A stretch of 64,000 nt of DNA, from assembly GCA_037481835.1 (NCBI GenBank), contig JBBFKW010000003.1, positions 160,001 to 224,000 on the forward strand, written 5' to 3'. The DNA is from Desulfosoma sp. (GTDB taxonomy: Bacteria; Desulfobacterota; Syntrophobacteria; Syntrophobacterales; DSM-9756). A program made the position numbers and the translations under genes. The notes below the pieces were generated by a model. It worked only from the letters and a program-made list of their open reading frames with translations, was not told the origin of the DNA and ran no database searches. Each line of letters opens with the position of its first letter. Within the stretch, counting starts at the first letter, position 1. Below are positions 1 through 64,000 of this stretch, piece after piece.

Positions 1-67
1 CGGCCCAGGCCATCACCGAATGGGTGGTGCCCAAATCCACACCGACAACGCAAGGAGAATCCGACAA
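1..67 (-). CDS. Hsp70-family (DnaK-like) protein, 5' end only (runs off the window edge)
   Basis: Minus strand: SD AAGGAGG (73-79), then TTG at 67 giving MSDSPCVVGVDLGTTHSVMAWA, which matches the Hsp70 phosphate-1 motif G(I/V)DLGTT. Lies downstream of DUF2760, a usual neighbour of Hsp70-like genes. Not in the ORF track. Confidence 0.85.
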   Translation of the reverse strand, partial: MSDSPCVVGVDLGTTHSVMAWA

Positions 68-102
68 CAAAACCTCCTTATGAAAATCCTGAGAAAACCG
101 AC

Positions 103-253
103 GTTGGGGTTCGCTTCGCTTACCCCAGCCTACGAATTATGGAATGGCGGCCGGCGAGATGTGGGTTGGGGTTCGCTTCGCTTACCCCAACCTACGAATT
201 ATGGAATGGCGGCCGGCGAGATGTAGGTTGGGGTGAGCGCAGCGAACCCCAAC
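103..253. repeat. GTAG-type REP triplet: REP(-) 103-133, double-ended REP 161-195, REP(+) 223-253, with a duplicated 27-bp spacer
   Basis: Consensus GTAGGTTGGGGTGAGCG(A/C)AGCGAACCCCAAC (palindromic arms GTTGGGG/CCCCAAC). Spacer GAATTATGGAATGGCGGCCGGCGAGAT is identical at 134-160 and 196-222. Confidence 0.9.
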
Positions 254-350
254 ACCATTCATTCCCCCCGGGAACGAGCGCCGAGAAACGCCGCATCCCC
301 CAGAGGAAACGCCCCTATCGATCCCGGGACTCGCCATCCCGCCGCCCGTC

Positions 351-1148
351 TTACTCCTCGGCGACGATTTCCACTTCTGCCGGGGCGACGATCCGTTTCG
401 TGCCCACCTGGGCCGTGAACGTCGGAAGCTGCACCTTTCGTATGCGCCACCCTCGATGCCGAAGCACACCGCGAAAAGGCGGATCTCCGGACACATTTCC
501 CGTAAGGCGCACGGCCGCCGGGTCGAACCCGGACGGCACGGTCACCACGGACCCTTCCTCCTGGGCCATGACGGCTTCCAACTCCACGCATTCGGCCAAA
601 GCCGCCTTGCACGATTCATGGATGCTGCGCACCGCGGCGCCGATCTGGGCATCTTCGTAGCGGTTGAGGTCCTCTTCGAGAAAATCGATGAACCGCCCTT
701 GGCGCTGGAGCACGGAAAGCATTTGGACCGCTCCTACGGCCTTGGGGTCCATATCGTCCGGGAGCACTTCGGTGTCCTTGGGTGCGGGTTTTTGCGCCGA
801 AACCTTCACCGGGGCAACCGCGCGGGAAGCCGCGACCGCCAAATCCACGGCGCGCCGCCCCATGGCCTGAACGACGATCCAAAGAAACAGAATGGCGACG
901 CCGCCAAACCCAAAGATCACGGCGGGAAGATATCGCATCGCCTGCCGGATCAGCCCTTCCATGCGGATCAAGGCCGCGGCCGATTCCGGCGCCGCAGCCC
1001 CCCCTTGGCTCCCGAGAAACGGCTGGAGGTGCGCAAGGAGGCTCTGGAGCAGGTCCCGGCCCATCCAGAAAAAGGCGGCGAGCACCACGCCCTGAAAGAG
1101 CACGCAGGCGATGAGGGTTTGCAGGGTCAGTTTGGCTTTGGGTTGCAT
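351..1148 (-). CDS. DUF2760 domain-containing membrane protein
   Basis: Two N-terminal hydrophobic helices, then LQRQGRFIDFLEEDL...DAQIGAAVRSIHESC...VRLTGNVSGDPPFRGVLRHRGW...APAEVE. Start taken at MQPKAK with a GGAGG SD. Confidence 0.85.
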   Translation of the reverse strand: MQPKAKLTLQTLIACVLFQGVVLAAFFWMGRDLLQSLLAHLQPFLGSQGGAAAPESAAALIRMEGLIRQAMRYLPAVIFGFGGVAILFLWIVVQAMGRRAVDLAVAASRAVAPVKVSAQKPAPKDTEVLPDDMDPKAVGAVQMLSVLQRQGRFIDFLEEDLNRYEDAQIGAAVRSIHESCKAALAECVELEAVMAQEEGSVVTVPSGFDPAAVRLTGNVSGDPPFRGVLRHRGWRIRKVQLPTFTAQVGTKRIVAPAEVEIVAEE

Positions 1149-1248
1149 GGTCGTCCTCCCCATTTCCCGTGGGTATGGTCTTTGCGGGTTGCAAGGCTCT
1201 GTAGATTACAGAAAGAGTCCCGCCGAAACAAGCGGCCGCGCCGTTTTT

Positions 1249-2550
1249 TTACAGGAGCCGCTGAAGCAGGAAAAAGTAGGCCGTGCTGCAGGCGAGCAGC
1301 ACCGCACAGGGACGGGCCACAAGCCGCAGGACCTTGATGAGGGATGTGCCGAAGTACTCGTTGGAAAGAAGCAGGCACAGATGCAAAGGGGACAAAAGCA
1401 CCCCGACGAACCCGCTCACCAGCGCGAGCATCATGTAGCCCAGGATCCCGTGCGTTTCGCCGAAGCCGTGGATGAGGGAGATGAGGATGGGAAAAGTGGT
1501 GCCCACGAAGGCGATGGTGATCCCCACGACCATGCCCACAAGGAACGGCAAGATGACCGTGATGGGCATGAGCGGGATTTTCATGGCGAGAAGTTCGCGA
1601 CTGATGGCTTCCACGGCATGGGCGTCTTCCAGGATGCCTTTGAAGACGAGGATGGATCCCACCATGTAGAACATATCCCAGAGCTGGCGGCGTTTGAGGA
1701 TGCGGAGCCGTTCCGCGGCCGAAAGGTTGCCGCGGTGCCAGACCCAGAGGATGCTCGCCCCGAGGGCTGCGATGAGGCCCAATTCCTTGGCGACGGTTAT
1801 TTCCCTGGGAAAGGTCATGGATAGGACGAAGCCCAGGCCCAGCCCTCCGAAAATGACCAGGGCGATGGGCGCCAGTTCCCTCAAAAACGGCCGAAGGGGG
1901 GGCCGCCCTGTTTGCCCGGCGCCGTTCGATGGGTTGGAAGGGCCGGCGACTTCGGCGGCGAAAGACAGAGGAAGATACCCCGCCGCGACCGCCACGACCG
2001 TCATGGGGAAAAGGGCGAGGACGAACACCCACAGGTCCAAGCCGGCCAGCGTGGTCGTGAGAAGGACGCCGGGGTAAAGGGGCCACCAGTATTCCCAGAC
2101 GTGCCGAAACCAGTAGTTGATGTAGCTCAGCTGATCCCCGGAGAAGCGAAAGGCGCGCCCGAGGGTTTTGACCATGGGCGCGGAAAAGATGGCGCCTCCG
2201 GGCATGGGCAAAAGCCCGATCAGGGACGGAAAGATCACGAGATTGAGCTGCGGCGTGCGCACCAGGCCCTGGAAACTGGAAAGCAGCCGTTCCATCTGGC
2301 CCACGGCTTCCAGGCTGTGGCTGAGCACCAGGATGAGCGAGACGATGGCCGCAAGGGACAGGGTCTTGGCGTGGGTGAAAGAATGAAAGACGGAGACGGC
2401 CACATCCCCGGGCCCCATGGAAAAGAGAAATCCCAGGGCAACGGAGCCGAAAAAGAAGGCGTTTCCCAAGGACACCTTCTTTCGAATGGCCAAAAGAATG
2501 GCGAAGAAGACGATGAGCACCCGCACCAGGGCGGGCCAATGATCCGGCAT
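1249..2550 (-). CDS. DUF401 family integral membrane protein
   Basis: Highly hydrophobic, with motifs PSLIGLLPMPGGAIFSAPMV, INYWFRHVWEYWWPLYPG and LLSPLHLCL. Start at MPDHW with a GGGAG SD; the upstream extension of the ORF runs into repeats. Confidence 0.85.
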   Translation of the reverse strand: MPDHWPALVRVLIVFFAILLAIRKKVSLGNAFFFGSVALGFLFSMGPGDVAVSVFHSFTHAKTLSLAAIVSLILVLSHSLEAVGQMERLLSSFQGLVRTPQLNLVIFPSLIGLLPMPGGAIFSAPMVKTLGRAFRFSGDQLSYINYWFRHVWEYWWPLYPGVLLTTTLAGLDLWVFVLALFPMTVVAVAAGYLPLSFAAEVAGPSNPSNGAGQTGRPPLRPFLRELAPIALVIFGGLGLGFVLSMTFPREITVAKELGLIAALGASILWVWHRGNLSAAERLRILKRRQLWDMFYMVGSILVFKGILEDAHAVEAISRELLAMKIPLMPITVILPFLVGMVVGITIAFVGTTFPILISLIHGFGETHGILGYMMLALVSGFVGVLLSPLHLCLLLSNEYFGTSLIKVLRLVARPCAVLLACSTAYFFLLQRLL

Positions 2551-2580
2551 GATCAACACTCCCAGCGCCACAATTCCCCT

Positions 2581-2849
2581 TTCCCCGACAACTCCACCGG
2601 CCGCGAACCCCGCCCCACCCCGTCCCACCCCCCTTCACCTATGCCCATGCAACCCACGTGTCCACGTAGGTTGGGGTGAGCGAAGCGAACCCCAACAATC
2701 CCCCCCTTCCCCGACAACTCCACGGGCCGCGAACCCCACCACCGCCCGCTTCCAACCCCCTTCCCCCATGCCCATGCAACCCACATGGCCACGTAGGTTG
2801 GGGTGAGCGAAGCGAACCCCAACACCCCTCCGTTCCCCGACAACTCCAC
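2581..2849. repeat. Tandem 126-bp unit (~2.1 copies), each full copy carrying one REP(+) (2666-2696, 2793-2823)
   Basis: TTCCCCGACAACTCCAC recurs at 2581, 2707 and 2833. ATGCCCATGCAACCCAC precedes each REP. Confidence 0.9.
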
Positions 2850-2859
2850 CGGGACGGGA

Positions 2860-3996
2860 TCACAACCTGCCCCACGATCGCACCGCCTGCACGAGGAAGT
2901 CTCGAAACCGGTCCGAATCCGACCCGAAATCCAAATCCAGGGCGGCATAGACGGCCCGTTGCGCAAGCTTCGGCGGGAGGCGCACCGCATCCTTTTCCGT
3001 GGTGACGATCCATCGCGCACCGGTTTTGCCGAGCGCCTGAAGAAGGCCCTGCTCATCCCGAGGCGTCCACCGATGGTGGTCTGCAAAAGCGAAACGCCGA
3101 AGGCACGGGATTCCCAGGGCGTCCAGAGCCCAAAAGAATCGCTCCGGCCGGGCGATTCCCGAAACGGCGATGCACGGGCCTCGGAAAAGGTCTTCCGGCG
3201 GCCCCGGAATGAAGGCCTGCCCGAAAGGGGGCGCCGCCGCGCCTGGGGGAGAGGCCGCAGCGTGGAAAAAACCGCCGAGGACGGGCCTCGCGTGAAAAAC
3301 GGGTTTTCCCAAAAGAGGCCCTTGGCGCAGGATGTCGGCCCCCGACGCTGAACTTTGCGCATTCCCGACGAAAATGGCCGCATGGGCCCGGGTGAGGCTT
3401 TCCGGCGGTTCCCGCAGAGGGCCCGCCGGCAGAAGCCTGCCGTTTCCCGTCGGGCGGGCCGCATCCAAAACGAGCAGATCCAGGTCGCGATGGAGCTGCA
3501 CGTGCTGGAAGCCGTCGTCCAAAACAAACACATCCGGTCCATCGTGGACGACGGCCCGCATGCCCGCTTTCCAGCGGTCCGCGCCGACCCAGACGGACGT
3601 CCAAGGAAGGCGGCGCGCCAAGAGCACCGGTTCGTCGCCGTAACGCTCGGCGCTCTTGTGGAGAGGCCCTTCAAGGCGCACCTTTTCCGCGCCCCGCCCC
3701 CGGCGGCCGTAGCCGCGAGTCAAGACGGCCGTGGAAAAGCCCGCTTGATACAATGTTCGAGCGATCCAGAGCACCGCCGGCGTCTTTCCCGTGCCGCCCA
3801 CGGTGATGTTCCCCACGCTGATGACGCAGCGCGGAAGCCTTTGCCGGCGTCGCAGGCGCCTTGCCTGGTCGCAGCGAAGCAGGCCCTTGTAAAGAGCCTC
3901 CAACGGGGCGAGGAAGCCGGCGGCAAGGCGGCCTCGTAAGGATCCCACCGGCTCCTCCCACAGCGATGGCCAGAAAGCGTGCCCTCGGCCTGTCAC
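2860..3996 (-). CDS. lpxK: Tetraacyldisaccharide 4'-kinase
   Basis: VISVGNITVGGTGKTP, LTRGYG, YGDEP, LDDGFQH, LLPAGPLRE, FADHH and TTEKDAV motifs. Confidence 0.95.
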   Translation of the reverse strand: MTGRGHAFWPSLWEEPVGSLRGRLAAGFLAPLEALYKGLLRCDQARRLRRRQRLPRCVISVGNITVGGTGKTPAVLWIARTLYQAGFSTAVLTRGYGRRGRGAEKVRLEGPLHKSAERYGDEPVLLARRLPWTSVWVGADRWKAGMRAVVHDGPDVFVLDDGFQHVQLHRDLDLLVLDAARPTGNGRLLPAGPLREPPESLTRAHAAIFVGNAQSSASGADILRQGPLLGKPVFHARPVLGGFFHAAASPPGAAAPPFGQAFIPGPPEDLFRGPCIAVSGIARPERFFWALDALGIPCLRRFAFADHHRWTPRDEQGLLQALGKTGARWIVTTEKDAVRLPPKLAQRAVYAALDLDFGSDSDRFRDFLVQAVRSWGRL

Positions 3997-4280
3997 GGCT
4001 TCCCCCTTTGCGGCTTCTCCACGAGCGACTCCTTTTACCCAATCACCTCCGGGGGAACAAGCCCCTGGGATCTCGTCGGTTTACGGGAGATATGGACGGA
4101 AGGGGAGAGACCGGCCTGTGGGCGCTGAGCCTTCCCGTTCGTGGATTGTGCGGCCCTCACTGCAGGAAAACCGATATGTCACAGAGACTTTCATGCAAGA
4201 GATTCTCGCGCAAGCTCCCGGCAGTTCGAGTTTCATGCTTTGTTGTGACACCGCGACCTGCGAGCGTATCCCCGATTTTT

Positions 4281-4311
4281 GTTGGGGTTCGCTTCGCTCA
4301 CCCCAACCTAC
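4281..4311 (-). repeat. Single REP copy
   Basis: GTTGGGGTTCGCTTCGCTCACCCCAACCTAC. Confidence 0.9.
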
Positions 4312-4367
4312 GTCGCCGGCTTCATACAAGGCGGTCCTATATTCATCGTTTCCGCTCACGATGCTTT

Positions 4368-4428
4368 CTTTGCGCCTTTGCGCCTTTGCGCGAGGCCTTT
4401 TTCCCCTCGCGCCAAGCCGCCAAGGCGC
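4368..4428. repeat. Inverted pair of a short tandem motif (CTCGCGCAAAGGCGCAAAGGCGCAAAG-type)
   Basis: CTTTGCGC x3 + GAG at 4368-4394. A degenerate inverted copy, CTCGCGCCAAGCCGCCAAGGCGC, is at 4406-4428. Confidence 0.7.
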
Positions 4429-4621
4429 TATTTTCTTTCGCGTGCCCCCATCACGCGGGGCGAGACAGTGAATACAGACGCATCGCTTGGGATCCCTTTG
4501 CCTGTGCGGGATCAACTTGACAGGGCCAATTGCGAAGGGAGATAGTCTGGCGAGTCCGCCGGGGACGTGCAGGCCCCATGAGCGCGCCGAGTTTTTTCCC
4601 CGTTCCCAAGGAGGCAAGCCC

Positions 4622-5110
4622 ATGTTCAACGCCGTGGAAGTGCTCAAAATGGCCGTGCGCATTGAAGAAAACGGAGAAAAATTTTACCGCAAGGCCATGG
4701 ACATTCAGGAAGATCCCCAACTGCGGGAGATTCTTCGGGAGCTCGCAGCCGATGAGGCCCGCCATGCGCAGTGGTTTGAAGCGATGCGGGAGCGCCTCAG
4801 CCGCGAGAGCGAAGACGAGGACCGGTGGGTCCGGGAAGTGAGCGGCGATCTCCTTCAGTCCATGATCGGTGACCAAACGTTCAGCCTCAAGGAAGTGGAT
4901 CCCGAAGATCTGGACAGCGTGGAAAAGATTCTGGAAACCGCCCTGGAATTCGAAAGGGACAGCATCCTGTTCTACGATATGCTCCGCGGTTTCATGGACG
5001 AGCGGGAAAGCGCCCAGGCCTTGCAGGACATCATCGCCGAAGAGGAGCTCCATGTGGAAATCCTGGAAGCCCGCCTCAAGGTCGTGCGTTCGGTGGAGGT
5101 TTCCCGGTGA
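4622..5110 (+). CDS. Ferritin-like/rubrerythrin family protein
   Basis: AVRIEENGEKFY...LAADEARH...ALEFERDSILFY...IIAEEELH diiron motifs. SD AAGGAGG precedes ATG 4622. Confidence 0.9.
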   Translation: MFNAVEVLKMAVRIEENGEKFYRKAMDIQEDPQLREILRELAADEARHAQWFEAMRERLSRESEDEDRWVREVSGDLLQSMIGDQTFSLKEVDPEDLDSVEKILETALEFERDSILFYDMLRGFMDERESAQALQDIIAEEELHVEILEARLKVVRSVEVSR

Positions 5111-5154
5111 AAGCCCGTTGTGCGGATTTGATTGCCGTTCATTCGCGCTAGGGC

Positions 5155-6138
5155 TCATCCGCGGTCCGGGAAGGGACGTCCCAAGGCGCGGGGAGCGCGG
5201 GCGCGCACGAACCGGAGCAGCCGGTCCGCCCATGGCCGAGCGGCCGCCCAGCGTTCCACTTCGGGCCTTTGGCCCAAGTGCATGAAGACCAGGGTGAAAA
5301 TCATGAGCGGGAAAGGGGCCGTCTGGAACACCTGGGACGGGACGGACGGCCAGATTCCCTGAAAGGTGATGCCGAGCATCTGGAGCACGGCGAAGAGATA
5401 GGCTCCGGCGGCCACCTTCAGGGGGTGCCATCCGCCGAAAATGACCAGCGCCAAAGCGATCCACCCCATGCCTTCGGCTCCCTGGGGCTGCCCCCAGCCC
5501 GGCTTCACACTCAACGAAAAGGCCGCCCCGGCCAGCCCCACCAAGACCCCACCGACCAGGGCATAAAAGACCTGCACATGCCGGGCGTTGATGCCTCGAG
5601 CGAAAGCCGCCTGGGGGTTTTCCCCCACGGCTCTCAAGACCAAGCCCGCTCGAGTCCGGTACAGGAAAAACCATGTCACGGCGACGGCCGCAACGGCCCC
5701 GTAGGTGATCAGAGTGTGCCGGAACAGGGCCGGGCCCACCCACGGCAGAACGTCCAGGCCCGGCACGGGAAAAACGGGCGCCTGGGGCCCGGGAATGCGC
5801 GCATAGGAGTTTCCCAAAAAGTAGGCCAGATCTTTGGTCATCAAGGTCAGGACGAAACCCACGGCCACCTGGGATTGGCCGAGATAGAGGCTCATCAGGG
5901 CCACCACGGCCGCCGTGGCCGCCCCTACGGCCGCTCCGGCGGCGAATCCGGCCAGGAGACTCCCGGTTTCCACCGCCGCGGCAAAACCCGCCATGGCCGA
6001 AAGGAGGATGGTGCCGTCCAAGGAGAGATTGATCAGGCCCGCCTTTTCCGTGAGGGTTTCACCCAAGGACGCCAGAACCAAGGGTGCCGCTCCCGCCAGA
6101 AGACTGGCCGCGAAAAGAGACAGGGGCCACTCGCTCAT
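5155..6138 (-). CDS. ABC transporter permease (BMP/nucleoside-sugar type)
   Basis: LASLGETLTEKAGLINLSLDG, LRAVGENPQAA and GMGWIALALVIFGGW. ATG overlaps the TGA of the upstream permease (ATGA). Confidence 0.9.
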   Translation of the reverse strand: MSEWPLSLFAASLLAGAAPLVLASLGETLTEKAGLINLSLDGTILLSAMAGFAAAVETGSLLAGFAAGAAVGAATAAVVALMSLYLGQSQVAVGFVLTLMTKDLAYFLGNSYARIPGPQAPVFPVPGLDVLPWVGPALFRHTLITYGAVAAVAVTWFFLYRTRAGLVLRAVGENPQAAFARGINARHVQVFYALVGGVLVGLAGAAFSLSVKPGWGQPQGAEGMGWIALALVIFGGWHPLKVAAGAYLFAVLQMLGITFQGIWPSVPSQVFQTAPFPLMIFTLVFMHLGQRPEVERWAAARPWADRLLRFVRARAPRALGRPFPDRG

Positions 6139-7172
6139 GACGCCGTCCTCCGCCGCCATGCCGCCCCCTGGACCGCCAAAGCCGCCAGGACAAGGCTCCC
6201 TTGAATGACCCCTGCAAGGGACGAATCCATGCGCAGCATCATGGGCAGCTGGATGCTTCCCACGTTCAAGGCTGCAAAGAAAAAGGCGATGAACGGGATG
6301 CCCTGCCATCGGTATCCGGCGAGCATCACCACGAGCAGGGCCAGGTAGCCGTATTGGCTGGAGATGTTGGGGATGAGCCGGTGATAGACGGCGAGGACCT
6401 GGTACGCCCCGGCCAGGCCCGCCAGACCCCCGGCGAGCATCATGGCCAGAAGCATCCACCGCCGGGGGCTCAGGCCCAAGAGGTAGGCCGCCTGTTCGTT
6501 TCGGCCGATGGCCTTGAGGGCCAGGCCCAACCGGGTGGCCCGTAGGGTCCAGGCGACCGCTCCCAGGAGCACCACGGCGGCCGCCGCAGCATAAGGGGAA
6601 ACGGCCCAGCCGCCCGCCGTGGGAAACCAATAGTTTTCCGGGAAGGTTTCCGTGCCGCTCATGGAGGCGATCCCCGGCTGCTTCCACGGCCCGAAGATGA
6701 GCCACAACTGCAGGCCCGTGGCCACGAAGTTGAGCCCCAAGCCCGCAAAGATTTCGTTGACGCCGGCTCGTGTCTTCAAAATGCCGGCCGCCAGAGCCCA
6801 CAGGCCCCCGCACAAAACGGCGCCCGCCAAGGCTGCGGGGACGACCCATTGGGGCGGGGCTCCCAGCCCCCAGCGGATCAGGGCGGTGGCGCCCAGGGCG
6901 CCCAAGACGACCTGGCCTTCCACCCCGATGTTCCACAACCCGATCTGAAAGGTGTAGAGCAGGCCCAAGGCGCACAAGGTGAGCGGCACCCAGACGCGAA
7001 GGACCTGGGTGAGCTTGGCCCAGGATCCCAGGGACCCCACGATGAGGTGCCGGTAGGCTTCCAGGGGGGAGGCGCCGCCCAGGGCCACCACGGCGGAACT
7101 CAGGCCCAAAGCCAGAAGAATCGTCCAAAGAAAGCGCTGGGCGGCGTGTGCGAGACTCGGCGGCGGTGTCAT
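6135..7172 (-). CDS. ABC transporter permease (BMP/nucleoside-sugar type)
   Basis: GLWNIGVEGQ, GVNEIF and LKAIGRNEQAA motifs; hydrophobic. Confidence 0.9.
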   Translation of the reverse strand: MTPPPSLAHAAQRFLWTILLALGLSSAVVALGGASPLEAYRHLIVGSLGSWAKLTQVLRVWVPLTLCALGLLYTFQIGLWNIGVEGQVVLGALGATALIRWGLGAPPQWVVPAALAGAVLCGGLWALAAGILKTRAGVNEIFAGLGLNFVATGLQLWLIFGPWKQPGIASMSGTETFPENYWFPTAGGWAVSPYAAAAAVVLLGAVAWTLRATRLGLALKAIGRNEQAAYLLGLSPRRWMLLAMMLAGGLAGLAGAYQVLAVYHRLIPNISSQYGYLALLVVMLAGYRWQGIPFIAFFFAALNVGSIQLPMMLRMDSSLAGVIQGSLVLAALAVQGAAWRRRTAS

Positions 7173-7188
7173 AAAGTGTGTTCCCGTT

Positions 7189-8655
7189 TCAAGAAATCAC
7201 GCGCCCGGCGATGGCGCTTCCCAAAAGATCCGGGTGGGCGCTTTCGGCGTCCACGTCCAGGACGATCCGGCCGTTGTAAAAGACGAGGACGCGGTCCGCG
7301 GTCATGAGAATCTCGTCCAATTCGGCGGAACTGAAGACGATGGTCGCGCCATCGTCGGCGAGACGGAGCAGGTGTTCCCACACCCAATAGGTGGATTCCA
7401 CGTCCAGCCCCCGCGTGGGCTGTTCGAGGAGCAACACGGACGCTTCGGGCGGGATGAGGGAAAGAAGGAGCCGCTGCTGGTTTCCGCCCGAAAGGGCGTC
7501 GGCTGCGGACTCGGGACGGCCTCGAATCCGAAACCGTTCCACCCGTTCCTCGGCCGTGCGGCGTGCAGTGACCCACGGGACGCAGAGCTTCGGGGCGCAC
7601 GCCGCCAGGGCGAAATGGTCCGTAAGGGTCAGCCCGGCGATAAGCCCTTCTTCCAGGCGTCCTTCCGGCACGAAGGCCACACCGCGGCGCCGGAAGGCGT
7701 GATAATCCCATCCGGTGAGGTCCTTTCCGAAAAGGTGGATGGATCCTTCAAGAGGCGGCTGCAACCCGGCGGCCAGGCGCAGGAACACTCCCTGGCCACT
7801 TCCTTCCAGCCCGGCGAGCCCCACGACTTCGCCTCGATGAAACGCCGCCGTGGCGTCCCGAAGCCCGGCCCGGCCGCCGAGCCCGCTCACACGGCGCAGT
7901 TCCAGCGTTTTTTCGGAAAAGGTGCGGCGCCTTTTTTCCAGAGGGGCGGGGGGAGTCCCGAACATGAGGGCCAACATGTCCTGGGCGTTGAAAGGCGCTT
8001 CCAGGGAACCCGTCACGGCCCCGTGGCGGAGCACGGTCACCCGGGAGCAGAGATTTTCCACGTCCTCCAGCTTGTGGGAAACGAGAAGAACCGTTTTCCC
8101 TTCATGGGCGAGCCGCCTCAGGGCGCGGAACAGGAGCTCTTTTTGCTCCGGGGAGATCCCCGTGGTGGGTTCGTCCAAGATGAGCAGGCGCGATCCCACG
8201 GACAGGAGCCGAAGGAGTTCCAGCTGCTGGCGTTCCCCGAGGGTGAGGGTTTCCAGGGGGGCTTTGGGGTCGAGGGAAAAGCCGAAATCGCGACACATCC
8301 CTTTTAGGGTATCCGCCCAGTACCGAACGCCCCTTTTGGGACGGGCCGGGCGGCCCACCATGAAATTTTCGAGGACCGTAAGCGGAGGAAAATCCAAGGG
8401 GTCCTGGTAAAGCATCCCGATGCCCAAGCGGGAGGCTTCCGCCGGGTTGGAAAACGTCACGGGGCGGCCGTCCAGGAGGATTTGGCCGTCTGAGGCGGGG
8501 ACGGCTCCGGCGAGAATCTTCATGAGGGTGCTTTTGCCGGCGCCGTTTTCGCCGAGGATGCCGTGGATGGTCCCGCCTTGGACGCGAAGATCGATGCCTC
8601 GGTTGGCATGAACCGAACCGTAGAACTTATGGATGTTTCGAAGTTCGATGTCCAT
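7189..8655 (-). CDS. ABC transporter ATP-binding protein (tandem NBD)
   Basis: Walker A GENGAGKST, LILDEPT, and a second domain with LSGGNQQR. Confidence 0.92.
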   Translation of the reverse strand: MDIELRNIHKFYGSVHANRGIDLRVQGGTIHGILGENGAGKSTLMKILAGAVPASDGQILLDGRPVTFSNPAEASRLGIGMLYQDPLDFPPLTVLENFMVGRPARPKRGVRYWADTLKGMCRDFGFSLDPKAPLETLTLGERQQLELLRLLSVGSRLLILDEPTTGISPEQKELLFRALRRLAHEGKTVLLVSHKLEDVENLCSRVTVLRHGAVTGSLEAPFNAQDMLALMFGTPPAPLEKRRRTFSEKTLELRRVSGLGGRAGLRDATAAFHRGEVVGLAGLEGSGQGVFLRLAAGLQPPLEGSIHLFGKDLTGWDYHAFRRRGVAFVPEGRLEEGLIAGLTLTDHFALAACAPKLCVPWVTARRTAEERVERFRIRGRPESAADALSGGNQQRLLLSLIPPEASVLLLEQPTRGLDVESTYWVWEHLLRLADDGATIVFSSAELDEILMTADRVLVFYNGRIVLDVDAESAHPDLLGSAIAGRVIS

Positions 8656-8736
8656 TGCGTCACTTGGGAACACAAGAGGCGGTCCACCGGTGTCCCGGCG
8701 CACCGCCTCCCGGTTCCGCCCGTTTTTCCCCGTGGG

Positions 8737-9936
8737 TTACTTGGCGCTGCTTTGGCCTTCCATGCCCTGGAGGAGTTGCTTCATGGTCCAGATGTCCCGA
8801 TCCGACGCTGTGGATCCCGCCGGCACGAAAACCGACCCGTCCTGGTAATGAAGGGGCCCGGCGAAAAGGTTCGTCGCGCCGGAGGCCAAATCCGAGACGA
8901 ACCGGTCCAGAGCCGAGCTGACCTCGGGGGTGAGGGCCTTGCCCTTGACGAAGCCGATGGAACTGGTTTCCTCGTTGTTGATGTCTTTCCAGTCAGGTCC
9001 GAGCCACAACCATTGGGGTTTCCAGGATCCCGACATGGCCGCCTGGAGCAGGTGCCCGTACCCCGGCGCCCAGTTGTAATAGGGCACGCCGAGGCAGACG
9101 TCCGGGGCGGCGTCGCAGGCGCCCTTGTAGTCGTAGGGAACGGCCCAGACTTGCCGACCTTCGGTGCGTTTCTGGGCCGCCACGGTGAGGGCCTCCGTCG
9201 TGTCGATTCCGGAAATGACGACGTCGTAGTCGCTGTTGAAGAAGTTTTGAGTCACCTGGGTGGGGTCGGCGGTCACCCCGGGGATGTTAAACCAAAAGCC
9301 GATCCAGGTGACCTTGAAGGCCAGCTTCTCTGCCGGTTCCTTGCGCACCTGGGTCCAGGCGTATCGGGCGCCGAGATAGGTGGAGGCGGCGAGACGGCGG
9401 GTTTCTTCGTTGATGAGCGGGCCGAGGTAGCCGATCTTTCCCGTTTTGGTCGTGAGGGCCGCAACGAAGCCGGCCATCATCTTGCCGTATTCCATGCGGC
9501 CCATGAGGTTGGACAGGTTGGGCGTGCCTTTGCCCGTCAGGACGTCGTCCCCGGAAACATGGACGAAATAGACGTCCGGGTGCTGGGCGGCCGCTTCCCG
9601 GATGCCGTCCTTCATGTCGTCGGAATTGGCGATGATGAGCTTGGCTCCCTTGGACACCAGGTCGTCCACAACCTGGGGAATGGTGACGCCGGGCCGGTCC
9701 GCGGGGTTGACCTTGTCGATGTAGAGCATCTTGACGCCCGGGATTTTCTTTTCCAGGGAGAGAGCCGCATCGTAGTGGGCCTGGCTCCACCCCTTGTCAT
9801 TGTAGGGTCCGACCAAGAGCAGCCCGAAAAGGAAGGGCTTTTCCTCCGCCCGAAGCGCCGTCCCAAGCCCCAGGGCCAAAAGCAGGCACAGGGCCGTCGT
9901 CACCAGAAAGGTCGCTCCCCGCCGTTTCCTCGTCAT
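8737..9936 (-). CDS. BMP family ABC transporter substrate-binding protein
   Basis: Signal peptide followed by GPYNDKGWSQAHY and WIGFWF. First gene of the ABC operon. Confidence 0.9.
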   Translation of the reverse strand: MTRKRRGATFLVTTALCLLLALGLGTALRAEEKPFLFGLLLVGPYNDKGWSQAHYDAALSLEKKIPGVKMLYIDKVNPADRPGVTIPQVVDDLVSKGAKLIIANSDDMKDGIREAAAQHPDVYFVHVSGDDVLTGKGTPNLSNLMGRMEYGKMMAGFVAALTTKTGKIGYLGPLINEETRRLAASTYLGARYAWTQVRKEPAEKLAFKVTWIGFWFNIPGVTADPTQVTQNFFNSDYDVVISGIDTTEALTVAAQKRTEGRQVWAVPYDYKGACDAAPDVCLGVPYYNWAPGYGHLLQAAMSGSWKPQWLWLGPDWKDINNEETSSIGFVKGKALTPEVSSALDRFVSDLASGATNLFAGPLHYQDGSVFVPAGSTASDRDIWTMKQLLQGMEGQSSAK

Positions 9937-10084
9937 GGCCTCCTCCTTGGTTCATTTACCGTCGGCCTCCCCGTTTTTGATCCCTCGTTCAAGCCCGATT
10001 CCGGGTGCGCCGATCATAAAGAAAAGGAGGGCCGATTGCAATGAGACGGGACGCAAAAAAACCGGGCCCATCCGCCGGCAAGGC

Positions 10085-10112
10085 TTGACACGGCGCCGTC
10101 CGGCCTTATAAT
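10085..10112 (+). promoter_or_regulatory. Sigma70-type promoter for the FmdB-like gene
   Basis: TTGACA-N16-TATAAT, both hexamers perfect. Confidence 0.75.
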
Positions 10113-10179
10113 GCCGACGAAACATCTTGTGCCCCAAAAGGCATTTTATTTCGCCCGACGCGGGAAGGAGGTACCCCTT

Positions 10180-10470
10180 ATGCCCATCTACGAATACGAA
10201 TGCACCCAGTGCGGTCAAATCACCGAAGCCATGCAACGCTTTTCCGACGCGCCCCTGACCGAATGCTCCCATTGCCACGGGCCTCTGCGCAAGATGATTT
10301 CCATGAGCACGTTCCACCTCAAAGGCTCCGGCTGGTACGTGACCGACTACGCCGGAAGAAAACAGAACGCCAACACCCACTCCACGAAGAGTTCCGAAAC
10401 CGGAAGCGGATCCGATAGCAAAGCGTCTTCGTCCTCCTCCTCCGGTTCTTCCTCATCGTCCGACGATTAA
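10180..10470 (+). CDS. FmdB family zinc-ribbon protein with Ser-rich tail
   Basis: MPIYEYECTQCG...CSHCHG...FHLKGSGWYVTDY; SD AAGGAGG. Confidence 0.92.
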   Translation: MPIYEYECTQCGQITEAMQRFSDAPLTECSHCHGPLRKMISMSTFHLKGSGWYVTDYAGRKQNANTHSTKSSETGSGSDSKASSSSSSGSSSSSDD

Positions 10471-10621
10471 AGACAGGCGGGCGGACCGCACGGTCCGCCC
10501 GAAACGTCCCCGCCCGGGACCGGGCGGTTGTAAGGGCGCCGTAGGGCTCCGGGCGCCGCACCTCGAACCCCCGCCCCTGATCGGGTTCGGGGATCGAGAA
10601 TACGGCGCCACACCGGGGGGA

Positions 10622-11563
10622 TCAGTCGTCCAACCCCAGGGCCGCCCGGGTCGCCGGCCCCACGATCCCGTCCACCTTGAGGGATCCCGCCGCCTTCTGA
10701 AAGGCTTTGACGGCCCGATACGTTTCCGGGCCGAACACGCCGTCCACCGTGATTGCATGCCCCGCTCGAACGAGAGCCTCCTGCAACCGGCGCACATCGT
10801 CCCCGCGAAGAGCCGGGGTTTCCAGGCGAAGGAGGCGCGCCGCGCCGGGTTCTTCCGCCGAGACCCGCACCGGAGCGTCCAGCAAGACGGAGGCGTCAAT
10901 GCGCACGCCCCGCACCGTAAACGGCAGTTCCAGCCCCCACTTGTTCTCGTCCATGAGGCTTCGGAAACTTTCCATGCGGTAGACCGTTTTTTGTAAGAGC
11001 GTGTTGGGATGACCGGCGAGCCATTGCCGTCGGCGCTGCACATAACCGTCGATCCAAACCTTTTCCCCGACCTGGGCGGGCGGCCCCAACTGCGCCGTGG
11101 TGAGATCCCGCAGACGCTGCCATGAGCCGTGCACGCGGCTGTCGTAGACCACGGAAACGCCCAGGGCCGTCCCAATCCCGATGTTTCGGGCCGAAGAGAG
11201 GCTGGGTTCCCAATAGACCCGATCGAAAAACCGGTCCTGGCAATCCCGCATGACCGGATCCTGCCCCGCGTCGCGAAGGAGCCCCTTGAGGCGCTCGTCG
11301 AAGTTGAGGGCCGAATCCCTCTTGGCCAGCCGGTCCAGGTAGGGGGCGAGCTGCGGGCCGAAGACGCCGTCCGGGGCGGCACAGTAGTCCCGGATGAGAA
11401 GATAGAGATTGCCGCCGGCCAGAGTGGTCTGGGACCGACCGTAGGTCAGTTCCCCGGGGTCATTCGGGTGATAGGTCACTTTGCCGTAGTCGCCCTGGGG
11501 ACGACCCGTTTCAAACACATTGACGATGGCCTGGGCGGCTCTTTTTTGAAGATCGCTCAACAT
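10622..11563 (-). CDS. Chitosanase/lysozyme-like hydrolase with C-terminal peptidoglycan-binding domain
   Basis: N-terminal IVNVFETG...DPGELTYGRSQTT...VVYDSRVHG (GH46-like fold). C-terminal LRGDDVRRLQEAL...DGVFGPET...VDGIVGPATRAALG (PG_binding_1). SD AAGGAGG. Confidence 0.8.
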   Translation of the reverse strand: MLSDLQKRAAQAIVNVFETGRPQGDYGKVTYHPNDPGELTYGRSQTTLAGGNLYLLIRDYCAAPDGVFGPQLAPYLDRLAKRDSALNFDERLKGLLRDAGQDPVMRDCQDRFFDRVYWEPSLSSARNIGIGTALGVSVVYDSRVHGSWQRLRDLTTAQLGPPAQVGEKVWIDGYVQRRRQWLAGHPNTLLQKTVYRMESFRSLMDENKWGLELPFTVRGVRIDASVLLDAPVRVSAEEPGAARLLRLETPALRGDDVRRLQEALVRAGHAITVDGVFGPETYRAVKAFQKAAGSLKVDGIVGPATRAALGLDD

Positions 11564-11764
11564 GGGCGCCTCCTTGAATTTTGGGCCACATCACCGCTGG
11601 CGGGTTCCACCCCCGCCGAGGGATGGGGGGGAAAGAGCGGGCGGCGGCCGCGCTTGGGGTAGGTGAAGAGAAACTTTAGACCATATAAGCCATGATCTTG
11701 CCGAAGAGTGCAAGAAATTAAGACGGGCGTGAAGGCGGCGAACATAAGGCGGGTCTTTTTCTGT

Positions 11765-11795
11765 GTTGGGGTTCGCTGCGCTCACCCCAACCTAC
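11765..11795 (-). repeat. Single REP copy
   Basis: GTTGGGGTTCGCTGCGCTCACCCCAACCTAC. Confidence 0.9.
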
Positions 11796-11965
11796 ATCGT
11801 GCTCCATGGGGCTGAATACTTTGGAAAACCCGCCTGCGTTTCGGCATGACCCAGGGGGACGCGGGGCAAGGAGGTTTTTCCCGGGATCGGGGGGGGGTCT
11901 TGCCCGCTTCCGAAAGGTCCCGGATGGCCGAAAAGCCCCGGCATGGAAAAACCCCATGAGCCGGC

Positions 11966-11995
11966 TTGACAAGGCCCCGCCCAAGAGGCTATAAA
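11966..11995 (+). promoter_or_regulatory. Sigma70-type promoter of tRNA-Ala
   Basis: TTGACA-N18-TATAAA, ending 17 bp before the tRNA. Confidence 0.6.
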
Positions 11996-12012
11996 CCCGT
12001 TGCTTCCACTCC

Positions 12013-12088
12013 GGGGATGTAGCTCAGTTGGGAGAGCGCAGCCTTCGCAAGGCTGAGGCCACGGGTTCGAATCCCGTCATCTCCACCA
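12013..12088 (+). tRNA. tRNA-Ala (anticodon CGC)
   Basis: Acceptor stem GGGGATG/CATCTCC with G3:U70, anticodon arm CAGCC-TTCGCAA-GGCTG, T-loop GTTCGAATC, encoded CCA; 76 nt. Confidence 0.97.
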
Positions 12089-12101
12089 CGGCGCCACCTT
12101 C

Positions 12102-12136
12102 AGGCCGTTCGCCCTCAGCGGACGGCCTTTGCTTTT
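12102..12136 (+). terminator. Intrinsic terminator after tRNA-Ala
   Basis: AGGCCGTTCGC-cctca-GCGGACGGCCT hairpin followed by TTGCTTTT. Confidence 0.7.
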
Positions 12137-12251
12137 GTGGGAAAAGCGGTGCGAGCCGGTCGTCGCCCAATCCCATGCGATTTTCTTTTGTTTCCCTACC
12201 GCAAGATCTGTATGATTCCCACAAGTTCACTTCTGCCAAAGGAGTTCGGGC

Positions 12252-12563
12252 ATGACGTCACGAGTGATTACGGCAACGCAGGCGCGCACACGTTTCGGCG
12301 AGTGCATTCGCCGAGCGACGATGGAAGGGGAAACGATCATCGTGGAAAGAGACGGCAAACCGGCGGTCGTTATTGTCTCTTTCGAAGAATACCAAAGACT
12401 TCATCCGATTTCGGAAAAATTTCCTCTGGATGATTTTGAGCCCATTTTCAAGGTCAACTCTCGAATAAACGCGCGGAGAGAAGGCCGGCCTCTGACGGAT
12501 CCTGTGGAGCAGCTTCGTTTCATGAGAGAAGAGCGCGATGCCCATTTAAACAGCATGTGTTGA
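12252..12563 (+). CDS. Phd/YefM family antitoxin
   Basis: ITATQARTRFGECIRRA...GETIIVERDGKPAVVIVSFEEYQRL; SD AAGGAG. Confidence 0.88.
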   Translation: MTSRVITATQARTRFGECIRRATMEGETIIVERDGKPAVVIVSFEEYQRLHPISEKFPLDDFEPIFKVNSRINARREGRPLTDPVEQLRFMREERDAHLNSMC

Positions 12564-12829
12564 TGCGAGCTTCGTCATTTGAGCTTCTCTTCAACGAGGC
12601 CGCAGAGCTTTTGGAATTCGCATTCCGGCTGAATATCAAGCTTTACGGAGGCGCAAATCTTCATCGAAGGGCGATGAATATTGCCCGTCGCTTTAGTCTT
12701 CCCGCAACATACGATGCGCACTATGCCGCGCTGGCCGAAAAGCTCAACGCGCCCTTGTGGACGGCGGATAAGCGCCTGGCCTATGCCCTGGACGGCTTCA
12801 TTGAGATCCAAGTGATTTCGTCAGCGTGA
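12538..12829 (+). pseudogene. VapC/PIN toxin pseudogene
   Basis: The frame from ATG 12538 reads MPI*TACVDASFVI* (PIN N-terminal motif with stops at 12547 and 12580). The C-terminal PIN motifs ATYDAHYAALAE and LWTADKRL are in another frame, and the middle of the domain seems to be missing. Confidence 0.75.
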
Positions 12830-15490
12830 CGGGGCGCAGAGGGCCGCGAGGAGATAGAAAAGGGCGGCGGCGGCGAAAAGAGCCGAAAACCCCCACGTCA
12901 CGGCGGCCAAAGCGGCAAGAAGGGCGCTCAGGACCGATGCGCACCCGTTGATCGCCCATGCCCACGGCACAAGCTCGGGCCTTCGGCCGGATAGGGCCCG
13001 AAGCCCCAGCGGAAACGGCATGCCCATCCAAAAGGCCGCGGGAGCGGCACAGAGGACGGCGCCCGCCCAGCGCACCGCATCGGGGAAGCTCAGCAGCCGA
13101 GACACCGCCCAGGACCATCCCCAGCCGTAGGCGAGCCCCGCCAGGCCCGCACAGACGGCCGTCACGGAAAGAACGTTTCGGCATGGAAGAAAGCGCACCC
13201 TTTCCATGCGATGCGCCCACCGTGGAGCGGCGAGGCTCCCCAGACCCGCCCAAAGCAAGAAGGACGCCACCGTTCCTGCAAAACCGTAAACGGGATGCCC
13301 CAGGAGCAGCACGTTTTTCTGGATCGCCGCCGTTTCCACGAAAAGAAAGGCCAGGCCCAGGCCCCCGAAATAAGCCGCGGTTTTCCAGGCCGGAATGGCC
13401 TCCCCTTGGAGACGGCGCCTTCGAAGGATGCCCAAAGGGGCGAGGATGAGCAGCACGGCCGCCGCCAGGGCCTGAACCAGGGTCGCCGCAAGAACCGGCA
13501 CACCCCACTGGATGAGCGGGATGCCTCGGCCGTGCCGCTCGGCGTGCAAGGTTCGAAAGGTCGCATACTTGAAAAACTGAAACGCATAGGGCCGATCGTC
13601 CGTGGCCGGGTCGATGCGAAAGGGATAATTTTTGGAAAACCGCAGCACCCTTTCGTCCAAGGAGCCGCCTTCCATGGGATTCGTTTCCCGAAGAGGCCGC
13701 GCGCCGGATGGCCCCTTGTCCTGCGTCGGTTCCAGGCGTGCCCCATCGCCCCAATCCGAATGGAATTCTTCAAGAGGGGGGCCCAAAAGGGCCGAGAGCG
13801 CCTCGTGGAGCGACCCGGAGGGGCTCTTGTGGAACCGTTCCGCTTCGTCCGCCGCCATCCCGGGAAGATAGGCCAGGTCGAAGGAGCGTTCCCGGCAAAA
13901 CCGGCGGATGTCGTCCCGTTCCCCTTGGGTGAAAACGCCGTTTTTCACGAGGAGAAGGGCCGTGTTCCAATGACGGATCACGGCGATCCGCCCTCGGACA
14001 TCGGCGACACCGCGCCGTTTCAAAGCTTCGGCGGCGGTGAGGACGAAACGCAGGGTCGCCTGGGGAGGCACGGACAGGGCATGGACCAAGGCGAGGATCC
14101 CTCCGGGAGCCAGCCGGTCCAGGGACCGTTGGAAGGCTTCCACCGTGGCGTCGTAGACTTCCAGGAGGCTCACGCCGCCCGTTCCGGAAAAGCTCAGAGC
14201 CCCGACGGCGCTTAGCTGAATGACGTGAAAGGTTTGTGTCGTCGTCTCCAGGAAGCGGCGCGGGTCCATGATATGGACGATCATGCCGGAGGATCCCCCA
14301 TCCCCGTCCCCGTCCCGGCCGAAGGCCCGCACGAGATCCGCCGCGTCCCGGTTCCTTTCCACCACGTGGATCGCCGTCATCCCTTCGCGCTCGGCCACGG
14401 CCGCATCCAGCCCGCCCCCCAGGCCCAGGATGAGACATCGCCGGTCCCCGGACGGGCCTTTGTTCCCCGATGCCAGCCGATAGGGGAGGGCGCCCATGAG
14501 GCAGTCCAGGAAAGCCGTATGGCCGGGGTTTGGGCTCCGGGGAAGGACGGGAGCCGGCCCATCGCCGTCCGTGAAAAGGCCGAGCTGGGCTGGAACCGGC
14601 GCCGGGCAGGAAAGGCTCAAACCCGGGGCGCCTCGAAAGGGCACTCGGGGGTTTTCCGCCAAAACGAGCCATCCCATGGGGCCGGAACGCTCGGCGAGAA
14701 GGCGAACCCCGGGAATTTTCAAAGCATGGGCGAGCCCTTTGTATTCGAAGGGTTTGGGCGCAAGGGCCCCGTGGGGCACAAGGGCCTGCATGACGAGGAT
14801 AACCGCCGCTCCAAGGACGCCGAAAAAAACACAGCCGCCGTGTCTTCCACCCGCCCGGCCTTTATCCTCCGGGATGGCGCCGGTCCCGCGCACCGGGCGG
14901 ACGGGCCGGAAGGCGGGATCTTGGGGTTTTCTGTGCCGAAGAACCGCCATCCAGCACACCGCGGCCGAAAGAGCCCCTGCGGCGGAAAGGAACCGAAGGG
15001 ACGTCCCCGGTTTCAAAACATGGAGGAGTCCCACGGCCAGAGCCGCACCCGCCGCGGCGCCGCAGAGATCCGCCACGTAAAGGCGGGGGATCCTTTCGGG
15101 GAAGGAGCGAAAAGCGAGCCCCACCGCCGTTCCCGCCAGGAAGAAGGGGATACTGAGGATGAGATACACCTGGGAAAGCCGAAGGGTCTGGCGCCCGTCC
15201 CAGAGGATTTCCAAGGGATTGAAGGGGACATCCCGAACGAGGGCGGGGGCGAGGAGCACGGCGCACGAAAAGAGGACAGCCAGGGCGGCGAAGCTCGCCG
15301 CCGGGCGGCGCATGAGAACTCCCTGGGTCAGGGTGAGGGCCGTTCCGCCGGCGCCGTAACCCAGAAGGGCAAGGCTCAGGATCATGAAGGCGAAATGGTG
15401 GTCGTGAGCGATATGGAGGATGCGGACGAGAAGGACTTCAAAGCCCAGGGCGGCACAGGACAGGGTGAAGACGGCCGCGGGCGGAATCAC
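12821..15490 (-). CDS. Membrane-embedded spermidine-synthase-like SAM-dependent protein
   Basis: N- and C-terminal multi-TM blocks (HFAFMILSLALLGYGAGG; GMPFPLG...WAWAINGCASV) flank a SAM-binding domain (LILGLGGGLD, VERN, ATDDRPY). Confidence 0.8.
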   Translation of the reverse strand: MIPPAAVFTLSCAALGFEVLLVRILHIAHDHHFAFMILSLALLGYGAGGTALTLTQGVLMRRPAASFAALAVLFSCAVLLAPALVRDVPFNPLEILWDGRQTLRLSQVYLILSIPFFLAGTAVGLAFRSFPERIPRLYVADLCGAAAGAALAVGLLHVLKPGTSLRFLSAAGALSAAVCWMAVLRHRKPQDPAFRPVRPVRGTGAIPEDKGRAGGRHGGCVFFGVLGAAVILVMQALVPHGALAPKPFEYKGLAHALKIPGVRLLAERSGPMGWLVLAENPRVPFRGAPGLSLSCPAPVPAQLGLFTDGDGPAPVLPRSPNPGHTAFLDCLMGALPYRLASGNKGPSGDRRCLILGLGGGLDAAVAEREGMTAIHVVERNRDAADLVRAFGRDGDGDGGSSGMIVHIMDPRRFLETTTQTFHVIQLSAVGALSFSGTGGVSLLEVYDATVEAFQRSLDRLAPGGILALVHALSVPPQATLRFVLTAAEALKRRGVADVRGRIAVIRHWNTALLLVKNGVFTQGERDDIRRFCRERSFDLAYLPGMAADEAERFHKSPSGSLHEALSALLGPPLEEFHSDWGDGARLEPTQDKGPSGARPLRETNPMEGGSLDERVLRFSKNYPFRIDPATDDRPYAFQFFKYATFRTLHAERHGRGIPLIQWGVPVLAATLVQALAAAVLLILAPLGILRRRRLQGEAIPAWKTAAYFGGLGLAFLFVETAAIQKNVLLLGHPVYGFAGTVASFLLWAGLGSLAAPRWAHRMERVRFLPCRNVLSVTAVCAGLAGLAYGWGWSWAVSRLLSFPDAVRWAGAVLCAAPAAFWMGMPFPLGLRALSGRRPELVPWAWAINGCASVLSALLAALAAVTWGFSALFAAAALFYLLAALCAPSR

Positions 15491-16280
15491 GGCGTTCCCC
15501 GGCCGGTCGTGAGCGGCACGAAGGCCACGGGAAGGATTTGGCGCGTCGTGAGGGTGCCGTCCCGGGCTTTTTGCACCACGGTAAGATACTGGGTCAGGAA
15601 AGGCGGCCCCACGGGAAGGACCAAGGTCCCGCCGGGTTTGAGCTGCCGCACCAGGGGAGGCGGGATGTGGGGCGCCGCCGCCGTGACCATGATGGCATCG
15701 AAGGGGGCGTGTTCGTCCCAGCCGAAATAGCCGTCTCCGATCTTGACGTGAACGTTTCCATAGCCCAGTTCTTGGAGGCGCGCTTGGGCGCTTCGGCCGA
15801 GTTCCGGGATGATTTCCACGGTGAAGACGTCTCGGGCGATTTCGGCGAGAACCGCCGCCTGATAGCCGGAACCCGTCCCGATTTCCAAGACTGTGGCGTT
15901 TTCCGGTAGGTCGAGAAGTTCCGTCATGAGGGCGACGATGAAAGGCTGGGAGATGGTCTGGCCGTACCCGATGGGAAGGGGCCGGTTTTCGTAGGCGGCA
16001 TCCACGAGCTTTTCCGGGACGAACCGATGCCTCGGCACCCGCCGAAGCGCTTCAAGAACCGGGGGGAAAGAACTTTGCGGCCCGTTTCGGCCGCCGTCGC
16101 CGCCATGTCCTCCATGACCTCGCGGACCATGGCTTCCCGCCTCGCGTGGAAGGGGTCTTCGGAGCGGGCCGTTCCCAGGAGGTGCCCAAAAACGGTGAAG
16201 GCCCAAAGGAGACCGGCGGCCGTGATTCCTGTCCGAAAAGGCTTGGAAGGCCCCGGCTTTTGTGCAGGGGTGCATTCCAT
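15487..16280 (-). pseudogene. pcm: Protein-L-isoaspartate O-methyltransferase, frameshifted (or sequencing error)
   Basis: The core VPRHRFVP...LPIGYGQTISQP...VLEIGTGSGYQAAVLA is in one frame. The leader plus RREAMVREV...TGRKVLSP is in another. The switch falls at the G6 run 16061-16066. Confidence 0.8.
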
Positions 16281-16608
16281 GGACGCGCTCCGCAAAAGGC
16301 TTAATTTTTCGGCACGGCCCGGATCCCCAAGCGAGAGGAGGCGGTTTTCGCGCCCGCTCGCCACGGGGCGCTCCGGCGTGAGATCCCCGTTTCCTTAGAG
16401 CCTAAAAGGCGCGCATCGTCTTGTAAAGCCCAAGGTCGAACGACGGGAGGGAAATGAGGTTTTTCGCCGCGCGCAGGCATGGAGCGCCATCGCCAAGCGT
16501 CGCGCGTCAAGGTGGCGGGCCGAAGCGCGGAAGCGGGAGGTAAGCGGTTTGAAAAGACGTGGGAACCGAAATCCTTCGGTTGATAAGGTGCCCTTGGGCT
16601 TTTCTTAT

Positions 16609-16639
16609 GTTGGGGTTCGCTCCGCTCACCCCAACCTAC
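16609..16639 (-). repeat. Single REP copy
   Basis: GTTGGGGTTCGCTCCGCTCACCCCAACCTAC. Confidence 0.9.
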
Positions 16640-16678
16640 GCGTTGGTGAGCCATTTGGCCCAGGCGTTGGGTGAAGAA

Positions 16679-16810
16679 GTTGTGTGCGTCAAGTTGTGCA
16701 CATTCGTGATCAGGCAATCGGGTGATTTTCTTTCGCTGTTCGTGGCGCTTGGACTCCGTTGCGCGGCGCCGACGGCACGAGTTTTACGCTTGATCTCCTC
16801 GTTCGGCCTC
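16679..16810 (-). mobile_element. Probable IS256-family relic (terminal fragment)
   Basis: The minus strand encodes NEEIKRKTRAVG, resembling the IS256 motif RLNxEIKRRTRVVG. It ends in TGCACAACTTGACGCACACAAC, resembling an IS256-type end as recalled. No intact transposase. Confidence 0.5.
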
Positions 16811-16922
16811 GGAGATGTGCCCGCCCTCTTGGCAATCCAGGCCGCTAGGTCGTGCTGGTCGTCGATCCAACTCATTTGTTTCAAACAAACTCTGGGGCTG
16901 TGGAGGGACGGGAATCCCCGTG

Positions 16923-17984
16923 TCATGGAGGGGGCGGCCCGGCGGAGCGAGGGCCGTAGTAGGTGCGGTACCAGGCGACGAAGCGGCGGATGCCTTCGCG
17001 GATGGGCGTGGCGGGCCTAAAGCCGAAATCCCGCGCCAGGTCGTCGATATCCGCGGCCGTTGCAGGCACGTCCCCGGGCTGGATGGGCAGGAATTCCTTC
17101 CGGGCTTCCATGCCCAGGCATTCTTCCAGGGCTTGGATGAATTCCATGAGTTCCACGGGATGATTGTTCCCGATGTTGTAGATCCGATAGGGGGCGGCGC
17201 TGGTTCCCGGATCGGGGGCGTCGCCGGACCAGGCCGGGTCGGGTTCCGGAGCCTTTTCCATGACGCGCACCACCCCTTCGATGATGTCGTCGATATAGGT
17301 GAAATCCCGCCGCATCTTGCCGTAGTTGAACACTTTGATGGGTTCACCGTTGAGGATCGCCCGGGTGAAGAGAAAGAGCGCCATGTCGGGCCGACCCCAT
17401 GGGCCGTAGACGGTGAAAAACCGAAGGCCCGTGCAGGGAAGCCCGTAGAGGTGGGCGTAGGTGTGGGCCATGAGCTCGTTGGCCTTCTTCGTCGCCGCAT
17501 AGAGGGAGACGGGGTGGTCCACGTTGTGGTGCACGGAAAAGGGCATGCGCGTGTTGGCGCCGTAGACGGAACTCGATGAGGCGAAAACCAGGTGGCGCAC
17601 GCCGTGGTGGCGGCATCCTTCCAGGATGTTCATGAACCCCATGAGGTTGCTGTCCACGTAGGCGTAGGGGTTCACGAGGGAGTAGCGGACGCCGGCCTGG
17701 GCCGCAAGATGGACCACGACCCGAAAGGCGTACCGGGCGAAGACGGCTTCCATGGCCGGGCGGTCCGCAAGGTCGATGCGGTGGAAGGAAAACCCGGCGT
17801 GTTCTTCGAGGAGCTTGAGCCGGTCCCACTTGATGCGCACATCGTAGTAGTCGTTCACATTGTCCAGGCCCACCACGGCGTAGCCGTCGGCAAGGAGCCG
17901 TCGCGCGAGGTGGAAGCCGATGAAGCCGGCCGCTCCCGTAACGAGCACGGGAACGGAGGGATCCAGCAGGGGATGGGGGGCCAT
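16923..17984 (-). CDS. NAD-dependent epimerase (UDP-glucuronate 4-epimerase type)
   Basis: [36 protein letters not shown] and [15 protein letters not shown]. Confidence 0.95.
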
Positions 17985-17990
17985 GGCCGA

Positions 17991-18455
17991 TCAATCCTTC
18001 CTTTTGAGGCGCACGGTGAGCACGGAACAGGGGGCTTTGCGCACGACACGGTCGGCGGTGCTGCCGAACAAGACATGGGCGATGCCGGTCAGGCCCTGGG
18101 ATCCCATGACCACCAAATCCACGGCCCGGTCTTCGACGAACCGGACGATTTCCGTCGCCGGATACCCGGAAAGGATATGGATTTCATAGGGCTGCTTTTC
18201 CCGAAGCTGGCTCACGTACCGTTCTTGGATGGCCGCCTTGGCCCCTTCGGTGGCCCGTTCCACGAAATGGACGTCCATTTCGAGGGGGACGTAGATTTCC
18301 CGGATGGGCGCCGTGGAAAAGGTGACGAGCACGTGCACCAGGTGGAGGGTCGCTCCGTAGCGCCAGGCCAGGTCTTTGGCCGCGATGAAGGCTTCGTCGG
18401 CGTTGTCGCTGAAATCCGTGCAAAAGGCGATGGTCTTGTAGAGGTTTTCGCTCAT
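17991..18455 (-). CDS. Universal stress protein
   Basis: FCTDFS...DLVVMGSQG...FGSTADRVVRKAPCSVLTV. Confidence 0.93.
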   Translation of the reverse strand: MSENLYKTIAFCTDFSDNADEAFIAAKDLAWRYGATLHLVHVLVTFSTAPIREIYVPLEMDVHFVERATEGAKAAIQERYVSQLREKQPYEIHILSGYPATEIVRFVEDRAVDLVVMGSQGLTGIAHVLFGSTADRVVRKAPCSVLTVRLKRKD

Positions 18456-18502
18456 GGTCGCTCTCCTGTGCCAAAGGCTGAAAAAGGGGGAGGGTTTCGG
18501 GG

Positions 18503-18991
18503 TCAGGCGTCCACGATCCACACCGTGACGCCGCGTGCGAGGCCGATGACGGACTTGGACACGCTGCCCAGAAAGAATTCCTTGACGCGGCTCAGTCCCC
18601 GCCGTCCCAGGACCACCGTGGAACAGCGCAGAGCCTTGGCCCTTTCCATGATGATGTAGGCGATTTCCTGACCTTCCACGCCGAAATCTTCGAGGATCCG
18701 CGATTCCTCCACACCGCCTTCCCGCAGGATGTCCCGGGCGACGGCGAAGGTGCGCCGCATCTTGTCTTCATCTTCCGGGTTCCAAAAATAGCCGCTCACG
18801 TGGGGATGGGTTTCGTGGATGGCTTCGATGCGGCGGATGACGTCCTTGGAGAGCAAATTGGGGGAGGCGGGCGGCAGGACGTGAAAGAGGATGAACTCCA
18901 CATGGTCGGCCCCTTTAAGCATCCGGGTGAGGTACTGGACGGCTTTGAGGGATCCCGGCCGGTCGTCCATGGCGATGAGCACGCGTTCCAT
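18503..18991 (-). CDS. Universal stress protein
   Basis: VLIAMDD...TVVLGRRGLSRVKEFFLGSVSKSVI. Confidence 0.9.
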   Translation of the reverse strand: MERVLIAMDDRPGSLKAVQYLTRMLKGADHVEFILFHVLPPASPNLLSKDVIRRIEAIHETHPHVSGYFWNPEDEDKMRRTFAVARDILREGGVEESRILEDFGVEGQEIAYIIMERAKALRCSTVVLGRRGLSRVKEFFLGSVSKSVIGLARGVTVWIVDA

Positions 18992-19119
18992 GGGGGGGCT
19001 CCTTTGAAAGGCTGAAGATCCTTAATGATCTTGGCGAGGGAATCGCCCGCCGCGACGCTTTTCCATTCCCACGCGCTCCATATACACCCATGGGCAGCCC
19101 GCTTGCAAGGCACCTTGGC

Positions 19120-19148
19120 TTGACATTGCAGGGGGGCGCCGATAGGAT
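19120..19148 (+). promoter_or_regulatory. Sigma70-type promoter upstream of small ORF-hflKC
   Basis: TTGACA-N17-TAGGAT. Confidence 0.65.
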
Positions 19149-19196
19149 TTGGCGGTCGCCGGCGGGCCGGGGGTCAGGGACGGCGGCGCTTTCTCC

Positions 19197-19400
19197 ATGG
19201 AGCCCGGGGCAAAGGGTGGAAAGGGAAGGGGTGTGCGCTGGAGGGTTCTGGCCGTTCGATCGGTCCTCGGTGTTTTTTTCGCCGTCTTTCTTGGTCGGTT
19301 TTTCTTTCCGGAGGCGCCGGGCGGAAAAATCCTCGTCTTGGCGCTCCTGCTCGTCTTTTCCGCGTACCTTTTGGAAGCGCTTCGGTCCAAGGGACAATGA
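19197..19400 (+). CDS. Small two-TM hypothetical membrane protein
   Basis: 67-aa ORF with two clean hydrophobic helices (VLAVRSVLGVFFAVFLGRFFF; ILVLALLLVFSAYLLEAL), located between the promoter and hflK. Confidence 0.6.
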   Translation: MEPGAKGGKGRGVRWRVLAVRSVLGVFFAVFLGRFFFPEAPGGKILVLALLLVFSAYLLEALRSKGQ

Positions 19401-19490
19401 CCCTGCGGTGCGCTCGGGTTCGAGTCGGCCGGTGCAGAGCAGGCCGCCCCGTTTTTCGGCGGCCCGCCGGGGTGTGTCAAGGAGGTTTTC

Positions 19491-20561
19491 ATGGACTGGG
19501 AAAGGCCCCCGCGTCGGGGACAGGGTCCGGGCGTTCCGCCCGACTTGGAAGATGTCATTAACCGGTTGCGGCAGCGGTTCCAATTTCCCGCGTTCAGAGG
19601 CGGTGCCTTCTGGGGGGTGGCGGCCGTGGTGGTGCTCATCGTTTTGGCCGCCAACGCCTACTATACGGTGGAACCTCAGGAGACGGCCGTGGTCCAGCGC
19701 TTCGGCCGGTTCGTGCGCACGGAAGGCCCGGGCCTCCATTTCAAGATCCCCTTCGGCGTGGAAACCGTCACCAAGGTCCTCACCGGCCGGGTGCTCCAGC
19801 GCGAGTACGGCTACCGGACCGTAACGCCGGGCGTGCGCAGCCGCTTCGCCGAAAAGGGCTTCGAGGATGAATCCCGCATGCTCAGCGGCGACCTCAATGT
19901 CATCGACCTCCAGTGGACCGTCCAGTACAAGATCCAGGACCCCATGGAGTACCTCTTTCGGCTCTACGATGTGGAAAGCACGCTGGACGACATTTCCGAA
20001 TCGGTCATGCGCCGCATCGTGGGCAACCGCTACGCCGACGAGGTCCTGACCGTGGGGCGCGGTTCCGTCGCCGAATTGGCCCGCAAGGAAATCCAGGAAA
20101 TCATGAACACGTACCACACGGGCCTCCAGATCGTGACGGTGAAGCTCCAAAACGCCAACCCGCCCGATCCCGTCAAGGCCGCCTTCAACGAAGTGAACGA
20201 AGCGCGCCAAGAAAAGGAGCGCATGATCAACGAAGCCCAGCAGGTCTACAACGAACGCATCCCCAAGGCTCGAGGCCAGGCCCGCCAGACCATCACCCAG
20301 GCGGAAGGCTACGCGACGGAACGGATCAACCGCGCCGAAGGGGAAACGGCCCGATTCCGAAACATCATCGAAGAATACGAGAAGGCTCCCGAGGTCACGC
20401 GCCGGCGCATGTACCTGGAAGCCATGACCACCTTTCTGGGAAAGGAAGGAAACGTCTTGGTGCTGGACTCCGATTCCGCGGGCGTTCTTCCCCTGCTGGA
20501 CCTGAATGAGGTCGTCGGTCAATGGGCCGAAGCGGGCCCCGCGGCCCAAAAGAAGGAGTAG
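19491..20561 (+). CDS. hflK: FtsH protease modulator HflK
   Basis: PPDLED N-terminus, TM helix, SPFH domain (PGLHFKIPFGVE), QAEGY...AEGE...APEVTRRRMYLE. Confidence 0.95.
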   Translation: MDWERPPRRGQGPGVPPDLEDVINRLRQRFQFPAFRGGAFWGVAAVVVLIVLAANAYYTVEPQETAVVQRFGRFVRTEGPGLHFKIPFGVETVTKVLTGRVLQREYGYRTVTPGVRSRFAEKGFEDESRMLSGDLNVIDLQWTVQYKIQDPMEYLFRLYDVESTLDDISESVMRRIVGNRYADEVLTVGRGSVAELARKEIQEIMNTYHTGLQIVTVKLQNANPPDPVKAAFNEVNEARQEKERMINEAQQVYNERIPKARGQARQTITQAEGYATERINRAEGETARFRNIIEEYEKAPEVTRRRMYLEAMTTFLGKEGNVLVLDSDSAGVLPLLDLNEVVGQWAEAGPAAQKKE

Positions 20562-20566
20562 CCGCC

Positions 20567-21562
20567 ATGCCGCAAAACCTTCGCACAGCGATCATCGCGC
20601 TCATCGTGCTGGGATTCCTGGCGGCCAGTTCCCTTTTCGTCGTGTCCGAAACGGAACAGGTGGTCATCACCCAGCTGGGCCGCCCCGTCGGGAAGCCCAT
20701 CACCGAGGCCGGGCTGCATTTCAAGATTCCCGTCATTCAAAAGGCCAACTTTTTCGAAAAGAGGGTCCTCAAGTGGGACGGCAGCCCCAACCAGATCCCC
20801 ACCCGGGACAAGAAATACATCTGGGTGGACACCACCGCCCGGTGGCGCATCAAGGATCCGCTGCTGTTCCTCCAGCGGGTGGGGTCGGTGAGCACGGCCA
20901 TGAGCCGCCTGGACGGCATCATTGATTCGGTGGTGCGCGACCATGTGTCCAACAACAATTTGGTGGAACTGGTGCGCAGCGAAGGCTGGGAACACGCCCG
21001 AGAAATCCTCATGGAAGCCGGGCTGGGGGACTACCAGCTCATGGCGGGAGACGAAGGGGAAGGGGATTCGGAAGCGTCCGCACCCCTTGCCAAGGGACGG
21101 GAAAAGATCACGCGGGATATGGTGGCCGATGCGTCGCGGTTGCTTCCCGAATTCGGGATCGAGCTCCTCGATATCCGCATCAAGCGCATCAACTACGTGC
21201 AGACCGTGCAGCAGCGCGTCTTCGAACGGATGATTTCGGAACGCAAACGCATCGCCGCCCAGTACCGTTCCGAAGGGGAAGGGGAACGCGCCGCCATCCT
21301 CGGCCAGATGGAGAGGGATCTGGCCAGGATCCAATCGGAAGCGTACCGAACGGCGGAAGAAATCCGCGGGAAGGCGGACGCCCAGGCCACCCGCATTTAT
21401 GCGGAAGCTTTCGGCCGGGATCCGGAATTTTACCAATTTTACCAAACGCTCGATTTCTACAAGAGCTTCAACAATCCCCGGGGGCTTTTCGTTCTGGGAA
21501 CGGATGCCGAACTGTTCCGGTACCTCAAGGACCGGGACCCCGAAGGTGTTGAAGGGCCTTGA
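20567..21562 (+). CDS. hflC: FtsH protease modulator HflC
   Basis: GLHFKIPVIQ, IKRINY, RMISERKRIAAQYRSEG, DPEFY; follows hflK. Confidence 0.95.
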   Translation: MPQNLRTAIIALIVLGFLAASSLFVVSETEQVVITQLGRPVGKPITEAGLHFKIPVIQKANFFEKRVLKWDGSPNQIPTRDKKYIWVDTTARWRIKDPLLFLQRVGSVSTAMSRLDGIIDSVVRDHVSNNNLVELVRSEGWEHAREILMEAGLGDYQLMAGDEGEGDSEASAPLAKGREKITRDMVADASRLLPEFGIELLDIRIKRINYVQTVQQRVFERMISERKRIAAQYRSEGEGERAAILGQMERDLARIQSEAYRTAEEIRGKADAQATRIYAEAFGRDPEFYQFYQTLDFYKSFNNPRGLFVLGTDAELFRYLKDRDPEGVEGP

Positions 21563-21623
21563 GCCCGGGGACGGAAGGCGGGGCGGCGCAGAAAGGGAAA
21601 CAGCCGATGAATCGGAGTGCGGG

Positions 21624-22841
21624 ATGATTGCCGTGGAAGAAAATCCTCAGAATGTGCAGCAGGCGGACATCGTGGTCGCCATTCCCACGTTCAACGAGGC
21701 GGCCTTCATCGGCCGGGCGGTGGAAATCGTGGGGCGGGGCCTTCGGGAACACTACCCGGATCGTTCTTCGGTCATCATCAACTGCGACAACCATTCCGTG
21801 GACGGCACGCGGGAGGCCTTCTTTCAGGCGCCCGTCGAGGTGCCCCGGCTGTACCTTTCGACGGAACCCAACCGGCGCGGCAAGGGCGCCAACCTGCGCA
21901 TGCTCCTGGAAAAACTCACGGCCCTCAACCCCCACGCCGTCCTCATCCTCGAAGCGGACATCACCAACATGGCGCCGGTGTGGGTGCGGCTGTTCCTCGA
22001 ACCCGTGTTTCGAGGGGCGGCCTACGTGACACCGCTCTACGTGCGCCACAAGTACGAAAGCACTTTGACGTCGACCGTCGTCTACCCCATGCTGCGATGC
22101 CTCTACGGGCGTCGAGTGCGCCAGCCCGATGCGGGCGACTGCGCTTTTCGAGGCGACTTGGTCGGCGCGTTTTTGAACGCGCCCGCCTGGTCCGAAGCCG
22201 TGGACGGCACGGGAATCGACGTGTGGATGGGCACCGTGGCCCTCACGTGCCGGGTTCCCGTCTGGCAAAGCCTCATCGGTTCCCCCAAGAGACACCGGGC
22301 CAAGGACCCCTTTGCCCATCTGGCCGCCCGCTTTCGAAACATCCTCACGGCCATGTTCGACCAGATGGCGGCCTACGCCCACTTGTGGACACGGGTCAAA
22401 TGGAGCAAGCCCACGGCGCTGTTCAACCTGGACGGCCACGAGATGGACAACCCGCCCCTGGTGGAAATCAACGCCGCGCGGCTGCACCAGCGTTTCTTGG
22501 AAGGCTTTCCGGAAAACGAAAGCCTGTGGCGCCAGGTGTTCGACCCGGCGGTCATGAACAAGCTGGACGAAATCCGGCGCATGCCTTACGAGCAGTTCAC
22601 CTTCCCGAGCCAGACGTGGGCGGCGGTCTTGTTTGATGCGGCCTGCGCTTACCAGCGCCTGGAAAACCAAGAGCGCCCCAGGCTCTTGGATTCCCTCATT
22701 CCGCTTTACCTGGGCAAGGTGGTGGCCTTCGTCAAACGCACGGAACGCATGTCCGTTCAGCAGGCGGAAGATCACGTGGAAGAAACCTGCGCCATCTTCG
22801 AAGAGTACAAACCCTATCTGGTGGATCGATGGCCTTCATGA
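21624..22841 (+). CDS. GT-A glycosyltransferase related to glucosylglycerate/mannosylglycerate synthases
   Basis: DIVVAIPTFNE, DNHSVDGT, GKGANL, PLYVRHKY, LYGRRVRQP, GIDVWM, PLYLGKV and KPYLVDRW motifs. Confidence 0.7.
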   Translation: MIAVEENPQNVQQADIVVAIPTFNEAAFIGRAVEIVGRGLREHYPDRSSVIINCDNHSVDGTREAFFQAPVEVPRLYLSTEPNRRGKGANLRMLLEKLTALNPHAVLILEADITNMAPVWVRLFLEPVFRGAAYVTPLYVRHKYESTLTSTVVYPMLRCLYGRRVRQPDAGDCAFRGDLVGAFLNAPAWSEAVDGTGIDVWMGTVALTCRVPVWQSLIGSPKRHRAKDPFAHLAARFRNILTAMFDQMAAYAHLWTRVKWSKPTALFNLDGHEMDNPPLVEINAARLHQRFLEGFPENESLWRQVFDPAVMNKLDEIRRMPYEQFTFPSQTWAAVLFDAACAYQRLENQERPRLLDSLIPLYLGKVVAFVKRTERMSVQQAEDHVEETCAIFEEYKPYLVDRWPS

Positions 22842-22892
22842 AAAGGGGCGCGCGCATTGGACGGCGCCTCCGCGTGCGGCAGGAGGGACCCT

Positions 22893-23258
22893 ATGGCGAA
22901 GATTTTGGTCGTGGACGATGAAGAACACATCCGGCTGCTCTACTCGGAAGAACTCCGGGACGCGGGATACGAAGTCATTACGGCGGAAAGCGGCCACAAG
23001 CTCTTGGAACGCATCGAAGAAGAAAAACCGGATTTGGTCATCTTGGACATCAAGATGGTGGACTACGACGGGCTGGACCTCCTCCAGGACATCCGCAGCC
23101 GGTTTTACGATTTGCCGGTCATCCTTTCCACCGCCTACGACACGTTCAAGGAAGATTCCAAGTCCATCGCCGCGGACTATTACGTCGTGAAAAGCTTCGA
23201 TTTGACGGAGCTCAAAAAAAAGATCGCCATGGCTTTGGAAACCCACCTGCCGGGCTGA
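22893..23258 (+). CDS. Single-domain response regulator
   Basis: KILVVDDE...PDLVILDIKM...LSTAY...YVVKS. Confidence 0.93.
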   Translation: MAKILVVDDEEHIRLLYSEELRDAGYEVITAESGHKLLERIEEEKPDLVILDIKMVDYDGLDLLQDIRSRFYDLPVILSTAYDTFKEDSKSIAADYYVVKSFDLTELKKKIAMALETHLPG

Positions 23259-23277
23259 ACCGGCCCTCCTCCTGCGG

Positions 23278-24354
23278 CTACTGGGGGGCGCGGACCCAAA
23301 GGGCCGCGCCGACGGCGGCGAAAAGAACGTTGGGAGCCCAGACCCCTACGGCGACGGGAAGCATTTCGGAGCGGGCGAAAGAGGCGCCCGTTTGAAAAAG
23401 CACCAGGTAAAGGAATGTGAGGCCCAAGCCCATGGTGATGCCGAGGGCGATCCCGCTCCGGTGTCCCAGGTGGAGGCTCAGGCTCACGCCGATGATCCCC
23501 AGGATGACGGCGGCGAAGGCCGTGGCGACCCGGGTGTGGAGTTCCACCCGGTAGGGGACGGCGTTGTAGCCTTCATCCCCAAGTTTTCTCGCGTAGACGT
23601 AAAGATCGTCCCACCGGAGATCTTCCGGTAGCGTTGCCGCCACGGCAAGGTCTTTGGGTTCCAACCTCAAGGGCACATCCATGGCTTGGAAGCTGCGATG
23701 CCGTGCCGTGCCCCCTTCCCATTCCAGGACGGTTCCCTTTTCCGCCCGCCATCCCGATCCGCTCCATAGCACGCGCTGCGCGTCCAGGCGGCGGCGCAAA
23801 CGAAAGTTATCATCCAGGGAATACAGCGAAACCCCCTGAAAAACCCGGGCTCTGGCATCATAGGTCCGGGCCTGCAGGAAAAAGTCGTCGCCCCGGTACC
23901 AGACGTTTTCCTGGACGAAACCCAGCGCGGTCCCTTTCTTGTCGATCTTTTCACGCCAGAGGGTTTCGGCCTGATGGCTCAGGGACCGTCCCAGGGTTTC
24001 CCCCGCTGCGAAGGTCACCAGGGCGAGCCCCACGGAAGCGGCCAGCACCGGGCCGGCATAGACCCAGGCTCGAAGCCCCGCGGCGCGAAGGGCGATGATT
24101 TCCCGGTTTCGCTGAAGCAGCCCGAGTCCGATGAGGGAGGCGAGAAGGACGCCCATGGGGATGCCTTGGATGAGGATGGCGGGCACCTTGTAGGCGAAGT
24201 AGAGGACGGCGTCCGGGGCGGCCGCCTTTTTTTCGATGATGTCGTCCAGCCGTTCAAAAAAATCCACCACGAGGTAAATGCCGCCGAAGCCGAACAGGGC
24301 GAGCCCGAAAACGGCGGCGAAATGGCGCAGCACGTAGCGGGTGATGATCTTCAT
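23278..24354 (-). CDS. lptG: LPS export permease LptG
   Basis: YjgP/Q family (REIIALRAAG; VWAPNVLF); paired with lptF. Confidence 0.85.
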   Translation of the reverse strand: MKIITRYVLRHFAAVFGLALFGFGGIYLVVDFFERLDDIIEKKAAAPDAVLYFAYKVPAILIQGIPMGVLLASLIGLGLLQRNREIIALRAAGLRAWVYAGPVLAASVGLALVTFAAGETLGRSLSHQAETLWREKIDKKGTALGFVQENVWYRGDDFFLQARTYDARARVFQGVSLYSLDDNFRLRRRLDAQRVLWSGSGWRAEKGTVLEWEGGTARHRSFQAMDVPLRLEPKDLAVAATLPEDLRWDDLYVYARKLGDEGYNAVPYRVELHTRVATAFAAVILGIIGVSLSLHLGHRSGIALGITMGLGLTFLYLVLFQTGASFARSEMLPVAVGVWAPNVLFAAVGAALWVRAPQ

Positions 24355-25439
24355 CGCCGATGCGCCTTTCCCCAGAGAAAGAGGGCCAGGGATCCGGTGG
24401 CTGCGTTGGGGAACCAGATGCCTGCGGCGGGCGGCACGAGTCCCTGTTCACCCAGCGCGTTTCCGGCGGAAAGGAGGATGTAGTAGGCGAGAAAGAGGGC
24501 GATGCCCAGGGTGATGCCGCCCATGCGCCGCCCCTGGGGAAAGAGGACGCCGAAGGGGGCGGCGGCCAGGCCCAAGACGAGGCAGGCGAAAGGCAGGGCC
24601 AATCGCTTGTGCCATTCCAGGGCGTAGCGCCGATCCTGGGTTTGGACCAAGGCGCGCTGCAATTCGTCCATGGTCATTTCCCCTTTTTTCCACACGGTTT
24701 CCGAATCCACCCCGAAAAGGGCGTCGATGGATAGAACGAGGTCGTAGGTCTGGAAGGTGATCGTCTGGCTCGTCTTGAGGTCCGATCCCATTCGCGAGAG
24801 CATGCCGTCCTGGACCTGGATGACCACTTCCTTGCCGTCGGCGCGTTCCCTGAGGGCGGCTCGGCGGGCTGTAATGGTCACGCGCGTTCGGGGGTCTCGG
24901 GCGTCGTGGATGAGCACCCCGCGGACGGTTTGTTCCTGAGCGTCCACGTGGTCGAAGAAGAAGACCATGTGCGGGACCGTGTCGATAAAGCGCCCTTCGC
25001 GCAGGAGGGCCGGGATGACGGCGCGGCCCAGGGACTTGAGGGTCGTCTTCAAGTGACGGTTTGCGGTTGGCAGGAGCCGGGTTGACGTGTAAAAGGACAA
25101 GGCGGTGAAGGCCAGGGCGAGGGTGAGCACGGCCGGGGCCATCTGTCGGAAGCCGATGCCGGCGCTGCGCATGGCGGTGATTTCGTTGTCGGCGTTGAGG
25201 CGCACGAAGGCGAGCACCGTCCCGATGAGACCGGCCATGGGCAAGGCGTACAAGACGAGTTTGGGCAGGGCCAGCCCCATGACCGTGACGACGACGGCCG
25301 GAGAGACCGAGGCGGCGGTGAGGTATTGGAGGAACTGCATGAGCCGGCCGGTAATGAGAATCATGAGCAGTCCGAAGAAGCACAGCGTCGCCGGCGTCAG
25401 CTGTTCCATCACAAGATACCGGTAAAGAATCCAGCCCAT
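24351..25439 (-). CDS. lptF: LPS export permease LptF
   Basis: RLNADNEITAMRSAG, EWHKRLALPFACL and WFPN. Confidence 0.85.
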   Translation of the reverse strand: MGWILYRYLVMEQLTPATLCFFGLLMILITGRLMQFLQYLTAASVSPAVVVTVMGLALPKLVLYALPMAGLIGTVLAFVRLNADNEITAMRSAGIGFRQMAPAVLTLALAFTALSFYTSTRLLPTANRHLKTTLKSLGRAVIPALLREGRFIDTVPHMVFFFDHVDAQEQTVRGVLIHDARDPRTRVTITARRAALRERADGKEVVIQVQDGMLSRMGSDLKTSQTITFQTYDLVLSIDALFGVDSETVWKKGEMTMDELQRALVQTQDRRYALEWHKRLALPFACLVLGLAAAPFGVLFPQGRRMGGITLGIALFLAYYILLSAGNALGEQGLVPPAAGIWFPNAATGSLALFLWGKAHRR

Positions 25440-25499
25440 GGGCTTCCTCGGACGTTCGGCGAAAGGGCGCCTCCCCGATTTTCCGGGGGCGGCGTTTGC

Positions 25500-25581
25500 C
25501 TTGGGGTTCGCTGCGCTCACCCCTGCTTACGGGTTATGAGCTCCCCGAAAGGGAGTCGGGGTGAGCGAAGCGCCCCCCAAC
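25500..25581. repeat. Degenerate inverted REP doublet between lptF and dgt
   Basis: REP(-) CTTGGGGTTCGCTGCGCTCACCCCTGCTTAC and REP(+) GGGAGTCGGGGTGAGCGAAGCGCCCCCCAAC, about 20 bp apart. Confidence 0.75.
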
Positions 25582-25616
25582 ACCCGGCTCCTTACCGGAA
25601 GCCATCGAGGTGGTCA

Positions 25617-26696
25617 ATGCCCAAAGGGACGGACACAACACGTGCGGATTTTGCCACCGTGCGCCAATGGCTGGAAAACCGGGAAATTCACATGCTCGCC
25701 CCCCAGGCGCAAAAGAGCGTCGCCACCCGTGGGCGCCTCCATGCCAATGATCCCGAATGCCCGCTGCGCACGGCCTATCAGCGGGATCGGGACCGCATCG
25801 TCCATTCCAAGGCCTTCCGGCGGCTCAAGCACAAGACCCAGGTGTTCCTGTCCCCCACGGGCGACCACTACCGCACGCGCCTCACCCACACCCTGGAAGT
25901 CTCCCAAATCGCCCGCACCATCGGCCGGGCGCTCGCCCTGAACGAAGATCTCATCGAAGCCGTGGCTCTGGGCCATGACCTGGGCCACACGCCCTTCGGC
26001 CACGGCGGCGAACGGGTCTTGAACGAGATCCACCCGGGCGGGTTCCGCCATCATGAGCAGAGCCTGCGCGTGGTGGATTCCCTGGAAAAAGGAGGCCGCG
26101 GGCTCAACCTCACTTTCGAAGTTCGGGACGGTATCGTCAAGCATTCCAAGGGAAAGACCCATCCCATCCTGACGGAACCCGGCCGCAGGCCCGTGACGCT
26201 GGAAGGGCAGGTGGTTCGGGTCGCGGACATCGTGGCGTACCTCAACCACGACCTGGATGACGCCATGCGGGCCCATGTGCTGTCGGCCGACGAGCTTCCC
26301 TCATCTATCCGGGACCGCTTGGGGGACACCCATGCCCGCCGGATCCACACGCTGGTGGAAGACGTCATCACGGCAAGCCTGGAAGGCGGTCTGGAAGAGA
26401 TCCGCATGAGCGAGCCCATGCTGCGCCTGGTGGAAGAGCTCCGAGCCTTTCTCTTCGAAAGGGTCTACGAATTGGACACCATCCGCCGGGAATTCGAACG
26501 GGCCCGAAAGATCATCGAAGACCTCTACACCGTTCTCATCAAGGACAAGGACCTGTTCCGGAGTGAAGTGGGCCCCCGGGACCCGCGCCTGTCGCGAGCC
26601 CAGCAGGTCTGCGACCACATCGCCGGCATGACCGACCGGTACGCTCTGGATCTCTACAAGAAGATTTTCCTTCCGCGCCCGTGGATGCGCCTGTGA
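25617..26696 (+). CDS. dgt: Deoxyguanosinetriphosphate triphosphohydrolase (HD domain)
   Basis: RTAYQRDRDRIVHSKAFRRLKHKTQVF, RTRLTHTLEV, GHDLGHTPFGHGGE, ADIVAYLNHD and IAGMTDRYA. Confidence 0.95.
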   Translation: MPKGTDTTRADFATVRQWLENREIHMLAPQAQKSVATRGRLHANDPECPLRTAYQRDRDRIVHSKAFRRLKHKTQVFLSPTGDHYRTRLTHTLEVSQIARTIGRALALNEDLIEAVALGHDLGHTPFGHGGERVLNEIHPGGFRHHEQSLRVVDSLEKGGRGLNLTFEVRDGIVKHSKGKTHPILTEPGRRPVTLEGQVVRVADIVAYLNHDLDDAMRAHVLSADELPSSIRDRLGDTHARRIHTLVEDVITASLEGGLEEIRMSEPMLRLVEELRAFLFERVYELDTIRREFERARKIIEDLYTVLIKDKDLFRSEVGPRDPRLSRAQQVCDHIAGMTDRYALDLYKKIFLPRPWMRL

Positions 26697-26846
26697 CGGT
26701 AAGACCTTGGAATCGCTTGACACTGATTTTTCGGCCGTGCTAACGCTTCCGTGTTTTGAAAGGCCCCGCTGCGAGGAAGGGGGGCAAGCCGTGGTCAGGG
26801 CCGCACGCCCCTGTGGGGGCGCGCTCGGGCATGACAAGGAGATGCC

Positions 26847-27950
26847 ATGAAAGATCCCAAGAAACCGGATCGGAAAACGGACGATCGTGCGGCCGGGCAT
26901 GATGATATTCGCGACTTGTTCAAGGACATCGAGGACCTGGACCGATCGGCCGTGGACGGGGAAGACGAAGACGTCCTGGAACTCGATGAAGTGGTGGACG
27001 ATGGCGAGGAGGGCCTCAAGGACCTTCCCGACTTGGAAGACGATCTGGCCGACCTGGCCGATCTGGATGAGGCGGAGCCGGCCTTGGGCGAGCCCGAGCT
27101 CGAGGAATCCCTTTTCGATGAGGAAGTGACGGTGGAATTGGCGCCGCCGGAAAAGGGGTTGGAACGCCCCCGGGAACCGCTCATGGAAGCGGCCGAAGAC
27201 GACGAGACGGCCTTGGAAGAAGATCTGGGAGGGCCGGAAGAAACGCCTTTGCCGGACCTGGAGGACGTGCTGGAGCCGGCGGAGGCCTCGGCGGAAGCCT
27301 TGGAGAGGGAAATCCTGGACGAGCCGTCGGCGGAAGACGAAGGGGACGTGGACGATTTGGGCGAGGCGGAGCCTGAGCCGGAGCCCCTGGAAACCGAGGT
27401 CTGGGATACCGACGAGGAGCTGGAAGCGTTGCTCAAAACCGCCGGAGCGGCCGTGGCGGCCGAAGGGGAACCGGCACTGGAACCGCAAAGGGCACCTGAA
27501 CCGGAGCCTCAATGGGAACAGGAACCGAAATGGCGACCGGAAGCCGACGCACGGGAAGAAGCCGAGCCGGTTTTCGAGGAGCCCGTCACCGAGGAGCAAT
27601 TGCTGCCGCCCGAGAAGGCCGTGCGGTTGGAGGGTGAGGATTTGGAACCGATCCGGGATGTGCCGGCTGCCGAGCGGGCCGTGCCGGACAGTGTGGACTT
27701 GGCGATCTTGGGAGCGGCCGCGGGCGGTGCTGGAGCCGCTGCCGTTTCCACGACAGCAACCGAAAGTGCCGAGGAGGCGATGATGGAAGAACGGCCTGCC
27801 ATGTTCCAACCCATTGTGGAAGTTTTGGAAAAGCGGCTCCAGGCCAGGGTCCAGGCCATGGTGCAGAAGGCGGTCCAGGAACAACTGCCGGGCATTGTGC
27901 GGCGGGTGTTGCAGGAAGAAATCGAGCGGCTTTCCAAGAGCTTGGGCTGA
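26847..27950 (+). CDS. Acidic Pro/Glu/Asp-rich disordered protein with PopZ-like C-terminal helices
   Basis: SD AAGGAG. About 117/367 residues are D/E by hand count. C-terminus LPGIVRRVLQEEIERLSK; ends 40 bp before valS. Confidence 0.75.
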   Translation: MKDPKKPDRKTDDRAAGHDDIRDLFKDIEDLDRSAVDGEDEDVLELDEVVDDGEEGLKDLPDLEDDLADLADLDEAEPALGEPELEESLFDEEVTVELAPPEKGLERPREPLMEAAEDDETALEEDLGGPEETPLPDLEDVLEPAEASAEALEREILDEPSAEDEGDVDDLGEAEPEPEPLETEVWDTDEELEALLKTAGAAVAAEGEPALEPQRAPEPEPQWEQEPKWRPEADAREEAEPVFEEPVTEEQLLPPEKAVRLEGEDLEPIRDVPAAERAVPDSVDLAILGAAAGGAGAAAVSTTATESAEEAMMEERPAMFQPIVEVLEKRLQARVQAMVQKAVQEQLPGIVRRVLQEEIERLSKSLG

Positions 27951-27990
27951 ACAGAAAGGATGCGGGCACGAGGGTGGAGGGATCTTCTTG

Positions 27991-30669
27991 ATGAATCGCG
28001 ACACGTTGCCGAAGGCGTATGAATTCCAGGACGTGGAAGGGCGGTGGGTGACTTACTGGGTGGAAAACCGGTGTTTTCGGGCGGATCCGACGGCGGCCAG
28101 GCCCCCTTTCAGCATCGTCATTCCGCCGCCCAACGTCACGGGGCAGCTCCACATGGGCCATGCGCTCAACAACACGCTCCAGGACATCCTCTGCCGCTAC
28201 AAGAGACTTAAAGGTTTCGAGGTCCTCTGGGTTCCGGGAACGGACCACGCGGGGATCGCCACCCAGAACGTGGTGGAACGGCATATCGCCAAGGACGGGC
28301 TCACACGGCACGATCTGGGCCGGGAAAAATTCCTGGAAAAGGTCTGGGAATGGAAGGAAACCTACGGGGACTACATTATCCGCCAGCTGAAGCGACTGGG
28401 GGCCAGCTGCGACTGGACCCGGGAACGGTTCACGATGGATGAGGGCCTTTCCAGGGCGGTGCGCATCGTCTTCGTCAAGCTCTACGAGGAAGGACTCATC
28501 TACCGCGGCCAGCGCATGATCAACTGGTGCCCCCGCTGCATGACGGCCTTGGCCAACATCGAAGTGGAAGGCGAAGAAATCGGCGGGCGCCTCTATCACA
28601 TCCGCTATCCCCTGGCGGACGGATCCGGGGCTGTCACGGTGGCCACCACGCGCCCCGAAACCATGCTGGGAGATACCGCCGTGGCGGTCCACCCGGACGA
28701 TCCCCGATACCGCCATGTCGTCGGCAAGACCGTCATTGTGCCCCTCGTCAACCGGCCCATCCCGGTGATCGCCGACCCGTACGTAGACCGCGAATTCGGT
28801 ACGGGCGCCTTGAAGATCACCCCCGGCCACGATTTCAACGACTTCGAAATCGGCCGAAAACACGGCCTGGAGGTCATCCAGGTCATCGGGGAAGACGGCG
28901 TCATGACGGCCCAGGCCGGCCCGTACCAAGGGCTGGACCGATACGAATGCCGAAAGAGGGTGGTGGCCCATTTGGAAAAGGGCGGCTACCTCGGGACGGT
29001 GCAGGACCATGTCCACCGCGTTGGGCACTGTTACCGGTGCAAGAGCGCCGTCGAACCCATGCTCTCGCTCCAATGGTTCGTCAAGACGCGCCCTCTGGCG
29101 GATCGGGCCATGGAAGCCGTCCGGGACGGCCGCACCCGCATCATCCCGAAGAAGTGGGAAAAAGACTACTTCCAGTGGCTGGAAAACATCGAAGACTGGT
29201 GCATCAGCCGCCAGATCTGGTGGGGACACCGCATTCCCGCCTGGTACTGCGCCGACTGCCAAGGGACGACCGTCGCTCTGGAAGACCCCAAAACCTGCGG
29301 CAGCTGCGGCGGCACCCGGCTGGAACAGGACAATGACGTTTTGGACACCTGGTTCAGTTCGGCTCTGTGGCCTTTCACCACCATGGGCTGGCCGGAACAG
29401 ACGCCCGAGCTTCAAAAATTCTATCCCACCTCCGTTCTGGTGACGGGCTTCGACATCCTCTTTTTCTGGGTCGCCCGCATGATGATGATGGGCCTTCATT
29501 TCATGAAGGACGTGCCGTTCCGCGACGTCTACGTCCATGCCTTGGTGCGGGACGCCCAGGGGCAGAAGATGAGCAAGTCCAAGGGGAACGTCATCGATCC
29601 CCTGGTCATGATGGACCGCTACGGGACCGACGCCCTGCGCTTTACGCTCACCGCCTTCGCCGCCCAAGGCCGGGACATCAAGCTTTCCGAAGAGCGCATC
29701 GAAGGCTACCGCCATTTCGTGAACAAGATCTGGAACGCCTCCCGGCTTGTGCTCATGAACATCGAAGGGACCGCCCTCCTGGATCGCATTCCCGATCGGC
29801 TGGAGCGCCTCGCCCACCGGTGGATCCTCAGCCGATTCCAGTCGGTGCTGGACGAGGTGGAATCGGCTCTGGAAAACTACCATTTCAACCAATACGCCCA
29901 GAGTCTGTACCAGTTTTTCTGGCATGAATACTGCGACTGGTACCTGGAAGTCATCAAGCCCGACCTCTACGGCGAGGACCCGCAAGCCAAAGTATTGGCC
30001 CAAACCATTGCGGCCACCGTCTTGAAAAATCTCCTCATCCTCCTGCACCCCGTCATGCCCTTTGTCACCGAGGAACTGGCCGAAAGGTTGCCCGGGTCCG
30101 GCGAAAGTCTGGTCCGAGCGGCTTTTCCCGAAAAGGAGCCGTGGCGATCGGATCCCGAAGCGGAAAAGGACATGGGCCTGCTCATGGATGTCATCACCGG
30201 CATGCGCAACATCCGCGGGGAAATGAACATCGCACCGGGGGTTCGCCTCAAAGCCGTGTGCCTATGCCGCTTGGATGCCGAAAAGGATCTTCTGGAAGCC
30301 AACCGGCAGATGCTCGTGGATCTTGCCCGGCTGGAAAGCCTCACCGTGGGGCTGCAGGGACAGATGCCCAAACCCCGGCTTGCGGCCTCGACGGTTTCCG
30401 GCGGCGTGGAAGCCTACGTCCTTCTCGAAGGCGTGTTGGACGTGGACAGCGAGGCCAAGCGGTTGGACAAGGAGATCGGAAAACTCCAAAAGGAGCTGGA
30501 AGGGGCTCGAAAGAAACTTTCCAACGAAGACTTCCTGAAACGTGCCCCCATGGATGTGGTGGAAAAGGAACGGGAAAAGGCGGAACGGCTTGCGGAAAAA
30601 CTTGCGAAACTCCGGGCCAACCGAGACCGCGTGGAAGCGCTGGTGCGCGAAGCCGCCCAAAACGCCTGA
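27991..30669 (+). CDS. valS: Valine--tRNA ligase
   Basis: PPPNVTGQLHMGH (HIGH), KMSKS, DWCISRQIWWGHRIP, and a C-terminal coiled coil. Confidence 0.98.
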   Translation: MNRDTLPKAYEFQDVEGRWVTYWVENRCFRADPTAARPPFSIVIPPPNVTGQLHMGHALNNTLQDILCRYKRLKGFEVLWVPGTDHAGIATQNVVERHIAKDGLTRHDLGREKFLEKVWEWKETYGDYIIRQLKRLGASCDWTRERFTMDEGLSRAVRIVFVKLYEEGLIYRGQRMINWCPRCMTALANIEVEGEEIGGRLYHIRYPLADGSGAVTVATTRPETMLGDTAVAVHPDDPRYRHVVGKTVIVPLVNRPIPVIADPYVDREFGTGALKITPGHDFNDFEIGRKHGLEVIQVIGEDGVMTAQAGPYQGLDRYECRKRVVAHLEKGGYLGTVQDHVHRVGHCYRCKSAVEPMLSLQWFVKTRPLADRAMEAVRDGRTRIIPKKWEKDYFQWLENIEDWCISRQIWWGHRIPAWYCADCQGTTVALEDPKTCGSCGGTRLEQDNDVLDTWFSSALWPFTTMGWPEQTPELQKFYPTSVLVTGFDILFFWVARMMMMGLHFMKDVPFRDVYVHALVRDAQGQKMSKSKGNVIDPLVMMDRYGTDALRFTLTAFAAQGRDIKLSEERIEGYRHFVNKIWNASRLVLMNIEGTALLDRIPDRLERLAHRWILSRFQSVLDEVESALENYHFNQYAQSLYQFFWHEYCDWYLEVIKPDLYGEDPQAKVLAQTIAATVLKNLLILLHPVMPFVTEELAERLPGSGESLVRAAFPEKEPWRSDPEAEKDMGLLMDVITGMRNIRGEMNIAPGVRLKAVCLCRLDAEKDLLEANRQMLVDLARLESLTVGLQGQMPKPRLAASTVSGGVEAYVLLEGVLDVDSEAKRLDKEIGKLQKELEGARKKLSNEDFLKRAPMDVVEKEREKAERLAEKLAKLRANRDRVEALVREAAQNA

Positions 30670-30731
30670 GCCCCCGCCACAGGGCGGACCATCGGCCCCA
30701 CAGACGCCGGGCCCGGATGACGAGGACTTCC

Positions 30732-31283
30732 ATGCGACGCGTGCCCACGGAAATCGCCGACGTGATCCTTTTCGAACCGAAGGTTTTCTCCGACGACCGC
30801 GGGTTTTTTTTCGAAAGCTACAACCGAAAGACTTTCAGCGAGTTGGGCCTTGCCGTGGATTTCGTCCAAGACAACCATTCCCGGTCGCGCCGAGGGGTGT
30901 TGCGCGGGCTGCACTACCAGCTGGCCCCTCGGGCTCAGGGAAAACTCGTCCGCGTGGTCTTGGGCGAAATTTTCGACGTGGCCGTGGATCTTCGACGATC
31001 GTCGCCCTCCTTCGGCCGGTGGGTGGGCGTTTATCTTTCGGCGGAAAACAAAAAGCAGCTCTACGTCCCCGAAGGCTTTGCCCACGGTTTTCTTGCGCTT
31101 TCACCCTGGGCGGAGGTCTGTTACAAAACGACGGATTATTATTCGCCCGAGCACGAACGGTGCCTCCTGTGGAACGATCCCACCCTGAACATCACCTGGC
31201 CTTTGGCCGACGGGGAAACACCGGTGCTGTCCCCCAAAGACGCGCAGGGGGTCGTATTAACCCAGGCGGATCTTTTCGCGTGA
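30732..31283 (+). CDS. rfbC: dTDP-4-dehydrorhamnose 3,5-epimerase
   Basis: DDRGFFFESY, VQDNHSRS...LRGLHYQ, QGKLVRV and VPEGFAHGF. Confidence 0.96.
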   Translation: MRRVPTEIADVILFEPKVFSDDRGFFFESYNRKTFSELGLAVDFVQDNHSRSRRGVLRGLHYQLAPRAQGKLVRVVLGEIFDVAVDLRRSSPSFGRWVGVYLSAENKKQLYVPEGFAHGFLALSPWAEVCYKTTDYYSPEHERCLLWNDPTLNITWPLADGETPVLSPKDAQGVVLTQADLFA

Positions 31284-31338
31284 GGGCATAACTGGTGACA
31301 ACGGGCCGGCAGGGCTTTCGGGGTTTGGGAAAAGAGCG

Positions 31339-32208
31339 ATGAAAACCGTTGTGGTGACCGGCATCTTGGGCCAGCTGGGATGGGAAATGGAACGCTTCGC
31401 GCCTCCGTGGGCGCGCCTTGTGGGGGCGGACCTTCCCGATACGGACATTGCCCGGCCCGACCATGTGGAACGGCTCTTTTCGAAAAACCGGCCGGACGTG
31501 CTCGTCAACGCCGCCGCCTACACCGCCGTGGACCGTGCGGAACAGGAACCCCATGCGGCTTACCGGATCAATCGGGACGCCGTGCGGCTGCTCGCCCAAA
31601 CGTGCGCCCGGTTCGGGACCCACCTCGTGCATCTTTCCACCGATTTCGTCTTCGACGGCACCTTGTCCCGCCCTTACCGGCCGGACGATGCGCCGAACCC
31701 CATCGGCGTCTATGGTGCCAGCAAGAGGGCGGGGGAAGAGGCGGTTTTGGAAATCCTGGGAGACAAAGGGACCATTGTCCGAACCGCCTGGCTCTATTCG
31801 AGCCATGGGGCCAACTTCGTCAAAACCATGCTGCGACTCTACCAAGAGCGCGATGAAGTGCGGGTGGTATCCGACCAGGTGGGGACCCCGACGTGGGCGG
31901 CCAATCTGGCGGATTTTCTCTGGGATCTCGTGGGACGGGAAACCGTGCCGGCGGGGATCTTTCATTTCACCGACGCCGGCGTGGCGTCCTGGTACGATTT
32001 CGCCGTGGCCGTGGAAGAAGAGACTCGGCATCGCCGCACGCAACCCGTGATCATCCGTCCCATCCGCACGGAAGAATATCCAACGCCGGCCCGGCGCCCG
32101 CCATACAGCGTCTTGGACAAGCACTCCGCCTGGGCCCTGTGGGGCCGCCGCCCCGACCATTGGCGGGATGCCCTGCGCCGCATGCTCCGGGAATTGGAAA
32201 AAACGTAA
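31339..32208 (+). CDS. rfbD: dTDP-4-dehydrorhamnose reductase
   Basis: TGILGQLG, NAAAYTAVD, STDFVFDG, YGASK, DQVGTPT and ARRPPYSVLD. Confidence 0.96.
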   Translation: MKTVVVTGILGQLGWEMERFAPPWARLVGADLPDTDIARPDHVERLFSKNRPDVLVNAAAYTAVDRAEQEPHAAYRINRDAVRLLAQTCARFGTHLVHLSTDFVFDGTLSRPYRPDDAPNPIGVYGASKRAGEEAVLEILGDKGTIVRTAWLYSSHGANFVKTMLRLYQERDEVRVVSDQVGTPTWAANLADFLWDLVGRETVPAGIFHFTDAGVASWYDFAVAVEEETRHRRTQPVIIRPIRTEEYPTPARRPPYSVLDKHSAWALWGRRPDHWRDALRRMLRELEKT

Positions 32209-32284
32209 AAGACGCCTCCGGTTGCGGGCCCCCGAGAGTCAAAGAGATCATCCCGATCGACCTGCGAGCGTATTCCCGATTTTT

Positions 32285-32441
32285 GTTGGGGTTCGCTGCG
32301 CTCACCCCAACCGACACTCGCTGGCCGACATCCTTGAGAAAAGTCGTAGGTTGGGGTTCGCTGCGCTCACCCCAACCTACACTCGCCGGCCGGCATCCTT
32401 GAGAAAAGTCGTAGGTTGGGGTGAGCAAAGCGAACCCCAAC
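32285..32441. repeat. REP triplet: REP(-) 32285-32315, double-ended REP 32346-32380, REP(+) 32411-32441, with a duplicated 30-bp spacer
   Basis: Spacers ACTCGCTGGCCGACATCCTTGAGAAAAGTC and ACTCGCCGGCCGGCATCCTTGAGAAAAGTC differ at 2 positions. Same architecture as 103-253. Confidence 0.92.
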
Positions 32442-32590
32442 TCAGATCTGGATCCGGCGAGACAACGAACCATGTAAGTCCTGCCCTTCCAGGTTCCGAG
32501 CGCGACGTGCACACAAACCCCCCATCGCGCAGGGCGAGACAACGAAGCACGAAAGTCTTCCGGTTACGGTGTGTTGCAGAGACTGTCCTA

Positions 32591-33508
32591 TCAAGCCGAA
32601 GGGAGCGGTTCGGCGCCCCGTTGGAAGAAAAGATCCCGATACCGGGCGGCTCGAACGTCGAACAACCGAGGCAGGGTTTTGCCGTCGATGGAGCGGACGG
32701 GCATGATTCCGACGAGGGCGTTGGTGATCCACACGGCGGAAAAGGCCCCCAGCCGCTCTTCCGTAATCTCGGCTTCGTCGACCGTCCAGCCGTCCTCGCG
32801 GAAGAGCTCCACGACGCGCCTCTCGGCGGTCCCTCTCAGCCGGTGAGGGCTTGCGGAAACCGTGCACCGCCCTTCTTGGAGAAACAGCAAAGATCCCGTC
32901 GCCGTTTCGGCGGCATGGCCGAAGGAATCGTAGAGCAGCGCTTCGTCGAAGCCCGCATCGGCGGCATCCTGTCGGGCCCACAGGTAAAAGAGGTAGTTCA
33001 GCGTTTTCATGGCGGCAAGAGGCGGCGTGCACCCGTTTCGAAACGTGCGAAGGGTCCACCCCCGGCCGTAGGCTTCCGGAGACGGCGGAGTGTAAGGGTC
33101 CGCCAAAACGCACACCGTTGGAATCCGTGGCGAAGGAAGCCCAACCCCGGGAGCCTCACCTCGACTGAGGACGATCTTGACGCGGGCGGGCCCCCTTTCA
33201 AGGCCGTTGGCGTGGAGGAGCTGCGAAATGCGCCGGGACCATACGGTCGGCGCGTTGAGATCGAAAACCGGTGGGCCTGCGTCGGCGGGCGGCACCAGCC
33301 GTAGGCGGCCGGCGCCTTCCAGGAGGCGTTCCAGGTGATCGGCCACGTAAAGAACTCGGCCGTCATCGGCCCGAAGGGTTTCAAACAGGCCGTCTCCAAA
33401 GAGAAAACCCCGGTCGAATGGAGACACCCGCACCGCCTCTTCCGGAACAAGGTTCCCGTTCCACCACACGAAGCGTTTCCTCTGCGTCGTCGGCTCGGCA
33501 CTCGTCAT
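32591..33508 (-). CDS. Class IV aminotransferase (aminodeoxychorismate lyase, PabC-like)
   Basis: DRGFLFGDGLFET, HLERL, KTLNY and TNALVG; downstream of pabA/pabB-like genes. Confidence 0.85.
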   Translation of the reverse strand: MTSAEPTTQRKRFVWWNGNLVPEEAVRVSPFDRGFLFGDGLFETLRADDGRVLYVADHLERLLEGAGRLRLVPPADAGPPVFDLNAPTVWSRRISQLLHANGLERGPARVKIVLSRGEAPGVGLPSPRIPTVCVLADPYTPPSPEAYGRGWTLRTFRNGCTPPLAAMKTLNYLFYLWARQDAADAGFDEALLYDSFGHAAETATGSLLFLQEGRCTVSASPHRLRGTAERRVVELFREDGWTVDEAEITEERLGAFSAVWITNALVGIMPVRSIDGKTLPRLFDVRAARYRDLFFQRGAEPLPSA

Positions 33509-34929
33509 GGGGATGAGGCCTCATCTTCAGCCATAACGCGAAAGAGCGTTCGGCCCTTGTGGAGCGTTTCTTCGTATTCGGCCGCTTCGTCCGAGTCGTA
33601 CACGACGCCGCCTCCCACAGAAAAATGCAGCCGTCCGTCCTTGAGGACAGCCGTGCGGATGGCGATGTTCATGTCCATGTTCCCGTGCCAGCCCACGTAC
33701 CCGATGGATCCCGTATAGACGTGACGGACGTGCCGTTCCAGCTCATCGATGATTTCCATGGCCCGAATTTTGGGGCATCCCGTAATGGAACCGCCCGGAA
33801 AGGTCGCCTTGAAAATGTCCCCGGCGGACACCTCCGGGCGCAGCTTTCCGGAAATCACGGACACCAGATGCCAGACGTTCTCATAGGCTTCAAGCCGCTT
33901 GTGCTCTTCAACCACAATGGAGCGCGGCTCGCACACACGGCCCAGGTCGTTGCGCAAAAGGTCCACGATCATGGAAAGTTCGGCATCGTCCTTGGGATTG
34001 GCCCTTAAGTCCTCCTTGAAGCGCAGGTCCTCTTCGGGTGTGGCGCCTCGGGGACGGGTGCCCTTGATGGGCCGCGTCTCGATGCGTTCCCCTCGGCGGC
34101 ACAGGAATCGTTCCATGGACGTACACAGAATGCGATGATCGCCCAGGTGAAGGTAGGCATAGAAAGGGGCGGGGTTTCGCCGAAAGAGGCGCGTCCACAA
34201 TCGCCACGGATCGCCGAGAAAGGGAGTGGAAAACCGCTGGGAAAGATTCACTTGGTAGACGTCCCCGTTTCGGATGTAGCGGCGGATTCGCGCCACCGCA
34301 TCGATGTATGCCTCACGCGAAAAGTCGCTCACGAGCCGGGCGGCCCTCGGCGGGGAAGGGTCCTCCCGGTGGGTGTCTCCGTGCGGGGCGAAAGCCAAGG
34401 GCTTCAATCGATCCGTTTCCAGAGCCAGGTGAACGGTCCGACCGGTTTGGCGGTCGAAAACCAAGAAATTTCCCGGAAGAAAGAACAGGCAGTCCGGCAC
34501 ATCCAGATCGTCTTCGGTGGTTTGGGGGAGTTCTTCCAGCACGTTTTTCAATTCATAGGCGAGGTAGCCGACGAGGCCGCCTGAGAAAGGTTTCGCCATG
34601 AGGGGAAAGGTCGGGCGGGTGGCTTCCACGAGGCTGTCCAGGGCGTCCAAGGGATGGCAACGGGAAGCCCAGAAGCCTTCGGCCGTGGAAAGCGTCAGTT
34701 GATGGCCTTTGGCGCGAAAGACGACGAGCGGGTTCCAAAAGGCCATGGAATAACGAGCGCAATCCAGGGCTCCCCCGCTGAGAAAGACCGCGCTATAGGG
34801 TCGTTCCGCCACGGGAGCCACCCTTCCCAGGAACGAATCATCGGTTTCCCGGGACCACACGTCCCGCGCCTGCACGCCCCGAACCGCTCCTCGAACCAGC
34901 TCCCGGATTTCCATCACCCCGATTCCCAT
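33505..34929 (-). CDS. pabB: Aminodeoxychorismate synthase component I
   Basis: GDVYQVNLSQRF, RPIKGTRPRG, KDDAELSMIVDLLRNDL and FPGGSITGCPKIRAMEII. Start codon uncertain. Confidence 0.85.
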   Translation of the reverse strand: MGIGVMEIRELVRGAVRGVQARDVWSRETDDSFLGRVAPVAERPYSAVFLSGGALDCARYSMAFWNPLVVFRAKGHQLTLSTAEGFWASRCHPLDALDSLVEATRPTFPLMAKPFSGGLVGYLAYELKNVLEELPQTTEDDLDVPDCLFFLPGNFLVFDRQTGRTVHLALETDRLKPLAFAPHGDTHREDPSPPRAARLVSDFSREAYIDAVARIRRYIRNGDVYQVNLSQRFSTPFLGDPWRLWTRLFRRNPAPFYAYLHLGDHRILCTSMERFLCRRGERIETRPIKGTRPRGATPEEDLRFKEDLRANPKDDAELSMIVDLLRNDLGRVCEPRSIVVEEHKRLEAYENVWHLVSVISGKLRPEVSAGDIFKATFPGGSITGCPKIRAMEIIDELERHVRHVYTGSIGYVGWHGNMDMNIAIRTAVLKDGRLHFSVGGGVVYDSDEAAEYEETLHKGRTLFRVMAEDEASSP

Positions 34930-34997
34930 GCCTCCTTCCGCACCGACACCGTCCCCCATGCTCCCCCTTCCGCGCACACCGTGTCCCCACCGGCGAC

Positions 34998-35720
34998 TTA
35001 TCTGGAAGTGGAGGTCAAGCTCTCAGAGAGACTTTGAGGTTCATCCTTCTTGACTGAAACCAAAGGGAATCCTCCTTCCTGTCCCTTCTGAGCTTTCTTC
35101 CAGCGGGGAAAGCGGCTTTCCCCCTCTTTTTGCGAAGGAACGGCCTTCTGAAAATCCTTTCGGGATGCCAAAAAACGCGCGGCGATTTCCAAGCCGTACT
35201 GGGATAGGAAGGATTCGGGGTGGAACTGAACCCCCCACACGGGAAGGCTCTTATGTTCCAAGGCCATGAGCACGCCGTCGTCGGCCCAGGCCGTCTCCCG
35301 AAGATCGGGCGACGTGACTCGGCACTGCAGGGAATGATAGCGCGCAACACGAAAAGGCGATGGAAGCCCGGAAAAGAGCCCCTCGCCCCTATGATGGACC
35401 AAAGAGGTTTTGCCGTGCACCGGCACAGGGGCCCGTTCCGTGCAGCCGCCGTAGACTTCGTTGATCACCTGCATGCCCAAACACACGCCCAAGATGGGCA
35501 CTGCGCCGGCATAACGGCGGACCACGTCCTTGCTGATTCCCGAGTGGGCCGGAGACTTGGGCCCCGGACTGATGACGATCCAGTGGGGCTCCAGGGTCGA
35601 TACGGCCTCCGCGGAAATCTTGTCGTGCCGAAACACCAGCACGTCCAGGTCGAATTCGCAAAAAAGCTGGTAGAGGTTGAACGTGAAGGAGTCGTAGTTG
35701 TCGATCAGCACAAGGCGCAT
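34998..35720 (-). CDS. pabA: Aminodeoxychorismate/anthranilate synthase glutamine amidotransferase
   Basis: IDNYDSFTFNL, SPGP, LGVCLG, RYHSL and GVQFHPES. Confidence 0.88.
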   Translation of the reverse strand: MRLVLIDNYDSFTFNLYQLFCEFDLDVLVFRHDKISAEAVSTLEPHWIVISPGPKSPAHSGISKDVVRRYAGAVPILGVCLGMQVINEVYGGCTERAPVPVHGKTSLVHHRGEGLFSGLPSPFRVARYHSLQCRVTSPDLRETAWADDGVLMALEHKSLPVWGVQFHPESFLSQYGLEIAARFLASRKDFQKAVPSQKEGESRFPRWKKAQKGQEGGFPLVSVKKDEPQSLSESLTSTSR

Positions 35721-35730
35721 CGCCGTTCCC

Positions 35731-35770
35731 CAAAAAGAAAAGCCACCCCGCCCTGAGGCTGGGTGGCTTT
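35731..35770 (-). terminator. Intrinsic terminator-like hairpin immediately upstream of pabA
   Basis: Minus strand AAAGCCACCC-agcctcagggcg-GGGTGGCTTT followed by TCTTTTT. Confidence 0.65.
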
Positions 35771-35791
35771 CGCCTGGCATACCTCGCGCCT

Positions 35792-35820
35792 TTTATGCCT
35801 TTTTCGGGCCGTCCCGTCAA
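35792..35820 (-). promoter_or_regulatory. Candidate sigma70 promoter for the pab operon
   Basis: Minus strand TTGACG-N17-CATAAA. Confidence 0.5.
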
Positions 35821-35866
35821 TGGGGATGGTAGCGTTTCGCACGGTGAATCTATGCTGCGGCCGTTC

Positions 35867-36017
35867 GTGAATGAGGATCGAAGGAGAATCCGAACCGCCT
35901 ACGGCCCCGAAAACATGACTGGGCTCAGAAGATTCGCCATCGGGCCTGCTCACATCAAAAGGGGTATCCAATGGTGCCTTAAAAAATGCGCAGGCTCGCG
36001 TTCAAGGTCCGTTCGGT
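35867..36017 (+). mobile_element. ISAs1-family transposase C-terminal relic
   Basis: Encodes NEDRRRIRTAYGPENMTGLRRFAIG, like the ISAs1 C-terminal motif EDxxRIRxxxxPENxxxLRRxA. Continues with frameshifts as LLTSKGVSN...KMRRL. Confidence 0.6.
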
Positions 36018-36225
36018 TGTTGCGCCTCGTGGGGATGCCGCGTGACGGAATCCCGCGGCCCTTCGGGGCTTTTTGGGAAATAAGGAGGCGGCCGGCGACC
36101 CGGGGCGATGCCCCGAGCTATCTTGCTGTGCCCCCATTCCGGGGCGATGGGGGATGACCGCCCCGGCCGCTGCCTCCATGGCCCCAAAGGGGCGTTAAAC
36201 ACCCCCGTAACGTTTCGGCACCCCG

Positions 36226-37209
36226 TCATGGGAAAGCCTGGACGAGGCAGTCCATGCGGTCTCCCGTGCGAAGGAGTTCCACCCTTTGGAAACCGGCTTC
36301 CAAGAGGGCCGCTTTGGTTTCTTCAAACGTGTAGGTGTCGCCGCCTTCCGTGTTCACGAGCATGTTGATGGCGAAAAGCGCGCCCGCAGCGGGCCGCGTC
36401 CGGTCGGGTTCCATGATGTGGTCCCGGATGAGGAGGCATCCTCCGGGTTCCAGAACCTCCCGGATTTTGCGATACAGGGCCACGTTTTCTTCCGGGCTGT
36501 TTTGGTGGATGATGGCCGAAAGGAGCGCCAGGTCGCACCCGGAAGGCAGCGGGTCTGAATAAAAATCGCCGGCAACGAGGCGCACGCGGGAAAGAAGCCC
36601 ATGCGCGCCGAGGCGTTTCCGGGCCATGGGAAGCACATCGGGAAGATCGAACAGCACGGCCTCAAGAGACGGCTTCCTTTGGAGAAAGGCGATGGTGTAG
36701 GTCCCAGAGGCCCCGCCGATGTCCAAAAGTCGCTTGTACGGTGATAGATCTACGGAAGCGGCGATCTCCCGCGCGAGCTTCCGCCCCACCACGTGCATGG
36801 CGCCGATGAAGGCTTCCAGGGCATCGGATCCCGAGTGCACGATGGACCGGCGGTGGGGATTGCGCCCCGAGCGCACCGTGTCCGTCAGGTGATGCCAGTT
36901 GTGCCAGATGTGAGCCATGTACAGCACCATGGGAAGGACGGATTCGGGATGCTTGGCGGAAAAAGGAGCGCCTTTTTCCGTCAGCCGATAGATGCCCGCC
37001 GTCTTTTCCACATGGCCAAAGGTGACCAAACAGTCCAAAAGGCGCGTGAGGGCCCGAAGGTCGCACCCCGTTTTTCGGGCCAAGGCCTCGGCCGACGACG
37101 GGGCGTCGTCCAAAAGGGTAAAGACGTCCAACTGGGCGGCACTCAGAAGGATGCGGCTCTTCATGAAGCCGCGCACGTCCTCCAGCGGATCCTCGTGCTG
37201 AAACGCCAT
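36226..37209 (-). CDS. SAM-dependent O-methyltransferase with N-terminal dimerisation domain
   Basis: LSAAQLDVF wHTH-like start, LLDIGGASG, FDLPDV, AGDFY and LSAIIH. Confidence 0.9.
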   Translation of the reverse strand: MAFQHEDPLEDVRGFMKSRILLSAAQLDVFTLLDDAPSSAEALARKTGCDLRALTRLLDCLVTFGHVEKTAGIYRLTEKGAPFSAKHPESVLPMVLYMAHIWHNWHHLTDTVRSGRNPHRRSIVHSGSDALEAFIGAMHVVGRKLAREIAASVDLSPYKRLLDIGGASGTYTIAFLQRKPSLEAVLFDLPDVLPMARKRLGAHGLLSRVRLVAGDFYSDPLPSGCDLALLSAIIHQNSPEENVALYRKIREVLEPGGCLLIRDHIMEPDRTRPAAGALFAINMLVNTEGGDTYTFEETKAALLEAGFQRVELLRTGDRMDCLVQAFP

Positions 37210-37262
37210 GGGAACCCTCCCGGTGAATGTCGTTCAAAAATGCACAAAATAACCTGAATGCC

Positions 37263-37291
37263 TTGACCAGGCCGGCGGAGGCCGTTACATT
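37263..37291 (+). promoter_or_regulatory. Candidate sigma70 promoter for the Tmc-like cluster
   Basis: TTGACC-N17-TACATT. Confidence 0.5.
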
Positions 37292-37445
37292 TCGGCCCAT
37301 CGGAACCGGAAAGGGGACGGCCGGCGGGCACGAAAGTAACAGGATTTCGTGGGTGCTGTCAATCATTCAAAACCGCGCACGGAACCGCGAAGGCACACGG
37401 ACGAGGCGACAAGCACGGGAAGGCGAAAACGGCGGGAGATGGGGC

Positions 37446-38105
37446 ATGCAGGCTTGGTATGCGTTTTTGACAGGACCGGCGTTGTGGGTCACTTTCACCA
37501 TTTTCCTTGGCGGCCTGGGCATCCGCCTGGCGTTCCTCTACGGGCTCAGCCGCGAACGGGACCGGGTCTTTTACAACCACATGGACTGGAAATGGGGCCT
37601 CAAGTCCATCTTCCATTGGCTCATCCCCTGGGGCAGCGCCTCCATGCGTTTGCAGCCCGTCTTCAGTTTCGTGTTTATCGTGTTTCATGTGGGCGTGTTG
37701 GCCGTACCCCTTTTCCTTTCGGCGCACAACATCTTGTGGGATCGGGCTTTCGGGGTGAGCCTGTGGTCCATGAGCGACGCTTGGGCGGACGGTCTGACGA
37801 TGGCGGTTTTGGCCTGCGGGGTTTTTCTTTTCGTGCGCCGCCTGGTGCGCCCCGAAGTTCGGATCCTCACCACGGCCTGGGACTACACCCTCCTGGGGCT
37901 CACCCTCGCCCCCTTTGTCACAGGCTTTCTCGCCTACCACCAGTGGGGCCCTTACGAATGGCTCATGGTGCTTCACGTCCTTTCGGCGGAAATTCTCCTC
38001 ATCCTGATCCCCTTCACCAAGCTGGGGCACATGGTGCTCTTTTTCTTCACCCGAGCCTTCATCGGGTTTGAAATGGGCGGGCGCCGGGGCGCTCGAGCCT
38101 GGTAG
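37446..38105 (+). CDS. TmcC-like membrane cytochrome b (NarI/DsrM family)
   Basis: About 5 TM helices with His residues in FHVG, SAHNI, VLHVLS and IPFTKLGHM; GPALW N-terminus. Confidence 0.8.
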   Translation: MQAWYAFLTGPALWVTFTIFLGGLGIRLAFLYGLSRERDRVFYNHMDWKWGLKSIFHWLIPWGSASMRLQPVFSFVFIVFHVGVLAVPLFLSAHNILWDRAFGVSLWSMSDAWADGLTMAVLACGVFLFVRRLVRPEVRILTTAWDYTLLGLTLAPFVTGFLAYHQWGPYEWLMVLHVLSAEILLILIPFTKLGHMVLFFFTRAFIGFEMGGRRGARAW

Positions 38106-38139
38106 AAGGGCCGTGGCGACGATGGAAGTCGAACCTTGA

Positions 38140-39480
38140 ATGAACGGAGCGGCGACAGTGCACGGGAAGGAAAGCGACACGCGGCCGGTGGATGTCAAAA
38201 AGATTCGGGAATTGTTGGATGCCAACAACGGAGCCCGCATCCGAACATGGCTCAGCCTGTGTTCCCGCTGTGGGTTGTGTGCGGAAAGCTGTTTTTTCTA
38301 TCTCGCCCATGACCGCAACCCCAAGCTCAGCCCCGCCTACAAGTTCAAGGCGACCTTGGGGGAGCTTTACCGGCGAAAGGGGCGGGTGGACCGGGAGTTC
38401 TTGTACCGGTGCGCGGACATCGTCTGGGGCGAGTGCACCACGTGCAAGCGCTGTTCCATGTACTGCCCCTTCGGCATCGATGTGGCCACGCTCATCGCCA
38501 CCACCCGGACCATCCTCTATTCCCAAGGCATCACGCCCGAGGGTCTGGCTCGGGCCGTGGTCAACTACCGGGAAACGGGAAACCAGATGGGCATGAGTTC
38601 CGAGGATTTTGTGGACACGTGCGAGTGGATGGCCGAAGAAAGCCAAGACGAAATCAAGGGGGTGACCATCCCCATCGATAAAGCCGGAGCCAAGTACATG
38701 TACACGGTCAATCCTCGGGAACCCATGTTCTATCCCCAGGATCTGGCCATGGCCGCCAAGATTCTCACCGTGGCCGAAGAGGACTGGACCATGCCGTCCA
38801 CGGGGTGGGACTGCACGAATCTGCCCATGTTCGCCGGCGACCGGGCTCTGGCCGGCCAAGTGGTTCGAAACATGTACGAAAAGGCGGTGGCCCTGGGCGT
38901 GCAGGCGATCCTCATCACCGAATGCGGCCATGCCTACCGCTCGGCCCTGTTTGAAGGGCCCTATCTGGCGGGCTACCCGGACGGCAAGCCCCCGGTGCCC
39001 ATCGTCCATTCGGTGCAGCTGTTCTACGAATACCTCCGGGACGGCCGCATCCGGATCGACCCGGCCAAGAAGCTCAAGGAGCCGGTCACGTACCAGGATC
39101 CGTGCAACGTGTCGCGAAACGGCGGCCTGTGGGAAGAAGGCCGCAAGCTCGTGCAGTTTCTGGCGGAGGATTTTCGGGACATGAACCCCAACCGGGAGCA
39201 CAACCATTGTTGTGGAGGCGGGGGCGGCTACATTCCCATGGGGCCGGAATACAAGGCCAGGCGCATGGCGTCGGGACGCGTCAAGGCGGAACAGATCCGC
39301 GCCACGGGGGCCAAGATCGTCATCGCGCCGTGCCATAACTGCTTCGATCAGCTGAGCGACCTCAACAAGGAATACCAACTGGGTGTGAAGGTGATGTCGC
39401 TCAAGGAAATCCTGTGCGAAATCATGATCGTGCCCGAAAAATTCCAGCCGCAGGAAGCCGAAAGGGAGGAGTCGGACTAG
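38140..39480 (+). CDS. TmcB-like (HdrD/DsrK family) Fe-S protein with CCG domains
   Basis: CSRCGLCAESC, CTTCKRCSMYCPFG, TECGH, YQDPC, CCGGGGG and PCHNC. Confidence 0.85.
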   Translation: MNGAATVHGKESDTRPVDVKKIRELLDANNGARIRTWLSLCSRCGLCAESCFFYLAHDRNPKLSPAYKFKATLGELYRRKGRVDREFLYRCADIVWGECTTCKRCSMYCPFGIDVATLIATTRTILYSQGITPEGLARAVVNYRETGNQMGMSSEDFVDTCEWMAEESQDEIKGVTIPIDKAGAKYMYTVNPREPMFYPQDLAMAAKILTVAEEDWTMPSTGWDCTNLPMFAGDRALAGQVVRNMYEKAVALGVQAILITECGHAYRSALFEGPYLAGYPDGKPPVPIVHSVQLFYEYLRDGRIRIDPAKKLKEPVTYQDPCNVSRNGGLWEEGRKLVQFLAEDFRDMNPNREHNHCCGGGGGYIPMGPEYKARRMASGRVKAEQIRATGAKIVIAPCHNCFDQLSDLNKEYQLGVKVMSLKEILCEIMIVPEKFQPQEAEREESD

Positions 39481-39540
39481 GGCGTTTGGCCGACAGGGGC
39501 CTTTTGATTTTCAGGCAAGAAGGCCGAGGGAGGGGGGCAT

Positions 39541-40071
39541 ATGTACCAGAAGATTTTGTTTTGCGCGGACCTTTACGCCAGTTCCGACTACGCCTTTGCG
39601 GCGGCTTTGGATCTCGCCGAACGGTCCGGAGCGGAACTGATCATCCTGCACGTGTTGGAGTCACGCCATCGATATTCGGGGCATGTGATCACCGAAGACG
39701 GAGAGACGTGGGCTGGCCCGGAAGTTTTTGAAAAGCTCAAGAAAAAACTGCGGGAATATTACCTTATCCGCATCGAACGGGAAGACCCGCAAAACGTGCG
39801 GGTGGAGGTCCGGGCCGGGATCCCGTGGGTGGAAATCTGCCGCTTCGCCCGGAAGGAAAAAGTTGACCTGATCGTCATGGGCCCTTACACGATCCACGAT
39901 CCCAAGGCGCCTCTGGATCTGGAAAAGCCCCATTTGGGGCAAAACGCCCAGGAAGTGTCCTTGCGGGCGCCCTGTCAGGTCTCCATCGTCACGTCTCCCA
40001 AGCAGAGGTTGGCGCTGGAAAAGGCTGGAGAATTTCCTCGGGAAAAGAAACGAAAGCGCACACAGGAATAG
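39541..40071 (+). CDS. Universal stress protein
   Basis: ILFCADL...IILHV...GIPWVEI...VDLIVMG...APCQV. Confidence 0.85.
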   Translation: MYQKILFCADLYASSDYAFAAALDLAERSGAELIILHVLESRHRYSGHVITEDGETWAGPEVFEKLKKKLREYYLIRIEREDPQNVRVEVRAGIPWVEICRFARKEKVDLIVMGPYTIHDPKAPLDLEKPHLGQNAQEVSLRAPCQVSIVTSPKQRLALEKAGEFPREKKRKRTQE

Positions 40072-40099
40072 TTTAACCCGTCCGACGGCAGGAGGGAGC

Positions 40100-40474
40100 A
40101 TGAAGCGCACACTGTTCGGTGCCATCGGCTGCGCCGTGATGGCCTTATGGGTATTATCGGCCTGGTCCCAAGACGAAGTCATGCAGCTCAAAGGCGATGG
40201 GACCAAACCCTTGGAACGCCCCGCGGTCACTTTTCCCCATGAAAAGCATGCGGATCTCATGGAATGTTCCCGTTGCCACCACGACTACGACGCCTACGGA
40301 GTGAATAAAGGAAGTGAAGGCCGGCGCTGCACCGAATGCCATGGAAAAGGCTCCGCCAATCCCATCCCGCTCCAGCGGGCCTACCATGAGCAGTGCATGT
40401 CCTGCCACGAACGTTTGAACGCACGGCAAGGCATGGCTCTTCCCGTCCTATGCGGCCAATGCCATGTGCGCTGA
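40100..40474 (+). CDS. Tetraheme cytochrome c3 (class III, TmcA-like)
   Basis: Signal peptide, RPAVTFPHEKH, and four CxxCH motifs (CSRCHH, CTECH, CMSCH, CGQCH). Confidence 0.9.
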   Translation: MKRTLFGAIGCAVMALWVLSAWSQDEVMQLKGDGTKPLERPAVTFPHEKHADLMECSRCHHDYDAYGVNKGSEGRRCTECHGKGSANPIPLQRAYHEQCMSCHERLNARQGMALPVLCGQCHVR

Positions 40475-40811
40475 CCCCTCGACCTTGAAAAGGTCCTTGC
40501 CCCGGGACTGCTAACGCCCGGCCTGCGAGTTTCGTTGAAGCGCGCCCGCCGGCATAGAAAACGCGCCTTTTCGCCCCTACGCGTCAGGCGGCGCTGCGTG
40601 TCCGTTTTTGTCGCACCCCAATCGAAGCGGCCTGCATGGCGGGCAGGGCCGCTCTTGCAGGCATGCACCGGCGGAATGGCCGCTCTTGCACGCAAAGCGA
40701 TTGTCCTTGACATTTCCAAGCGCAAAAAGCACTAGGGAGGGGTTTTAACCGGAAGCGCCTGAGGTGTGTTTGGTGGGAAGACGTTTATAAGTGGGAGGAG
40801 GACATCGAGGC

Positions 40812-41228
40812 ATGGAACGAACTCTGTCGATCATCAAACCGGATGCCGTGCAAAGAGGCCTTGTGGGACACATCGTGCAGCGCTTCGAAAGCGCCGGCAT
40901 CCGCATTGTGGGTATGAAACGGCTGTCCTTGACCAAAAAGGAAGCGGAAGCCTTTTATGCCGTGCATCGGGAGCGGCCCTTTTTCGACAGCCTGACGTCT
41001 TATATGTCTTCGGGGCCCGTGGTGGTCATGGTTTTGGAGGGCCCCGACGTCATCCAACGCAACCGGGACCTCATGGGCGCCACCAATCCGGCTCAGGCCG
41101 CCCCGGGAACCATCCGCAAAGACTACGGCCTGGATGTGGAAAAAAACGCCGTCCACGGCTCCGATGCGCCGGAGACGGCGGCCAAAGAAATCGCCTTCTT
41201 TTTCAGCGAACTGGAGCTCATGCGCTGA
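40812..41228 (+). CDS. ndk: Nucleoside-diphosphate kinase
   Basis: [19 protein letters not shown] and NAVHGSD. Confidence 0.97.
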
Positions 41229-41252
41229 GGACGACAAGCCGGGAGGTTCGGC

Positions 41253-42437
41253 ATGAACGGGCGGATTGTCTTGACGGCGGCCTTGTGCCTTGTGGTGTTT
41301 TCATGTTCGGGGGTTGCCACCAAGCAAACCCAGGAACCGGCGGCACACTATGGGGTGAAACCCGTCACGGAAACCGTGAGGTCGGAGTCGCTCCTCCCCA
41401 TGGCACCGTACGTCACGCCGCCCCAGAAGCTGGACCTGTGCGGCGAGCCCGTTCCCCTGCACATCCGGGATGTGCTGGAGCGGTTCGATCGGGAATTCAC
41501 CATCGTCGTCTATTCCCATGCCCAGGTCTATCTCTGGCTGAAGCGGGCGGAACGGTTCTTTCCGTGGTTTGAAGAGGAATTGCGCCGACGCGGCCTCCCG
41601 GAAGACCTCAAGTACGTGGCTGTGGCCGAAAGCGATTTGCAGCACGGGGCCGTGTCTTCGGCGGGAGCGGCCGGAATGTGGCAGTTCATCCCGTCCACGG
41701 GAAGCCGTTACGGGCTGGACCAGGGACCCCAGGTGGATCAGCGCTACGACTTCGAAATGGCGACGGACAGCGCCCTTCGCTACCTCACCGATCTCTACCG
41801 GCGGTTCAACAACTGGACCTTGGCCATCGCCGCATACAATTGCGGCGAAAAGCGCGTTTCCGACGAAATGGCGTTCCAGCGGGTGTCCGACTACTACCAG
41901 CTGAAGCTCCCCTTGGAGACGGAACGCTACATTTTCCGCATTTTGGCCATCAAGACGGTTTTGTCCGATCCGCAAAGATACGGATACATGCTCCCGCCCG
42001 GAGCGGGTTACCCGCCGGAACGGTTCGATACCGTGACGGTGACCCTGCGGTCCACGGTGCCCATCGTCGCGCTCGCCCAAAGGGCGGGCATCACCTACCG
42101 GGAATTCAAGAGGCTGAACCCTGCTTTCACCACCACCACGCTGCCTCCGGGGACGCATCGCATTCGGGTGCCCGAAGGGTGCGGCACGGCCTTGCAACAG
42201 GGGCTGGAAGATTTCCTGGCCGCGTACCGGGCTCCGGAAGCGCCGCCGGTGTCGGGGGCCTTGCGAGAGCCGGAAAAACCGCGCGCGCCGCAAGCCGTCA
42301 TCCACACGGTGCTCCCCAAGGAAACGCTCAGTGCCATTGCGGCCAAGTACAACGTGTCCGTTTCGGACATCCAACGTTGGAACGGCCTGAAGAGCGCGAC
42401 AGTGAAGGCCGGGCAGAAATTGCGCATCGAACGCTGA
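41253..42437 (+). CDS. Lytic transglycosylase with LysM domain (MltD-like)
   Basis: VAES, GAAGMWQFIPSTG, AIAAYNCGE, PLETERY and a C-terminal LysM; lipoprotein-like signal. Confidence 0.9.
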   Translation: MNGRIVLTAALCLVVFSCSGVATKQTQEPAAHYGVKPVTETVRSESLLPMAPYVTPPQKLDLCGEPVPLHIRDVLERFDREFTIVVYSHAQVYLWLKRAERFFPWFEEELRRRGLPEDLKYVAVAESDLQHGAVSSAGAAGMWQFIPSTGSRYGLDQGPQVDQRYDFEMATDSALRYLTDLYRRFNNWTLAIAAYNCGEKRVSDEMAFQRVSDYYQLKLPLETERYIFRILAIKTVLSDPQRYGYMLPPGAGYPPERFDTVTVTLRSTVPIVALAQRAGITYREFKRLNPAFTTTTLPPGTHRIRVPEGCGTALQQGLEDFLAAYRAPEAPPVSGALREPEKPRAPQAVIHTVLPKETLSAIAAKYNVSVSDIQRWNGLKSATVKAGQKLRIER

Positions 42438-42455
42438 ACCTCCCGGGCCTGGTCC

Positions 42456-42485
42456 TTGACAGGGTCGAAACAACACCATTACGAT
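42456..42485 (+). promoter_or_regulatory. Candidate sigma70 promoter for sirtuin-tol-pal
   Basis: TTGACA-N18-TACGAT. Confidence 0.5.
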
Positions 42486-42533
42486 GGCCGGGTGAAGCGC
42501 TTGATGCGCTCGAGGTCCGTTGAGGTTCCGGCG

Positions 42534-43295
42534 ATGGGACAATCGGTGATCGAACAAGCCGCGGCGCGCCTTCGGCACAGTTCGTGGTCCGTGGCGCTCA
42601 CGGGGGCGGGGATATCCGTGGAAAGCGGGATTCCGGATTTTCGGAGCCCTGGGGGGTTGTGGTCCAAGTACGATCCCCTGGAGTACGGAGACATCCGTTC
42701 TTTCCGCATGAATCCCGGCAAGGTCTGGCGCATGCTCGTGGACATGGACCGGATGCTGAACGACGCCCGGCCGAACCCGGCCCATTACGCCCTGGCGTGC
42801 CTGGAAAGGGAAGGGCTTCTCAAGGGCGTCATCACCCAAAACGTGGACAGCCTCCACCAGCGCGCCGGCAGCCGCACGGTGGTGGAATTCCACGGCCATG
42901 GGCGGACGGCCCGCTGCGACCACTGCGGCCGGGAGGTCCCGCGCGAAGCCCTGAAGCTTCAGGATTTGCCGCCCCGATGCGGTTGCGGCGGGCCCATGCG
43001 GCCCAATTTTGTTTTTTTCGGGGAAGGCATCCCGCGCTCAGCCTACCTCCAGGCGGCCCACATGGTGGAACGCTGTGATCTCCTCCTGGTCGTGGGCACC
43101 TCCGCCACCGTCGCTCCGGCCTCCCATCTGCCGCTCATGGCCAAGAGCCGCGGGGCATTCATCATCGAAGTGAACCCCAACGAAACGGAACTGACGGCGG
43201 CCCACACCGATCTTTATCTTGCCTTGCCGGCGGGACAGGCCCTGCCGGCCATCGTGTCGGCCTTGGGCCTTGCCCTTCATGCCGAAGGAAAGTGA
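42534..43295 (+). CDS. cobB: NAD-dependent protein deacylase (sirtuin)
   Basis: TGAGISVESGIPDFR, TQNVDSLHQRAG, HG...CxxC...CxC, FFGE and VVGTS. Confidence 0.92.
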   Translation: MGQSVIEQAAARLRHSSWSVALTGAGISVESGIPDFRSPGGLWSKYDPLEYGDIRSFRMNPGKVWRMLVDMDRMLNDARPNPAHYALACLEREGLLKGVITQNVDSLHQRAGSRTVVEFHGHGRTARCDHCGREVPREALKLQDLPPRCGCGGPMRPNFVFFGEGIPRSAYLQAAHMVERCDLLLVVGTSATVAPASHLPLMAKSRGAFIIEVNPNETELTAAHTDLYLALPAGQALPAIVSALGLALHAEGK

Positions 43296-44125
43296 GTGCC
43301 ATGGTTTCGGTTGTGTTGAGCGTCCTTTGCCTTGTGCGTGTTTCCCAAGCCTTGGCGGCCCCGGACGGCGGGGCCGCCAACGGCGTGACGGACATGATCT
43401 GGAACGCCGGCCCCATGGTCAAGCTGGTGCTGTTGCTTCTTGTGGGCTTGTCTTTGGCCTGCTGGGGCGTGGTGCTGGTAAAATTCAAGCTCTTTCGCCG
43501 GGCCGAAAGGCAGTCCGAGGACTTCTACGAAATGTACCGGCAGAAGAAGAACTTCGGACTCCTCTATCGCGAAAGCCAGTTGCTTGCCGAAAGTTATCTG
43601 GCCCAGGTGTTTCGGGCCGGATACGCGGAATGGGGACGGCTGAGCAAGACCTTGGAAACCGTGAGCGTGGCGGAGATGCCGTTGAACGGGGCCGATGAGG
43701 CCCTGAGCACGGTGGAAAGGGCCATGGAAGGGGCCATACTGCTGGAGACGCGCCGCCTGGAGCGGTTTCTTCCCCTTTTGGCCACCACGGGCAACACGGC
43801 CCCCTTTATCGGGCTGTTCGGCACCGTGTGGGGCATCATGACCTCTTTCCATCACATTGGACTGAAAGGGGCGGCCAACCTGGCCGTGGTGGCTCCGGGC
43901 ATTTCCGAAGCCTTGGTGGCCACGGCCATCGGGTTGTTCGCGGCCATTCCCGCGGTCATTTTCTTCAATTATTTCATGAACCGGATCCAGGCCATCCAGG
44001 GGCGCATGCATTATTTCGCCGGCGACTTCTACACGGTCCTCAAACGGGAATGGCTCCGCCGTTCCGCGGCGTCCACGAAAAACGGCGCGACGGATACTCC
44101 CGCCGTGGTGCGCACGACGGGGTGA
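43292..44125 (+). CDS. tolQ: TolQ
   Basis: APFIGLFGTVWGIM and VAPGISEALVATAIGLFAAIPA; first gene of tol-pal. Confidence 0.93.
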   Translation: MSAMVSVVLSVLCLVRVSQALAAPDGGAANGVTDMIWNAGPMVKLVLLLLVGLSLACWGVVLVKFKLFRRAERQSEDFYEMYRQKKNFGLLYRESQLLAESYLAQVFRAGYAEWGRLSKTLETVSVAEMPLNGADEALSTVERAMEGAILLETRRLERFLPLLATTGNTAPFIGLFGTVWGIMTSFHHIGLKGAANLAVVAPGISEALVATAIGLFAAIPAVIFFNYFMNRIQAIQGRMHYFAGDFYTVLKREWLRRSAASTKNGATDTPAVVRTTG

Positions 44126-44135
44126 GAGGGAAGCC

Positions 44136-44567
44136 ATGAAGACCAACGGGACCTCTCGGCAGTTGATGTCGGACATCAATGTCACGCCGTTTGTGGACGT
44201 CATGTTGGTGCTTCTCATCATCTTCATGGTCACGGCGCCCATGATGATGCAGGGCATCGACGTGGATTTGCCCAATGCGGAAGCCCCCGCCATCCCGTCG
44301 GAAGAGGAAAGGCTGGTGGTGACCGTGGATGCGCAGCGAAAAGTCTACATCAATGAATATCCGGTGGATATGGAAACGCTGGGGCCCAAGCTGAGCGCCA
44401 TTTATCGGAACAAAGGCTCCAAGCAAGGGGTGTTCCTCAGGGCCGATGCGTCCCTGCCCTATGGCTTTGTCATGGAAGTCATGGGCACCATTCGTCAGTC
44501 GGGAATCGACCAGATCGGCATGGTGACCGAGTCGGTGCACAAGCCCGAGAAGCGCCAGAGTGGGTAA
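44136..44567 (+). CDS. tolR: TolR
   Basis: INVTPFVDVMLVLLIIFMVTAP and LRAD...YG. Confidence 0.93.
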   Translation: MKTNGTSRQLMSDINVTPFVDVMLVLLIIFMVTAPMMMQGIDVDLPNAEAPAIPSEEERLVVTVDAQRKVYINEYPVDMETLGPKLSAIYRNKGSKQGVFLRADASLPYGFVMEVMGTIRQSGIDQIGMVTESVHKPEKRQSG

Positions 44568-44573
44568 ACGGCC

Positions 44574-45542
44574 ATGACGGCTGCCGACGCCTTCGATCGG
44601 CTGCGCCTCCCGCGCCGGGACGTTCTTTTCGGCATGGCGGTTTCCGTGATCGTCCATGGGGCGACGATCTTCGCCGTCGTCTTTCTGCCCCACGTGCTTC
44701 CTAGAAAACCCGTGGAACTCCCGTACTATTCGGTGAAGTTGGTGACCGCAGGCGATTTGGGTCTGGATCTGGGATCGGGGGGCAAGGGGCCCAAGGCCCA
44801 GGTCAAGGCGCCGCAGGCGCCGGCGAGCGCGCCCAAGAGGGATTCGGCCACTTCGGTGCCGGTGGTTCCGGTCAAGCGCCTTGCCGACGGATTCAAGCTT
44901 GCCGACACCAAGGTGGAAAAACTGGACGCCGACGTAAAGCCCAACCTGGAACGGATCGAAAGACCGTCTCTCGAAAAGAGCGTGGAACAGCTGCTGCCGA
45001 AAGAAAAAGCCGAACGGCCCAAGCCGCCTCCCGTGCCCGCGCAGCCGTCGTCGGGGAGCGCCTCCGGCAAACCGGAATCGTCGCAAGCCGCTTCGGGGTC
45101 GGCGTCCTCGGCTAAGACGGCCCCGTCTGAAAGTTCGAGCCCGGCCGGATCGAAGGCCGCGGGATCGGGTCCGGGCGGATCCGGCGCGGCGGGAGCCGCT
45201 CGAGGAGCCTCAGGGCCGCCGGGGCCGGGCGGCACGGGTGAGGAACTGGCGCTGGCGCGACGCCTCTACTACACCGAGGTGTGGGCGGCCATCAAAAGGC
45301 AATGGGTGCTCCCCAAATCGCTCATCAACGTGCAGGGCTTGGAAGCCGTGGTGGTCATCGTGGTGCGGCGCGATGGCAAGATCGAAAGCATGCAGTTCGA
45401 AAAGCGATCGGGAAACCAACTGTTTGACGATTCGGTGCTTCGAGCGATCCAGAAAGCGGATCCCCTGCCGAAATTTCCAGACATTTACAGTCCGCCTCGG
45501 GACGAGATCGGCGTGCGGTTCCGGCCCGAGGACCTGGCGTGA
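44574..45542 (+). CDS. tolA: TolA/TonB-like energy transducer
   Basis: TM helix with SVIVH (SHLS-type), Pro/Ser/Gly-rich linker and TonB_2 C-domain (SGNQLFDDSV); lies between tolR and tolB. Confidence 0.85.
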   Translation: MTAADAFDRLRLPRRDVLFGMAVSVIVHGATIFAVVFLPHVLPRKPVELPYYSVKLVTAGDLGLDLGSGGKGPKAQVKAPQAPASAPKRDSATSVPVVPVKRLADGFKLADTKVEKLDADVKPNLERIERPSLEKSVEQLLPKEKAERPKPPPVPAQPSSGSASGKPESSQAASGSASSAKTAPSESSSPAGSKAAGSGPGGSGAAGAARGASGPPGPGGTGEELALARRLYYTEVWAAIKRQWVLPKSLINVQGLEAVVVIVVRRDGKIESMQFEKRSGNQLFDDSVLRAIQKADPLPKFPDIYSPPRDEIGVRFRPEDLA

Positions 45543-45551
45543 GGCTCTCTT

Positions 45552-46910
45552 ATGGGAAAAGGAACAGATGAAGCGGTGCGGCGTGCGGGCGCTATGAGGG
45601 CTTGTTGGAGGCTTTTCGTTTTCTTCTGGGGTGTGACGTGCCTCATGGCGCCTTCGACGGCATGGGGTGCGGAACGGGTCTATATCGACATTACCCAGCC
45701 CGGCTTCGTCAAGCTGCCCATTGCGGTCCCCGACTTCAAGATGCAAGGGGAGGACGCTGGGGCGGCCCGGCAGATGGCCGCCGTGATTCGAGACGACCTG
45801 GATCTTTCGGGCTATTTCAAGGTCTTGGATCCCGCCGGTTTTCTGGAATCCCCGAACCAGATGGGGGTTTTGCCCTCGGAGATCCGTTTCGAGAGCTGGA
45901 AGGCCGTAGGGGCGGAGTTCCTCGTGCGCGGTCAATATGAGGCCAGAGGGGGAGGGCTGAGCGCCGAGTTTCGACTTTTCGATGTCGTCTCCCAGAAAAT
46001 GGTGGTAGGAAAAGCCTACGACGCGCGGGTTGCCGACGCTCGAGCGGTGGCCCACCGCATCGCCAATGAAATCATCGCGGCCTTGACCGGCGAGGCGGGG
46101 ATCTTTGACACGCGGATTGCGTTCGTCCAGGCGGAGGGAGACGCCAAGGAAATCTACGTCATGGATCTGGACGGCCAGAACCTTACGGCGATCACGCGGG
46201 ATCGAAGCACCGCCTTGTCTCCGGCGTGGAGTCCCGACGGGACGCAGCTGGCCTACGTGAGTTACGTGGAAGGGCAGCCGAAGATATTCATCGCCAACGT
46301 GCTGTCCGGAGCCCGGCGGGCCGTGGCGGGCTATTCGGGAATCAACATCACGCCGGCCTGGCACCCCGCGGGCGGACGCCTTGCCGTGACCCTGTCCAAG
46401 GACGGCAATCCGGACATTTTCTTGGTGGATTCCCAAGGATCGGTCCTCAAGACCTTGGTGTCCGGATGGAGCATTGAAGTATCCCCGGCGTGGTCTCCGG
46501 ACGGGTCGAAAATCGCCTATGTTTCCAACGAGTCCGGAAGCCCGCAGATCTACGTTCTCAACCTCGCCGGGGGGAACAAGCTGCGCCTGACTTACGAAGG
46601 AAAATACAACACGTCCCCCGCGTGGTCCCCCAAAGGCGACTGGATCGCCTTTTCCAGCATGACCGGGGGGCGGCATAACATCTTCATCGTCCGCCCGGAC
46701 GGCTCGGGCCTCAGGGCCCTGACCCACGGGGAGGGGGACAACGAGAGCCCCACATGGTCTCCGGACGGGAGGCTCGTCGCCTTCAGTTCCACGCGGGAGG
46801 GGGCGAGCGCCATTTGGGCGGCGGTGGTCAACGGAGAAGGAATTCGGCGGCTGACCCGCCTGGGAGGGGCTCAGAGTCAGCCCAGTTGGTCGCCGCGGTC
46901 GAACCGTTAA
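45552..46910 (+). CDS. tolB: TolB
   Basis: TolB N-domain (PIAVPDF...DL) and PD40 repeats (PAWSPDG). Start may be at 45594. Confidence 0.95.
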   Translation: MGKGTDEAVRRAGAMRACWRLFVFFWGVTCLMAPSTAWGAERVYIDITQPGFVKLPIAVPDFKMQGEDAGAARQMAAVIRDDLDLSGYFKVLDPAGFLESPNQMGVLPSEIRFESWKAVGAEFLVRGQYEARGGGLSAEFRLFDVVSQKMVVGKAYDARVADARAVAHRIANEIIAALTGEAGIFDTRIAFVQAEGDAKEIYVMDLDGQNLTAITRDRSTALSPAWSPDGTQLAYVSYVEGQPKIFIANVLSGARRAVAGYSGINITPAWHPAGGRLAVTLSKDGNPDIFLVDSQGSVLKTLVSGWSIEVSPAWSPDGSKIAYVSNESGSPQIYVLNLAGGNKLRLTYEGKYNTSPAWSPKGDWIAFSSMTGGRHNIFIVRPDGSGLRALTHGEGDNESPTWSPDGRLVAFSSTREGASAIWAAVVNGEGIRRLTRLGGAQSQPSWSPRSNR

Positions 46911-46940
46911 ACGCATCATCACAAAACCAGGGAGGGTGGT

Positions 46941-47516
46941 ATGATCCATCGTGTGACGGCGGCAGTGGTCTGGTGTTGCGTTCTTTTGACCCTCACAGCC
47001 ATGGCGGGTTGTTCCAAGAAGGCCGTGCCGGGCCAGGCGGCCTACCCTTCGGCGGCAACCCCGGCGGGACCCGGTGCCGGCGGGCGATATACGCCCGGGG
47101 GCCCCATTGACGAAGCCACATGGCAGAAGCTGGGACTGCGCACGGAAGAAGAAAGGCAGCGATTCTTAAAGGAGATGGATCAATTCCAAAACGACGACAT
47201 TTACTTTGAATTCGACGCCTATGTCCTTATGGACGAAGCCAAGGCGATCTTGGACAGAAAAGTGGACTTCCTGCGCCGATACCCCAAGGTGTCCGTCACC
47301 ATCGAAGGGCACTGCGACGAGCGGGGGACCAATGATTACAACCTGGCCCTGGGAGAACGCAGGGCCAATGCCGCCTGGCAGTATCTTGTCAACTCGGGGA
47401 TCGAACCGTCCCGACTGAACATGATCAGCTATGGCGAAGAACGTCCTGTCGCTTTGGGGCATGACGAAGCGTCGTGGGCCAAGAACCGACGGGCTCACTT
47501 CGTGGTTCAATTCTGA
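46941..47516 (+). CDS. pal: Peptidoglycan-associated lipoprotein
   Basis: Lipobox MAGC, IYFEFD, IEGHCDERGTNDYNLALGERRA, SYGEERP and NRRA. Confidence 0.96.
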   Translation: MIHRVTAAVVWCCVLLTLTAMAGCSKKAVPGQAAYPSAATPAGPGAGGRYTPGGPIDEATWQKLGLRTEEERQRFLKEMDQFQNDDIYFEFDAYVLMDEAKAILDRKVDFLRRYPKVSVTIEGHCDERGTNDYNLALGERRANAAWQYLVNSGIEPSRLNMISYGEERPVALGHDEASWAKNRRAHFVVQF

Positions 47517-47533
47517 GGCAAAAGGAGCGGCCC

Positions 47534-48382
47534 ATGGGCGGCGGGATGAAGCGGCCTGGGAACATCTGGATCCTCTTTGGGGTTTCGGTCCTCCTTTCGG
47601 GATGCGCCACCACGCAGCAAACCGATGTGCTCCAAAGCAATGTGGTCGGGCTCCAGCAGCAGGTCCAAGAGTTGGACGGTCGCATCCAGAAATTGGAGCA
47701 GGCGGTTTTCGGAGCCAAGGGCTCCACGGGAACCGCGGCGGGAGGCCTGGCGGCCCTGAACGCTCGGATGGACCAGATCCAAATGACGATGGCGCAGCTC
47801 AAAGGGCAGGTGGAAGAACTCCGCCATCTCCAGAGCCAACCGCCGCCCTCGGCAGCCGAACCGAAACCGGCTTCGGATCAACCCATCATCACCATCCCGG
47901 GGGCTCCCCCGCCTCAAGGGCCTGCGGCGGCCGCACCGACCCCGCCGACACAGTCGGCCCAATCCCCTGCAGCTTCACAGACGCCGCCGCCGGCCGCACC
48001 GGCTCCAAACCCCGAAAAGGACCTCTATAACACGGCCATGGGCCTCTACCAGAAAGGAGACCATGCCGGAGCGCTGCAGAAATTCAAAGAATTCCTCTCG
48101 CGCTATCCGACTTCGGAACTCACCGACAACGCCATCTTCTGGTCCGGGGAATGCCACTTCATGATGGGCAGCTACCAGGAAGCCATCAACAGCTACCAGG
48201 AGGTTCTGGACCGGTTCCCCAAAGGCAACAAAGCTCCCCACGCCCTGCTCAAACAAGGGGCCGCTTTCGAAAAACTGGGAGACCGCACGGCCGCCCGCAT
48301 CCTCTACGAACGCGTCATCCAGCAGTACCCCAAAAGCCCTCAGGCGCAAGTGGCCAAGCAATGGCTTGAAAGGCTGAAATAG
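47534..48382 (+). CDS. cpoB: Tol-Pal system protein CpoB/YbgF
   Basis: Lipobox LSGC, coiled coil and TPR C-domain (NAIFWSGE...FPKGNKAPHALLK); follows pal. Confidence 0.9.
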   Translation: MGGGMKRPGNIWILFGVSVLLSGCATTQQTDVLQSNVVGLQQQVQELDGRIQKLEQAVFGAKGSTGTAAGGLAALNARMDQIQMTMAQLKGQVEELRHLQSQPPPSAAEPKPASDQPIITIPGAPPPQGPAAAAPTPPTQSAQSPAASQTPPPAAPAPNPEKDLYNTAMGLYQKGDHAGALQKFKEFLSRYPTSELTDNAIFWSGECHFMMGSYQEAINSYQEVLDRFPKGNKAPHALLKQGAAFEKLGDRTAARILYERVIQQYPKSPQAQVAKQWLERLK

Positions 48383-48394
48383 CAGGGTCATGCC

Positions 48395-50227
48395 TTGAAC
48401 GATCGCCTTTGCCGTTTTCTTGCCGGCGTGGCCTTATCCCTTGCTTTCCTCGGCGTGCCGTCGACGCCCTTGGCGCAGACGGCCGCTCCCCCCGCGGTGC
48501 GATTCATCCGCTTTGTCGGCCTGAAGTCATTCGATGCCGGCCGTTTGGAAAAAATCATGGAAACCCAAGCGAAACGGTTTCGCTGGGGACGAAGCGCCCC
48601 GTTGGACGAAGCGGTCTTGCGCCAGGATCTGGAAAGGATCGAAAAGTTTTATAAAAGCCAGGGATTCTATGACGCCCGCGTTCTTTCCCACCGGTTGATC
48701 CCGCTGGGCGGTCGTGAAGTGATTGTGGAAATTACGCTGGACGAAGGCCGCCCCGTCCTCGTGGACCGAGTGGATCTCATGGTGGATGGGGCTGAGACCG
48801 GCCCGTGGCACGACGACCTTCTGGCCGTGATTCCCCTCAAGGAGGGGAGGCGGTTTACCACGCCGGATTTTGACGACACGGAAAAGGCGGTCCGGCGATT
48901 CTTGAGCCTGTGGGGCTATCCCCGGGCGGACGTGTGGACCGGCGGGATCATGGACAAGGACGCGAAAAAGGCGCACATTCAGGTCCAGGTCACCCTGGGA
49001 CCCATGTGCACCTTCGGGCCGGTTCGCGTGGAAGGCAATCGCCGGGTGGATAAAAGCCTCATCCTGAGGGAACTCACCTTCCGCCCGGGGGATCGTTACC
49101 GGGCCAAGGCTCTGACCGATTCCCAAAAGCGCCTCATGGACCTCAAGCTCTTCACCTTCGTGGACATCCAGCCCCTGTTGGAAGAATCTTCCGAGACGGC
49201 CGTGCCCGTCTCCGTGGTCGTCAAGGAGGCCAAGAGCCAGACCGTGCGGCTGGGGGCGGGCTACGGCACGGAAGACCAGGTGCGCGGCCGGATCGGTTAT
49301 GAATACCGAAACTTTCTAGGGGAAGGGCGCACCTTGGAGCTGGATGCCAAGGCGAGCTCTCTGGTTCGCTTTTTTGAAGGTCGGCTCGCCCAGCCCCATT
49401 TTCTCCTGGACCCGTTGCGGCTTACCGTTTCCGGCGGTGTCTCCCGGGAGATGCAGGAGAGTTACGAAAACGAACAGTACTATCTGCGGCCTATGGTGGC
49501 GTGGCAATTCACGGAGCACTGGCTGTTGAACGCCGGGCCCAACGTGGAAGCCAACCGCCTTGTGGACGTGGGTCTGTCTCCCAAGGCCATCCGGCCGAGC
49601 GACCAAAAAGGGGAGGAATATTACATTTCGTCCCTGGTCTTCGGAGCGACCTATCAGCGGGTGGATAACCTCTTGGACCCTCGCAAGGGGGTGCAATTCT
49701 TCCACCGGCTGGAATGGGGCGGAACGGCCACGGGATCCGAAGTCGCCTTCGTCAAGCTCGGCCTGGAAGGGCGTTCTTACCTCCCCGTGGATCCCTTGGG
49801 CGTCTTGGCTTTTCGGGCCAAGTGGGGGAGCATCGCCGAACTGGAAGACACCACCCGGATCCCCATTTTCAAAAGATACTTCAGTGGCGGCAGCACCAGC
49901 GTTCGGGGATACCCCTACCAGAAGCTGGGGCCTTTGGATGACGAAGGAAACCCCATGGGGGGGCTGACCCTTCTGGAACTGAGCAGCGAATGGCGTTTTC
50001 CCCTGAAGAGCTCCTGGGAAGGGGTGCTCTTTTTCGACACCGGCAACGTCTTCGAAAGCCGCTACGAATTGCTCTGGGACCAACTGCGCTCCACCGTCGG
50101 CGCAGGGCTCCGCTACAAGACCCCCGTGGGGCCCCTGCGCCTGGATGTGGGCTATCAGCTCAACCCACCCGATCAGGACTTCTTCAATCGCTACCAGATC
50201 CACCTCAGTATCGGCCAAGCTTTCTGA
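48395..50227 (+). CDS. Omp85/TamA-like outer membrane assembly protein
   Basis: About three POTRA domains plus a barrel with FSGGSTSVRGY, GAGLRYKTPVGPLRLD and terminal SIGQAF; 610 aa. Confidence 0.88.
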   Translation: MNDRLCRFLAGVALSLAFLGVPSTPLAQTAAPPAVRFIRFVGLKSFDAGRLEKIMETQAKRFRWGRSAPLDEAVLRQDLERIEKFYKSQGFYDARVLSHRLIPLGGREVIVEITLDEGRPVLVDRVDLMVDGAETGPWHDDLLAVIPLKEGRRFTTPDFDDTEKAVRRFLSLWGYPRADVWTGGIMDKDAKKAHIQVQVTLGPMCTFGPVRVEGNRRVDKSLILRELTFRPGDRYRAKALTDSQKRLMDLKLFTFVDIQPLLEESSETAVPVSVVVKEAKSQTVRLGAGYGTEDQVRGRIGYEYRNFLGEGRTLELDAKASSLVRFFEGRLAQPHFLLDPLRLTVSGGVSREMQESYENEQYYLRPMVAWQFTEHWLLNAGPNVEANRLVDVGLSPKAIRPSDQKGEEYYISSLVFGATYQRVDNLLDPRKGVQFFHRLEWGGTATGSEVAFVKLGLEGRSYLPVDPLGVLAFRAKWGSIAELEDTTRIPIFKRYFSGGSTSVRGYPYQKLGPLDDEGNPMGGLTLLELSSEWRFPLKSSWEGVLFFDTGNVFESRYELLWDQLRSTVGAGLRYKTPVGPLRLDVGYQLNPPDQDFFNRYQIHLSIGQAF

Positions 50228-50259
50228 AATCTTGAGGCACGTCCTTCCATCCAAGGGAT

Positions 50260-51282
50260 TCAAGGGATGAGGACGCCGGTGCCCTCGATGCGGTCGTTTT
50301 TGAGGTCCAAAAGGGCCTCGTTGGCGGCTTCCAGGGGATAGAGGCGCACGGTGGGGCGCACAGGCACGGCGGCAGCCGTCTCCAGAAGTTCCAGCGCGTC
50401 TTGACGGGTGTTGGCCGTCACGCTGTGCACGTTCTTTTCGTAGAACAGGTGTTTTTCGTAGTCCATGGCCGGAATGGCGCTCATGTAGATTCCGGCGAGG
50501 GCCAGGGTGCCGCCCTTTTCCAAGTGTTCCAAAGCGGCGGGGACAAGAGGCCCGGCGGGAGCGAACACGATGGCGTGATGGACTTTCACGGGAAGATCGG
50601 CTGGGGAGGAACCGGCCCATACGGCGCCCAGTTCCAGGGCGAGCTTTTGATGGCGGGCGGTGCGCGAGACGGCATAGACGTCATAGCCCCAAAAGCGGGC
50701 GATCTGGATGACGATATGGGCGGAAGAGCCGAAACCGTAAAGGGCAAGAGTGCGCCGATGCGCTGTCGCTTCAGCCGATAAGGGGCCGCACAGGGCTCTC
50801 TTGAGGCTGCGATAGCCGATGATTCCGGCGCACAGAAGTGGGGTGGCTTCGGCGTCGGAAAGGGTCTCCGGGATGGGATAGGCGAAGTCCTCACGGACGA
50901 CGGCGTGGGTGGCGTAGCCTCCGGGAGCGTGGTAGCCGGTAAAGAGCGCCTTTTCGCAGAGATTTTCACGCCCTTCCCGACAATGCTCACACGTGCCGCA
51001 CGTGTGCCGAAGCCAGGCGATCCCGACGCGGTCTCCTTCCCGGAACCGGGTCGTTCCTGGCCCTTTCTTGTCCACGCGTCCCACGATCTGGTGGCCGGGA
51101 ATGACGGCCCGGCCCAAGGGGGGCAGTTCTCCTTCCACCACATGGAGGTCGGTGCGGCACACACCGCAGGCCCCGACCCGCACGCGGATTTCCCCGGAAG
51201 CGGGCTCGGGATCGGGAAGTTCTTCGAACCGGAGCGGTCTTTGTTCCACTGGCGCGCATCGGTCGAGCACCATGGCTTTCAT
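50260..51282 (-). CDS. Zinc-dependent alcohol dehydrogenase family protein
   Basis: CGVCRTDLHV, PGHQ, CGTCEHC...ENLC, PLLCAG and YGFGSSA. Confidence 0.92.
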   Translation of the reverse strand: MKAMVLDRCAPVEQRPLRFEELPDPEPASGEIRVRVGACGVCRTDLHVVEGELPPLGRAVIPGHQIVGRVDKKGPGTTRFREGDRVGIAWLRHTCGTCEHCREGRENLCEKALFTGYHAPGGYATHAVVREDFAYPIPETLSDAEATPLLCAGIIGYRSLKRALCGPLSAEATAHRRTLALYGFGSSAHIVIQIARFWGYDVYAVSRTARHQKLALELGAVWAGSSPADLPVKVHHAIVFAPAGPLVPAALEHLEKGGTLALAGIYMSAIPAMDYEKHLFYEKNVHSVTANTRQDALELLETAAAVPVRPTVRLYPLEAANEALLDLKNDRIEGTGVLIP

Positions 51283-51406
51283 GGCGAATCCTCCCTGGCA
51301 CAAAGTCACGAAAGGTGAACATGAGTTGATTTGACGGGCCGAGTGGTTGATAATCGCTTCATGGCGAAAAACGAGACGACGCAACCCATCGGGGGATGAT
51401 CGAACC

Positions 51407-54400
51407 GTGGGATCCTTGAAAGGTCAAGAGAAAACGCCACCCGTGCGGAAGAAAAAGAACGATGCAGCGGGTTCGGGAATTTTCCCCGGCATCGTCAAAG
51501 GGGTTGCGGCTCTCGGCGCCGTCGGGATCGCCGTGCCTCTTCTTCTGGTCCTGCTCATCCATACCCCGTGGGCTCAAAAGCGACTTATGCAGGCCGCGGC
51601 GGCGCGCATCGAGGAGGAAACGGGAATCCGCGTGGGAATGAGCGGATTTCGGTGGCATCCTTTCCGAAGCCTCCGCGTGGACGACCCGTCCGCGGAAGCG
51701 GGCGGCCGCCCCCTGTTTTCCGCGGCTTCGCTCCGCCTGGACTACACCCTCACTTGGAGTCGGCCGTACGTGGACATCCGCGAAGTGGTGCTCACCGAGC
51801 CCGTCTTGCGCCTCCAAAAGGGAGCTGACGGGTCGTGGCGTCTTCCCATACCCGCGGAAAACGGCCGGCACAAGGATGCCGACGGCGCTCCGTTATGGGG
51901 GAAGCTCCCTCCTGTGAGTTTCACCGTCGTTTCCGGGCGCATCCAGGGCTTCGAAGGCGAGCGCTGTGTCATGGATGTGGCCGAAATGAACGGCCGTGTG
52001 AGCCTTCGGGGCCGACTGGACGACGGCCGTTCGAGTGTGGAGATTTCTCTCGACCCCTGGCGGATGGAAATTCAGGTGCCGGTTCGGGATACAGTGCGCT
52101 TGAGCGCACAGGCTTTTTACGGGGACGGGACGCTCCGCCTGGAAAATGTTACCGCCACCGTCAACGAAACGTCACATCTCACGGCATCCGGAACGTGGTA
52201 TGACCTTCCGAAAGGGGCTCTGTCGATCCAGCTTCGCGCGGAACCATGGCGTTTTTCCATGAAAGGAGGCGGCGACGAAGGAAGCCCGATCGAGGCGGAA
52301 ACTCTCCAAGGGACGATTCAGGTGGAAGGTACCCTGAAAGAGCTTCGGTGCCGCTACGATCTCCAAAGTTCCAGAGGGCATCTTTCGGGAACCGGCGCGT
52401 GGGCGAAAGCCGAAGACGCGTTACGGTTAAGCGCCGACATTTCGCTGCACTCGGTTCTCCTTCCCTGGGGGGTTAAGGGCCCGACGACGGTTTCGGGAAC
52501 GGCCCGATTGACGGCGGAATGGCAAAAGAACGCCGAACCCAAGCTGAGCCTTTCGGCTGCGATGAAGGAGTGCACCAGCGGATCGCTCGCCCTGCGGGAC
52601 GTCACGGTGGAGGCGACCTACGACGATGGGGTGTGCGCCGTGCGGAAAGCTTCAGCCCGCGTGGGGGATTCGGGAATTGTGGAAACATCGGGGACCGCCG
52701 TCTTGAAAAAGAAGAAGGGGTCCGGGGAGACGGCCGGGCTGACGCTGGATTTGACCGTTGAAGCCGATCGGCTGCCTTTGACGGTTTTCCAGGACTTTTG
52801 GCCCCAGCGGCCCATGGCGGGTGTGCTTTCGGGGAGAGGCACCGTGCAGGGATCCTGGCCTTATTTGACTTGGACAGGCCGTCTCGCAGGGACGGATGTG
52901 GCCCTTTCTCCCTTTCGGGCGAAGAAGATCGCGGTGGACGGCGTTTCCAGCCTCGCAGGACTTCGCGGATCCCGAAAGGTGGCCGTGGAAGTGCTTTCTT
53001 TCGCCTATGGCGATCGCTTCGGCGAAGCCTTGTCCGTCACCTTCCGGCAGGATCCCGCGGGGGATTCGGTTTCCTTCGAAGCGGAAGGACGGCGCTTTTT
53101 CGGGCTTGACCGCATGATCGTGAAAGGGACCGTGACCTCGCTTTTCGATTTTCCCAAGATCCTTCGGGTGGACAAGGCGGACGTTGGGGCGGCGGGAGAA
53201 ACCTTTCAAGTTCAAGGGGAAATCCGCTATCGCCAAGACGCTGTGGAACTGCGCTCCCTTCGCGTAAGCCACGGGAACGAACAGGCCGTCGTTCAAGGAA
53301 CCATCGGCAAACCCGCCCCCATGGATCTTTCCGTGCAACTGAGCGCGGTGGATGTGGGGCGCTGGCTTTCCAAGTTCTCTTCGGGGGGGATCCTCAAACC
53401 CCAACCGATCCCTGAGGCCCTTGGGAAAACGGGACAGGGGCAGGGAGAGCCGCAGACGACGCTCGCCGGTGTGCAGGGGTTTTTTTCCAAAGGCCGCTTC
53501 GGCCGCCTTGACGGGCGTCTGCGACTTCAAGGATCGTGGGACAGTCCCATAGCCGCCTTTGACGGCGCCGCCTCGGAAATGGAGCTTTCGAATCTCGGCC
53601 GTGCCGTCTTGACCTTCTCGGGGCGCTACGAAAAGGGGACGCTCACAGGCCGTGGCGAACTTTCCGGGCCGATGCTGGAAAGCCCGGTCATCCTGGAAGG
53701 GACGTGGCCCGCTCGGCTGCAGTTCCTCCCCTTCACCATGGCCCTTGCCGAAACCGGGGAAGGGCGGCTGCGCACGACGGGTCGCGATGTGCCTCTTGAG
53801 CGTTTTCAGGCCGTGATCCCCTTGGAAAACCTCAAAGGCCGGGCGTCCTGGGATGTGCGCCTCCTGGGTCCCTTGGCGGCCCTTCGGCTGGAGGGCTCCG
53901 GGGCCGTGACCCGGGCCGCCTTCCGATGGCCCCACTGGGGGGAACCCTTTGAAGACATGGACATCCGCTGGCGCGCCGAAGGATCCTCAATCTTGATCGA
54001 AGACGCGACCTTTAGGCTGCTCGGCAGCCGTGCCCGGGCGTGGGGCGAAATCCGCCTGCCCCACGGACGTTTTGACGGCTACACGGTGTACGTGGCGGGG
54101 GAGGGCGTGCACTTTCCGGAAATTTTCGGGATCGAAGGCGAAGGGGCCGCCCGTGGAACGATTTCCCAAGCGGGCTGGGCTTTCGCACCGGACATCGCGG
54201 GAGACGTGATCCTGACCAAGGCCTCCATCAACTTGGGCGAACTGGAAAAGGACGTGGCCCGCCAAATCCGGGTGGTGGAAGAAACCGGCCGGGGATCCGT
54301 GGTCCTCCTGGGGGCTCGGGGCTCTCAGCGCAAAAAACCCGAGGGGTTCCAGAACGTGGCCATGAAGCTCAACATCCAACTGCCTCCCAAAGGCGCCTGG

Positions 54401-55075
54401 GTGCGCGGGTTCGGGTTGGAAGCGGAAGTCCAAGGGGCGGCGACCCTTGAAAAAGCCCGGGGCGGCCCCATCCAGCTCCTCGGCACCCTTTCCACGTCCA
54501 AAGGCGAGTACGCATTCCAGGGCGTGAGGCTCAAAGTCGTGGAGGGGGAAATCACTTTCCGAGGCCATAGTCCGCCGGATCCCTTTCTTTCCCTCACGTG
54601 CCAAAAGGAGGTGCGGGACGTGAGCGTCACCGCCGCCCTGTCGGGACCTTTAAGCCGCCCCGCGCTCGTCTTTTCCAGTTCCCCCGAAATGGATCAGGTG
54701 GATATCGTATCGGTGCTGCTCTACGGCCGCCCGGCGCGAGAGCTGAGCATGAGCCAGTCCCGGGATCTCCAGGATCGAGGGGTCCAGTTCGTGTGGGCGG
54801 GGACGACCCCGGTGGTCAAAAGCCTCTTGGGCAAGACGCCCTTTTCACCCGATGCCGTGGATATCAAGGGCACGGAAAACGGCAGCGTGGTGGAAATCGG
54901 CAAATATCTTACCCCGGAACTCTACGTGACCTATCAGAAGGGCCTGGAAGGGGAGGACAAGGATGAGCTTCGGGCGGAGTACCGCGTGAACCGCTACCTT
55001 TCCGTGGAAAGCCAGGTGGGCCGTGAAGATCGCGCGGGGGTGGACGTGTTTTTCCGCTATGACTTCGGGGATTGA
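51407..55075 (+). CDS. TamB/AsmA-like translocation and assembly module protein
   Basis: N-terminal TM anchor, long beta-rich body and DUF490-like C-terminus (PALVFSSSP...EIGKYL...GVDVFFRYDF). Start uncertain (GTG 51407). Confidence 0.85.
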   Translation: MGSLKGQEKTPPVRKKKNDAAGSGIFPGIVKGVAALGAVGIAVPLLLVLLIHTPWAQKRLMQAAAARIEEETGIRVGMSGFRWHPFRSLRVDDPSAEAGGRPLFSAASLRLDYTLTWSRPYVDIREVVLTEPVLRLQKGADGSWRLPIPAENGRHKDADGAPLWGKLPPVSFTVVSGRIQGFEGERCVMDVAEMNGRVSLRGRLDDGRSSVEISLDPWRMEIQVPVRDTVRLSAQAFYGDGTLRLENVTATVNETSHLTASGTWYDLPKGALSIQLRAEPWRFSMKGGGDEGSPIEAETLQGTIQVEGTLKELRCRYDLQSSRGHLSGTGAWAKAEDALRLSADISLHSVLLPWGVKGPTTVSGTARLTAEWQKNAEPKLSLSAAMKECTSGSLALRDVTVEATYDDGVCAVRKASARVGDSGIVETSGTAVLKKKKGSGETAGLTLDLTVEADRLPLTVFQDFWPQRPMAGVLSGRGTVQGSWPYLTWTGRLAGTDVALSPFRAKKIAVDGVSSLAGLRGSRKVAVEVLSFAYGDRFGEALSVTFRQDPAGDSVSFEAEGRRFFGLDRMIVKGTVTSLFDFPKILRVDKADVGAAGETFQVQGEIRYRQDAVELRSLRVSHGNEQAVVQGTIGKPAPMDLSVQLSAVDVGRWLSKFSSGGILKPQPIPEALGKTGQGQGEPQTTLAGVQGFFSKGRFGRLDGRLRLQGSWDSPIAAFDGAASEMELSNLGRAVLTFSGRYEKGTLTGRGELSGPMLESPVILEGTWPARLQFLPFTMALAETGEGRLRTTGRDVPLERFQAVIPLENLKGRASWDVRLLGPLAALRLEGSGAVTRAAFRWPHWGEPFEDMDIRWRAEGSSILIEDATFRLLGSRARAWGEIRLPHGRFDGYTVYVAGEGVHFPEIFGIEGEGAARGTISQAGWAFAPDIAGDVILTKASINLGELEKDVARQIRVVEETGRGSVVLLGARGSQRKKPEGFQNVAMKLNIQLPPKGAWVRGFGLEAEVQGAATLEKARGGPIQLLGTLSTSKGEYAFQGVRLKVVEGEITFRGHSPPDPFLSLTCQKEVRDVSVTAALSGPLSRPALVFSSSPEMDQVDIVSVLLYGRPARELSMSQSRDLQDRGVQFVWAGTTPVVKSLLGKTPFSPDAVDIKGTENGSVVEIGKYLTPELYVTYQKGLEGEDKDELRAEYRVNRYLSVESQVGREDRAGVDVFFRYDFGD

Positions 55076-55092
55076 AGACAAGGAGTTGGGCC

Positions 55093-55293
55093 ATGAAAAT
55101 GCAGGAAATCCGAGCCAAAGCCAAAGCGCTGGGCATCAACTCTTTCGGCAAGAAAAAAGCCGACCTCATTCGAGAAATTCAAAGGGCCGAAGGCAACTTC
55201 GACTGCTTCGGCACGGCCGTGGGATACTGCGACCAGCTGGAGTGCTGCTTTCGGGATCTGTGCCTCGCCGAGTCGCAAAAGGCGTCTCATTGA
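55093..55293 (+). CDS. Small SAP/Rho-N-like protein with Cys-rich tail
   Basis: MKMQEIRAKAKALGI...KKADLIREIQRAEGNFDCFGTA...CDQLECCFRDLC; SD AAGGAG. Confidence 0.8.
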   Translation: MKMQEIRAKAKALGINSFGKKKADLIREIQRAEGNFDCFGTAVGYCDQLECCFRDLCLAESQKASH

Positions 55294-55361
55294 CCGGCTT
55301 TCTTCGATGAGCTCCAGTGAGCCGAAGAGGCGCGGCAAAGGATGAAAACCCATGAGGCCCG

Positions 55362-55745
55362 ATGGAAAGGATGACGATGGAACTGCAGCCTGACGAGAGG
55401 AAAATCGAACTTCTGAAAGTCCAAAACCAAAAGAAGCCCGAACAAGTCATCTCCGTCGTGAGGGATCCCCACGCCGACGGCTTTCACACGGAAGGGCTCA
55501 AACGCCTCTTCGGCCTCAAGGAGATCTGGATCGACACCCGAAACCTTTCCGAATCCGTCCTGGAATACGCCCAGGTGCTCTCCTTCATCATGGAAACCAT
55601 CTCGGAGGCCCAGGACCTGGGCTTGCCCTTCGGCTACCAGGACGAATTCACCTTCCACGGGCTTCGCTATTCCCTCAAAGACAAGGGCGACTACCGTGTG
55701 CTTCGCCGCGTCCCCGAATTCGGCCAAGCCGCTTATGATGAATGA
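55362..55745 (+). CDS. Hypothetical protein
   Basis: 127-aa ORF with natural globular composition filling the gap; function not recognised. Confidence 0.65.
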   Translation: MERMTMELQPDERKIELLKVQNQKKPEQVISVVRDPHADGFHTEGLKRLFGLKEIWIDTRNLSESVLEYAQVLSFIMETISEAQDLGLPFGYQDEFTFHGLRYSLKDKGDYRVLRRVPEFGQAAYDE

Positions 55746-55750
55746 AGCCT

Positions 55751-57352
55751 TCAGCCTCGGGTCCAGTAGGGGTGCGAGAGGTCCTCGAAGATGGTCATGG
55801 CGGCTCCGGCACCGGCCCCGACGGCCGTGACGATTTGCTTGTAGCCGCCTTCCACGTCGCCGGCACAGTAGATACCCGGCACCGTGGTGCGATGGAAGCC
55901 GTCGTGGCGGATGTAACCTTCGGGAGTCAGTGCAGCGCCTACGGCCTGCGCCAACCGGGTTTCGGGGACATAGCCCACGGCGATGAAGACGGCGTCGGTG
56001 GGGACGTCAAAGGTTTCGCCCGTCCTGGTATTGAAAAGCTCCACGTGGGTGACTTTCTTGTCCCCGTGGATTTCCTTCACCTGGGTGTTCCAGAGCACAG
56101 GAATGCCCGCATCGGTCAGGGCTTTGACCAGGTGCTCCTGGGCGCGCAGATGGTCGCGCCGGTGGACCAGGGTTGTGCGGACACCGATATGGTGCAGATG
56201 GAGCGCTTCCGTAACGGCGCTGTTGCCGCCTCCAATGACCAGGGCGCTCTTTCCCTTGTACAAGGGACCGTCGCACGTGCTGCAAAAGCTCACGCCGCGC
56301 CCCGCAAGGCGGCTTTCCCCCGGAACATCGAGCCTACGGTAGGTCGCTCCCGTGGCCAAAAGGACGGCCCGCGTCTGGAAAGTTCGGCGGTTGGTCTTCA
56401 CTTCCATGGCGGGGGAAAGGGCGATTTCCATGACTTCTTCGTTGGGGAAGATGTGGACGTATTCCATGGCATGGGCGACCATGATGTCGACCAGCGTCTT
56501 TCCCGCAATGCGGGCGAACCCGGGGTAGTTTTCCACGACGGGCGTCGTCGCCACTTGGCCTCCTAGGGTTCCCCGTTCGACGACGGCGGCGCGAAGCCCG
56601 CTTCGGACGGCGTAAATGCCGGCCGTAAGTCCCGCCGGGCCGCCTCCAACGATGACAACGTCCGTTTCAACCCGCTCGGCGTCACTTTCCGGGATGAAAA
56701 TCGCCTGGGGTTCCATTTTTTCCAAGGACGCCATAAAGAGTTCTTCGGGCTGCGCGCCCTGGGCGATGAGGGTGTCGTCCACAAAGGTTTGAGGTACACT
56801 GAAAGCGGAATATTTTTCGGCGAGATCCGGGTTGAACTGGATATCCACAATCTGAACGGAAACCCGATCCGGCCGTTCCACGGCGGCCTTGACGGCGTTG
56901 ACGGCCTGTTGCGGGCAATAGGGGCAAGTGGCGCTCACAAAGACCCGGATGTTTCTCGGCTCGGCAAGCCGCCCGAGGATTTTTCGCGATTGGGCGCTCA
57001 GGGCGCTGTCCCGGGTGCCGAGAAGGAGGAGCGTTTCCACGAAGGTGCGCCCTTCTTCCCCCAAAGGCAGCCCCAGATAACGGATGCGGTACCGTTCGGG
57101 ATCGAAAACCAGCGCCGGCGCTCGGTCGATCCCCCAAGCCGCGGACCGCGGATCCAATAAATCTATCTCTTCGTAAGTGATCTTGTCCGAAAGAGGTCGA
57201 AACAAATCCACAAAGCCCCGAACGGCCTCAGTGATCGCCTCTGGCCCGCTCTTGTCGGTCACAACGGTGACAGGAACGGGGTAGGGGAGCTTCTTGAAAA
57301 GCTGCTTTAAGTGCTTTTCCACATCCTTGGGCAACGCTGCCTGCCGGGCCAT
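55751..57352 (-). CDS. Thioredoxin reductase with N-terminal thioredoxin-fold domains (AhpF-like)
   Basis: CPYC in the N-domain, GGGPAG FAD motif, GVSFCSTCDG, GGGNSA and GIYCAGD. Confidence 0.9.
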   Translation of the reverse strand: MARQAALPKDVEKHLKQLFKKLPYPVPVTVVTDKSGPEAITEAVRGFVDLFRPLSDKITYEEIDLLDPRSAAWGIDRAPALVFDPERYRIRYLGLPLGEEGRTFVETLLLLGTRDSALSAQSRKILGRLAEPRNIRVFVSATCPYCPQQAVNAVKAAVERPDRVSVQIVDIQFNPDLAEKYSAFSVPQTFVDDTLIAQGAQPEELFMASLEKMEPQAIFIPESDAERVETDVVIVGGGPAGLTAGIYAVRSGLRAAVVERGTLGGQVATTPVVENYPGFARIAGKTLVDIMVAHAMEYVHIFPNEEVMEIALSPAMEVKTNRRTFQTRAVLLATGATYRRLDVPGESRLAGRGVSFCSTCDGPLYKGKSALVIGGGNSAVTEALHLHHIGVRTTLVHRRDHLRAQEHLVKALTDAGIPVLWNTQVKEIHGDKKVTHVELFNTRTGETFDVPTDAVFIAVGYVPETRLAQAVGAALTPEGYIRHDGFHRTTVPGIYCAGDVEGGYKQIVTAVGAGAGAAMTIFEDLSHPYWTRG

Positions 57353-57421
57353 AGATCCCTCCACGGTGAAGCACTTCAGGATTTTTCTCTTTATCAAACA
57401 GCCGTCAGAGAACCTTCCCTT

Positions 57422-58057
57422 CTATGGGCCGTTCGATCCCATGGAAATCCACGAAAGAATTTTGCGCCACAGGGCATCTACCCCTTCGCGGGTGACGGCG
57501 GAAAAGACGAGGATCGCCGCAGGGTCGACGCCGAGGATGCGGGCGGCCGCGTGGAGTTGGGCCTGGCGTCTTCCGCGGGGGACCTTGTCGGCCTTGGTCA
57601 GCACGGGCACCGCCGGAATTCCTGCAGTGTGGAGCCAGTTCCAGAGCTGCACGTCGTCTGGAGTGGGGGGGTGACGAAGGTCCATGATGTGGACGAGCCC
57701 CACCAATTGGGAGCGTGATGTCAGGTATTTCTCCACCATGGGGCCCCACTGGTCCCGAACCTTTTGAGGAACCTTGGCGTAGCCGTAACCGGGAAGGTCC
57801 ACGAAAAAGAAGGCGTCGTTAATGCGGAAAAAATTGAGGGTCTGGGTGCGGCCCGGGGTGGCGCTTGTGCGCACGAGCTTCTTACGGCCGAGAATGGCGT
57901 TGATGAGCGAGGATTTTCCCACGTTGGAGCGGCCCGCGAAGGCGACTTCGGGAAGATCCTCCCGGGGATAGCCCTCCGGCGCCACGGCCGAAGTGACGAA
58001 AACCGCCGAACGGACCGTCACGGGCAAAGGGGACTGGGCGTTGGATGGATCCGGCAT
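57422..58057 (-). CDS. engB: GTP-binding protein YihA/EngB
   Basis: GRSNVGKSSLIN, TPGRT, DLPGYGYA and TKADK. Confidence 0.95.
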   Translation of the reverse strand: MPDPSNAQSPLPVTVRSAVFVTSAVAPEGYPREDLPEVAFAGRSNVGKSSLINAILGRKKLVRTSATPGRTQTLNFFRINDAFFFVDLPGYGYAKVPQKVRDQWGPMVEKYLTSRSQLVGLVHIMDLRHPPTPDDVQLWNWLHTAGIPAVPVLTKADKVPRGRRQAQLHAAARILGVDPAAILVFSAVTREGVDALWRKILSWISMGSNGP

Positions 58058-58148
58058 GGGCACTTTTCCGGGATTTTCAGGCTGCACGCACGGCCGGCCG
58101 ATTTGCGGGTGTGCGATGCACAACGCCTCGGTGGCGGCATAAGAGCTT

Positions 58149-59303
58149 TCAGCAGTTGCGTTCGGCCAAGAAGCGTTCCAGCCGATCCATGCCTTCGGCG
58201 ATGTTTTCCATGGAATTGGCGTAACTGAAGCGCAGATACCCTTCACCCCGGGGGCCGAAATCCACGCCGGGAGTGACCCCCACGCGGGCCTTTTCCAGGA
58301 TTTCAAAGGCCAATTCCAGGGAGTTCCCAGAAAATTTCTTGGCGTTGGCAAAAACGTAGAAGGCTCCGGTGGGTTCCACGGCGATCCCGAAGCCCATTTC
58401 TCGAAGCCTTCGGATCATGAACCGGCGCCGTGCGTCATAGGTGCGCACCATGCGCGCCACGTCCTCCTGCACTTCGGGAACGGTCAACGCCGCCAGGCCA
58501 GCCCACTGGGAAACGGAATTGGCGGAAATGAAAAAATTCTGCATGAGGGCTTGCATGGGACGTACCAGATCCTTGGGCACGATGAGGTAGCCCAGCCTAA
58601 AGCCCGTCATGGCAAAAAGCTTTGAAAAGCCGTTAAAGACGATGGCCTTTCGGGTAAATTCCAGGATGGAATGGGCGCGGCCTTCGTAGACCAGCCCATG
58701 ATAGATTTCGTCGCTCAGGATCCACAGGCCCAAGTCGGCCAGGGCCTGGAGTCGATCCCCATCCATGAGCGTCCCCGTGGGGTTGGACGGAGAGTTGATG
58801 AGCACGGCCCGTGTCTTGGGCCCCACCGCCTGACGGACCGCATCGGGGCGCAGCTGGAACCCGTCTTCCTCTTCCACGGGAACCGTCTTGGGCACCCCGT
58901 CAAGGAATTGCACGAAGCTGGGGTAGCAGGCATAGTGGGGATCCGACAGGATCACTTCCTCCCCGCAGTCCATGACGGTGCTCAACGCAATGAGAAACGC
59001 CGGGGAAGAGCCCGAGGTGATGAGGACCTGATCCGGTTCCAGGTCGGTCACCCCGTAGGTGCGCGCGTAATAGGCGCACACCGCTTCCCGAAGCTGAGGG
59101 AGCCCCAAGCTGTGGGTGTAGTGGGTTTCCCCGCGCCTGAGGGCGTCCATGGCGGCATCGAGCACGGCTTGAGGAGCGTCGAAATCGGGTTCCCCCACTT
59201 CCAGGTGGATGACCGATTCCCCGCGACGCTCCATGGCCTGTGCCTTTTCCAAAACGTCCATGACCAAGAAGGGCTTCACGTCGCGCACACGGCGGCAGAT
59301 CAT
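58149..59303 (-). CDS. PLP-dependent class I/II aminotransferase
   Basis: GEPDF, NSPSNPTG, SDEIYHGL and GFSKLFAMTGFRLGY. Confidence 0.93.
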   Translation of the reverse strand: MICRRVRDVKPFLVMDVLEKAQAMERRGESVIHLEVGEPDFDAPQAVLDAAMDALRRGETHYTHSLGLPQLREAVCAYYARTYGVTDLEPDQVLITSGSSPAFLIALSTVMDCGEEVILSDPHYACYPSFVQFLDGVPKTVPVEEEDGFQLRPDAVRQAVGPKTRAVLINSPSNPTGTLMDGDRLQALADLGLWILSDEIYHGLVYEGRAHSILEFTRKAIVFNGFSKLFAMTGFRLGYLIVPKDLVRPMQALMQNFFISANSVSQWAGLAALTVPEVQEDVARMVRTYDARRRFMIRRLREMGFGIAVEPTGAFYVFANAKKFSGNSLELAFEILEKARVGVTPGVDFGPRGEGYLRFSYANSMENIAEGMDRLERFLAERNC

Positions 59304-60133
59304 TGGCTCAGTCCCTCGATTCCCATTTTACGAAGATATACGGACGCCGCATCGGCCAGCGGCGAACCCGGCGCAAGACGCATCACCTGGCGGAAGGCGG
59401 TGACGGCCTCTTCGGTGCGGCCTTCGGCGGCGCAGGTGCGCCCGTAGTGAAATTGGGCGTCCGCAAGGTTGGGCCCGTGAATCACGGCAGCCTTGAAGGC
59501 GCGGCGCGCTTCGGCCTGCCGGCCGAGGGCTTCGAGAGCCCTTCCGCGGTAGAGATGGGCTTCCGCATAGGAGTCCTTGAAATGCAAGGCGTCGTCGAAA
59601 TAACGCAAAGCGTCTTCATATCGGCCTCGATCGGCCATGATCCTGCCCAGGTTAAACAGGGGCTTTTCCGGCGTGCGGTAGAACGGGTTGGCCAGAGCCT
59701 TCTGGAAATGGTCCGCTGCCTGATCGGTGTTTCCTTGTTCCGCGTAAAAGACGCCCAAGGCGTTGTGCGCCTCCGAATAGTCCGGCTTGAGTTCCAATGC
59801 CTTTTGGAAGTGTTCCAGGGCTTTGTCGGGCAGGCGGCGCGCCGCATAGGCCAGGGCCAGACTGTAGTGGATGCGCGGGTCCTTGCTGTCTTTGCGTTCG
59901 GCGGCCACCAGGTACTGCAGGGCCTGTCCCGTATCGCCGGCCGCCAGGAACTTGTCCCCAAGGGCCCGAAGCTCATCGGCGCTCATCCAGGCCGTCGGGT
60001 CTCCTTCCGGTGAGGGCTGCGGAACGCATGAGGCTATGCCCAGGACAAGGAGCAGGGCGCCGAGGCGGCACAGCTTCCACCAGGCACCGCGTGATCCGCC
60101 GTTTTTCCATCCGGTCCGCCCCTGTCGCTTCAT
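59300..60133 (-). CDS. TPR lipoprotein (PilF/Tgl-like pilotin)
   Basis: Lipobox IASC and multiple TPRs, including ALANPFYRTPE...NLG typical of PilF/Tgl. Confidence 0.75.
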   Translation of the reverse strand: MKRQGRTGWKNGGSRGAWWKLCRLGALLLVLGIASCVPQPSPEGDPTAWMSADELRALGDKFLAAGDTGQALQYLVAAERKDSKDPRIHYSLALAYAARRLPDKALEHFQKALELKPDYSEAHNALGVFYAEQGNTDQAADHFQKALANPFYRTPEKPLFNLGRIMADRGRYEDALRYFDDALHFKDSYAEAHLYRGRALEALGRQAEARRAFKAAVIHGPNLADAQFHYGRTCAAEGRTEEAVTAFRQVMRLAPGSPLADAASVYLRKMGIEGLSQ

Positions 60134-60157
60134 AGGTTCTCCGGTTTGAGGCCCCGT

Positions 60158-61030
60158 TCAGATGACCTTGTTCAGACTGTACTCGATGATCCCTTCGGCC
60201 CCGCGCTTGATGAGCTGCGGGACCAATTCGCGCACGGTATGCTTGCTCACCACGACTTCCACGCTGAGCCAGTCCGATTGGTAGAGATGGGCTGTCGTCG
60301 GCGACGTGAGGCTCGGCAAAATTTGGATGACGTCGTTGAGCTTGTCCTTTGGGACGTTCATCTTGAGGCCCACCAAGTCCTCGGCTCTAAGCGCGGCCTG
60401 AAGGAGGAGGGCGATCTGTTCGATCTTTTCCCGTTTCCAAGGGTCTTCCCAGGCGTCCTTGTTGGCGATGAGCTGCGTGTTGGTGAGCATGAGTTCCTTG
60501 ACGATCCGAAGGCCGTTGGCGCGCATGGTGGCCCCCGTCTCTGTCACCTCCACGATGGCGTCGCACAGCCCGGCGATGACCTTGGCCTCCGTGGCCCCCC
60601 AGGAAAATTCCACATCCACCTGGACGCCGGCCTGGGCGAAATAGCGCCGAGTGAAATTCACCAGTTCGGTGGCGATCTTCTTTCCATTGAGATCCTTAAC
60701 GTCCTTGACCGGCGAATCGTAAGGGACGGCCAAAACCCACCGGGCGGGCCGCTGACTCACCTTGGAATAGATGAGGTCGGCCACCACGTGGACCTGTGAA
60801 TCGTTTTCCAGGATCCAGTCCTTGCCCGTCAGGCCTGCGTCGAAGGTGCCGTTTTCCACGTAACGGCTCATTTCCTGAGCCCGACAGATGGCGCATTGGA
60901 TTTCAGGGTCGTTGATTTCGGGAAAATAGTTGCGGTTGGTCAGCGATATCTTCCAGCCGGATTTCCGGAACAGTTCGATGGTCGCTTCCTGGAGACTGCC
61001 CTTGGGAATGCCGAGAATGAGCTGCTTCAC
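60158..61030 (-). CDS. hisG: ATP phosphoribosyltransferase (long form)
   Basis: [38 protein letters not shown], and the C-terminal regulatory domain. Confidence 0.96.
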
Positions 61031-61407
61031 GCTTTGTAGACCTCCTTGGGATCGAAGACTCGTTGTTCCGTAACGACAAAAGCGCCGTCATGGAGGCGGC
61101 GGAAAAAGCACGAGGCGTAGCCTTCGTGGCAGGCGGCGCCACCCGCCTGTTCCACCACGATCAAAAGGGTGTCGGCGTCGCAGTCCATGTAGATGTCCCG
61201 CACTCTTTGCACATGGCCGGACGTTTCCCCCTTGAGCCAGATTTTCTTCCGGGACCGGCTCCAATAATGGGCCAGCCCCGTTTCCACGGTTTTCGCCCAG
61301 GCATCCTCGTTCATATAGGCCAGCATGAGCACACGCTGGCTCGCGGCGTCCTGAACGATGACGGGAAGCAGTCCGTTCCCTTTAGCGAAATCGGGTTTAT
61401 CCGTCAA
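61027..61407 (-). CDS. hisI: Phosphoribosyl-AMP cyclohydrolase
   Basis: [13 protein letters not shown]...[13 protein letters not shown] and [10 protein letters not shown]. Confidence 0.96.
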
Positions 61408-61456
61408 CGCCGTCTCCTTCGTGGGTTGGTGGGAAAAGAGCCCCTGTTGGGGGCCG

Positions 61457-61567
61457 ATGTGTTGGGTTGAGCGAAGCGAACCCCAACTTACGACTCATCC
61501 CAAGCGACATCCCTCAACAAACGCGTCAACAAACGCGTAGGTTGGGGTGAGCGAAGCGAACCCCAAC
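61457..61567 (+). repeat. Two REP(+) copies (61457-61487, 61537-61567) with a 12-bp tandem duplication between them
   Basis: GTTGGG(G/T)TGAGCGAAGCGAACCCCAAC twice; TCAACAAACGCG x2 at 61514-61537. Confidence 0.85.
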
Positions 61568-61634
61568 GTGTCTTCGGCTCCGGCGAGCCAACCCATTATG
61601 CAACTTGGAGGTTTTGTCATGCCGAGTTCGACTG

Positions 61635-62105
61635 TCGCACCAAGTGGCATTGGTCCAAGCGCGGGCCGGAGAACTTGCGGCCCGGGATTTTTAGGTGTTG
61701 GGGTTCGCTACGCTCGTCCCAACGGACATCTCTCGCGGCCGGGGGGCCTTCATGTTGGGGTTCGCTGCGCTCACCCCAACCTACATCTCTTTCGCACCAA
61801 ATGGCATTGGTCTAAGCGCGGGCCGGAGAACTCGCGGCCCGGGATCTTTCGGTGTTGGGGTTCGCTACGCTCGTCCCAACGGACATCTCTCGAGGCCAGG
61901 GGGCCTTAATGTTGGGGTTCGCGGCGCTCACCCCAACCGACATCTCTTTCGCACCAAGTGGCATTGGTCCAAGCCCGGGCCGGAGAACTTGCGGCCCGGG
62001 ATCTTTCGGTGTTGGGGTTCGCTACGCTCACCCCAACCTACATCTCTACATCTATCGCGGCCGGGGGCCTTCATGTTGGGGTTCGCTGCGCTCACCCCAA
62101 CCTAC
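61635..62105 (-). repeat. BIME-like array: three 157-bp units containing six co-oriented REPs
   Basis: Unit starts TCGCACCAA at 61635, 61792 and 61949. REPs at 61697, 61754, 61854, 61911, 62011 and 62075. Spacers are 26/69/26/69/33 bp. Confidence 0.92.
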
Positions 62106-62220
62106 GGGTCTAGGGCTCACCGCGAGCACGGCTACGGCGGCATCGGCCACTCGACGGGCCGGAAACCCCCATGGCCTTCGACCCCCCGCAGCCTTTCGCG
62201 CCCATGGGGCCGGCACGGCC

Positions 62221-63261
62221 TCAGGAAGATACCATTCGGGCAGCCAGCTGTCCACACGCGGCGCGGATATCGGCCCCACGGCTCTGGCGGATCGTCGCGG
62301 TCAGATGGGCCTGTTGGAGGATGTCCTGGAAGGCCAGGACCCGTTCTTCGGACGGCCGCTCGAAGGGCAGATCCGGGTGCGGGTTGAAAGGGATGAGGTT
62401 GACCTTGCAACGCACGGAGGACAAGAGCCGCACCAGCCGGCGGGCGTCTTCCGCCCGGTCGTTCACTTCCTTGAGGAGGATGTATTCGAAGGTGATCCTC
62501 TTGCGGGACGGCATGGGATAGGCCCGGCAGGCGTCCATGAGGGCTGCCAGGGGGTATTTTTGGTTGATGGGCATGAGGCGGCTTCGCGTCTCATCGTCGG
62601 CCGCGTGCAGGCTGACGGCAAGGTTCACCGGGCTTTCCCGGCCCAGCCTGGCCATCTGGGGCACCAAGCCGACGGTGGAGACCGTAACGCGCCGGTGGGA
62701 AAAGCCGAACCCGGCGGGGTCCATGAGGATCCGCAGGGCTCGAAGCAGGGCTTCTTCGTTGGCCAGGGGTTCGCCCATGCCCATAAAGACGATGTTGGTA
62801 ATGCGCCGATCCGGCCCGACGGCCTGCTGCATGTGCACGAGCTGATCGACAATTTCCGCCGTCGAAAGGTTGCGTTTGAAGCCCATGGTGCCCGTAAGGC
62901 AAAACCGGCAGCCCAAGGCGCACCCCACCTGGCTCGATAGGCACGCCGTAAGCCGAGGCGGCTCGGGGATGAGCACACTTTCGATGGGTTGTCCGTCGGT
63001 GAGGCGGAACAAGAACTTGCGGGTGCCGTCCGTGGCGTCTTCCGTTTGGACCGTCTCCACGGCGTTCAGCCGAGTGCCGTATTCCAGCTGGGTGCGGAAT
63101 GCTTTGGAAAGATCGGAGCATTCGTCCCAGGAACGGATCAGGCGGTTGTAGAGGTGGCGAAAGATCTGCCGGGCTCGAAACGACCGCTCCCCGATGCCCT
63201 GGACCCAGGTTTCCAAGGCGTCCAGAGGAAAATCCTTGATGAAGATGCGTTCCATGGTCAT
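62221..63261 (-). CDS. rlmN: 23S rRNA (adenine(2503)-C2)-methyltransferase
   Basis: CLSSQVGCALGCRFC radical SAM motif, VFMGMGEP, SLHA, TFEY, NLIPFN and AACGQL. Confidence 0.97.
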   Translation of the reverse strand: MTMERIFIKDFPLDALETWVQGIGERSFRARQIFRHLYNRLIRSWDECSDLSKAFRTQLEYGTRLNAVETVQTEDATDGTRKFLFRLTDGQPIESVLIPEPPRLTACLSSQVGCALGCRFCLTGTMGFKRNLSTAEIVDQLVHMQQAVGPDRRITNIVFMGMGEPLANEEALLRALRILMDPAGFGFSHRRVTVSTVGLVPQMARLGRESPVNLAVSLHAADDETRSRLMPINQKYPLAALMDACRAYPMPSRKRITFEYILLKEVNDRAEDARRLVRLLSSVRCKVNLIPFNPHPDLPFERPSEERVLAFQDILQQAHLTATIRQSRGADIRAACGQLAARMVSS

Positions 63262-63268
63262 GCCCGTC

Positions 63269-64000
63269 TCAGGCCTTTCTGACGTCGTAGCGATCGACGG
63301 TTCGATCCTGCAGAAACACCCGATCGTAAGAGCGCAAATTCACCGCATCGAACCATTCGTAGCCCAGGGCCACACAGTCCGGGCACGCCTTTCGAGGGAT
63401 ATGCACGGCGTAGATGTGGTAGCCTCGATCGGTCAAAGAATCGATGGCCAAAACGCCGGGGCACACGGGACAGACCCGCAGGCGTTCTTTCTGGTTTTCC
63501 AGGATGTTGTCCGTATCGTAGTAGATGGTGCGTTCCCGCTGGGCGAATTCCTTGGTCGCTCGGTTTTTGGCGATGAATTCGGGGCATCGGCGAAAATAGC
63601 CCATGATTTCTTCGGCCATGCGGTCGATGTAGGCGTTGGTGTCCGACGATTGCCGGATGCGGTCCGGGTCGTAGTCCGGTTCCTTGACCTTGCTGTAGTC
63701 CACGCCGGCAAGAGCCAGGATGATCCCCACGTTGACGTAGGGCAGAGCCCCTTCGATGGAGTAGCCCCCTTCCAGCACGGCGATGTGCGGGCGCAGCATG
63801 CTCGTCAGCGTGGCGTAGCCTTGGGCGGAAAAATTCATGTTGGTGATGGGATCGGTGTAATGATTGTCCTGTCCCGCGGAATTGACGATGAGTTCAGGCC
63901 GGAATTCTTCCAGGATGGGCAGGACGATCTTTTCCATGGCCCGAAGAAAGCCTTCTTCCGACGTTCTCGGCGGCAGGGGAATGTTGATGGTCGCCCCCAT
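63269..64000 (-). CDS. Histone deacetylase family protein (3' part; 5' end outside the window)
   Basis: NIPLPP, NSAGQDNHYTDP and VLEGGY; C-terminal extension with CPVC and CPDC. Confidence 0.88.
   Translation of the reverse strand: MGATINIPLPPRTSEEGFLRAMEKIVLPILEEFRPELIVNSAGQDNHYTDPITNMNFSAQGYATLTSMLRPHIAVLEGGYSIEGALPYVNVGIILALAGVDYSKVKEPDYDPDRIRQSSDTNAYIDRMAEEIMGYFRRCPEFIAKNRATKEFAQRERTIYYDTDNILENQKERLRVCPVCPGVLAIDSLTDRGYHIYAVHIPRKACPDCVALGYEWFDAVNLRSYDRVFLQDRTVDRYDVRKA

Follow-up and report, generated by a model that had tools for sequence, protein, structure and literature searches.

The 367-residue protein encoded directly upstream of valS in a stretch of Desulfosoma sp. DNA (64,000 nucleotides, hereafter the window) probably belongs to one superfamily with PopZ of Alphaproteobacteria and the output region of RomR-type proteins, as a member without a receiver domain. 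Homology of the candidate to the PopZ/RomR type is well supported, and profile comparisons indicate that it is very probably related by descent to both PopZ and RomR-C; the case for its putative function as a self-assembling polar scaffold is evenly balanced. PopZ, the textbook example of a condensate-forming organiser of the bacterial pole, has been described as an alphaproteobacterial protein. RomR marks the pole as the hub of the polarity switch in Myxococcus and Bdellovibrio; to our knowledge the two have so far been treated as unrelated hubs of different phyla. The host of the candidate, a relative of sulfate reducers, belongs to the Desulfobacterota (Desulfacinum/Desulfosoma group), whereas canonical PopZ is found in Alphaproteobacteria. 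The locus contains the following features:

25617..26696, + strand: HD-domain phosphohydrolase of the dGTPase type (Pfam HD and HD_assoc), the upstream neighbour; start 25617 chosen by us
26836-26841, + strand: Shine-Dalgarno sequence AAGGAG, read from the sequence, 5 nt before the candidate ATG
26847..27950, + strand: candidate gene (ORF list, ATG start), encoding an acidic protein of 367 aa that is predicted to be mostly disordered
27991..30669, + strand: valS, valyl-tRNA synthetase (Pfam tRNA-synt_1, 495 bits, and Val_tRNA-synt_C)

The candidate is a real gene rather than a chance frame in GC-rich DNA, as full-length homologues exist at 42-71% identity (16 proteins) and the two termini are conserved in an alignment of 23 members. 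An antisense ORF of 567 aa (26301..28004) was attributed to the high G+C content. Recounting confirmed the open reading frame and composition given in an earlier sequence-only reading of the window, which had described the protein as about 32% D/E, Cys-free and rich in Pro and Ala: 117 of its 367 residues are acidic (31.9%; 76 E and 41 D), with 9.3% P, 12.8% A, no Cys and 8.7% K+R. The strings quoted in that reading were all located, namely DDIRDLFKDIEDL (residues 19-31), EDVLEL (41-46) and the C-terminus ...QEQLPGIVRRVLQEEIERLSKSLG, and its distance of 40 bp to valS was exact, the valS ATG (27991) lying 40 nt past the stop codon of the candidate gene. No terminator-like site was detected between the two genes in a terminator scan, and the promoter/terminator scan of the candidate locus produced no signal exceeding chance. 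The HD-domain phosphohydrolase gene is likewise found upstream in several relatives by tblastn.

Alignment of 23 family members revealed that both ends of the protein are conserved and the middle is variable, and the encoded protein could be divided into the following parts:

26847..26888, + strand: short basic N-terminus MKDPKKPDRKTDDR (family consensus MKKPKRS; M1 and K5 nearly invariant in alignment A2)
26901..26945, + strand: low-confidence predicted helix DDIRDLFKDIEDLDR (AlphaFold2 helix 19-33, pLDDT about 50-63)
26958..27008, + strand: family-wide acidic motif GEDEDVLELDEVVDDGE (consensus D-E-E-I-I-E-L-D-E-I-V-E)
27009..27806, + strand: long linker, acidic and rich in Pro and Ala, of variable length and sequence and with predicted disorder
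27807..27944, + strand: conserved C-terminal helix, residues 321-366 (AlphaFold2 pLDDT 83-93)
27846-27941, + strand: core of the C-terminal helix, residues 334-365, which aligns with the last PopZ helices (DUF2497) and with RomR-type C-termini

Across the 23 aligned proteins, L46 of the acidic motif is invariant and D40 nearly so, and P348, V351 and E358 of the C-terminal helix are invariant. The helix DDIRDLFKDIEDLDR and its segment DDIRDLFKDIEDL are kept in the closest relatives only; the N-terminal feature common to the whole family is the EDVLELDEVV motif rather than DDIRDLFKDIEDL. AlphaFold2 modelled the 367 residues as a disordered body with a single confident helix at 321-366 (mean pLDDT 53.9, 199/367 residues below 50). 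The linker, whose composition was scored in 30-residue blocks, had pLDDT values mostly <50, with one low-confidence helix at 189-205, and contains alignment gaps. A complex prediction for the C-terminal domain (50 residues, A4) in three copies scored 0.07 against a mark of 0.42 and was given no weight in either direction, and a profile search of the PDB yielded no relative, its best match being a TRIM5 fusion (E 0.058). The ESM Atlas model had a mean pLDDT of 0.40; as a lead only, its look-alikes in the Atlas form a DUF2497 cluster with a score of 0.86, under the 0.9 bar.

The PopZ homology proposed in the sequence-only reading stood at the level of C-terminal profile similarity, but did not extend to the curated models, both of whose cut-offs were missed. 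Against Pfam DUF2497 (PF10691; 75 profile positions, gathering cut-off 27 bits) the candidate protein scored 18.2 bits (E 0.0034, residues 301-363 on positions 13-74), and against NCBIfam PopZ_fam (NF052660; 167 positions, cut-off 125 bits) it scored 9.9 bits at full length and 18 bits with its last 70 residues (positions 101-166). Canonical PopZ controls scored 82.7-89.1 bits on DUF2497. Matches to this model at E <= 1 were obtained for 12/23 family members, none reaching 27 bits, and DUF2497 was the sole Pfam family consistently matched by the C-terminal helices. Profile-profile comparison had been set beforehand as the place where the proposal could fail, and here similarity was found: hhalign aligned the family (A4) with 19 canonical PopZ proteins (A7) at 93.5% (P 2.3e-7, 33 columns), with the extreme C-termini of both in register, and a local run gave 95.0% and a score of 40.7, P values for the C-terminal helix against PopZ ranging from 2e-7 to 4e-8. 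The core common to the candidate and canonical PopZ reads LPxIVxxxLxEEIERL and is placed at the very end of both proteins, with an invariant Pro and an EEI-x-R ending; according to the sections available of PMC11025332, the C-terminal domain of PopZ (H3H4) is its oligomerisation domain. A long acidic, Pro-rich disordered linker is also common to both (31.9% D/E and 9.3% Pro in the candidate). The two nonetheless differ in that only the last ~33 of the 75 DUF2497 positions are well aligned, the Trp of WLDxxLP is missing in the candidate, and the candidate is 367 aa long compared to 146-215 aa for the PopZ proteins collected here.

Resemblance of this kind could in principle arise by convergence or chance, if any acidic disordered protein with a Glu/Arg-rich amphipathic end helix resembled PopZ and the neighbouring valS were a coincidence. 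Consistent with such an explanation, every match to the curated PopZ models is sub-threshold, the alignable stretch is short (~33 columns of compositionally biased helix), and an exhaustive profile search with the family reached no canonical PopZ at E <= 0.001, its DUF2497-positive matches being five small Magnetococcales proteins only; a homologue search with the mixed alignment A5 (225-2000 aa) also retrieved no canonical PopZ. However, composition-keeping column shuffles and reversal never came near the observed scores (150 shuffles, mean 9.7, max 20.3; reversed alignment 12.5; observed 40.7). Position provided a further argument against chance: a six-frame search of 61 genomes of the class with PF10691 gave a match at E <= 1 in 48, and in 38 of these 48 the best match lay 30-666 nt upstream of valS, which by a rough estimate would happen by chance about once in 10,000 per genome. 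The best match was a family member in 42/48 genomes and an unrelated protein in six. The candidate ORF was the top PF10691 match in its own genome; a second DUF2497 match there (contig C4, L022) was rejected as spurious, as its ORF is out of frame within a longer gene.

A popZ gene directly upstream of valS is common, if not universal. The statement in the sequence-only reading that popZ often adjoins valS was borne out at 34 of the 49 testable canonical popZ loci, where valS lies downstream, and by reports of this arrangement for Agrobacterium, Caulobacter and Magnetospirillum in the accessible portions of PMC5686542 and PMC6414705. Linkage also proved to be conserved among relatives of the candidate, valS being downstream of the family gene at 19/20 loci of the order and for 14/18 phylum matches, counts that come from related genomes and do not represent independent events. 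At candidate and canonical PopZ loci alike the gene is directly upstream of valS and co-oriented with it, and this shared gene order and orientation speaks against convergence. One lineage (L059, L088, L093) keeps the family gene apart from valS.

Conserved pairing with valS might alternatively reflect a task in ValRS function or translation and not in polarity, with the protein acting as an acidic chaperone, regulator or nucleic-acid mimic co-expressed with ValRS. The 40-nt gap free of terminator-like sites and the extreme acidity of the protein would suit such a task, as would the persistence of the linkage in lineages very far apart, a pattern typical of genes with coupled functions. On the other hand, PopZ and RomR with the same linkage have polar-organisation functions, a link to ValRS goes unmentioned in the available parts of the literature consulted (PMC5686542, PMC6414705, PMC11025332, PMC3441718), and the same lineage (L059, L088, L093) as well as several RomR-type genes (8 of the best 30 loci, 6 of them testable) occur without the linkage. 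A translation-related role is considered improbable.

Membership in the PopZ/RomR superfamily is further suggested by a second short acidic motif, EDEDVLELDEVV, whose counterpart within canonical PopZ is DDDVL(D/E)L(T)E(VV); the acidic stretch D-D-V-L-(D/E)-L is internal to both proteins. The motif forms the best local alignment between the two N-terminal regions (hhalign score 18.1, P 0.015, 16 columns, 69% identity), compared to a maximum of 11.3 in 150 shuffles, about 148 of which were clean replicates. Taken alone this match is weak (P 0.015, hhalign probability 3%). The motif was present in 95/107 family proteins compared to 71/2140 shuffles, and in 25/51 complete PopZ ORFs. With this second motif matching in the same order as in PopZ, convergence appears highly improbable.

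PopZ binds ParB and its other clients through its H1 helix. Unlike PopZ, the candidate lacks this helix: hhalign found no match between H1 (MEEILASIRRII) and the family N-terminus (P 0.42), the EEIL[AE]SI motif of H1, invariant in 19 canonical PopZ proteins, occurs in 0/107 family proteins, and the candidate begins instead with a basic N-terminus (MKKPKRS). These results ruled out the predicted helix DDIRDLFKDIEDLDR as an H1, and the earlier proposal that the N-terminal segment is the counterpart of the PopZ N-terminal helix had to be abandoned.

Many other Desulfobacterota have, in this position upstream of valS, a protein that combines a receiver domain with a C-terminus of the RomR type, a label assigned here from architecture, the published description of RomR-C and co-occurrence with MglB rather than from direct comparison with Myxococcus RomR. 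Profile A8 matches 121/301 genomes of the phylum, and among the best 30 A8 loci Response_reg together with a Trp/Pro/Glu-rich C-terminus was identified in 27 and valS downstream in 22/28 testable loci; Response_reg is also present in L048, L050, L052 and L057. By hhalign, the RomR-type (Trp-containing) C-terminus matched that of the candidate family at 93.4% (P 2.5e-7), which controls never approached, and that of PopZ at 78.3%, and the C-terminus of the candidate family matched receiver-fused proteins at 98.2% (E 4e-14). None of the curated models recognises the RomR-type C-terminus (NCBIfam 0 matches, DUF2497 11.6 bits). The alternative offered in the sequence-only reading, a receiver-less relative of the RomR C-terminal helix, was thereby strengthened, since RomR-type proteins of Desulfobacterota share both the C-terminus (93.4-98.2%) and the valS-upstream slot with the candidate, and it is compatible with the PopZ reading.

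As described in the consulted sections of PMC3441718, RomR-C is a conserved alpha-helical, Glu-rich region with an invariant Trp and Pro that follows an unstructured linker, goes to the poles on its own, and has no homology to characterised domains. Compared to this description, by which Myxococcus RomR-C is known here, the candidate likewise carries a Glu-rich helical C-terminus with a conserved Pro (P348; Glu at E357 and E358) after an unstructured linker. It differs from RomR in lacking the Trp before the Pro, a receiver domain (no Response_reg match in Pfam) and an MglB in its genome: a search covering PF03259 found no Roadblock/MglB protein in the 99.4%-complete genome of the candidate, whereas one is present in 8/8 genomes taken as receiver-fused.

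These observations raise the possibility that the candidate derives from RomR by loss of the receiver, as a decayed or repurposed leftover of the MglA/MglB/RomR polarity module and no PopZ-like hub in its own right. The missing Roadblock/MglB protein fits such a loss, the C-terminus of the family is nearer to receiver-fused proteins (98.2%; 93.4% to the Trp type) than canonical PopZ is to the Trp type (78.3%), receiver-fused forms are commoner in the phylum (A8 in 121/301 genomes; a receiver in 27 of the best 30 loci), and genomes with RomR without REC or RomR-C and with incomplete MglA/MglB are reported in the available text of PMC3441718. Decay is difficult to reconcile, however, with a receiver-less form that has kept both motifs throughout a whole order and beyond (33/41 genomes), which argues for a selected function. 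In addition, the candidate has kept the PopZ-like acidic motif, which some receiver-fused RomR-type proteins carry in 1-6 copies but most Trp-type RomR proteins do not (0-1 copies by regular expression), and it is missing the Trp of RomR-C. Loss of a receiver from RomR thus seems unlikely, and a receiver-less member of the PopZ/RomR superfamily is the reading we retain.

The C-terminal helix is portable, as it is also fused to CheX and occurs as two or three repeats, so homology at the level of this domain need not mean orthology of whole proteins. A related-locus search with A4, which used one narrow pattern, gave 17 loci. The five Magnetococcales DUF2497 proteins (P0125, P0128, P0129, P0144, P0151), which alone among the proteins reached by the family profile exceed the DUF2497 cut-off, have the helix in the form LPxxAExLVxEEIxRIK but are 120-128 aa long, with two tandem helix copies and neither a long acidic linker nor an acidic N-terminal motif. 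The automatic UniRef name of a relative with 71% identity is 'DUF2497 domain-containing protein', so the resemblance to the PopZ domain is already flagged by a database name; as far as we have seen, it has no printed discussion. Nor did the accessible parts of the literature pairing PopZ with Desulfobacterota/Deltaproteobacteria, or RomR with PopZ or DUF2497, state a link between PopZ and RomR.

Functionally, the C-terminal helix would mediate self-association into oligomers, and the multivalent acidic disordered chain could then build a polar matrix that excludes nucleoid and ribosomes. The conserved acidic motif may be a docking site for clients or a sticker, in the latter case pairing with the basic N-terminus or with the Arg/Lys-rich C-terminal helix. 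As there is no MglB-type partner in the genome, the candidate would act constitutively as a hub, in the manner of PopZ, rather than being switched by a signal as RomR is. With regard to origin, we lean slightly towards a single ancient gene directly upstream of valS, from which PopZ would have arisen as scaffold plus H1 and RomR as scaffold plus receiver, with the candidate a plain form near the shared core, which would consist of the acidic motif, the disordered linker and the C-terminal assembly helix.

The cell biology of strictly anaerobic Desulfobacterota is, as far as we know, almost unexplored. The case also shows that homology too weak for the thresholds of curated models can be validated by the position of a gene. 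If PopZ and RomR are indeed linked through one C-terminal helix, one acidic motif and one chromosomal position, the PopZ and RomR fields would gain a common structural core to test, and pole marking by RomR would have an explanation. Polar hubs would be predicted in strictly anaerobic Desulfobacterota, and, given descent from a single ancient gene, a matrix of the PopZ/RomR type would be widespread in this phylum, where the module is present in about 40% of sampled genomes, rather than an alphaproteobacterial speciality.

The candidate gene lies among the following features of the window:

23278-25520, minus strand: lptG and lptF (LptF_LptG, 274-280 bits), upstream and on the opposite strand
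Upstream neighbour of the candidate gene: HD-domain dGTPase-type gene
26847-27950, plus strand: candidate gene, ATG start, 367 aa
27991 (ATG), plus strand: valS, starting 40 nt past the stop of the candidate gene
30717-32208, plus strand: dTDP-rhamnose genes of the rfbC and rfbD type, after valS

The position and length proposed for the candidate gene in the sequence-only reading agree with the ORF list, and an AAGGAG Shine-Dalgarno sequence is found 5 nt ahead of its ATG. No terminator-like site was found in a scan of the gap between the candidate gene and valS, and the genes flanking this pair are ordinary. The protein had been described as about 32% Asp/Glu, rich in Pro and Ala and free of Cys, which matches its composition (Glu 76 and Asp 41, together 31.9%; Pro 9.3%; Ala 12.8%; Cys 0). 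An antisense ORF (26301-28004, minus strand, 567 aa) covers the entire candidate gene; it is regarded as a side effect of the 60-68% G+C content and could mislead gene callers. The window corresponds to contig C3:160001-224000 of a 3.63 Mb genome that is 99.4% complete, and the proposed host in Desulfobacterota is upheld because the proteins nearest to it carry the labels Desulfacinum, Desulfosoma and Syntrophobacteraceae.

A word-indexed search recovered 16 homologues (42-77% identity), one of which, 71% identical, has been named automatically in UniRef as a 'DUF2497 domain-containing protein'. The last 85 residues were matched in 33 of 41 related genomes, and searching 1.84 billion representative proteins exhaustively with the profile gave 143 matches at E <= 0.001. 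The linkage to valS noted for the window is kept in relatives, with valS starting 4-306 nt further on, in the same orientation, at 19 of 20 fetched loci, the 20th stopping at a contig edge. In one lineage of the class, a long family member (407-444 aa) with both motifs occurs at three loci (L059, L088 and L093, in genomes G334, G336 and G338); valS is absent from the fetched flanks and the linkage is lost in this lineage. Alignment of 23 full-length members revealed conserved ends and a variable acidic middle. The N-terminus consists of a basic MKKPKRS followed by the acidic motif (consensus DEEIIELDEIVE; EDEDVLELDEVV in the window protein, with L46 invariant), and the C-terminal helix follows the consensus IExRL..V..VExRLPxIVRxVLxEEIERLxK, in which P348, V351 and E358 are invariant. 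The N-terminal segment singled out earlier, DDIRDLFKDIEDL, is present, with conservation restricted to the nearest relatives. AlphaFold2 with the family alignment produced a mean pLDDT of 53.9 (199 of 367 residues below 50) and a single confident helix at residues 321-366 (pLDDT 83-93), with low-confidence helices at residues 19-33 and 189-205. No solved structure matched the family C-terminal profile.

Under curated definitions, the window protein is not a PopZ/DUF2497 family member: Pfam DUF2497 scored 18.2 bits (E 0.0034; cut-off 27 bits), and NCBIfam PopZ_fam scored 18 bits against its last 70 residues (cut-off 125). The below-threshold DUF2497 similarity is not noise. Residues 301-363 matched the profile end to end (positions 13-74 of 75), and DUF2497 was matched at E <= 1 by 12 of 23 family members, none above cut-off, and at E <= 0.01 by 27 of 138 scanned family-profile hits, with only five small proteins above cut-off. 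When PF10691 was searched in six frames against 61 genomes of the class, 48 matched at E <= 1, and the genome-wide best match fell 30-666 nt upstream of valS in 38 of these 48, for which the chance is roughly estimated at 1 in 10,000 per genome. The best match was a family member in 42 of 48 (these 38, three relocated members and a further locus lying at the end of a contig). Canonical PopZ was reached through a bridge of five DUF2497-positive small proteins, all from Magnetococcales, yielding proteins of 146-215 aa with precomputed PF10691 and names such as 'cell pole-organizing protein PopZ', three of which rescored at 83-89 bits. The profile comparison that the sequence-only reading had called for favours its PopZ proposal: hhalign of the family C-terminus against 19 canonical PopZ gave a probability of 93.5% (P 2.3e-7, 33 columns) with the extreme C-termini in register, and a local run scored 40.7, while 150 column shuffles averaged 9.7 and peaked at 20.3 and the reversed alignment reached 12.5.

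That popZ often lies upstream of valS is likewise borne out. Published work describes valS as the gene shortly after popZ in Agrobacterium and Caulobacter (PMC5686542) and puts Magnetospirillum popZ beside a valyl-tRNA synthetase gene (PMC6414705). Among 80 canonical PopZ loci from metagenome contigs, same-strand valS followed popZ in 42 overall and in 34 of the 49 testable loci (>= 700 nt downstream), with a median estimated gap of ~95 nt; gene order and orientation therefore match those of the window.

Canonical PopZ also has an internal acidic motif of its own, e.g., EDDDVLELTEVVEEDEP in the PopZ protein P0181. The best local alignment between family and PopZ N-terminal regions is this motif (16 columns, 69% identity, score 18.1, P 0.015), compared to a shuffle mean of 6.3 and maximum of 11.3 (150 runs, two errored). 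A strict regular expression detected it in 95 of 107 full-length family proteins, as opposed to 71 of 2140 shuffled controls, and in 25 of 51 complete PopZ ORFs, in which it lies past the N-terminal helix H1 by a median of 44 residues. Another canonical PopZ, P0189, carries two copies (DDEEILELDE and PDDVLDLTED), thus duplication of the motif occurs inside PopZ too. Nothing in the family corresponds to this H1 helix, MEEILASIRRII, which is invariant in the 19 canonical PopZ (hhalign P 0.42; 0 of 107 family proteins).

The alternative raised earlier, a receiver-less relative of the RomR C-terminal helix, bears on the same C-terminus. A receiver domain was present on three family-profile hits, and a search across the phylum with the family C-terminus matched 18 of 301 genomes (14 of 18 hits valS-adjacent). 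At the position before valS, one family of the phylum has a gene whose product is ordered as follows: receiver domain, acidic motif (EDILDLxDIV) in 1-6 copies, acidic linker, C-terminal helix. The receiver-fused gene L048:1501-3123 (minus strand) has six copies (EEILDLTNIA, EGIVDVADLL, EDILNVADLL, EEIMDLSDIV, etc.) spaced 23-26 residues apart, which looks like a recent internal tandem duplication multiplying a putative docking site. A profile of the receiver-fused C-terminus matched 121 of 301 phylum genomes, spread over 87 of 200 genera, almost always with a single hit in each genome. Its best 30 loci share the consensus RExIEKxxWEVVPxLAExLIKEEIxRLK, 27 of them have Response_reg (26 above cut-off), and of the 28 testable, 22 have valS directly downstream. 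PMC3441718 describes RomR-C as conserved, alpha-helical and Glu-rich, with one Trp and one Pro that are invariant; the region is enough by itself for targeting to the poles and is called 'not homologous to characterized domains'. The Desulfobacterota consensus agrees with this published description. Against the window family, these RomR-type C-termini (so typed by description) reach 93.4% (P 2.5e-7), in favour of the alternative, and against PopZ 78.3% (P 1.7e-5), scores attained by 0 of 100 shuffles in either comparison. Among few and related genomes, Roadblock/LC7 (MglB-type) occurred in 8 of 8 taken as receiver-fused (type assumed for genome G204) versus 2 of 7 receiver-less; none was found in the window's genome (99.4% complete). 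At two loci (L194 in G223 and L198 in G281), RomR-type genes upstream of valS have no detectable receiver in the C-terminus frame (a 96-aa open frame and a 402-aa ORF without Response_reg, respectively); a frameshift, a faulty assembly or a recent truncation may account for each.

The helix also occurs in other contexts. In protein P0157 (255 aa), the same C-terminal helix (…LLPALAEQLVRAEIERIKREGL) is fused to a chemotaxis phosphatase domain of the CheX type (PF13690, 79 bits), which suggests a portable module, possibly for polar targeting. Magnetococcales proteins of 120-128 aa (P0125, P0128, P0129, P0144, P0151 and P0163-P0166) carry two tandem DUF2497-type copies and exceed the Pfam cut-off, and P0167 carries three.

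Overall, the candidate gene is linked to PopZ by four independent lines, namely its C-terminal helix, an acidic motif that keeps its place in the order along the protein, a disordered acidic body and the position before valS; the same C-terminus and valS position tie it to RomR-type regulators. Because of both sets of ties, our reading places the window protein in a PopZ/RomR superfamily, as a member with neither receiver domain nor H1. By analogy, the C-terminal helix most likely drives self-assembly, since the C-terminal domain is the oligomerisation domain of PopZ (PMC11025332) and RomR-C alone reaches the poles (PMC3441718); if clients dock on the protein or a sticker acts in it, the acidic motif is the likeliest site. 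ParB is encoded in the window's genome; the absence of H1 leaves no grounds to assume anchoring to ParB in the PopZ manner. A broader and bolder implication, towards which we lean slightly, is a common descent of PopZ and RomR from a single valS-linked ancestor.
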